Shown in pieces: positions 1 through 49,786 of a DNA stretch of 49,786 nt. The DNA lies in assembly GCA_964016885.1 (NCBI GenBank), contig CAXHJY010001479.1:1-49786 (forward strand), given 5' to 3'. The stretch comes from Eledone cirrhosa (lineage: Eukaryota). Below the pieces are notes generated by a model that saw only the letters and a list, made by a program, of their open reading frames with translations, did no database searches and was not told where the DNA came from. The translations under genes and the position numbers were made by a program. How positions within the stretch are numbered: position 1 is the first letter of the stretch; every line of letters begins with the position of its first letter.

Positions 1-619
1 CTTTCACCTATGCTACGAGCTGTCTCACCTATGTATGTTGTTGTCGTGTTTCTGCAAGTACCCTCTGTACATCTTATGCTATAGACTACGTTTCTAGTTT
101 TACAGTTTATCCGGGGGTTCACCTTACATATGATACATTTCCTATTGGTACAGTGGGTTTTCTTAAAAGGGTAGGTTTTGCTGATCAGGGATTTTATGGT
201 GGTTCCTGGCTTTTCTACCACCTTTATTTTTAATGGATGCTTTCCATCGTGCTACGTTCTAAATCAAACTTGTTAGTGCTCTCTAGTGGGGGTGTTCTTA
301 TAACTATATTGATATCGTCTACATAACGAGAGTACATGATGAGGTCTATGGAGCTTTCATTAAGGAGATCTTTAAGTCTCCTTTCCCACCATACCATGAA
401 AAGGTTGGCAACATCGCCAGCTATGCTGACGCCGATGGCTGCTCCCTCATTTTGGGTGTAGATTTTCTCATTGAACTTAAATATGTGGCCCTTTAGGGTA
501 GTTTTGATACTAGCCCCTATTGCATGTGCGACCATTTTTCTTACCTGATCAGTGTTTTGGGGGGTCCGTATAGCTTTGGTCCACCCAATCCACCTTCCTA
601 TGGGAGTCTTTTTAGCCAT

Positions 620-2278
620 CTGTACCCATCCATTAACATTGATTTTGCTGTGAAAAGATGTGTGGAGATGATCATTGAGAGTGAGGTGGAGTTCTGCGAC
701 GTCGACACAGACGAACTGGGCCTCCTACTTAGACTTACCTACGACACTGACTACCTAGACAGCCATGACCTTAGATGTTTCTGCCCTAGTAGACCTATAA
801 GAGGTAGACCCCCCACCATAACCTCAATGGCTAAAAAGACTCCCATAGGAAGGTGGATTGGGTGGACCAAAGCTATACGGACCCCCCAAAACACTGATCA
901 GGTAAGAAAAATGGTCGCACATGCAATAGGGGCTAGTATCAAAACTACCCTAAAGGGCCACATATTTAAGTTCAATGAGAAAATCTACACCCAAAATGAG
1001 GGAGCAGCCATCGGCGTCAGCATAGCTGGCGATGTTGCCAACCTTTTCATGGTATGGTGGGAAAGGAGACTTAAAGATCTCCTTAATGAAAGCTCCATAG
1101 ACCTCATCATGTACTCTCGTTATGTAGACGATATCAATATAGTTATAAGAACACCCCCACTAGAGAGCACTAACAAGTTTGATTTAGAACGTAGCACGAT
1201 GGAAAGCATCCAGCAGATAGCTAATTCCATACACCAGAGTATAACTGTAACTATAGACTTCCCTTCCAAACACCCTAACAATAGACTACCTGTATTAGAC
1301 ACAGAACTCTGGATTAACACTATAGACGAGAGAGCCCAAATTCTCCACTCACACTATGCTAAACCCATGGCCTCCAAATACCTGATACTCAAAAACTCAG
1401 CAATGTCCAGTAGTGCTAAGTTTAATATTCTGATCGCAGATTTGGTACGAGTGATGAAGAATGTGTCCCGCATGTGCGACCCAACAGAAATGGAAGGACA
1501 CATCCAACACTTCATCAACCGCATGCAGTTCTCTGGCTACAACCAAAGAGACAGAGTCAGAGTATACGAAGGAGCCATGGAAAAGTATAAGACCCTCATA
1601 GAACTGGACATGAAAGGAATTTGCCCACTATACAGGAGCAAATCATGGAATAGCTTAGATAGGGCTAGACATAAGATAGGGAAGGCCACATCATGGTACG
1701 ACAACCAGAGATATCAGAGTGTCATGTTTGTGGACGCCACCCCTGGAGGGAAATTAGCTAACCAGTGTAGAAAGGCCCTGAGAAAGACCCACTTAAAAAT
1801 AAAGGTGGTAGAAAAGCCAGGAACCACCATAAAATCCCTGATCAGCAAAACCTACCCTTTTAAGAAAACCCACTGTACCAATAGGAAATGTATCATATGT
1901 AAGGTGAACCCCCGGATAAACTGTAAAACTAGAAACGTAGTCTATAGCATAAGATGTACAGAGGGTACTTGCAGAAACACGACAACAACATACATAGGTG
2001 AGACAGCTCGTAGCATAGGTGAAAGGATAGACCAACACTGGGGGGAACTAAAAGGACGAAAAAACGGGTCAGTACTATACGAACATGCTAGACAACATCA
2101 TGACGGTAACATAGACAACATAGAAATTAGAATAATATCTAAACATAGGAATGACCCAGCAGATAGGCAAATCAGAGAGGCCAGTGAAATAGAAATTAGA
2201 AGACCAAAGCTAAACAGAAAGAATGAGTGGAACAACAACAACACCCAAACAAACAACACTGACCTAAGAGAAGTATAA
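620..2278 (+). CDS. Penelope-like element ORF (RT + Cys-rich linker + GIY-YIG endonuclease), 5'-truncated; Neptune-like
   Basis: Translation shows RT motifs LYPSI (from 620), QNEGAAIGVSIAGDVANLFM and RYVDD (YVDD at 1121-1132). A CxxxxCxxC...C linker follows, then the GIY-YIG signature VVYSIRC...YIGETARSIGERIDQH and a stop at 2278. Bases 524-619 of the predicted ORF are antisense filler from an inversion, not native N-terminus. Clade label is from recalled motifs. Confidence 0.93.
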   Translation: MYPSINIDFAVKRCVEMIIESEVEFCDVDTDELGLLLRLTYDTDYLDSHDLRCFCPSRPIRGRPPTITSMAKKTPIGRWIGWTKAIRTPQNTDQVRKMVAHAIGASIKTTLKGHIFKFNEKIYTQNEGAAIGVSIAGDVANLFMVWWERRLKDLLNESSIDLIMYSRYVDDINIVIRTPPLESTNKFDLERSTMESIQQIANSIHQSITVTIDFPSKHPNNRLPVLDTELWINTIDERAQILHSHYAKPMASKYLILKNSAMSSSAKFNILIADLVRVMKNVSRMCDPTEMEGHIQHFINRMQFSGYNQRDRVRVYEGAMEKYKTLIELDMKGICPLYRSKSWNSLDRARHKIGKATSWYDNQRYQSVMFVDATPGGKLANQCRKALRKTHLKIKVVEKPGTTIKSLISKTYPFKKTHCTNRKCIICKVNPRINCKTRNVVYSIRCTEGTCRNTTTTYIGETARSIGERIDQHWGELKGRKNGSVLYEHARQHHDGNIDNIEIRIISKHRNDPADRQIREASEIEIRRPKLNRKNEWNNNNTQTNNTDLREV

Positions 2279-2545
2279 ATAAATAAGTAAATTAAATTAA
2301 ATAAAATAAGATAAATAAATACATACACAAGCACATAAACACACACTAGTCACCCAGCAGACACAACACTATACACACTAGTCACACATCACACATAACA
2401 CTATACACACACGCAAACGCATGCGCAAAGAAGACAAAATAAAATAAGATAAACAAACAAGCAAATAAATAAATAAATATATAGACAGACTGAACAAAAA
2501 AAATGGCGTAGACATACAACACAACAGGAGGAACAATGAATATAA

Positions 2546-2654
2546 CACCACTGACGATGTTGCAGATGTGCAACGAAAGATTTATGTAAACTATATATAT
2601 ATGTGTTTGTCTATATTGTATCTGTATTATTTTTGACCGCCGGTCAGTCAATGG
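2546..2654 (+). ncRNA. Hammerhead-like motif in PLE 3' region (core and stem II clear; stems I/III uncertain)
   Basis: CTGACGA (2551-2557)-T-GTTGCA-gatg-TGCAAC-GAAA (2575-2578). The best stem III/I match (GATT/AGTC 2646-2649; CCA/TGG 2652-2654) lacks the canonical UH. Confidence 0.5.
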
Positions 2655-2853
2655 CAACATTGAGGACCGAGTAAGTTAGATCGCAGATATATATATATAA
2701 AAGACAGCGAGAAGCGAAAACCAACCAAACAGTGAGTGTGTTCTGTTATTAATTCTGGCAATATTACGCAAATATGACCCTCCCCAAATATAACAATATC
2801 TGTTTCGACACACGATTTCATATAAAAAACCTCGCAAAACTAATTCATCGCCG

Positions 2854-4061
<1,208 letters not shown>

Positions 4062-4507
4062 GAAAGACGTAAAATAAGAAAATTATAAAAATCAACTTAC
4101 TTACTAAAACTTCACTCCAACTAATTAGTTTCTGAAAGCGAATAAACATGGTATCCGAATGGAACGCATAGAGAAAACCTTTCGTCAATCGGAAGTCTAT
4201 TCTCAGCTAAGTTCCCAGTCGCTGCGTGGACACAGGGAACTTATACAAAAATAATTCAGTGGATGGAAAAAGCAAGCGTGGACTAAATTCCAAGACATTG
4301 AAAAAATCACTGCCTACTTGGTCGGTGGCAAATTCAAAAGAATCAGTCTCTGCCAAAACTGGAATTGAAGCATCAGCACAGTTCAGGTATGTCAGACATC
4401 AATTTATTTTATCTGAGGACGTACTGATGAAACAGCTGAGTACCTCTGAAATATATATAATAATATATATTTGTTCACATGAATTTCTATATTTATTAAT
4501 ATTTTGA

Positions 4508-4535
<28 letters not shown>

Positions 4536-4538
<3 letters not shown>

Positions 4539-4720
4539 GGAGTAAGTAAGACCCCGACGGCTGAGCTCAAGCCGTTTCGACGGCTAATTCTGTACTCAGC
4601 CGCTAATTCTTGAGCTCAGCCTTCGGGGTCTTACTTACTCCTATTACCCACTCTACTACCCTAAGTATCGAGTACTTTGGTGCGTTATGGTCCACCTGGT
4701 TCCTTACCACTTTTCATTTG

Positions 4721-4721
<1 letters not shown>
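4536..4721 (+). mobile_element. Short fold-back remnant of the same family as 44607-45842 (pLTR-like tail with 3' half of an HHR)
   Basis: 36-bp inverted repeat at 4536-4571/4609-4644 with 1 mismatch. 4609-4721 matches the reverse complement of ~44610-44720. TA tracts flank both sides. Confidence 0.85.
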
Positions 4722-4754
<33 letters not shown>

Positions 4755-4760
<6 letters not shown>

Positions 4761-4890
4761 TTCTACAGGACTAGAACTGTTTCATTATTTTAGTCCTGTA
4801 GAATCTCATCTATATTAAAACTTTTATACTCTGCAATGTATTGAGTACCTTACTTACTGTGGTTATCTCCGATTCAACCCGGAATAACGT
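4755..4890 (+). mobile_element. Short fold-back element between TA tracts (probable pLTR tail remnant)
   Basis: Perfect 19-bp inverted repeat ATGAGATTCTACAGGACTA (4755-4773)/TAGTCCTGTAGAATCTCAT (4791-4809). The loop reads GAAACAGTTC on the minus strand, like an HHR 3' half. Confidence 0.55.
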
Positions 4891-5048
4891 ATATATATAT
4901 ATACATGGGTGTGTGTGTTTGTATCTATATGGGAAACATTTTTGAATATTCCTGGTATAAGCTCATAAATTTCAATCCCTCACTTTGTCAACCAGATCTG
5001 ACAACATTCTTTGTTCCTCGATCATTGAGTAATGCAACAAAACATATG

Positions 5049-5117
<69 letters not shown>

Positions 5118-5818
5118 GTGTGTGTGTGCGTGTGTGTATGTGTGTGTGTGTTTGACTGTATACATATGTATGTATATATATATCTTCTTTGTATTTATTC
5201 GCTTGCGATTTCCGCCTATTTAGATATTTAACTCAAGAATTCTCGAGACTATAATGCACTGTTTCTTACGTATTTATAATGATCTATGATTATGCCTACA
5301 GACAACATGTAAGAATATATGAATGTATGAATGCATGCAAGCTAATATTTCTTTTTTCTTTTTACTTATTTATACATTCATAAATCATTATGTTTACAGA
5401 TTTGTACCCGTACTGGCTTGGAAATAATCTAGATTTTAGATAAATTATGTTTTATGAACATTCGTTAGTGATGCTGATGTGCATACATTAAATAGAGAAT
5501 AGAAATGCTTGTTTGCATATAGTGTGAACTTGGGTAGTTATATTTAATTGGTGGTAGATAATAAGACACCGTTTAAGCTTAAAAGAAGTGGATATGAAAA
5601 TATAAATATATATTGTACACAACAATCCCATGGCATGCATCGCTATCATTGAAAAATATTTTTTCGTAACGAAAAACATTGTTTTGCCCTATTTTGCTCC
5701 GTGAGTTCATCACAGTGTTGCCATGTCGGTTGAGAAAATTAGACAGCCCAGTTTGCAGTTTTGGTAATCTTATTTCAGTGACACTCACTGATCATATATC
5801 GGAATGGAAGATATTTAG

Positions 5819-5920
<102 letters not shown>

Positions 5921-5929
5921 CGTCTTTTC

Positions 5930-6877
5930 CTAGTGTGTTGAGGTCAAATATAAAGAATAGGGAGGGCCATCTTCCAGTTCAAAACCACAGTCATTCACAG
6001 CAGCCATTTAACCCAAACATATGTATGATGCATCATTGTCCTGTTAAAACATGAAACCTTTCGTCAGTTAACCTGGGCACTTGGTCTTCATAGCTTTTTG
6101 TAACTGCCTCAGCAATTTGGTATAAACATAATGCTTTTTGCATCCCTGCAAAATAAAGCCATGACATTCCCTGCAGCTGCGACGACCTTGGCCTTCTTTG
6201 GAGCAGATGAGGGGGATTTTTCCACTGTATTGATTTTCTTTTGTCTCTGGCTCAAAGTGAAGAACGCAACACTCATCCTGGGCTAGGAAACATTCAAGGA
6301 AATCAACTGGATCTGCCTCAAACTATGTCAGATTTTTCCCGCGATGTGATCATTTTGGTGCGTTTATAATCAGGTGTCAGAAGCCGTGGCTCTTACCGAG
6401 CAGAAACGTTCGTCATACCAAGTTCATTGTGCAGAATATTCTCAACTCTCTCATTGGATATTCTGATACCATTGGCCATTTGATTTATAGTCAATTGCCT
6501 GTCATCCATCACTATGTGGTGAACATGATCAATGTTTCTTCGGTTGTGGTCATTGCAGGATGTCCCTTCATAAATTCAGCTGCCCACTTTTGTACTGTTA
6601 TTCAAGCTAGAGCGTAATCTCCTTATGTAGCAACCATGTGAGCATGAATATCATTGGGAGCTAATCCCTTTTGCTGCGGGTAATTGATAACGCCACGATG
6701 CCATACTTTGCCCATTTTCAAGAAATCGCCCCTATTTACATTTGAAGTCTTCTTTGAACAGTCAGATGTCAGTTTAGCTGTAGTTATTAGTAAAAGTTGA
6801 AATTAATACATGCAAGTTCTCATCCTTAGCACCATTCCTTCACAGTCAGTCCATGAACATTGCAGCTCATCATCGTA
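5930..6877 (-). pseudogene. Decayed Tc1/mariner (mariner-type) transposon with broken transposase
   Basis: The minus strand from the ATG at 6715 reads MGKVWHRGVINY..KGLAPNDIHAHMV, then AR*EPRLLTPD (WVPRLL-like), AQDECCVLHFEPETK (TGDE-like), APKKAKVV, QDN (HDNA-like) and PPYS (HPPYSPDL-like), with stops and frameshifts. A TACGA..GCTG.AA.GTTC TIR-like end sits at ~6855-6877. It is cut by the CA/TA tract at ~5820-5920. Confidence 0.85.
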
Positions 6878-7079
6878 ATTTGCGCATTAATTTACCAATA
6901 AACGCTCGGCCGTGCTTGTGTCTTCTTGTGCAATGTGTACATACATGTATACTTTAGTCATGTATTTACACATGATTTTTGTTTATTTCGTGCAATATAG
7001 AAACAGAACTTATGGAAACTTTATCCACTATACGAATACTCAATGGATTAATATACATAGTGATCCTGGACATGTGTAA

Positions 7080-7250
7080 ATAGGAGTAAGCATGGATTTA
7101 CCTTTGAGTTCTTTTTGCAAACAGTGGTTTTGGCTTCAATCATACTCGTGGTTCGCCTGGGCAAGTATTCTCTACTCTAGGCACGGGTTGACCAATGATT
7201 ACTGAATTAAAAATTGACGGATGAAATCGTTACAGAAATCTGTCGCATGT
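7080..7250 (+). mobile_element. Diverged tRNA-derived SINE
   Basis: Degenerate B-box-like GGCTTCAATCAT followed by a TGGGCAAGT..TCT.CT.TAG body similar to 23630-23775. Confidence 0.45.
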
Positions 7251-9274
7251 ATTTATATATATATATATATCGATGTCTGTGTCTACTTGTACACCATTAA
7301 ACAACTGGTGAGTTGTTTTAGTGAGATGTAATCTAGCATTTCGATAGAAGCTATTTTGGATACGAGACAGCGTGTTCGCGTCCAATGAAAAATCCGTAAA
7401 AACATAAAGGGAAATTATATATATACATATAGGACAGCTTCTGTACTTTCCAGCTCCAGAATTCCGCTCACAAATCATTGATCAACACAACACTATAGGA
7501 AAATGCACTTTCCCAAACTGCTCCGCAGCCCGACAACCTAGTACCACATAGTCTGTAAGGTGAACTCCTTAACAACACAGGTATGCCTGCAATACATATA
7601 TTTTGAAATGAGGGCTCTCCTAGGCATGTGGTACTTGCAATAACTTCAATTCAGCTTAGACACTGTGACTGTCTTTAGGTAGACTGTACCATTTAAGTAG
7701 AGAGTGTCACAATGATTGCGAACAATCATAAGGGTATCCGTGTCTGAGGAACATCTATCCGTTTTGTAGGCTAATTCAATGAGTAAAGCTTTCAGCCGGT
7801 CATGCAACTAGACACGAATAAGTGGTAGATCATGTGTGTGTGTATATATATATACGTGTGTGTGTTAGCAGGTAAAATACCAGAATAACAAGACTCAATA
7901 TGTAGCCTTAATAAAATGTATATTTAAATTCTATGGTATTATTTATTCCTTTCTTCCATCCGTAAAGTATATATAAATATATATATATGTATGTGTATGT
8001 ATGTGTGTGTGTATGTATATGTAGGTATATATATATATATACATATATATATATGTATATATATACACGGAGGGAGAAAGAGAGACGAGCCAATTGTTAG
8101 ATCGGATTAAGGGTCTAGGTTCCCAGTGCAATACTAAGGGTGACATCAATTCGTTTCCGATGACTAATGCATTAACGATAATGCAACAAAACTCTACATA
8201 AATTTATATCCTTTTGTGGGTGAGAAATTAATGTTGAAAGCTCAACAAAGGAAATCCGTCACCTAGACGTTACAGTTTGATATAATGTCAGTATCCGCAT
8301 TCTTGAGATTTATTGCTATAACGATATATTGCTATAGGGACACAATTTTACTATAGTATTGATAAAACTGTATTTTTGGTAAGGTAGCATAGACATATTT
8401 CATGAAAGAAAGAGCCCAAAATAACAAAGACTTGCGGAAACGTGTAAGAAGCGAGACACACAGTGTACATTGAAGTGTGCATAGCTAGATCCAATTTGTT
8501 ATACGCGAGTGGTATTCTATTTAGAAAGGAGAAATTTAAAAAGATATTAAATTTAGAGTTCACACATGCGTAGGCTAATCTATTTTCCTACGTCTATCAG
8601 TTAAGAACATTCTCAAGGGTTTTAATTGTAGCAGCCCCAGTTCTGCCATGAAAAGCAACGTGAAATGAAGTGGCTGGCTGAAGAACAAAGCGCACCACCC
8701 TCACTAGTATTCGAACTTAAGATCTAATAATAATGTATCCAACAACTAACAACTTGGTCGTGTGTCTTAGAAAAAGATTAGGCGATTCATTTCTTGGATA
8801 AAGGAGCAGAAAATGCTTCTGCTATATCCAGAAGGAGGCGTATATATCATTATACGTATCTCTCGTGTCTTTAGACTATCCAATAGCTCAACGCTTTCAT
8901 TGGGACAATCTTCTTAGTGTAGCATAGGTGCAGTGCTTCAAGTTGAGCAGTTAATTTCAGACTGTGGAGGGACCATAGCTAAAGGCTACAGTCCTGGCGC
9001 TTGAGGACATGTTTTCCATATATAACAACATATATTCCAGGTATCTTGTTGATAATGACTTTAGAATCCAGCCAGAGAGGCGTCCGAACATTTTCACCAT
9101 ATTGGTGGTATATGCATAAAACGGTGCATCATTGTTCGTATCAATTCCCATGTCAAACACTGATTTGTGACTTATGTATGATTTGTGTATTATATATACT
9201 CGCACGCATATGCATACACACATCATTGTGGTAAAACTATCTAAATGCCAAGTTAATCACCATTATCATAATCA

Positions 9275-9457
9275 AGGGCGGTGAATTTGCAGTATTGGTA
9301 GAGTGTCAGACATGCTTTCCAGCGTAGTTACGTCCCTTTACAATCTGAGTTCAAATCCCGCCGAGGTTAACTTTGCCTTTCATCCTTACGGGGTCGATAA
9401 AATAAAGTACCAGTAATACACTGGGTAATTGCTGGCCTTGTGCCAAAAATAGAAACA
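9275..9457 (+). mobile_element. tRNA-derived SINE (Nin/Deu-domain-like core) with 13-bp TSD
   Basis: B box GAGTTCAAATCCC and core TTTCATCCTTACGGGGTCGATAAAATAAAGTACCAG. TSD ATTATCATAATCA at 9262-9274 and 9458-9470. Close relatives lie at 25983-26160 and 29166-29341. Confidence 0.85.
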
Positions 9458-10685
9458 ATTATCATAATCATTTCTCCTTAAATCCAATGTTCCAAAGATG
9501 GTCGTTTATGTTTATGCTTTTCGATTAATCTGAATGGACTTCTTCATTTGATTTTACTTCGTTTTATTGTTTCCCGAAATATGATATGTTAAGTTGAAAT
9601 CTGTAGTTTTTGTCTACATTTAAACATTCAGAACCATTGTAATAGTGCATTACGTGCGATATTTTGCTTACAACGCTGGAAACCAGGCGTATATGATAAT
9701 AACAAAGAGGTTTATGTGTAGGCCTTATGAAAGTGAAATTTGACATGGTATTTTTAGTGATACTACAACTTTTTTCTAAATTTAATAAATTTATTAAATA
9801 TAAAGACCTTTATCCGCCCTTGAAATATATTTTTTGTTTCATATAATGTCTTCATCCGCAACCTATATTTCGCTTCACCAATCACTATACCAACTTGCTA
9901 TGAATTGGTCCCTAATTTCAGGAGTCATCAATTTGTAGATAAGAAAAAGTCGATTACCTCGATCTCAGTACTTGACTGGTAATTGATTCCATCAACTCTG
10001 GAATGATGAAAGTTAAATTCACTACAACAGGATGTGAAATCCAGAGCAAATAGATTAGGAATAAATATGGTAAAAAAATTTGTTCGACTCCTAACAGTTC
10101 TGTAATCATCCATCTTCAATACCTCTTACGTTACGTTGATCTGTTTAAACAACAGACGCTGACACTGTACTGGAGTGAATGTGCATTGCTCGGTATGTCT
10201 CTTCAAATATGAAGATAAGCTAATTCAGATTTAAATGGGGAGAAACGTGTAATGAAAAAAAAAAAAAAAAATACGGGAAAAGCTGAAAATGTTTCTTGAT
10301 ATTGTTTATTCTGGATAAATACAAAACCGAGAGGAACTCTTCGTGTTCCGTTTATTCGACTTGGTAGAGATAGAAGCCAAACCTCAAATCTAACAAAACA
10401 CGAATAACATTAAAGTAGTCCTAAATATTTGTGCATGAAAAATAACAGTAATATCATGACTGGAAAGCCCATAATGATAAGCCTGCACGATGATTACAGT
10501 CTTAGATCTTACAGAAATTTGGATATGAAAGGCTACTCGATTTAAATTAACCCAATACTTGATAAATCACCGACATCCTAAAAAATAGTGACATGATAAA
10601 GCTTTGACCTCTAACTTGAAAACTCTTATGTGTATTGTAGATCGGTTAAAGCTACGTATGTGTGAACAACAACATGAACAGCAAT

Positions 10686-10826
10686 ATTTAATTGGTACTT
10701 TATTTTAGTGACACCTGGAGGATGAAAGGCAAATGTAAACTTGGCGGGATATGAATTTAGACCGTAGAGCGGTGTAAATGAATACAAGATATTCTATTCT
10801 ACGCTCTTCCGATTCTGCCAATGCAC
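10686..10826 (-). mobile_element. Diverged copy of the same SINE family
   Basis: TGGTACTTTATTTTAGTGAC...GGATGAAAGGCAAA...GGCGGGATATGAATT is the reverse complement of the 9275-9457 core and B box. Confidence 0.7.
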
Positions 10827-13800
10827 CAGGACAAAAGTTTGGAATATATAATTGTTTTAGAAAAATCTCTTGTGGGAGAATGTGTTATTGAATTTGCAGT
10901 CAGCTATAACCTTGAGGCAGCATTTGTCTGCAATTCTACACGTGGGAGAGGCAGAACAGGTGAAGTTGGCGCGGGGAGGGCGTGACAATATTTCATTAGT
11001 TGGTTCCTGTTGTTACCGTTGGACACTGCATACAACAATACATTAATAAATACATTATAATGCAACGATTTAATTTCATTTAACATTATTTACACATACA
11101 GTAAAAACAATATTTCGAAGTAGAAATGTCAATTTTGTTTTAGAGTTATGTAGAGAATTATATAAGTTCTGAAATTCTTCGTTAAAATGTGATGTAATAG
11201 GGAAAATGTAATGATGTAATTAAAATATTTGGCAAATCTAGAGGGATGTTGTTAACACATAATTGTCACTAAAAGTGTTTACTTTTCTGCTCTTTATTGA
11301 AATGTACTTGAAAGGTAAATAAAGGAATTAAATGGTTTGATACTGGTGGGGTTGTTAATGTTGAGGGTGATAGCGAAGGTAGTGTTAATAACAATGGTGG
11401 TAGTGAGGTTGATGGTGGTAGTGGTGATGATTAGTGTGTTACTCTTTTTCTCATTGTTAATGTTGACGTCCAAGTAAACTATGATGTAGCCTCGACCTTC
11501 ATCATATATATATTTCATTTCCATGTACAGTGCATCTAGAATTACATTGTACAATTTATTAACCTTTTTTTTAAAATAGTGCTAAGTAATATGAATAGGG
11601 GTGGGAGAGATTTGGTGTTATATTTTGGAAATCTCCTTTATTTGATTGAGATGGTGTTGTTGCTTAGCCCCTCTCATCAGATCTCCAATGATCGAGCATA
11701 CATACGATCAAATCGTTCTAGTCATGGCCAGCTCAACATTTTGCATGATTATGTGTATATTGTCCGATGAATGCTTGCATATTTTAAGGCAGTGGGTGTG
11801 ATTTTGAGAGATATTTGGGTGATGTTTCTGGTATGCCAAATTACCATATAGAGCTTTTAAACAGCTTTTAGTGGACAGAGGAAATGGTAATTGCCTAAGT
11901 ACCTTTAAAAGGCGCATCTGTATTGGGAATAATAATGAATATCTAATTTTATGAATTCATAAATAGATAAAACTACTGCAACTATTTCTCGCCCTCGAGC
12001 GTATTTTTGTAGTAGGACCAAGCTTGTCCTTAGGGTTTTAGAAGCTCACGAGTTGCGAGTGGGCACAAACACCCCACAAGTCTCTCTCATGAATCACCCT
12101 CACATTATTCAGTAGAAGATTCAAGATATGGCATCTAGAAGGAGAGACGAATGCGCCAGCAGTGTGCTTGTATATTTCTTATCAGCCCCGAAAAAAATGA
12201 AAGTGAAATTCGACTTCCGTGAAATTTGAAGACAGCGTGCAAAGCCGAAAAATATATTGAACGCTATAATTACACTGCTGGTGCGAGAGATTAAATAATT
12301 CTTTTTACATTTTTCTTTCATAAGTGGACTATATTGTCGCCGTCAGTTAATTGTTCAATTGTCAACGTGGGCGAAATTGCACCCACAGGTGTGTGGTCCC
12401 CAGACGTGAGAAAGAGAATTCCGAATATGTCTATGATTACCTCATATGTGATCGCATTTCTAAAGAATACACCCTATCTAAATTAAGACTTTTGAAGGCC
12501 GTACTAAAATTATTTCATTAGTAAGATATTGCCTTAGCGTATGATTCTTATATAAAATTATAATTCAGTGTTGAAAAATTAGCTTCAGATTTATTCCGAG
12601 CATATACTGGTATAACAAATTTAAATATACATATGTACTCTCTCTCTCTCTCCCCTCATTCTTGTGTAAGTCTTTCTCATATTTTCTTACACTCACATTT
12701 TTTTATTCTCTCTCACAATATATCCCCCGCAAACACACACACAAGAGCACCCACCCACAAGCTGTACTACAACACACGAACACACACGCACGCACGCATA
12801 TATGCACGTTTTATAATAGTGCACACGCCCATGTTCGCTGTACAATAATGCGCTCGCACACGCACACACATCCAGATCTTACACGACAACAGCAGACGAC
12901 TCAACGCACACACATACACACAGAGAGACATGCATGCATTCATATGCGCATGCACACATACACACAGCGACACATTGAGAAAGCCACATATACTGCAGAA
13001 TAGGCATATGCTATCGATTCGATGCAGTACATATAATGGTACTTATATTATCCTCTACGGGAGATAAATGTCAGTCAATTCCGCCGGGATTTGAACTCAG
13101 ATCGTAAAGTTGCATATAAATGATAGGCATATATTTATGCAAAGTTAAGTGTGTAATACACATAATAGATATGCATGTATAAATAATGGATTTAACTATA
13201 CACGTACATAGCGAATCTATGAGTTGTTTGAAATTGTAAAAAGATTATAGTATACTAACTGAAAAACCACCCTTTGGGTGGTTTTTCTGCTAGCATATGT
13301 AGTGTGTATATTGATATTATACGCAGGTATATATACATGTAGATATGATACATCAAATAAAATCGTAATTGACAATATACACAGAAATTGAACGAAGACG
13401 TTGTTACACTGTCTTATGTAATCAGTAACGTAATCCATGATACATTAAAAAAGACGATATTGTATATAAACTGCATTAGGAGAAAATTAGTGACAGAATT
13501 ATATGAATATTTATTTAAGCGACCGCTAACCGGAAGTGTTGATATTTGAACATTTTAAAGAAGTGAATCTTTAAATAAGTAATAAAATATATTTAATGAA
13601 CAGCCACGAAATTTAGTTGATAAATTATGTAATATTCATTCATTATTTATTCAAAGTAATCCAACTTATTTTACTAATGGGATAAAAGAAAGTATATACC
13701 GTACGCAGTCCCGCGCTCCTTACTTTATTATAGTTTAGATGTCCAAAGAAATCAACGGATTCGACAATGAGTATTTCAGTTGTTCAATGAAATGATTTCC

Positions 13801-15354
13801 TCATTCTTTCTTTCTTTTCTTTATTTATTTATTTATTTATGTTTTACAGTTGAATGAAGGAAATTTGGTTGTTATTTTATCAGGTCAAATGACACCATTA
13901 TATTCTCTACTTACTTGAGATTGTGGAGGTGTAGTTTTTGTTTTTCATCCTGCTTCAAGCTGCAAATTTGTACCAATCATAAGCATTTCTTTGTCGTGTT
14001 CGATGATGAGTTTTGCCGTTGTTCTATAATCCCATATGCTTAGTCATCACTTTTTTTTTATGTTAACCCAGGGAAAGAATAACAGTGCCCATGACTGTTT
14101 TCGAGGCATTTGAAACGTGTAACGGAATAGAGGGATATCTAAGTTCTCCTCAAACCGGAGACCTGTCCCGAATTATTGCAACATATTAGACGTCACTAAA
14201 GGCATCCAAAGAGCCAGTTAGTGGTGTTGAACCCTATTATCCAATGTATCCTTCCAGTAATTTCGGAACTATTTCTAGTTCCTCGTTTTGAATATTCTAT
14301 TTATTCTTTAGAGCAAAACTAACTAATGAATTCTAATATTTTAAACCAGATATCGAGATAGGGCAGTAATACAACTTGCCATTCATCATAATGTATAAGA
14401 AGGAGTTTAATTATGAAGGCCGGGGGCTCATCGGGCCGGAATTCACCCCGGTTTATTTGGTGTTAAGCTACTAATGACACCCTCTGGACAGGATGCCATT
14501 TCATCGCAGTGTTAACCCCAAGCAGCCGCTGATACTTATTTTCGCCTGAGTTGACTTATTTCAGAAATACAACCCATGACATACAATCGTAATACCAACA
14601 ACATAGCCACTAGGCCGTGTACCTTCAACATCACAATATATTTAGTGATGAATATATTAACGTATATGGAGATAGGTGAACAATTATGCAAAGATAGACT
14701 ATCACCTATCTAGAAATATAAAGATGGGTATACACTGATGGATGGATATCTAAATAGAAATGGATGGCCATTTTATTTTAAAATAAATGACTAAATATAC
14801 GCAGAGCTAGTTCTACCATTAAGACAACCTAAGCGACCAACAAGGACGCAGACCTCAATGGGGTGCATCACTGAATTTTAATGGATCTCCGTTTTATATA
14901 AATATGTATACCAAAATTAAAAACACATTAATTTGCAATAAATACTAAATAAATAACTAAACCTCTTTGCCACGTAGGAACCAAAGTGGCTGATATGGCC
15001 GTATTTTATAACTTGTGGCATCTTTTATCGAGAGAGAGTGTATAATGTGAAGTAGAAAGTGACAGAGCAAGAAGTGTCGAAAACTGTGTCAACTTACCAA
15101 ACTGTAAGTTAAAATTATATAGTTTGGGAGAACGGAACACACAAACAACTGGGTGGAGGGGCTCACAATGTAGAGCTAGTCATTGAGGCTAAATATCCTG
15201 ATTCTAGGAGGTATGAGACAATATACAATAAGAAGTGAACAGGTATATACTAATGGATTTGTATAATAAGTGGTATAGGAATATATAAGACATATATTCG
15301 TAGAAGATATTACAGATAGTTTTCTATAATATATATATATGTATAATATATATA

Positions 15355-15427
<73 letters not shown>

Positions 15428-15551
15428 TAGACTATTGCCTGTATAGATATAGTAGACAGGGATTTAGATGAAATTTTAATTCACCGACATGCGAATAGAT
15501 AGATACACTACTTTACAAAGAAAGATAAACATAAATTTGCTGTTCATTATC

Positions 15552-15587
<36 letters not shown>

Positions 15588-16034
15588 AAGAGGGAGATGA
15601 AGGCTGATAATTGCAGGTTTACTCTCTCCTTAACTGAGGGAGATAGTGTGTGCGTGTTTGCATAGGAAAATTGGGCTATGGTTTGGGATTAGGAGAAATG
15701 TGCCCTCGTAGCTGTAAATACTTTGATGAGATAGAACTCAGCCATCGAAATACCGTAATTGCACTATAATTAGCATACATTTCATTGGCTTTAAATATAT
15801 ATTTAAAGCCTTTCTAGGAATCGGAAACCACTTCAATAACACTGAAACTTAGACCTAATTATTTAAGATTGCTTAACAGGATCAATCCTGGTCTTGCTAC
15901 TAATTACAGGATGTATTATTGTTGCGTAACACGTACTACACATCTAGCATCATGAACCACAGAAGAAGTATCTACGTCATAGTATTTTAAGCTTGCAGTT
16001 AAATATCCTTTAAATCACACCCTATCGTCTAAAC

Positions 16035-16360
16035 CAGATCATCTCTACGTCGGTGCTAAATCCCTCTGGGCTGGGGGGCATTGTGAATGTAAAGGAGGTG
16101 ATGGGAAGGCGGCAGAGATGATCTAATAGTATATTAAATTTCAATTGCTACATATATATATAAATATAGTAAAATAAAATATATATATTTATTTATACAT
16201 ATTATATAGTATATTATATATAAAGTAACGATATTTATTTATTATATAGTATTTGCAATTTGCGTGTAGGTAGGTTTCTCAAGAAATTAGGGTGGAACAG
16301 TGAGGGTATTACGTGGCCACGAGGTGGGGGCTTTGTCAAAAAAGATTTTGAGAACATCTG
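16035..16360. mobile_element. Non-autonomous hAT (Charlie-like) MITE
   Basis: 8-bp TSD GTCTAAAC at 16027-16034 and 16361-16368. Imperfect TIRs: CAGATCATCTC versus the reverse complement of GAGAACATCTG (CAGATGTTCTC). Confidence 0.8.
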
Positions 16361-16375
16361 GTCTAAACATAGGAC

Positions 16376-18253
16376 CAGTGGCGTAACTAAGGATTTTGCG
16401 CCCGGGGCAAGCTCTAACCCCCCCCCCCCCCCCCCCGTAATTTAAATGACACGAAAAAGCATGAATATATAATCTAAAATTACTTTTATAAAATTAATAT
16501 GGAAAAAAGAGTAAAAAAATATTTACAAATGGATCTTTCTAGCTTTAGCTGATGCAAATTGATCGATTATTTCATCAAAATTGGTTGCGTTTGTTTCTTC
16601 GCTTTCTATGCATTGATGGCAAGATCGCGCAGACGGCTTTGAGACATTGATGTCCACAAATATGATAAGATGAGGTTGAGCTTGCTGAAGGATCTCTCAC
16701 AGCTTACGACGGAAACGACCATTGTTAGCAGTATCTGTAGACCAATGCGCAAATTCGGAAATATACTGTTGTCTCTGTATTGAACAATAAAATCCAGGAG
16801 GTGTTCTGGTCTTGAGACTGAAACATTAGTGCAGGTTGATAACAACGCCCGACAGTCAACGATTTCTTCAAAAAGCTCCTTGCCGTCAATGTCAGCATTG
16901 TAGTGATCAGCTAATGAAGAGCATTTTGATCGAAGCGTGAGGTCGTCTGGAAAAGGTGGACAGCACAGAGAGCGGACATCGAGGAGGAAGCCAAACCTCG
17001 CGTCAATATCGTTGAGACGGGCGAATCGTAGCTGCATTTCTGATTGAATTCGAAGGAGAACGGTTTGCATGACTGTTTTTACTTCACTGGCTGGTGATAG
17101 TATTCATCTTCAGAATTATCTGAAAGCTGCCGTCTTGGCCTTCCGCGACGTGTGCTGATATCAATGTTCCAGCGTTGACTTAACTCAATGCCTGTATTAA
17201 GTGATTACTGGGCAATAGTACTTCCATTATCCGCGAAATACTGCTGGAGGGCTTTGATGTCATCAGCAGCATCCCGGAAGTTCATTGTTGGTTCTTGAAA
17301 GCGTTTCTGAACCCGATCGATTCGAGCCAGAATCCTATTCCAAAATCCAAGCAACACGAAGAAGTGGAAGACAAGCAATTGGCTTAAAAGATGTTCTGCA
17401 TCACTTCGTGTGTCGGACCTCTCCTCATTATCCTCTACCAATTTTAGCACAAGCTCGAGGATTTCATTCAGAAAGTTTGCAAGATGCCTTACAGCATCTG
17501 CTCTTGCGCTCCACCTGGTGTCCGATGGAGATTTCAGAACGAAAGGGATTGCTTGCTTTAACTTTTCCCAACGCCGTGTTGATCGCGAAAAGAACGCAAA
17601 CAAGGACTTGATGACGTTGAAAAATGACATAACTTTGAAGCTACTCTTCGCTGCGGTCAAACCAACGAGGTTAAGTGAATGGTTGTCAGAGTTAACAAAT
17701 ATCGCCTTTTCGTTCAAATTCGTTATGCGTTGTTGAACCCCAATGGTGTGTCCGGCCATAACCGCAGCGTTGTCGTAACATTGTGCCTTGCAATCACTCA
17801 GCGCAAGGCCATCATCTTTCAATTCTTTAAAAATAAGTTCTACAATACTGGCTGCATCTTTCTCTTCCAGTAGAGTGAGCTCCAGAAAGGACTCTCGGAT
17901 GCGAATGGTCCTTTTGTCGAAATCAACATCGACATACCTCACCACTCGTGACAGCTGGTCTCGATGAGCTTGATCAGGAGATGAGTCCACCATCGGCGCA
18001 TTTTTTACGCGTCGAAGAACATTCTTCTTGACGTTGAGAGCAAGTAGATAAAGAAATTCTTTAGAAAAGCTAAGTTATAGAGCACAAACACTTGATGGGC
18101 TAATGTATTGAGCAACGGAAAGCATTTTTTGTTCATGCACAGTAAAAAAGAAAATAATTTAAGTCAACAATCTTGGTCAATTTTGCGCCCCATCAAGACG
18201 GCGCCTGGGGGCACGTGCCCCCTTGCCACCCCCTCACCCCCGTTACGCCACTG
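16376..18253 (-). mobile_element. Internally deleted hAT DNA transposon
   Basis: Perfect 12-bp TIR CAGTGGCGTAAC (16376-16387)/GTTACGCCACTG (18242-18253). TSD CATAGGAC on the left (16368-16375) and CAT[GAT]AGGAC on the right. GC-rich subterminal GCGCCC/GGGGCA motifs. Confidence 0.92.
16530..18060 (-). pseudogene. hAT transposase (ZMYM1/Tip100-like), N-terminally deleted and interrupted
   Basis: ORF 17205-17993 has DSSPD..H..QLS, YDNAAVMAG, NHSLNL and DTRW. ORF 16606-17070 has the hAT C-terminal dimerisation motif FPNL..LQILLT..VS..SCERSFSKL..I..YL...MSQ.RL..LA. Stops and frameshifts separate them. Confidence 0.9.
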
Positions 18254-19409
18254 CATGATAGGACACATGGGATAACTTAGTTCGGAGTATACGATGTCTA
18301 AATATCAAACGGGGTTGTCTTGGTTAAAATACATTTGATTTCGGATCTGCTTAATCCTGCCTAGCTTGAGGCTTAACAAAAAAACATAACAACCATCACC
18401 AGTATATATTGTAGTAGAGAGTTTCTTCCTGGATAATATAGAAATAGGAATTGTTCTATAAAATGAAAACATTATATAGGCAGAGATATTTACATGGAGA
18501 GATGCTAGCAGTTAGGTCTCAATAGAAATATGTGTGGATAGATGAAACGACAACAAATAGATGAATATACAGACAGATATATGCACAGGAAAAGTGATAG
18601 TTGCTGTAAGGGAACCACTTAATAGGATCACTGACAAAAGAGTTACAAACAATGTCATACTCAGCTGCTTTGTCATTCTTATTTCTTTCATCGCTTCTAC
18701 AAAGCTCTTATTTTTTCTTCTACGCATATCAAATCGTCACCACCTGCATCTCAAGCCACTTAAGGCATTTGCCTTTCCTTCTCTATTCACGCCTTTGTTT
18801 CTCCAAAGATCCAATTCTAAATATTTTGTGATGACCTGCAACACATGATTGCAATTTTCCTGCATCCTCTCGCTACTTCACGTATTTTCTTCGATAAATT
18901 CAAGTCCACGCAAACCTAAAAATAGACTAGAATTTTAGCCTCCATATATGGTAATAGGCCCTGACGAGTGGTAAGCTTTCAAAGTTGATAATAAACCCAA
19001 ACCAGTTATGAAGTACAGACTCCATTTTGGATTGATAATTATTTTAGTAGATTCATAACCATAGGTAAGGGATGGCATGAATACCGAATTGAAGATAGTG
19101 AGTTTGGGCATTTACACCTATGATTACCGAATGTTAAAGCTAGTACATTACTGCACCAGCTTCTGCAATTCTTGCACTTAATTCAGCCTCCATCACTCGT
19201 GAACACGGTACGTCCCGAGATACTTGAACTTCTCCACATGCTTTAGTGGAACACAATTTACATGTAGAGTGCACTGGAAGGACGTGTGTCTCTGTTTTCG
19301 TAGCACTGATTTTTCTTTCAAGACATGCAGCACTTGGAATCAAACCTATCAAGTGAAAGTTGGAACAATCGCGAATACAAGCGGCCGAAATGGGGTTCCT
19401 CCGAAGGGA

Positions 19410-19762
19410 TTTGAAGTAACTTTACTCGATAGCGTGCGTATCTCGGAGATCAGCCACTCCAGGTAGAGCTGCTACTTCTCCGAACTAAGAGAACACAGCT
19501 CCGATACTATAGGCATGTGGTTAGAATGTCTCATGAAGTGATCGCTGGACATATTTTACGAGCAAAACCAACCGACTGTAGGCCCAGGGGTAGACCCGGT
19601 ATAAGATGGTTGGATAACATCTATGAGTTCAGCTCGTCTTGCTTGGAGGTCCAGTCGAATCAGTTGGATGCGGTCGTTTCTGACAGGACCCGCTGAAAGG
19701 GGTGTTTGAGACTGCCCCCACAACCCTCTCTGGAATAAGTGGGCAAAGAAGAAAAAGAAGAA
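19410..19762 (+). mobile_element. RTE-type LINE 3' fragment (degenerate)
   Basis: Translates to ..RTQLRYYRHVVRMSHE..ILRAKPT..RPRGRP..RWLDNI, typical of an RTE ORF C-terminus. Ends in a GAA-rich tail. Homologous to 27855-28050. Confidence 0.8.
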
Positions 19763-22700
19763 TTATTATTTTAGTAATCAAATTTAAGTATATAACAGAG
19801 TACTATAGACAGTATGTAATGTGATGGCTGCAACCTAAATATTTTCGTGACCCCACACCTTTCATATACTAGTAATTCATGTATTTGGGTTGGGTAATGG
19901 TCTTAAAGGACATGTTTGAATATTATTTTTTTATTCTGTGCTTTGTGTCTCGTGACTGGGGTCAATATGGTGTGTGTGGATAGCATGGAAATTGTATATA
20001 TTTTTTTACGTTCACGTTTCTGGCAATTGTTTTTTATAGTTATTTATACATGGTTTCGGATTTTATGCATTCCCATAAAATGTATTTAATGTATTGAGGC
20101 GAGTTGTCCTCCTTAGAATTGTAGGCCCACACCCCTTGTCTGGTCTGGATACATCATCTTACAGAAGTTAAAAACTGAACATCACTTGTATTGGTTTATC
20201 GATAGCTAAGTTGGTGATAACACGTTAATGTTGAACGCATCAAACAGTTAACTATTAACGGAAAGAAATTAAATATCTTGGATAAGGTGATTATTTGTGA
20301 TTAACTCTATTAATTTGCGGGGTCTGGGGGATTATTCTTCCTGGAGAATGGAACATAATCTAGATAGCTCCCTGAAGAAAGAAAAGGAGTGGAAACAATT
20401 GGGTGTGCTATCACCGATCTTCAGTGGGGATTATTCTCCGTTGCGGGCACTCAGACTGCCATTGCAACTGTCGTTTCACCCTTTATCGAGCTGGCCTATT
20501 ATCAAAATCATTTCAGCGGTGACTATGAAATATTTTTATAGGTATTGTTTTCTGTGTCCTTTCCTTATTTAAGATAATGCGATATGAGAAAAATTTGGCT
20601 GCTATTTCTAGAAAAGTGCTCGGACACGTAGTAAGTCTTGTTGACTTATTCATGTGAACATCATGTATGTTATGTTATGTGTATGCCTGAATCGCACCTG
20701 TATAGGTGCGATTCAGGATTAGATGAAAGAATGAGAAATATCATTTATTTTTAATCTAATCAAACATTGAAAAAATTGTGGGACTGATTTGCTTACGATA
20801 AGTAATTGTTGAGAAAATAAATAAATAAAAATCTTAAGAGTGTACATGCCGCTTGTGGTATTTAAAGAAGGATGTGTTTTATCAAAGCCCCTTAACTCCT
20901 ACTTGACAATTTAAAAAACACATTGTATTCAATAAGAAAACGGATGTAGGTCAAACTTGTTTTGAAAGGAACGTTTTAGTAATGACGGGAGAAATAACTG
21001 GCAATCCATTGAACATCTGTATTTTACAAGGTATTTAACAAGTCGGTCGAGGTTGGGAGACGGAAGTGAAAGGTTGTGTCGACCCATGAAACATAGTTGA
21101 GAGGCAAATTAACTAGAAATCGTCGCAGTGTTGGTCGATCTCTGATAGGTTTGTTGTCTAGCCTGAGACAGTGGCGACTTGCAGAATTCTGCGCCCATAC
21201 TACCAGAGCACATTTCGGTTCACTGCTTTCGGGACAGAGCTGGCTACCCGCAAGAACGAGCCCCGCGAGTTGGAGTGGCTGTTCCAGCAATCCCCCTCGG
21301 CATCCTCTTGGGTAATGCCTTCTCCATTCTGCCCGTTGGGACTACGATGTGAATTAACCCTTACTCAGTGAGTAGGAAATATCGGATGTTTGTTTTTATC
21401 GTCACCATATGTTTATAGTGAAATAGAAACTTGTCCACTCTGATCTGAATCCCATTCCTTCATTGCTCGCGAATGTTTTATTTATTTTAATTTTATATTT
21501 ACACCAGTTTATTGTTCTAAACCATTTTGCTATCAAGCCGCCTGAAACCGGTCCCGATATAAAGTTGTTTATTTTAAGGTGTTTATATTTAGGTAAATAG
21601 TAAAAGGCCCTTACCTGTTAATAGTTGTACGCGCATCAACATGACACACGATATGTTTTAGGCATTTTAAACCTGGCAAATCCCATCCTTCTTCAGGTCG
21701 GAACGCACACGATTTCTTCCAGAGAAAGAAAGAGAGAATATGATAAGGAGGGCAACTAAATTGATATTTAGTTGGTATCATTGCCACTTCGTGTGGTATA
21801 ATCATAGTAGCAGGAGTAGCATTTGCTACGGGCCCAATATTTTCATGAGCACGTACTATTATACCTTATACTATTCTGTCTTTAATCTTTATATCACACA
21901 TTTAAATGTAGGGCTCCAAATCATCGTATAGAATATATTAAATTGAGGAACAGAAATGAAACATTGCCGGTTTAGGTTAGTGCGAAAGAGCCCTAGATTA
22001 AAAAGTATGTCACAGGCTCCACATTAACCTAATCCGGCACTGAATCCTCTCTCGCTCCCTCAATTTAGTATATTCTATATAATGTTCTATTTAGTTTATG
22101 CCATTCTTACATTTGATAATTTTGTTATTCCATCTGTTATTTCAAACGTTTCAACGGCATAATAGATCTGTATCAGTGATCAGATTGTAAACAATGTGAC
22201 GAAGCGCTTGATACCCAAAGATATATGATAAATGGAACGTGAATTTAACAGTTGTTGTGTATGTTTTAGATAGCACAAAAATGGCTCTTTCAACACAAGG
22301 TGAGAGGATTTCCGCTAACACGAGAAGGGATGGGTTCCGTCAGATTGAAAATCGCCACGGTGTCACTATACCATTAGGGTTTACGGGTCCATACATATAT
22401 AAGTTTTAGATTTTCTTTATTAAATTTCATTTTCTGAATTCCTTCTAAAAGTCTATTAACATTAAGTAGAAGTTGTGTATGATATGGCTGTTTCATAGAA
22501 GTTCAATATCTTTTTCTCATTGAAGAATACCTTTCATTTGTGGTTTATATAGATTCTAAAAGATCTAATGATGATTTGAATAAAGTGGTATTGAGCTTTG
22601 AGCAATCGTTGACGAATATAACTATAACAACACAAAGTACTAATCCCAATAACACTCCGAGGATCGATATATAGATAGATAGATATGTAGCTAGAACAAG

Positions 22701-22980
22701 CCACCGTAATGATATATTATAATGATTTAAAGAAATATGGAAGAAAGTTATTTTAATTGACTTATATGAATTTAAATAAAAAGATGGCAATGGTGTGGGG
22801 GGGGGGTCCAAGAGGGAGTAGGAAACTCGAGAGTTCGAATATCTTTACATAGAATGTCGTAATCAAGGAATTATTAGAATAAATTATGTTTTGTACAATA
22901 AAACATTATTTTTGACAAGTACTATGCTAGTATACACACGCACATACACACACATCCTCTCTTTCTCTCTCTCTCTCTCT

Positions 22981-23345
<365 letters not shown>

Positions 23346-23629
23346 AAGGAAATATAAAGGTATAAAGGAAAACACAGCGTTAATGCGTGGGTTATTACGA
23401 AATTTATCACGAATGGTTTTAATTACATGCTATTTATTACAACAGCAGAAATACGTCTATTTTTGTCTATTTTTGTATTTATTTCAGAAATAAACTCTTG
23501 CCTGAATCCACTCCTGTAATGTTGATGTAAAAGTGGTTTTATTTCCACATTGCCTTTATGAGAATTAAGCACTAGCCCTCTCTAGCGTTCTTATGGTGTA
23601 CTGATTTGGGTTGTTTATTTTTGGAATGC

Positions 23630-23775
23630 TGCATTGTCGAGGGTAAAACGGTTTGCTTCACAACCATTAGATCCCGGGTTCGTTCTAGGGCAGGTGTCAA
23701 TTACTATAATTTCAGGTCGACTTGAGCCGTGTAAATGAAATTGGTTAAGCAAATACTATTTGGAAGATGTCGGAT
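23630..23775 (+). mobile_element. Diverged tRNA-derived SINE
   Basis: GGTAAAACGGTTTGCTTCACAACCA...CCCGGGTTCGTTC (A/B-box-like), then a GGGCAGGTGTC..ACTATA body. Confidence 0.55.
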
Positions 23776-24739
23776 GGACTATACCTGTAATTCAGAGGGT
23801 TAGCTTTGTCATTCACTCGGTTACATTGAACCACCCAGAGAATTAGGCTACGTTTCTTCCTATCTGTGGAATGCTCAACCACTATACTTTACGTTGCTCT
23901 TGATGACTCAGCTGGGAAAACGTGGGTTGTATTAGTAATTCAAGGGGGAAGCTTCATCACACGCTGTGTCACCATAAGAATTGCGTTATGGGTAGACATG
24001 TTTCTAGAATGTTTAAACACTTGCAAGCATATTCTATGATATTTGACTGTTTCGTTGGTTGTACAACTGAATCACACGTCGACGAAACCGTCGGCTGTTC
24101 ATTTCATGTTTTCATGTATCTCCGAATTTAGGTTTTTATTTTGGTTTATTTTCGGTTTGGGCGAAGGATAAATTGTGATTTGAATAAATATATGAAAGCT
24201 ATCAAAACATAGGCGTTCCTTCGTGTTAAATAACCAAGATCTTCATTATCAGTATCATCAACCGAAATATCTGTCGTAAACTGGGCTATCTGATGGGGTT
24301 ACATGTAGTTGATAATGATACTTTTCAGGACAGCACGCTATACTCTTTTAGAATGTTCTTTTTATAGATAACACATTTAAGAATAACACATTTAACTTTT
24401 AGATCGTAAGAATCCTACAGAACATTATATAAAATGAAATATCAGCAAATAATTTAGAACCAAGCTAAAGACTATCACTATATATAGTTAGGCAAAGGTC
24501 AAATAAAGATAGTCTCAGTCGAAGTGACTAGTGTGTCACTGGGTATTTATCTCTTTCATATACACATAATCTAATACTATACACCAGTTGTATAAAACTA
24601 TTGGTTTGTTTGTGTGGAGAATATTGATCAATAATTGTTATTTAATCCCAGGATAACCCTGATTTTCCAGACCTATGTTCAAGGTGGTCCCAACTTAAAC
24701 CTTCCTGCTTAAAGTATTATAATACTTTTTTTTTATGCA

Positions 24740-24905
24740 GTCAGGTGCATGTAAGATATGACTCATGGTATTTGTTTCGGCTCTTTATGTTGTAAGTTCA
24801 TATAATGCCGACATCAATTTTGCCTTTCATCATTTCGACGTCGATATAACAGGCAGTTCGCTTCCCCCCTTTAAATTGATGGCTTGTGTCTATGTAAGAA
24901 ATCAG
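24740..24905 (+). mobile_element. Diverged SINE (9275 family)
   Basis: AAGTTCATATAATGCCGACATCAATTTTGCCTTTCATCATTTCGACGTCGATA matches the B box and core of 9275-9457. Confidence 0.65.
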
Positions 24906-25253
24906 TTTGTATAGAATTTTGCTATTTCAATCAGCGCACGTGGCTACGTTGAGACTCTGTTATTGGTGGGTGGATGTGTTTGTCAGTATATATTTTATGA
25001 AGGCCCTTGGCTTAGACTATAGAATGTTCGGTCATAGGTTCCATTCTCACCAACACATGCACCTTAATTTAACGATCATCCTGATCGTAAAACATCTAGA
25101 ACATTTATGGTCGAAACCGACGGAGGTCCAAGATTGTGTTTTGATTTAAACTTTAAGAGTACTACGAGAGGGGACATTTCCGTCTGTTCGCACCTCTATG
25201 TATTCATGTTTCCGAACTGTTTTAAAGTACCACGTACTTGATGTCGTGGTCTC

Positions 25254-25297
<44 letters not shown>

Positions 25298-25362
25298 GAT
25301 AAATCTACCAAGAGTTTACGGTAGTGTCCAATCCGTATGAAGAACTCAATGTATTCCGGATA

Positions 25363-25515
25363 TCATTATTTCTGAAGACGGCATATATGTGTGTTTGGTA
25401 TGTATATTTAATCTTGATAGTTTGTATAATTTTGTATAATTTTGTACATAGATCTGTTGAATATGCATGCCAATTCTAACACATATATATCCTAGAAACG
25501 ATCGTTAAATAATGA
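25363..25515 (+). ncRNA. Type-I hammerhead ribozyme with very long stem II (solo copy of 40991-41145)
   Basis: TCATTATTT-CTGAAGA(25372-25378)-long hairpin-GAAA-CGATCG-TT-AAATAATGA. Homology to 40992-41215 continues to the TA tract at ~25578-25593. Confidence 0.8.
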
Positions 25516-25982
25516 ACTTTTTTTGTTTAATATAAGGAACTGTTTCATTGTTTTATTCATTATTTGTTTAATATTTTATATATATATATATATCGATGCC
25601 CATAATGTTTGCTTATGTGTATGTATGCGTGTCAACATATATACTGGTGTGCATACCTGGTCAACCGTGGGTATGTTGTTTACTAAATGAATGTATGTGT
25701 GCGTCACATTTTTATATTATTCCGCTGCCTTCTTTCCTTCTCTTTACTTTTTTATACCTGTCATCTTTCCATCTCTCTCTCTCTCTCTCCCTCCCTCTGA
25801 AGAGGTACCGTGGAACCGAAAAGGTTAAACCCCCCCCCCCCCCCAAAAAAAAATAATAATTTTATTATATAGGCACAAGACCAGCAATTTTGGGGGAGGG
25901 GAAAGTCGATTGTAACTCTATGCGTCAAAGCATGGCGTCCGACCCTCTACCGATACTGCTAATCCTCCGAATAATAATAATA

Positions 25983-26160
25983 ATTGTTTCTACTTTAGGC
26001 ACAAGGCCAGCAATTACCCAGTGCATTACTGGTACTTTATTTTATCGACCGCGTAAGGATGAAAGGCAAAGCAAACCTAGGCGGGATTTGAACTCATAAT
26101 GGCAAGGGCCGTAACTCTATGCATCAAAGCATGGCGTACCAACCCTCTACCGATACTGCC
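25983..26160 (-). mobile_element. tRNA-derived SINE (9275 family), flanked by extra SINE fragments at 25869-25968 and 26170-26187
   Basis: Reverse complement of 9275-9457, including the B box (GGGATTTGAACTC) and core. Confidence 0.85.
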
Positions 26161-26308
26161 AGGTCTTTTATATAGGCACAAGGCCAAATAATAATAATAA
26201 TGAGGGTTAATGCAACAAAAGGTGTATCTCAGAATATAACGCCTTGCAGGTGTAAAACGATGATCATGCTGAAACATATATATGTCTGTGTGTATATATA
26301 TATATGTT

Positions 26309-26383
<75 letters not shown>

Positions 26384-26857
26384 ATAGATATACAAGAGCG
26401 TGTATGGATGCATATGCGATATTTTCATTTATAATAAACATATACATACTCACAATGACTGCTCAATATCACAGCTATCACAGTAGCCGTCACATCTTTT
26501 TATTAGACAACACACAACATTTGCTTTCCCTGCTATTTTTTCTTTCTATCTCCTTTTATATTTATCAATCTATATATCTATTTCTTTTTACATTTCTATT
26601 ACCCGCACTCTCTTATTTTCTGTCTATTAATTGTGTTATCTTCTTCCTTGCATCACATGTTTTCGTTATTCATTTCTGTTTTCTTCTTGTTATTCGCTAT
26701 TCGTCTTTACACATTGTTTATATTCTATTTCATCCTTTCGCTTTTTCTTCCTCTCATACCACCCTAATAGTTTTCATTTCAAGTTCTATAGTCTTTTACA
26801 TTCTATCTATCGCTCAGTTCAATCATCCATATTCTTTCGTTTTCATTTCTCTCTCTT

Positions 26858-26894
<37 letters not shown>

Positions 26895-27299
26895 CAAACA
26901 AGTAAGACACATACGTTAGTCCATCCCTATTTATATATATACTTATTTCTTTATTTCGAGCTCTTATTTTATTTCATTCCTGCTTTTTCTTTCTTTTCCC
27001 TTTCACATGCTATCCTATTCCCGATTTCCTATCTTCCTCCCACAAATACTTCCTTATAATTTCTTCTCCTAAACTCTCGCCACCCCCGTAGTCTTACTTT
27101 CTTACCCTTTCTGTTTCTTGTATGTCTCTTTCTCTGCAGCAATGTGATCGCAGTATTGTCCGCGGGACGAGTTTAAGATGTAGCGTTCTGCCAGGTGTGT
27201 AGAATTAGACCACCTCGCTTCACCCACAGCTTTTTTTGTATTTAATTTTCCCTCCCCTCCCTCTTCTTTTCGTTTATCTGTCTTCCATTTATACACTGT

Positions 27300-27555
27300 C
27301 ACTGTTTTCCCTCATCAGACTACGGCCATGTCGCACCAAGCCCTTGCTTTAGTCGATCGTATTGACCCTAGTACATTTTTTTAAAGCCTGGTACATATCG
27401 ATCGCTTTTTATTTTCAAATCGCTTGGTTACAGGACATAATCATAAAACACGCACAAGGCATTAGTCAACCTGCGGATATAGTAGCCGAGCAGCGAGACT
27501 GAACCTGGAACCGCATGGTTGTGAAGTGAACTCCTTAACCACCCGAGCACGCCTA
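27300..27555 (-). mobile_element. tRNA-derived SINE with a LINE-like 3' tail
   Basis: Minus-strand head GGTGGTTAAGGAGTTCACTTCACAACCATGCGGTTCCAGGTTCAGTCTC. The tail GGTGCGACATGGCCGTAGTC resembles the LINE 3' end at 42298-42335. Confidence 0.65.
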
Positions 27556-27854
27556 TTTATAATTTAATTTTTTTTTAATTCTGTCTCTAGTGTACACATC
27601 AGGTCGTTAATATGTATTTCCTATCGTTGTCAATTCTATCCTTCTTCTCTTATTCTGTCTTTCTCTCATTCAAATTCATTCAAAGTAACTAACATTGTTT
27701 TCATATTTTCAATTTTCTGCCATACATATATTTACATAAATTATTTCCTACATTCTTTACATTGAGTTCAAATCCCACCGAGTTCAACTTTTCCTTCGTC
27801 CCTTCCCCACGAAATGCCTTGATTTACCAAGTATTATGATTTGTCTTCTTCGCT

Positions 27855-28050
27855 GACTTAATCCTGGAAGGGTCGTACAAGCAACCGTCTCCAATTCATC
27901 CGGCTGGATCCCCAAGCGAGACCATCCGAGCTCATGTATGTTATCCAACCATCTTACTCGGGGTCTACCCTTGGGTGTCCAGCCGGTTGTTTTTGCCCGT
28001 AAAATCTGTTCAAAGATTCTTTCATGAAGCATTCTAACAACATGCCCATT
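27855..28050 (-). mobile_element. RTE-type LINE 3' fragment
   Basis: ORF 27784-28032 plus upstream bases read GHVVRMLHERIFEQILRAKTTGWTPKGRPRVRWLDNI. Confidence 0.8.
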
Positions 28051-28999
28051 AGAAACGATTATTTACTACTTCCATAATATTTCCTAACCGCATGGAAGAT
28101 AATATTATTTGATGCTGCTACATCTATAAATGTACACACTACATGCTAAGGTTATTATTTCATTAAATATTAGTTCATTAAATATTATATAGAATGTAAT
28201 ATACTTCAAGTAAGCTGTTAGACATATTTGAATATATTAGGAAAACATACCTATAGCCGCGAAGAAATTAACACAAACACACAGCCGCAATCAAATAAAC
28301 ACATATACGTGTGGGTATGCACTAGTGTGTATCTGCCTTATCTATATAAACATGAATTCAGTTTATGTAATGAACGCGTCAACAAGTATTGACTTCTTCT
28401 TTCGATAAAAAAACAGATCATTTGTAAAGATTGTGTTGGACATCCGTCGATTACGACGACTTGTGTTTCAGCTGTTCGTACAACAGAACGGCTTGTTCAG
28501 GAAATTAATATGAGAAATGAATGTGAAATAGCTGCGTATTCCACTGACAAGTGAACATTTACCGTAGTTTTCAGGGAGATTCATTATGACAAGGCTGTTC
28601 CTTTGAATTTACAGGCTCAATTCAACTTTGCCAGTTGAGTAAACTGGAGCAACGTGAAATAAAGTGTCTTGTTTAAGGACATACCTCGACGATGCTAATC
28701 GAACTCACAACGATGCGCCGAACACCATAACTTTTTAGTTATACACACACATACGTATATGTGTGTGTATAATATTCATCCTTTTAACAGTTCGGTTTTT
28801 CGGGGCGGGGGGCTGCTGGGTTCCACTTAAAGGCCTGGTATAGTTACCGACCACACGATCATGAAGTAGTACTTGGTAACATGATACCAATAGCAGGCAG
28901 ATGATTGGCCTGACCATAACACACACGCACACACACACACACGTTGGATCTATAAATCGATTAGTAGTAATTTTATTTCATATACTTATATTGTATTTA

Positions 29000-29071
<72 letters not shown>

Positions 29072-29165
29072 GAATTACTATTAATTGATTTATAGACCCA
29101 ACCACTATAGGATAAGATACAAAGTTTTGACGGGACGTCAATAATGAATTGGATATATGTAAAAA

Positions 29166-29341
29166 TATTTGTTTCTACTTTTGGCACAGGCCAGCAATTA
29201 TCCAGTGTATTACTGGTACTCTATTTTATCGACCCCGTAACGATGAAAGGCAAAGTTAACCTCGGCAGGATTTGAACTCAGAATGGCAAGGGCCGTAACT
29301 CTATGCGTCAAAGCATGGCGTCCGATCCTCTACCGATACTG
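29166..29341 (-). mobile_element. tRNA-derived SINE (9275 family)
   Basis: Very similar to 25983-26160. Confidence 0.85.
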
Positions 29342-29598
29342 AACACAAATAATATAGCATTGGCCTTTTTTACTATAATTTTTTTCCAATTTGCTTTTAT
29401 ATTTAAACAATTCTCGGTCAATTATTCCTATTTTTAGCATGTATAATGATTGAAAAGATATATACATACACGCATACATACTTATGCACACACAGACACA
29501 CACATATATATATATGTATATATGTATATATAGTGTTTTGTTCGTTCATTTCTACTATATATATATCTCACTCACTCTCAGAGTTCCTCCCTACTTTC

Positions 29599-29626
29599 CT
29601 GATGAAGGACTTATGTCCGAAACGTC
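29599..29626 (+). ncRNA. Minimal hammerhead-like motif without a local stem I
   Basis: CTGATGA-A-GGAC-ttat-GTCC-GAAA-CG-TC. The flanks (ACTTTC / TTAACC) do not pair. It lies in a ~140-bp island between microsatellites. Confidence 0.55.
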
Positions 29627-29714
29627 TTAACCTCCTCCACTCTCACCAAGCCTGAAGCTAATAACACTATATACCATTGACTCCTGTGTTTGTTTGTTTG
29701 TTTGTTTGTCATAT

Positions 29715-29774
<60 letters not shown>

Positions 29775-31403
29775 ATCAAGCAAAAGATAAACCAACTAGA
29801 CAAGACCATCTGTAGCATGGAGTTTCATCAGCCAAGCTGGAGATGCTGTCTCACATGTCTAAATGTTTACACATCTGCTCTGTGCTGAAATTCCATGTTG
29901 GTCGTATGCCGAAGGATGCAAGGACTGTTTGTGTTGTGCTTGTTCAAATTCCATGCTACATGTACAGTGTAAACTTCACCTCAATGTCGGGGCTCAGTCC
30001 AATTCTAAGGGCCCACGGCAGAAAAACAACCGTTTGATGATTACGAAGAAAAAATTGTTTTACTCGGATTTTAGTGGAATACTGTATTGTATATAAGTAT
30101 ATGAAGAAGAATTACAACTTAAAGATGCCTCCTATTTATTTATGTTCACTGATGAGTAACACCCACCTGATGGTTGATCGGCAGGTGTAGCCAAGCCAAT
30201 GCGCATATTTCTCTTCTTGGATTCCGGTTCGTGGGTGTGTGTGTTATTTAAAGTTGATCTCTAGTATTAAGAATGTTTTTGTATTCCCTTATTAGTTCTT
30301 TGGCTTGGAACAATAGCGTTCCTATGTTCGCATTTTTATTAACGCTTTGAGACCTTCACAACCACATCTTCAGAATAATGATTTAAGTGTTGTTCTCGCG
30401 ATTTGTAGTGTTTGCAAAGGATCGTCGAAATATTAGTAAATTTTTGAATCGGATTTCAAATTTATTCAAAAATAAAATCTTGATAGAGGTCATAGTTTAT
30501 CTTACGTATGGAGAAGCGGTGCTTCCATTAAGGCTAACAAGGCTCATCCAACCTTAAATTTAAATCATTTTATTTCAGGGTAATTGGGTGCACAATGCAG
30601 TACTAAGCTACTGTGCCCCAGACGCTACTTTCAGGAATTTCCATATGGATTAATTGTTGTCAATGTAAACCGTAATCCGTTTCATCTATGAGTGGTTAAA
30701 ACTGATTCTGAAAGGGAAGACACTTGGAAATTAGGGGAGAAATTACAGAGGAATCCAAATTAGAGACAAATGGTGTACGTTGTGTATATATCAAATGAAA
30801 TTCTAATATACTCAACTATAAGTGCGATAATGAATTAAGAATTCACAAAAAAAAATAATAAAGAAATTTCTTTTAATAAAACGTTTTAATAATTAATCCT
30901 GTAAATGTATATTAGTGAAAGAGTTACTAGATGGTAATTCAAAATGGTGGAGGATTTGAGGAAACTGGAATCGCAAGTTGGGCTCTGAGAACCACAATAT
31001 TAAAGCAGAAACAGAATTAAATGCTCATATATATGTGCAAGATCGTAGTCTAACTAGTGGATGAAAGCATTGGGTAAATAAATAAGTAAAAAACGAAAAA
31101 CAATTTATTGGTTAAAAGCTGAAATGAATGATATTGGATCATTTTAAACTCGAGATTAGTTAGACAGAAAATTTTCAGGTATCCGTGTGTGTCTGTGCCT
31201 GTATAAATGTGTGTATATGCAAATGTATCTGTGTGTACGTACATGTTCGTGTATGTAGATGTGTACGTACATGTTCATGTATGTATGTGTTCGTATGTAC
31301 GTGTTTGTTTTTTGTTGTTGTTTAATGGAATGAAACCCATTCAGTCAATGAAGCAAATATTTATTTTCTTTTCAGATTTCTTTTAAAGAAATCATTTTAA
31401 TTA

Positions 31404-32001
31404 TCTATATATATATATATATATAAAACTGAGGATGTCTGTGTGTGTGTGAGTTTGAATCCCTAAAACTAGAGAAGCACCCAACCGACTGTTTTCAAAC
31501 TTTACAAATGTAATATTTATGTTTCAGGGAGTGTTCTGAGCAAAAACAATTACATATTTTCAATGCCATAGGGACCGCATTAGGCGATTTAGCGATCTCT
31601 CTCTATAATTCTTAGACTTTCTCTTTTTAGATAGATACATACATATAACGTCGCGCCCTTATAATATCTGTCTGTATGTCTGGCTGTCTGCAATACATCA
31701 CTTTCTACAATTCGCTCTGCGTCCAGAGCGCGCCCTTATAATATCTGTCTGTATGTCTGGCTGTCTGCTGCCTCCGGTTATTCTGCCACCCTTGCTCAAG
31801 ACAAATCTCACACTCAGTCCCCAAACAGTTGGTAAGTGCACACAACTTCTTCCTCATGTTTTAAGCCACAGTGTTGCTTATTTACGTACCACCAGACCTT
31901 TACTTCTTTTCCAGCCGTGGTTGTGGCAATATTAATCTTAGCTAAGGCGGTTATATATTTCACAATACCTTATACCGTGCAACGCCGGGTACCACTTCTA
32001 G
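31404..32001 (+). mobile_element. Non-autonomous Helitron
   Basis: 5' TC(TA)nAAAA..GTCTGTGTGTG start after A31403. Subterminal hairpin CCGTGC-aac-GCCGG at 31975-31988. 3' CTAG (31998-32001) followed by T. No TSD. Internal 40-bp direct repeat at 31652-31691/31729-31768. Confidence 0.8.
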
Positions 32002-32383
32002 TAATAATTAAAAACAAAATTAACTTAGTCTAATAATTCGACTAATTCCTAATTTTGTAACCCTATGATCATCCAAGCCACGGCAATTACACGATAATTT
32101 AAATGAAAATAGTTCACTCTGATCACACTAAATTAATATGTAATATATCTGCCTTTTATTAATATGCACCAAGGAGAGCTTTATTTCAGTAGAATACCTA
32201 TTACTCAATATGATTAACAGTAAACATTTGAAAAATAACTATTTACATGTAAACTTGGAAAAAATATTAGAAATAAGATTCAGTAGAATACGAACTTTAT
32301 TTTGAGATGTACAGTATTAATCCTACCTTTTTTTACCGGGTCTAAAATCTATTTGCGTGTTGTACAATCACACTATCTTTTAT

Positions 32384-32389
32384 TTTATT

Positions 32390-32436
<47 letters not shown>

Positions 32437-32439
32437 TTT
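32384..32439. repeat. (TTTA)n microsatellite
   Basis: Direct reading of the sequence. Confidence 0.9.
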
Positions 32440-33117
32440 GCGTAACCTTCTCTCTCATAGTTAGGATGGATGTTATATTCTATAAATAAGGTATATGTAC
32501 AGTGTTGAAAAGCTTAAAGTGACAGGATGTAATTTGAGGAAAATTTCGCAGCTATTTCTTGGAGGTATAGTAGCCACTTACAGATTCCATCATTCACTTC
32601 AGTCCATATCAGGTTTTTTGGTTCAGAATCTAAGCCATTGGTTTCAGCCTTTTCATTAAAAGGTGGTTAGTTTAACACGTACGTGACCATATTTCTGATG
32701 AGAGGAACTGGCTGTGATTTCAAATATTTCTGAAAATAATAAACTATTTCCTCTTTATTAAGCTGGTGTTTGGGACATATAAAGGTTCTTACAACAAACA
32801 ACATTGTATCGTAAAACCGAAGGTGGTTTGAGGCGAGTTTAAATCAGAAGAGTTAAAACAAGGAATTCAAAACCGCGTCTAAAAACTTAGACTTTCAAAA
32901 TTTCAAGGCCGTTTCAAAATCTACAGGATTATTCTAATTTAATCTGATTTGAATTGAGTGATTAAACATTTTACACTGGATCTTTGAACATTTTGGACTG
33001 CTGCTACGATTTATGCGCTCCCCGGGTTGGTAACCTGTCATTCTATGCATTAAATATACATAAAGGCGTAGGCGTTGTGGTGTCGTTAAGGACTTTTATT
33101 TGCAACCACGTAGTGAC

Positions 33118-33200
33118 GTTGGCCAATGGTTAATGTGGTTAATGCACTCAATCGGCATCCCAGAGATGCAGTGTTCGATTCCATACAGGTAACAATGTGT
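33118..33200 (+). mobile_element. tRNA-like SINE head
   Basis: TGGCCAATGGTTAA (A box) ... GTGTTCGATTCC (B box). It does not form a complete cloverleaf. Confidence 0.5.
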
Positions 33201-33314
33201 ACTTTCTCTGTCTCCTAGTGTTATTTTCACAAATTCTCTTTACTAGTATTTATAATAAAGAGAATTTGTGAAAATAACACTAGGAGACGGAGAAAGTACT
33301 AGTATTTATAATAA
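33199..33314. repeat. 44-bp inverted repeat with duplicated loop
   Basis: Arms at 33199-33242/33256-33299 with one T-G mismatch. TACTAGTATTTATAATAA occurs at 33241-33258 and 33297-33314. Confidence 0.9.
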
Positions 33315-34665
33315 TCGACTATTATTATTATGGCCATTTACGTTGGGACGCACAGATTTTGAATTTCATACATATATCATTGTCAATTTGCTGCGTTATA
33401 AGATAGCTTACACATAAAAATAAATATAGTTGTGGTTATGTATACGCGCACGCGCGCACATACACACACATACACATACACTGCATGTACACGTATGTAG
33501 AAACACTTGTAGATGGCCGCGATGTCATATTTAATACTTGTGTGCAATAATACCGAAGAATATATGTCATGCATCTTAACGTTGTGCGTATATATTTGCT
33601 TTCAATATTTCCATAATGTATGAACACGTTTACTTCGTAATTATATTAGAATATATAACTATTGTGTCCGTATATGGTGGTATAGGCAGGCCTGTGAATA
33701 TGTGGGTGTTATGCTTGCGGGCATGTGTGTGTGATAGATATTTTTATATTGTGGGTGTTGGTGCATACATTTATTCAATTATATTACACACTTATATGGA
33801 TTTATAAATAAATATCTCTCTGTAAATAACGGTTACTCAGTCACACATACACACGCATTCGCATACATATCTATAAATACATGTATGAATATATACACAA
33901 ATACACACAATATATATATTTTTTTTTATTATTTTATTTATTTCTTAATTTATTTATTTATTTATTTATACAAATACACATTCACATATGTGTGTACGTG
34001 CTCATTCTTGTATAGCAAATAAAAAAGTGTTCGAAATAAAACAATGTAGTGTACTGCGGGGATATACATATTTAAGTTTTAAGCAGAAGTTGTATCGAAA
34101 GCACGAGAAGGACCCTAATCGAAATATCAAAACGAGTTACATGCATAGATTCATTCTATCCAAACATTTTGTTATGTTATATATATTTATCTAATCTACT
34201 TCCTCAAATATTTGGTATCTTTCTCTCCTTCTCTCTCATCCCTCTGACCCCGAGACACAATAAGTGAAAGTGCAACAATTTTAATACTGTTTATGTAACC
34301 CCAAATTGTCTCACCTGCCACTTGTCTCTGACTACCTGAAACAAAAGCAGTTATACAAAACTGTTTCCTGGATAGGGTCGTTACACAAATATAATTTGAA
34401 ATTAATATATTTGTACACGCGTAATATGACGTAGAATAGAAAGTTGCGTTACCGAATACTAGAATAGAACCACTTATATGTTTTGTATATATATATATAT
34501 ATAAAACTGATAGCATTTGAATGGCTATGACCTCATCAGGCAGTTAGTCAGTTCTTAGATATGCCAGCTCTGTGTTTATAGTGTTGATGGTATCAGAGCC
34601 TTGGGACATATATATATATATATGTATACATATATATATATATTTATACATATATATATATATTT

Positions 34666-34704
<39 letters not shown>

Positions 34705-34845
34705 CATATATATATATATATTTATACATATATATATATATATATATATTTATACATATATATATATATATATATATTTATACATATATATATATATATA
34801 TTTATACGTATATACATATATTTATACATATATATATATTTATAC

Positions 34846-34879
<34 letters not shown>

Positions 34880-34938
34880 ATATATTTATACATATATATA
34901 TATATTTATACATATATATATGCATATATTTATATATT

Positions 34939-34990
<52 letters not shown>

Positions 34991-35090
34991 TTTATAAATT
35001 TATATATATATATATATTTATATATATTTATATCTATATATCTATATATACATATATATATATATCTATAAATATATATATATATACAAA

Positions 35091-35646
35091 TATGTATTCA
35101 CCGAACATTTATTATAATGCTCGGTGTGTTATACATATTTATTATAATGCTCGGTGTGTTATACATATATGTATGTACACGTACATACATATATGTATAC
35201 AAACGTACAGTAGTATGTATATATACATACATGCACACATATATATATGTGCGTATGGATTCACCGAACATTTTTTCCGTTTATCGTTTTCGGTGCACCC
35301 GGCCGATTAACCCACTCGATATGCAAGTTGCGCTACTCAGCCGTTAATATGCATAAGGTAAGTATATACGTTCAACAATCTGGCAGGTGAGTATACGTTG
35401 CTGACGATAACTAATAAGCTTCAAACTAGTACAGCGTTCCTTTGTCAGTGTTGAACAAACGAGCAACGGTGGTTGCTAGACACTACGGCTTAATACGGGA
35501 TGTTTGTTTACAAACACACCGAGCATTATAATAAATAGTTCGGTGAATCCATACGTACATATATATATATGTGTGGATGTATGTATATATATATACATAC
35601 TACTGTACCTCGTCTGTATACATATATGTATGTACGTGTACATACT
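35091..35646 (+). mobile_element. Retrozyme-like element (family of 46034-46695) with inverted terminal duplication and a mutated HHR
   Basis: 35280-35460 aligns with 46280-46470. HHR fold at 35395-35437 has GAAA changed to CAAA. 35165-35269 is an inverted copy of 35538-35646. TA tracts flank it. Confidence 0.8.
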
Positions 35647-35694
35647 TATATATTTATATATATATATATTTATATATATATATATTTATATATT

Positions 35695-35727
<33 letters not shown>

Positions 35728-35817
35728 TTATATATATATATATATTTATATATATTTATATATATATATATTTATATATATTTATATATATATATATTTA
35801 TATATATTTATATATAT

Positions 35818-37448
35818 TTGCTAAAAATAGATCTAGCTTAACTTCGGATGACATTAACATTATTACACATGCTAGACTAACACTTATTGAATTTCAGAAT
35901 GAATACTGGACCAGAAACACATACAGTAATCTTTTTGATATTACTATGGGTTCAAGCGATTCCGCCCAAATTACTGATCTTGTGGGCCTCTTTCTCCTTT
36001 TCAACATAAATGCCTCTTTTCCCCACCTCAAAGGTGGTTTATATCGTGATGACTGTCTTCTTCTTTCTAACAACCTTAGCCTTTCAGAAATCGAAAAAAA
36101 CAAAAAACATATTAGAACTTTCCTTAAAGACTATTATAATCTTAATATTACTTTTGAAAAAACAAGTAAAGTAGTAAATTTCCTAGATATAACTTTAGAT
36201 TTAGCTACGGGTATCTACCAACCTTACCATAAACCTAACCAAAACTTACATTACATACACTCACAATCTAATCACCCTAAATCTATCCTTAAAAACCTTG
36301 CATATAATATATCACTTAGAATTTCTAACCTTTCTTCTAACCAAGATGTATTTGATAAAAATGCGACCTTTTATAATGAAGCTCTAGATAGAAGTGGCCA
36401 CAAAAATAGATTAGAGTATATACCTTCTACTAAAAATACTGAAAGCATACAGCATAATATTACCAACAAACACCAAATGAAAAGTACACACCTAAATGCC
36501 ACCCACAATATACCCCAAAATACTAAATCTTCTAATATAAAGTATAGTAACCCTCAAAAAACTACTCATCATACAACTATAATAAATATTAATAATAAAA
36601 CTCCTAATAAAAAAGATAAAACACCTAAATCTACAAATATAACTAAAAATAGTTGTGGTGAGATCATTAACATTAATCCTCCTAGTAAAAATCACGATAC
36701 AACCTATAAAAATAATAAAAATAATAAACAACATAGAAACCGTAATAGACGAGTTACTTGGTATAATGCTCCTTTTAATTTACAAGTTAAGGATAATATT
36801 GCTAAAAATTTTTTTTATATCTTTGAGAAAAACTTCCCGCCAAACCACAAATACCATCAAATCTTAAATAGGTCTACAGTTAAATTCTCATACTCTACAA
36901 CAAATAACATAAAACAAAATATAAGTGCATATAATGCATATAAATGTAAGAAAACCATAAGTATACCACCAGTACATCAAATTAACCATAATATCTCCTC
37001 AAATACAGAATTAACGAAAGGATGTAACTGTAGAAACAAAGCAAACTGCCCATTAAAAGGGAATTGTCTTGTTAACAACATAGTCTATAAATGTAATGTT
37101 AAAACTAAAGATTCTATTTGCTCATATATAGGAGCTACCTCTAACAATTTTAAGACAAGGTTTAATACCCACAAGCATAGTTTTAAAAATGCCGCACTGG
37201 CTAATACAACATCTCTAGCAGAAAAAATCAATAGTTATAAAAATAAGAATATAAAATATGATTTGACCTGGAGTGTGCTCAAAAGAGCCACCCCTTATCA
37301 AAATAATAGAAAGGAATGTAGATTATGTTCCCAAGAACTATTTGAAATAATGAAGTCTAAGGATATCTTATTAAATAAACGACAGGAATTAATTATATCG
37401 TGTAATCATAAACTAAAAAAAACATTTAAATATTATAAACCTAATTAA
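35818..37448 (+). CDS. Penelope-like element ORF (RT + GIY-YIG), 5'-truncated; Nematis-like
   Basis: [24 protein letters not shown] (36042-36053), [29 protein letters not shown]...CPLKGNC linker, IVYKC...YIGAT...FKTRFNTH, and CRLCSQE...LNKR. The predicted N-terminus at 35571-35817 is microsatellite. Clade label is from recalled motifs. Confidence 0.93.
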
Positions 37449-37890
37449 TAACATTATTCTAGAAATTAATTTAACTTAAATGTTAGTTAACCTATAAATT
37501 TAATTTAATTAATATTTTATTACAGATGAGAATATAAAGTATTATGTAATCATAAATTGTGAAAAACCTTTAAATATTACTAATATATACTTAGTAATTT
37601 AATTTATAGATTAATTTTAATTTATTTATACCTTTTATTATAAATCTTTTACAGATAAAATATAACAAAATAATATCGTGTATCCAATGACAGAGAAATA
37701 ATTTTTAGTATTATAGACCTAATTAATATACATTTTGGAAATATATTTATTATTTGGTTTTAGTTTTAATCAACCTAAAAATTTTAATTTTAATTTGCTT
37801 ATTATTAGTATCCTTATACAGACGAATTGCAGAATGTCATGTAATCATAGAATGGGATGTGTTTTGGATATATACCTAGTTAATATATTC
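37390..37890 (+). repeat. Degenerate ~135-160-bp tandem repeat derived from the ORF 3' end
   Basis: The motif (ATC)GTGTAATCATAAA...AAATATTATAAACCTAATTAAT recurs near 37393, 37538, 37673 and 37834, with remnants near 38140 and 38385. Confidence 0.65.
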
Positions 37891-37981
37891 TGTGCAATTT
37901 TTTGAAAAAGATATGTATATGTATATGTGTATGTGTATGTGTGTGTGTGTATGTGTATCTGTATGTATGTATATATGTGTA

Positions 37982-38022
<41 letters not shown>

Positions 38023-38769
38023 ATATGTATGTATATGTGTATGTGTATGTATATGTATATGTATGCGTATTAATTTTGATTTCTATTTGCATATAATTAT
38101 ATTAGGCTATTGATGAAATACAATATCTGCTTTATGTATTGTATACCTAATTAACATATACTATTTAACATATACTATTGAAATAAATATATAATTTTTA
38201 ATTTAGTTAACATATTATTTATATGCTACTACCGATGTAATACTTTATTTTATTTTTATTTGGGTTTCTTTTCCCTATTACTAAATTCATTTCCTAATAT
38301 TGATACCATAACGTTATTAACTTTAATTTAGTTATACTGTAATTAATAATCTACTACTGTTTGACTTCAAAATTCTGCTTCAAATATTATAAACCTAACT
38401 AATTTACACCTTAGAAATCAATATGTTGACTATCTTTGGTTTAGTTAACATATGATTAATGGTATACTTATTTATTTTGAGATGCATAGATTTTGCCTTA
38501 GTTCTTGTTTGTCGTATTTCCTAGCACTGAAAATATGTAAGAACATACATTGAATAAAGATACGGAAAATATTATATGTTTCTTGAAACATATATTTACT
38601 TTGATCCCCTTCTCCAAACCCCCCCTTTCCCCCATACTATTATCATCTGTATTTGTAAGCGTCTATGTATGAATATATATGTAGGTAGGTGTCTATATAG
38701 GTTTGGGTATTTATATCTAAATATAAAAATACATATATGCGCATGCAAATATGAATGTAAGATTGCGTG

Positions 38770-39154
38770 TGTATATATGAGTGTACATATGTATGTATAT
38801 ATATATGTATATATATGCATTATATATGTATGTGTATGTGAATGTGTTGTATGTATATGTGTATGTATGTGTACATATGTGTATGTATGTGTATGCTTGT
38901 ATATATAGGAATATATATATGTATATATATATGTGTATATGTATATGCGTGTGTATGTATGTATGTGTATGTGTGTTGTATATATATGTATGTCTCTCTA
39001 TTTATATGTTTATCTTCGTATCTATGTGATATATGTGTGTGTGTGTGCACGTATGCATATGTATGTGTTTGTGTGTGTTTGTAGTGTGTGTGTATATATG
39101 TGTATGTGCGCACACACACATACACATATATATATGTGAGTGTGTATATGTGTC

Positions 39155-39212
<58 letters not shown>

Positions 39213-39515
39213 TTGATATATATATATATATATATAGGTGTCTATGTGTGAATATATGTCTTTATTCGTATGTGTGTATTTATGTATGTATATGTTTATG
39301 TGTATGTATGTATGTGTATGTATGTATGTATATATATATATATATATATGTATATGTATATATATATATGTATATTATTCTTTATTATTATAATATAACT
39401 TATGTGTATATGTGTATAAGTGAGGTTGTGTATGTGTATATAATATGTGTATATATAAGTGTAAAAAAAAATATATATATATATATGTGCATGTCTGTTT
39501 TTTTTTTTTTTTTTT

Positions 39516-39551
<36 letters not shown>

Positions 39552-40005
39552 CGTGTGTATATATATATATATATACATATGTGGGTGTTTGTATGTGTAT
39601 TTATGGTGGTATGAGTGTGTGGATATATATATTTATATATATATATATATATATGTATGAGTGTATGTGTGTGTATATATATATATATGTATGTGTATAT
39701 ATGTGTATATATATATATGTGTATGTATGTGTGTATATATATATATCTCTATTAATGCGTGTGTGTATGTATATACATATGCCTTTTTATTATTATTTTT
39801 ATTTGTATGTCTGAGTTAGGTGAGGTTGTAGTGTTTTTTATGTATATACGCATATATGGAAGCGTATGTATTTATATATATGAGTATAAGTAGGTGCATA
39901 TGTATGTATGATTATATATCTAATTCTATGTATGAATGTACATCTATATATATATATGTGTGTATGTAAGTTGTGTGTGTATGTATCTATATGTCTATGT
40001 GTGTG

Positions 40006-40036
<31 letters not shown>

Positions 40037-40121
40037 GTATATCGATGTGCGTATATGTATGTACATGTATGTACATGTATGTGTGTATGTATGTGTATGT
40101 ATATTTAGATGTATGTGTATG

Positions 40122-40172
<51 letters not shown>

Positions 40173-40430
40173 ATATATATATGGATATATATCTTTATTA
40201 TTTATTTTTTTTATATATATGTGTATGTGTGTATGTGTTGCGTGTGTGTGTGTGTGTATATATATATCTTTATATATGTGTATGTGTATGTTCGTGTAAG
40301 TGTATGTGTGTGTATGACTGTATATGTATGTGTGTATGTGTGTATGCGTAAATATTTCTATGTGCGCGTACATGTATGTATGTGTATATATCTGTATGTG
40401 TATGTATATTATATTATATTTATTATATTT
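38770..40430. repeat. Compound (TA)n/(TG)n/(TATG)n low-complexity tract
   Basis: Direct reading of the sequence. Confidence 0.9.
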
Positions 40431-40990
40431 TATTGTTTTATTTTTTTATTTTTCTTAATTTATAGATACATTTATATTAGGCAGTCTGCTCAGACAATTG
40501 AATACTGACCCTTCCCCCCCCTCCCACCTAATTTCTGTATCTTGATCTTGAAATGTGTGTGCCAGTGTTTTATGTGAGTGATTTAATATCCATGTGCTTA
40601 TGATTTTATATCCACATATATAAATGTGAGTGGGGGTGTGTGTGTGTTTGTATGTTCGTGGTTATGTGTATATTTATGCATATACGCGCGTGTATGTGTG
40701 ATTGTACTGATATGTGTGAGTATGAAAAAATATATTTATATGCTTGACTCCATAAGTATCAATGCGCATCTTATCAGCGCATTTTAAGCTTACAGAGATA
40801 TTAACCTTGAAATTTTGTGTTTGCATCCATCTTTTTAGTATGCGTATACAAGTTATACATACATTTTTGTAAAATATGTGTAAGGATTTTACATGTATAT
40901 ACACACACCGAACTGCTTTTAACCCTTTGTGTTTTCATTGGTCAATTTTGAACTGAAATTTTGAATTGTTGTTATTATCAATAAATATAC

Positions 40991-41145
40991 TTCATTATTT
41001 CTGAAGACGGCGTATATATGTGTTAGGTATGTATATTTAATCTTGATAATTTGTATAATTTTGTATAATTTTGTACATAGATCTGTTGAATATGCATACC
41101 AATTATAACACATATATACCCTAGAAACGATCGTTAAATAATGAA
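40991..41145 (+). ncRNA. Type-I hammerhead ribozyme with ~116-nt stem II
   Basis: Stem I TTCATTATTT (40991-41000)/AAATAATGAA (41136-41145), 10/10 paired. Core CTGAAGA (41001-41007). Stem II includes GTATATATGTGTTA/TAACACATATATAC. GAAA at 41124-41127. Palindromic stem III CGATCG. GUU cleavage site at 41133-41135. Confidence 0.85.
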
Positions 41146-41228
41146 CTTTTTTTGTTTAATATAAGGAATTGTTTATTCATTATTTGTTTAATATTTTATA
41201 TATATATATATATATTTATATGTGTGTT

Positions 41229-42346
41229 ATACAGCAAATGGGGCCCTCTCGAGGGAGACACCTATAATAAGTGGGGTGCCCCAGGGGACAGACCTGGGAC
41301 CACTACTGTTTTTGGTGGCTCTCTCGGACATGCCCTCTGTGGTGCATGCAACAACATCCCTCACTAGCTATGCTGATGACACTAAGGTAGCACAGGCAAT
41401 CAAAAACCCGGCTGACGCTGCCCTTTTACAGCAGGATCTGGATGCCATATACAGATGGGCGGAAGAAAACAACATGCAGTTTAATGCTGGCAAATTCCAA
41501 GCCCTACAATACAAACCTGCAAACACAAATATAGTGGAACACAGCTACACAGGACCAGGAGGGACCGATATCCCCGTGTCAAAATCGATACGAGACCTGG
41601 GCATAGACATGAGCGATGATGCATCTTTTTCTTCACACATCATGAAAGTGGCGACAACATGCAGACGACTCGCTGGCTGGATCTTGAGGACTTTCCGGAC
41701 AAGAGATCGAGACACCATGTTGACACTGTGGAGGACTTTTGTCCAAAGCCGCCTGGACTACTGCTCCCAGTTGTGGTCACCCCATAGTGTCAAACTAACC
41801 ACGGAGCTTGAGGCAATCAAGCGAAGCTACACCAAGAGGATTGCCAAGATGAGGGATACAAGCTACTGGGAGAGGCTAAAGGAAATGAACCTCTACTCCT
41901 TGGAGCGAAGACGGGAGTGATACGCAGTGATCTACATGTGGAAAATCCTGGAGGGACTAGCGCCAAACTTTGGCATTGGGAGCTGGACCAACCGTCGAAC
42001 AGGACGTCACTGTGTGGTGCCAAAGGTCCCGTCTTCCACATCTATTATAAGGAGCAGGTATTGCAATAGCCTGGGATTCAAGGGCCCTCAACTCTTCAAT
42101 AGGCTGCCGAGGCATCTAAGAGACTTGCATGACGTGGAGGTGGATGTCTTTAAGAAACATCTCGACAGCTTATTATCCAGGATCCCGGATGAGCCCACAG
42201 CAAGACACGAGGGAAACCTAAGGGCAGCAGCAACAAACTCCCTCCTTCACCAGTGGCCAACCTATACAGGCTGGAGATAAAATGTGTAGCAACAAGGGCG
42301 GTGCCCCAGCATGGCCTCAGCCGGATGGCTGAAACAGGTAAAAGAG
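41229..42346 (+). mobile_element. CR1/L2-group LINE, 5'-truncated (RT C-terminal half + 3' UTR), one premature stop
   Basis: SGVPQGT.LGPLLF, YADDTK, RDLGI, SRLDYCSQLWSP and YWERLK.MNLYSLERRRE*YAVIYMWKILEGL. The TGA at 41918-41920 is in frame with the downstream ORF to 42280. A 3' stem-loop TCAGCC-ggat-GGCTGA precedes a TA tract. Confidence 0.92.
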
Positions 42347-44606
<2,260 letters not shown>

Positions 44607-44698
44607 ACGAAGGAAATGTGGTAAGGAACCAGGTGGACCATAACTCACCAAAGTACTCAATACTTGAGGTAGTAGAGTGGGTAATAGGAACCAGTAAG

Positions 44699-44792
44699 AC
44701 CCCGACAGCTGAGCTCAAGCCGTTTCGACGGCTAATTCTGGACTAAATGAACATTTTTCCTGGTATTTAAATAGTCGATCTTCTCAAGGGGT
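44699..44792 (-). ncRNA. Type-I hammerhead ribozyme, U3-A8 core variant (left arm)
   Basis: Minus strand reads ACCCC-TTGAGAA-GATCGACTA...TAGCCGTC-GAAA-CGGCT-tgagctc-AGCTG-TC-GGGGT. Confidence 0.78.
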
Positions 44793-45732
44793 AATTCCAT
44801 ATATGGTCAAAGTGATTGTCAAAAATCAGTAGTAATTCTGTGGTTGCAAATTAGTAGGGGAGATGGTGGCTAAACCTGCCAGTAGGAGAAAGAGGGGAGG
44901 GGGTGGAGTAGACCCAATCAAGCTTTGGTAGTGCCAGCTACAGCTGGGCATGAGGTCAAGGAAGATTCAGGGGAGGGGGAGGGGGAGGAAGTCGGAACGG
45001 TAGGTCGAACAATGGGGGGTAAAAATAGGAAAGAAAAAATACTGAGAGTGAAGAAAAGCAAATAAGTGTAAAGAAAAAAGTAAAGTCAATTAAATTCTAC
45101 GACCTAGGTGTCAGGCTATTGTTAGGCGAGAATAAAATAAAGAAAGAAAGAAAGAAGTAAAGAAATAAATAAGTAAATAAATAAATAAGGAAATAAGTAA
45201 AAGAACTAGGTGGGACATAATAGGCAAGGACCCTTTTAAGAAGTATAAGTACGTAAATGATACGGTGACGGGTCAACAAAAGGGGCCAAAATACTAAAGA
45301 GACTACCACGAAATAAACAATAAAGGTTTCCATCCCGGGCCAGCAACGACCCAGTGCAGCAAAGTGAACTTGTACGAGATAATAATTCTGAGTCCCGAGA
45401 AAAATATATACTAATGCTAACTCTAAAAGATCTAAAACAAGCTACATGAAAGTTCGTACGAAATAAAGGTAGAATACGGAGAAATAAATTCAGAATCCAC
45501 CCCGCCCAGAAGAAAAGCATTGTTCTACCTACCGTTCCGACTTCCTCCCCCTCCCCTGTATCTTCCTTGACCTCATGCCCAGCTGTAGCTGGCACTACCA
45601 ACGCTTGATTGGGTCTACTCCACCCCTCCCCTCTTTCTCCTACTGGCAGGTTTAGCCACCATCCCCCCTACTAATTTGCAACCACAGAATTACTACTGAT
45701 TTTTGACAATCACTTTGACCATATATGGAATT

Positions 45733-45826
45733 ACCCCTTGAGAAGATCGGCTATTTAAATACCAGGATAAATTTTCATTTAGTCCAGAATTAGCCGTCGA
45801 AACGGCTTGAGTTCAGCTGTCGGGGT
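45733..45826 (+). ncRNA. Type-I hammerhead ribozyme, U3-A8 core variant (right arm)
   Basis: ACCCC (45733-37)-TTGAGAA (45738-44)-GA(T)CGGCTA...TAGCCGTC-GAAA (45799-802)-CGGCT/AGCTG stem III-GUC site (45819-21)-GGGGT (45822-26). Confidence 0.82.
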
Positions 45827-45928
45827 CTTACTGGTTCCTATTTATTTATATATATATATATATATATTTATTTATATATATATATATATATATTTATTTA
45901 TATATATATATATATATATTTATATATT

Positions 45929-45961
<33 letters not shown>

Positions 45962-45963
45962 AC

Positions 45964-46029
<66 letters not shown>

Positions 46030-46033
46030 ATAT

Positions 46034-46695
46034 TTCAGGCTGTTCAGTTTGTTTACAAACGAACAAAGCTGCGTTATAATAAGCGTCCGCTAAACTGATA
46101 TGTGCATATATGTATGTCTACCTGTATGTATATATGTGTATACATATATATATATATATATATATATGCATGCTACTGTACGTCTGTATACATATATGTA
46201 TGTACGTATACACACATACTTACATTTAAGTAAGTGCCGTACTAAGAGTGAGAAATGAAATTTCGTTTTCATTTTATTTCAACTTAGCGTTTTCGGTATG
46301 CCCGACCGACTTACCTCACTCGATATGCAAATTAGGCTGCTCAGCCGTTAATTTTCATAAGGAAAGTATATACTTTCGAACGTTCAACTATCTGGCAGAT
46401 GGGTATACGGTGCTGATGATAGCTAACAAGCTTGAAACTAGTACATCGTTCCTGTGTCAGTGTTGAACAAAAAGGTGACGTGGTGCCTTAACACCGTACG
46501 GCAAAAAAAAAAAATTCAGGCTGTTCAGTTTGTTTACAAACGAACAAAGCGGCGTTATAATAAGCGTCCGCTAAACTTATATGTGCATATATGTATGTGT
46601 ACCTGTATGTATATATGTGTATATATATATATATATATATGCATGCTACTGTACGTCTGTATACATATATGTATGTACGTATACACACATACTTA
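46034..46695 (+). mobile_element. Retrozyme-like element: ~481-bp unit with partial tandem terminal repeat
   Basis: 46034-46222 is repeated at 46515-46695. Internal HHR. A12 tract at 46503-46514. No ORF. Embedded in TA tracts. Confidence 0.85.
46407..46449 (+). ncRNA. Minimal type-I hammerhead ribozyme
   Basis: ACGGTG-CTGATGA-T-AGCT-aaca-AGCT-T-GAAA-CTAG-TA-CATCGT. Stem I is 6 bp with one G-U, stem III is palindromic, and the GUA site is at 46441-46443. Confidence 0.88.
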
Positions 46696-47815
<1,120 letters not shown>

Positions 47816-48487
47816 AAATATAAATTAACGAGAATCGTTTTCAGCTCAGGAATTAACGAAAATCAACGTCCGATATGTGTGGCAAGCGCTCGATGAATCA
47901 TATGAATCGGAGCTACAACATACGTTAAGGGCGAAACACACTGACATGATGGTTAACTGACATGATGGTTAAAACATATCATCCGCACAGCCAAAACAAA
48001 ACGACCAAATAATTCGGGTCAAACAATAAAAATATATGTGTTGATAATTTCCCGGACCCTGGACTGATGGTAAAATCCAGTATTGGTTTCTGCGACTCCA
48101 AATCAGGTACTGTCCGCCTACATAAAGCATGTTGGGCTTCTGGTGAGATGATGAACAAGGCAGTCGTGTTATCAACGGGTTTTGCTCCAAGATGCTATAG
48201 ATAGTGTGGCTATTACTGAGCCCTCGTGGGATTCAGCAAGGGAGGTAACACCTCTATTAAGCGAATGATTCAGTTGTGTATTATTGCGAGAATGCAAAAT
48301 ATCACAAATCGAATAAAGCTCTCGACAGAATGGTTAAATATAACATAGCTATTCAACAGTCAATATAAGTAACTGAAAAAATCAATAAAATTAACTGCTC
48401 AATAGCTAGACTCTGGAGATTAATACAAATATAAATTAGCGAGAATCGTTTTCAGCTCAGGAGTTAACGAAAATCAACGTCCGATAT
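47816..48487 (-). mobile_element. Retrozyme-like element: 611-bp unit with 61-bp direct terminal repeat
   Basis: 47816-47876 is repeated at 48427-48487 with 2 mismatches. Internal minus-strand HHR. No credible ORF. TA tracts flank both sides. Confidence 0.78.
48051..48179 (-). ncRNA. Type-I hammerhead ribozyme, U3-A8 core variant with extended stems II and III
   Basis: Minus strand reads CCCG-TTGATAA-ca-CGACT...AGTCG-ca-GAAA-CC-aata-CTGGA-loop-TCCAG-GG-TC-CGGG. The GUC site is at 48057-48055. Confidence 0.7.

Positions 48488-49786
<1,299 letters not shown>

What the first reader, a model, noticed from the sequence alone, without database searches (positions are those of the whole stretch)
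47816..48487. Second, unrelated U3-A8 hammerhead inside a 611-bp partial-tandem unit
Seen on the minus strand: core UUGAUAA, a 78-nt stem II region opened by C-A/A-C mismatches, an extended stem III (CC/GG plus CTGGA/TCCAG), a GUC site and a 4-bp stem I (CCCG/CGGG). The unit has a 61-bp terminal direct repeat, as expected from copying a circular or multimeric template slightly more than once. Two independent families with the rarer core within 4 kb suggest this variant is common in this genome (inference).
Basis: partly seen in the sequence, partly recalled or inferred. Interest (0 to 1): 0.72.

Follow-up and report, generated by a model that had tools for sequence, protein, structure and literature searches.

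The report
Retrozyme insertions stop at cut site
This is one of hundreds of young copies of a 594-base protein-free repeat with a predicted self-cutting RNA whose core variant is already known; the copies share one fixed end in TA repeats and often stop right at the predicted cut site, which likely means the RNA cuts itself in germ cells and is then pasted back by a Penelope-type enzyme.

Summary
The motif is real: a type I hammerhead with a U3-A8 core at 48051-48179 (minus strand). The family unit is 594 bp; 611 comes from a private 17-bp duplication. The subfamily is young (337 exact 3'-end motifs) within a 580-630-bp superfamily (1,729 exact hammerhead-pattern matches, 0 controls).

Ends are not circularly permuted. 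The 3' end is fixed against (TA)n and the 5' end varies, so the 61-bp repeat is just where copying stopped, at a TA microhomology.

In two subfamilies about 66-70% identical, 31 of 158 5' ends fall 0-20 nt after the predicted cut, against 4 and 2 in the flanking windows. This likely records in vivo cleavage.

U3-A8 is in print for Penelope-like elements and dominates here (20,872 minimal-hammerhead matches; 99 of the first 100 are U3-A8). It sits on RT/GIY-YIG Neptune-type elements, the likely helper class; no sequence link to a helper was found.

Verdict: new member of the animal non-LTR retrozymes. The scan already noted similar 591/595-bp retrozymes in this genome and cut-site pile-ups in other genomes.

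The parts
47816..48487 (-). Whole insertion: one full unit (48426-47816) preceded by 61 bp of a second pass (48487-48427); non-coding (longest stop-free stretch 87 codons, unit read as a circle), 38.6% GC
47816..47820 (-). Fixed 3' end of the family (inferred start of reverse transcription), AT-rich and abutting (TA)n; 222 nt after the predicted cut in the 594-nt unit
   Evidence: 78 of 79 insertions end at unit position 590-594; 73 of 79 have a TA-rich 3' flank
47957..47973 (-). Private 17-bp tandem duplication, absent from 29 of 29 other copies
48051..48179 (-). Type I hammerhead, U3-A8 core; predicted cut between 48055 and 48054
48091..48168 (-). 78-nt stem II region: family-wide 1x1 mismatch (C.A, A.A or G.A), then pair 10.1-11.1 (G-C in most relatives, A.C here), a covarying helix and an inner covarying hairpin
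48057..48086 (-). Extended stem III: CC and GG with a hairpin between them (CUGGA/UCCAG here, CUAGA/UCUAG in the second subfamily)
48347..48407 (-). Stable hairpin just downstream of the fixed start in a circular or tandem RNA, conserved across the superfamily; candidate protein-binding signal (inferred)
   Evidence: z -4.54, 0 of 200 shuffles; 1,216 motif matches, 0 control
48427..48487 (-). 61-bp redundant 5' piece ending at an ATAT microhomology with the target
46606..47815 (.). (TA)n-type microsatellite, left part of the target
48488..49786 (.). (TA)n-type microsatellite, right part of the target

Best explanation
This is one copy of a young 594-bp non-coding repeat with a fixed 3' end in (TA)n and variable 5' ends, most likely a retrozyme copied into DNA by a Penelope-type reverse transcriptase, and its U3-A8 hammerhead likely cleaves part of the RNA in germ cells. 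Shown: copy number, dispersal, fixed 3' end, 5' truncation, copies longer than one unit, conserved and covarying hammerhead, pile-up of 5' ends at the predicted cut. Inferred steps: (1) Units are transcribed. (2) A Penelope-type GIY-YIG endonuclease nicks (TA)n and the RT starts at one fixed internal site 222 nt 3' of the cut (about 0.85); the helper is probably a Neptune-type element (about 0.55). (3) The RT usually reads across an intact junction, in a ligated circle or an uncleaved multimer; these two cannot be separated here. (4) When the template's 5' end was made by self-cleavage, the cDNA runs off there, is trimmed by 0-20 nt and is joined to the target (about 0.75). (5) Other cDNAs stop early, often at TA microhomologies, as the window copy did 61 nt into its second pass. 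The ribozyme is probably slow and partly dispensable.
For: Dispersed and young: 337 exact 3'-motif matches; 0.64% mean divergence among the 30 best copies. Polarity: fixed 3' end in 30 of 30 hammerhead-selected loci and 78 of 79 motif-selected insertions. Hammerhead under constraint with an anchor outside it (26 of 30 loci, 4 interrupted ones dropped): core columns 0.98 conserved against 0.81 for the whole unit and 0.79 for the stem II insert, while position 7 takes all four bases. Stem II pairs 93 of 126 cells, shuffle mean 83.9, 0 of 5000 shuffles reach it; slid registers give 33-79. Cut-site pile-up: family A 15 of 79 and family B 16 of 79 ends in [0,+20]; together 31 against 4 upstream and 2 downstream, edge test p 1.7e-6. 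Nineteen ends lie in [0,+9], against 18 in the 128 nt inside the ribozyme; family B has no TA microhomology in the window. The family A stops occur in at least 4 SNP sublineages with different junctions. Helper class present: a 938-codon RT plus C-terminal GIY-YIG frame with a CxxxxCxxC linker, flanked by two U3-A8 minimal hammerheads and ending at (TA)n about 144 nt after the cut. Internal RT initiation and AT-rich targeting are shown in vitro for a Penelope-like element (PMC11167929).
Against: No cleavage assay and no RNA data. No nucleotide homology between the unit and the ends of 50 GIY-YIG loci; the two strong hits are, where inspected (L307), a separate insertion in (TA)n, so the helper is unidentified. 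Small amplified lineages carry a broken or wobble 3-8 pair: C3.A8 in 6 of the first 100 CCUG-stem matches and 3 of 26 loci; U3.G8 in 17 CCCG-stem matches, most from one lineage. The studied subfamily has lost G10.1-C11.1 and still spread. The hammerhead is not the MFE, and a competing helix covers the cut site in 20 of 21 sequences. The [0,+20] window was chosen after seeing family B; the window set from family A (-2 to +7) gives only 4 of 55 in B (p 0.004). Only 8 of 158 ends lie at 0 to +3, so RT stalling at the 3' edge of the fold is not excluded. The p-values treat insertions as independent, and shuffles ignore relatedness. In PAc, hammerhead mutants did not affect insertion in vitro and no RNA-seq reads ended at the cut (PMC11167929).
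Confidence: 0.8

Rival explanations
1. The element is Penelope-mobilised, but the hammerhead no longer cuts. It persists as a folded protein-binding or stalling structure, and the 5' ends pile up because the RT pauses at the 3' edge of the fold or because a few source loci happen to begin there.
For: 23 of the 31 ends lie at +4 to +20 rather than on the cut. Amplified C3.A8 and U3.G8 lineages exist. Stem II has a double mismatch in this subfamily. Cleavage was dispensable in vitro for PAc (PMC11167929).
Against: Stem I is only 4 bp, and stronger hairpins show no comparable pile-up (non-overlapping windows). Three ends are exactly at the cut and five more at +1 to +3. Junctions differ within one sublineage, which a single source locus would not give. 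Catalytic positions are near invariant while position 7 varies.
Confidence: 0.12
2. One reading: a viroid-like circle is reverse-transcribed from random points, so that copies are circularly permuted with short terminal repeats.
For: Many copies exceed one unit. Lineage SNPs agree between the two passes of one insertion in 71 of 72 cases in family B. The unit folds moderately well (z -1.97).
Against: The 3' end is fixed in 30 of 30 hammerhead-selected loci and is homologous across subfamilies, with (TA)n 215-253 nt after the cut in most. The redundancy ranges 54-552 bp at the 5' side only. SNP agreement also fits homogeneous tandem sources.
Confidence: 0.04
3. It is satellite DNA or a DNA-level mobile repeat spreading by recombination between (TA)n tracts, with a hammerhead inherited passively from an old Penelope end.
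For: One sister subfamily forms a tandem array of about 20 kb at G000:C1:150.10-150.12 Mb.
Against: Most copies are dispersed, one to two units long, with strict polarity and 5' truncation. Ends track the ribozyme cut site, which DNA-level spread does not predict.
Confidence: 0.04

Closest known systems
Animal non-LTR retrozymes (Cervera and de la Pena 2020, PMC7229834, passages read; Li, Clavereau and Pollet 2026, bioRxiv 10.64898/2026.07.22.740005, parts 1-3 of 5 read)
   Same: Non-coding, low-GC repeat unit with one type I hammerhead, no LTR, found as monomers, partial tandems and arrays in a genome rich in Penelope-like elements. A mismatch at the base of helix II is known from axolotl HHR_Amex2, which cleaves weakly (22% in 1 h).
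   Different: Unit 594 nt against about 170-400 nt in the 2020 paper, though within the 51-972 bp range of the 2026 preprint. U3-A8 core, 78-nt stem II and long helix III. Fixed 3' end, (TA)n target and cut-site 5' ends are measured here; I saw no such insertion-end analysis in the parts read. Circular RNA is not shown here.
U3-A8 minimal hammerheads of Penelope-like elements (Cercyon of Schistosoma mansoni, about 1,300 hits; PMC4209133, parts 1-2 of 4 read) and natural U3-A8 hammerheads (PMC3088659, section 8 read)
   Same: Same core covariation, short stem I, extra nucleotide after A9, G10.1-C11.1 in most relatives.
   Different: Here helix III is a stable hairpin set between CC and GG, where the genome's Neptune-type minimal hammerheads have the bare CCGG palindrome, so it could act as a monomer (inferred). 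It has no coding frame.
EN+ Penelope-like elements, Neptune type (PMC8557442, passages read) and PAc of Anolis (PMC11167929, parts 1-3 of 4 read)
   Same: Partial tandems, 5' truncation, microsatellite target, fixed internal start of copying, hammerhead 140-250 nt before the 3' end.
   Different: No ORF. One start site only, without the second 'tail' site; no inverted 5' arm of the same subfamily in 158 insertions, though one sister locus, L088, has one. No sequence match to a helper.

Membership tests
Type I hammerhead ribozyme | Core YUGANRA ... GAAA ... UH with a paired 3-8 position and three stems in type I order | tested here: met
   U3-A8 in 22 of 26 loci picked outside the ribozyme
Type I hammerhead ribozyme | Stems supported by covariation | tested here: met
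   stem II 93 of 126 cells, 0 of 5000 shuffles, related sequences not corrected for; stem III G-C to A-U swap; stem I shows only a C-G to U.G change
Type I hammerhead ribozyme | G10.1-C11.1 pair directly closing the core | tested here: not met
   a 1x1 mismatch precedes it in 21 of 21, and this subfamily has A.C; U.U at this place is known in active natural hammerheads (PMC3088659, PMC7229834), C.A/A.C was not seen in the passages read
Type I hammerhead ribozyme | Self-cleavage | not testable with these tools
   indirect only: 31 of 158 5' ends within 20 nt after the cut
Animal non-LTR retrozyme | Non-coding repeat unit with one type I hammerhead, GC under 50%, no LTR | tested here: met
   (38.6% GC, longest stop-free stretch 87 codons)
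Animal non-LTR retrozyme | Multicopy, with tandem units each holding a complete hammerhead | tested here: met
   multi-unit loci L104, L006, L002 and array L172; the window copy itself holds one hammerhead
Animal non-LTR retrozyme | Expressed as monomeric linear and circular RNA | not testable with these tools
   no RNA run was available
Non-autonomous Penelope-like element | Fixed 3' end, 5' truncation, partial tandems, microsatellite target | tested here: met
Non-autonomous Penelope-like element | 3' end similar in sequence to an autonomous partner | tested here: inconclusive
   no homology to the ends of 50 GIY-YIG loci out of 10,596 candidates; shared U3-A8 core and GAAACC..GG frame only
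Non-autonomous Penelope-like element | Inverted 5' arms and a 30-40 bp tail from a second start site | tested here: not met
   0 of 158 insertions with an own inverted arm; 3' ends 590-594; selection by the 3' motif would miss insertions using only another start
Plant LTR retrozyme | LTRs with a type III hammerhead, 4-bp target duplication | tested here: not met
   type I fold; the repeat is variable in length

The most novel reading that the evidence does not exclude
The insertions record a nicked-circle template. This would be direct genomic evidence that hammerhead-processed RNA is the transposition template. Family B shows the pile-up but not a clear asymmetry (13 of 64 against 3 of 8). 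Crossings are indel-free in the 52 of 57 parsed, which argues against a sloppy template jump.
Probability: 0.2. Interest if true: 0.68.

Novelty: new member of a known kind. Interest (0 to 1): 0.44.

Why it matters
Whether the hammerheads of Penelope-like elements and animal retrozymes cut in vivo, and whether cut RNA is ever the template for insertion, is open. The one reconstituted system found cleavage dispensable and saw no RNA ends at the site (PMC11167929). Here two diverged subfamilies leave 5' ends at the predicted cut, which likely shows that a U3-A8 core with a mismatched stem II base works in the germ line. The family gives a simple non-coding substrate with one start site, and natural core-broken lineages as internal controls. 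The core variant and the element class are known.

Tried and rejected
Rfam: no hammerhead family among the 150 of 170 rows shown for the window or the 3 rows for the element at E 10; uninformative for a fold with long insertions.

RNA evidence: no RNA holder listed. Three runs of unrecorded kind from one sample were laid as contigs and say nothing on expression.

Circular permutation of ends: rejected. Plus-strand ribozyme: no core on the plus strand by inspection, and fold z -0.06.

Canonical C3-G8 relatives: 0 among the 3 C3 matches with the CCCG stem and 0 of the first 100 of 1,093 CCUG-stem matches.

Helper search: profile of the unit against 30 and then 50 GIY-YIG loci; a short-stem version of the family hammerhead gave 3 unrelated hits; 30 of 30 loci picked by the 5' hairpin were superfamily units, none with a different downstream element. 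Naiad elements were not tested, as no Naiad sequence was in hand.

Two-start or inverted-arm model from earlier notes: not seen in 158 insertions.

Known errors: L220 was scored as one pass but has two; the L287 'end' is an internal joint that falls at the cut site; L234 and L235 look like one duplicated locus. None of these lies in the [0,+20] count.

RNAalifold on the MAFFT alignment did not recover the hammerhead. Lunse et al. 2016 was not held. No supplements were read; those of PMC4209133 and PMC7229834 may show similar long-stem variants.

Full report
Observation. The minus strand at 48179-48051 reads as a type I hammerhead with a U3-A8 core, a 78-nt stem II region opened by C.A and A.C, an extended stem III, a GUC site and a 4-bp stem I. 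The predicted cut lies between 48055 and 48054. The element fills 47816-48487 inside a long (TA)n tract. Positions 47816-47876 and 48427-48487 match at 59 of 61 bases. A relaxed descriptor finds it once in the window and never in 30 shuffles. Thermodynamics do not single the fold out: z 0.19, 1.5 kcal/mol above the MFE alone and 5.6 in the unit. Rfam does not see it.

The family. A DNA search of the own genome gave 4,081 first-look candidates, of which 40 were scored. In the 30 best loci the unit is 590-597 bp in 29; the window's 611 bp comes from a private 17-bp duplication. Mean divergence from the majority is 0.64%. A 28-base 3' motif has 337 exact matches. Hammerhead patterns give 616 U3-A8 matches with the CCCG stem, 3 C3.A8, 17 U3.G8 and 1,093 with a CCUG stem, of whose first 100 I count 92 U3-A8, 6 C3.A8, 2 U3.G8 and 0 C3-G8. 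All reversed controls were 0. These relatives are homologous non-coding units of about 580-630 bp, down to about 66-70% identity.

Is the ribozyme under constraint? Loci picked by a hairpin 170 nt away from the ribozyme avoid circularity (30 loci of 1,216 matches, 26 kept after dropping 4 interrupted ones). Core columns are 0.98 conserved against 0.81 for the unit, and position 7 takes G, U, A or C between near-invariant neighbours. In 21 chosen relatives stem II pairs in 93 of 126 cells, above all 5,000 column shuffles and above slid registers of 33-79 (relatedness not corrected). The first mismatch is family-wide (0 of 21 paired); the second is G-C in 18 of 21, so the studied subfamily has lost the G10.1-C11.1 pair. 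Against strict need: small amplified lineages have C3.A8 or U3.G8, and a competing helix can cover the cut site.

Insertion anatomy. In 30 loci picked by the hammerhead alone the 3' end is always at unit position 592-594 (29 distinct insertions). For 79 insertions from the first 100 of the 337 motif matches, 78 end at 590-594 and 73 have a TA-rich 3' flank. The 5' ends vary, copied lengths run from 38 to 1,889 nt, and 26 exceed one unit. This is the polarity of target-primed reverse transcription from one fixed site. It excludes random circular permutation. The window's 61-bp repeat ends at an ATAT microhomology used in 6 of the 79 as a first-pass stop.

5' ends mark the cut. These fall in at least four SNP sublineages with different junctions. 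As an independent replicate I took 79 insertions from the first 100 of 387 matches of a diverged subfamily. With the window fixed from family A it gives 4 of 55 (p 0.004) and 0 of 5 on the second pass. Its ends spread to +20, and in that wider window, chosen afterwards, the two families give 31 of 158 against 4 upstream and 2 downstream. TA microhomology does not explain this in family B, and 19 ends lie in the first 10 nt against 18 in the 128 nt inside the ribozyme. The simplest reading is run-off at a 5' end made by self-cleavage, then short trimming (inference). Stalling at the edge of the fold is not excluded, since only 8 ends lie at 0 to +3. Crossings of the junction are clean: 49 exact, 3 with one substitution, 5 unparsed of 57. 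The two passes of one insertion agree at 71 of 72 lineage SNPs, which fits a circle or a homogeneous tandem.

Helper. The genome has 10,596 GIY-YIG candidates (150 scored, 50 loci examined). Many are RT plus C-terminal GIY-YIG elements with a CxxxxCxxC linker, matching the Neptune description in PMC8557442. Their 3' regions carry U3-A8 minimal hammerheads about 140-200 nt before a (TA)n end. A minimal-hammerhead pattern has 20,872 matches against 57 controls, 99 of the first 100 being U3-A8. The retrozyme's GAAA-CC-hairpin-GG-UC looks like their GAAA-CCGG-UA with a hairpin set into the palindrome, and one Neptune-type family also has a 1x1 mismatch at the stem II base. This is a resemblance only: no nucleotide homology to their ends was found.

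Comparison with print. U3-A8 is reported in about 1,300 Penelope-type hammerheads of Schistosoma mansoni (PMC4209133) and as an active natural covariation (PMC3088659). Animal non-LTR retrozymes and their link to Penelope-like elements are described in PMC7229834 (passages) and bioRxiv 10.64898/2026.07.22.740005, where 1 of 9 tested dimers cleaved. Internal RT initiation, AT-rich targets and dispensable cleavage come from PMC11167929. Seven searches listed no paper reporting retrozyme 5' ends piling at the cut, judged from listings and the parts read; the library lacks most subscription papers. Earlier notes of this scan report similar retrozymes in this genome and cut-site pile-ups elsewhere; these are unchecked AI notes.

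Verdict. A real hammerhead in a new member of the animal non-LTR retrozymes, most likely moved by Penelope-type machinery (0.8). The core variant is ordinary for this genome. The replicated cut-site pile-up is the part of value. Interest 0.44.

Noticed in passing
window 45500-45835 (+) and 44607-44990 (-): Inverted pair of another non-coding element with a U3-A8 type I hammerhead (core at about 45738); the two arms end at different 3' points about 80 nt apart, a Penelope-type two-start layout.
   Followed up: partly
window 46034-46700 (+): About 480-bp partial tandem with a canonical C3-G8 minimal hammerhead at about 46410-46450; the same motif occurs as four copies about 480-510 bp apart in L298.
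   Followed up: partly
window 497-2278 (+), 2545-2595: 5'-truncated Penelope-like element with RT and C-terminal GIY-YIG motifs, followed by a canonical minimal hammerhead; an inverted piece lies at 230-724 (-).
   Followed up: partly
window 35820-37448 (+): Second, different Penelope-like RT and GIY-YIG frame by motif inspection; no Pfam hit.
   Followed up: no
window 41246-42340 (+) and 16606-18074 (-): 3' part of a LINE-type RT (Pfam RVT_1, E 6e-10) and a broken frame with DUF4371 that resembles a hAT-type transposase (label recalled).
   Followed up: no
L287 (G000:C2:272900000-272902800): Internal joint that fuses the base just before the hammerhead cut to a point about 186 nt downstream, with a short microhomology; may record a template jump to the 3' end of a cleaved RNA.
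   Followed up: partly
L172 (G000:C1:150.10-150.12 Mb): Tandem array of about 20 kb formed by a sister subfamily, a possible source of multimeric transcripts.
   Followed up: partly
G000:C1:1-24.3 Mb (listing): The most abundant Neptune-type U3-A8 hammerhead often occurs as back-to-back pairs; 14 of 19 pairs that I picked from the listing are 22-127 bp apart, so many insertions turn round just upstream of the ribozyme.
   Followed up: partly
L125 (G000:C1:240164800-240168600): A family A insertion sits directly 3' of a 73%-identical sister element in the same orientation; these elements land in the (TA)n next to each other and next to Penelope ends (also L010, L023, L307).
   Followed up: no
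window 33199-33299: Near-perfect 100-bp inverted repeat, MITE-like, scored by Rfam miRNA models below their thresholds.
   Followed up: no
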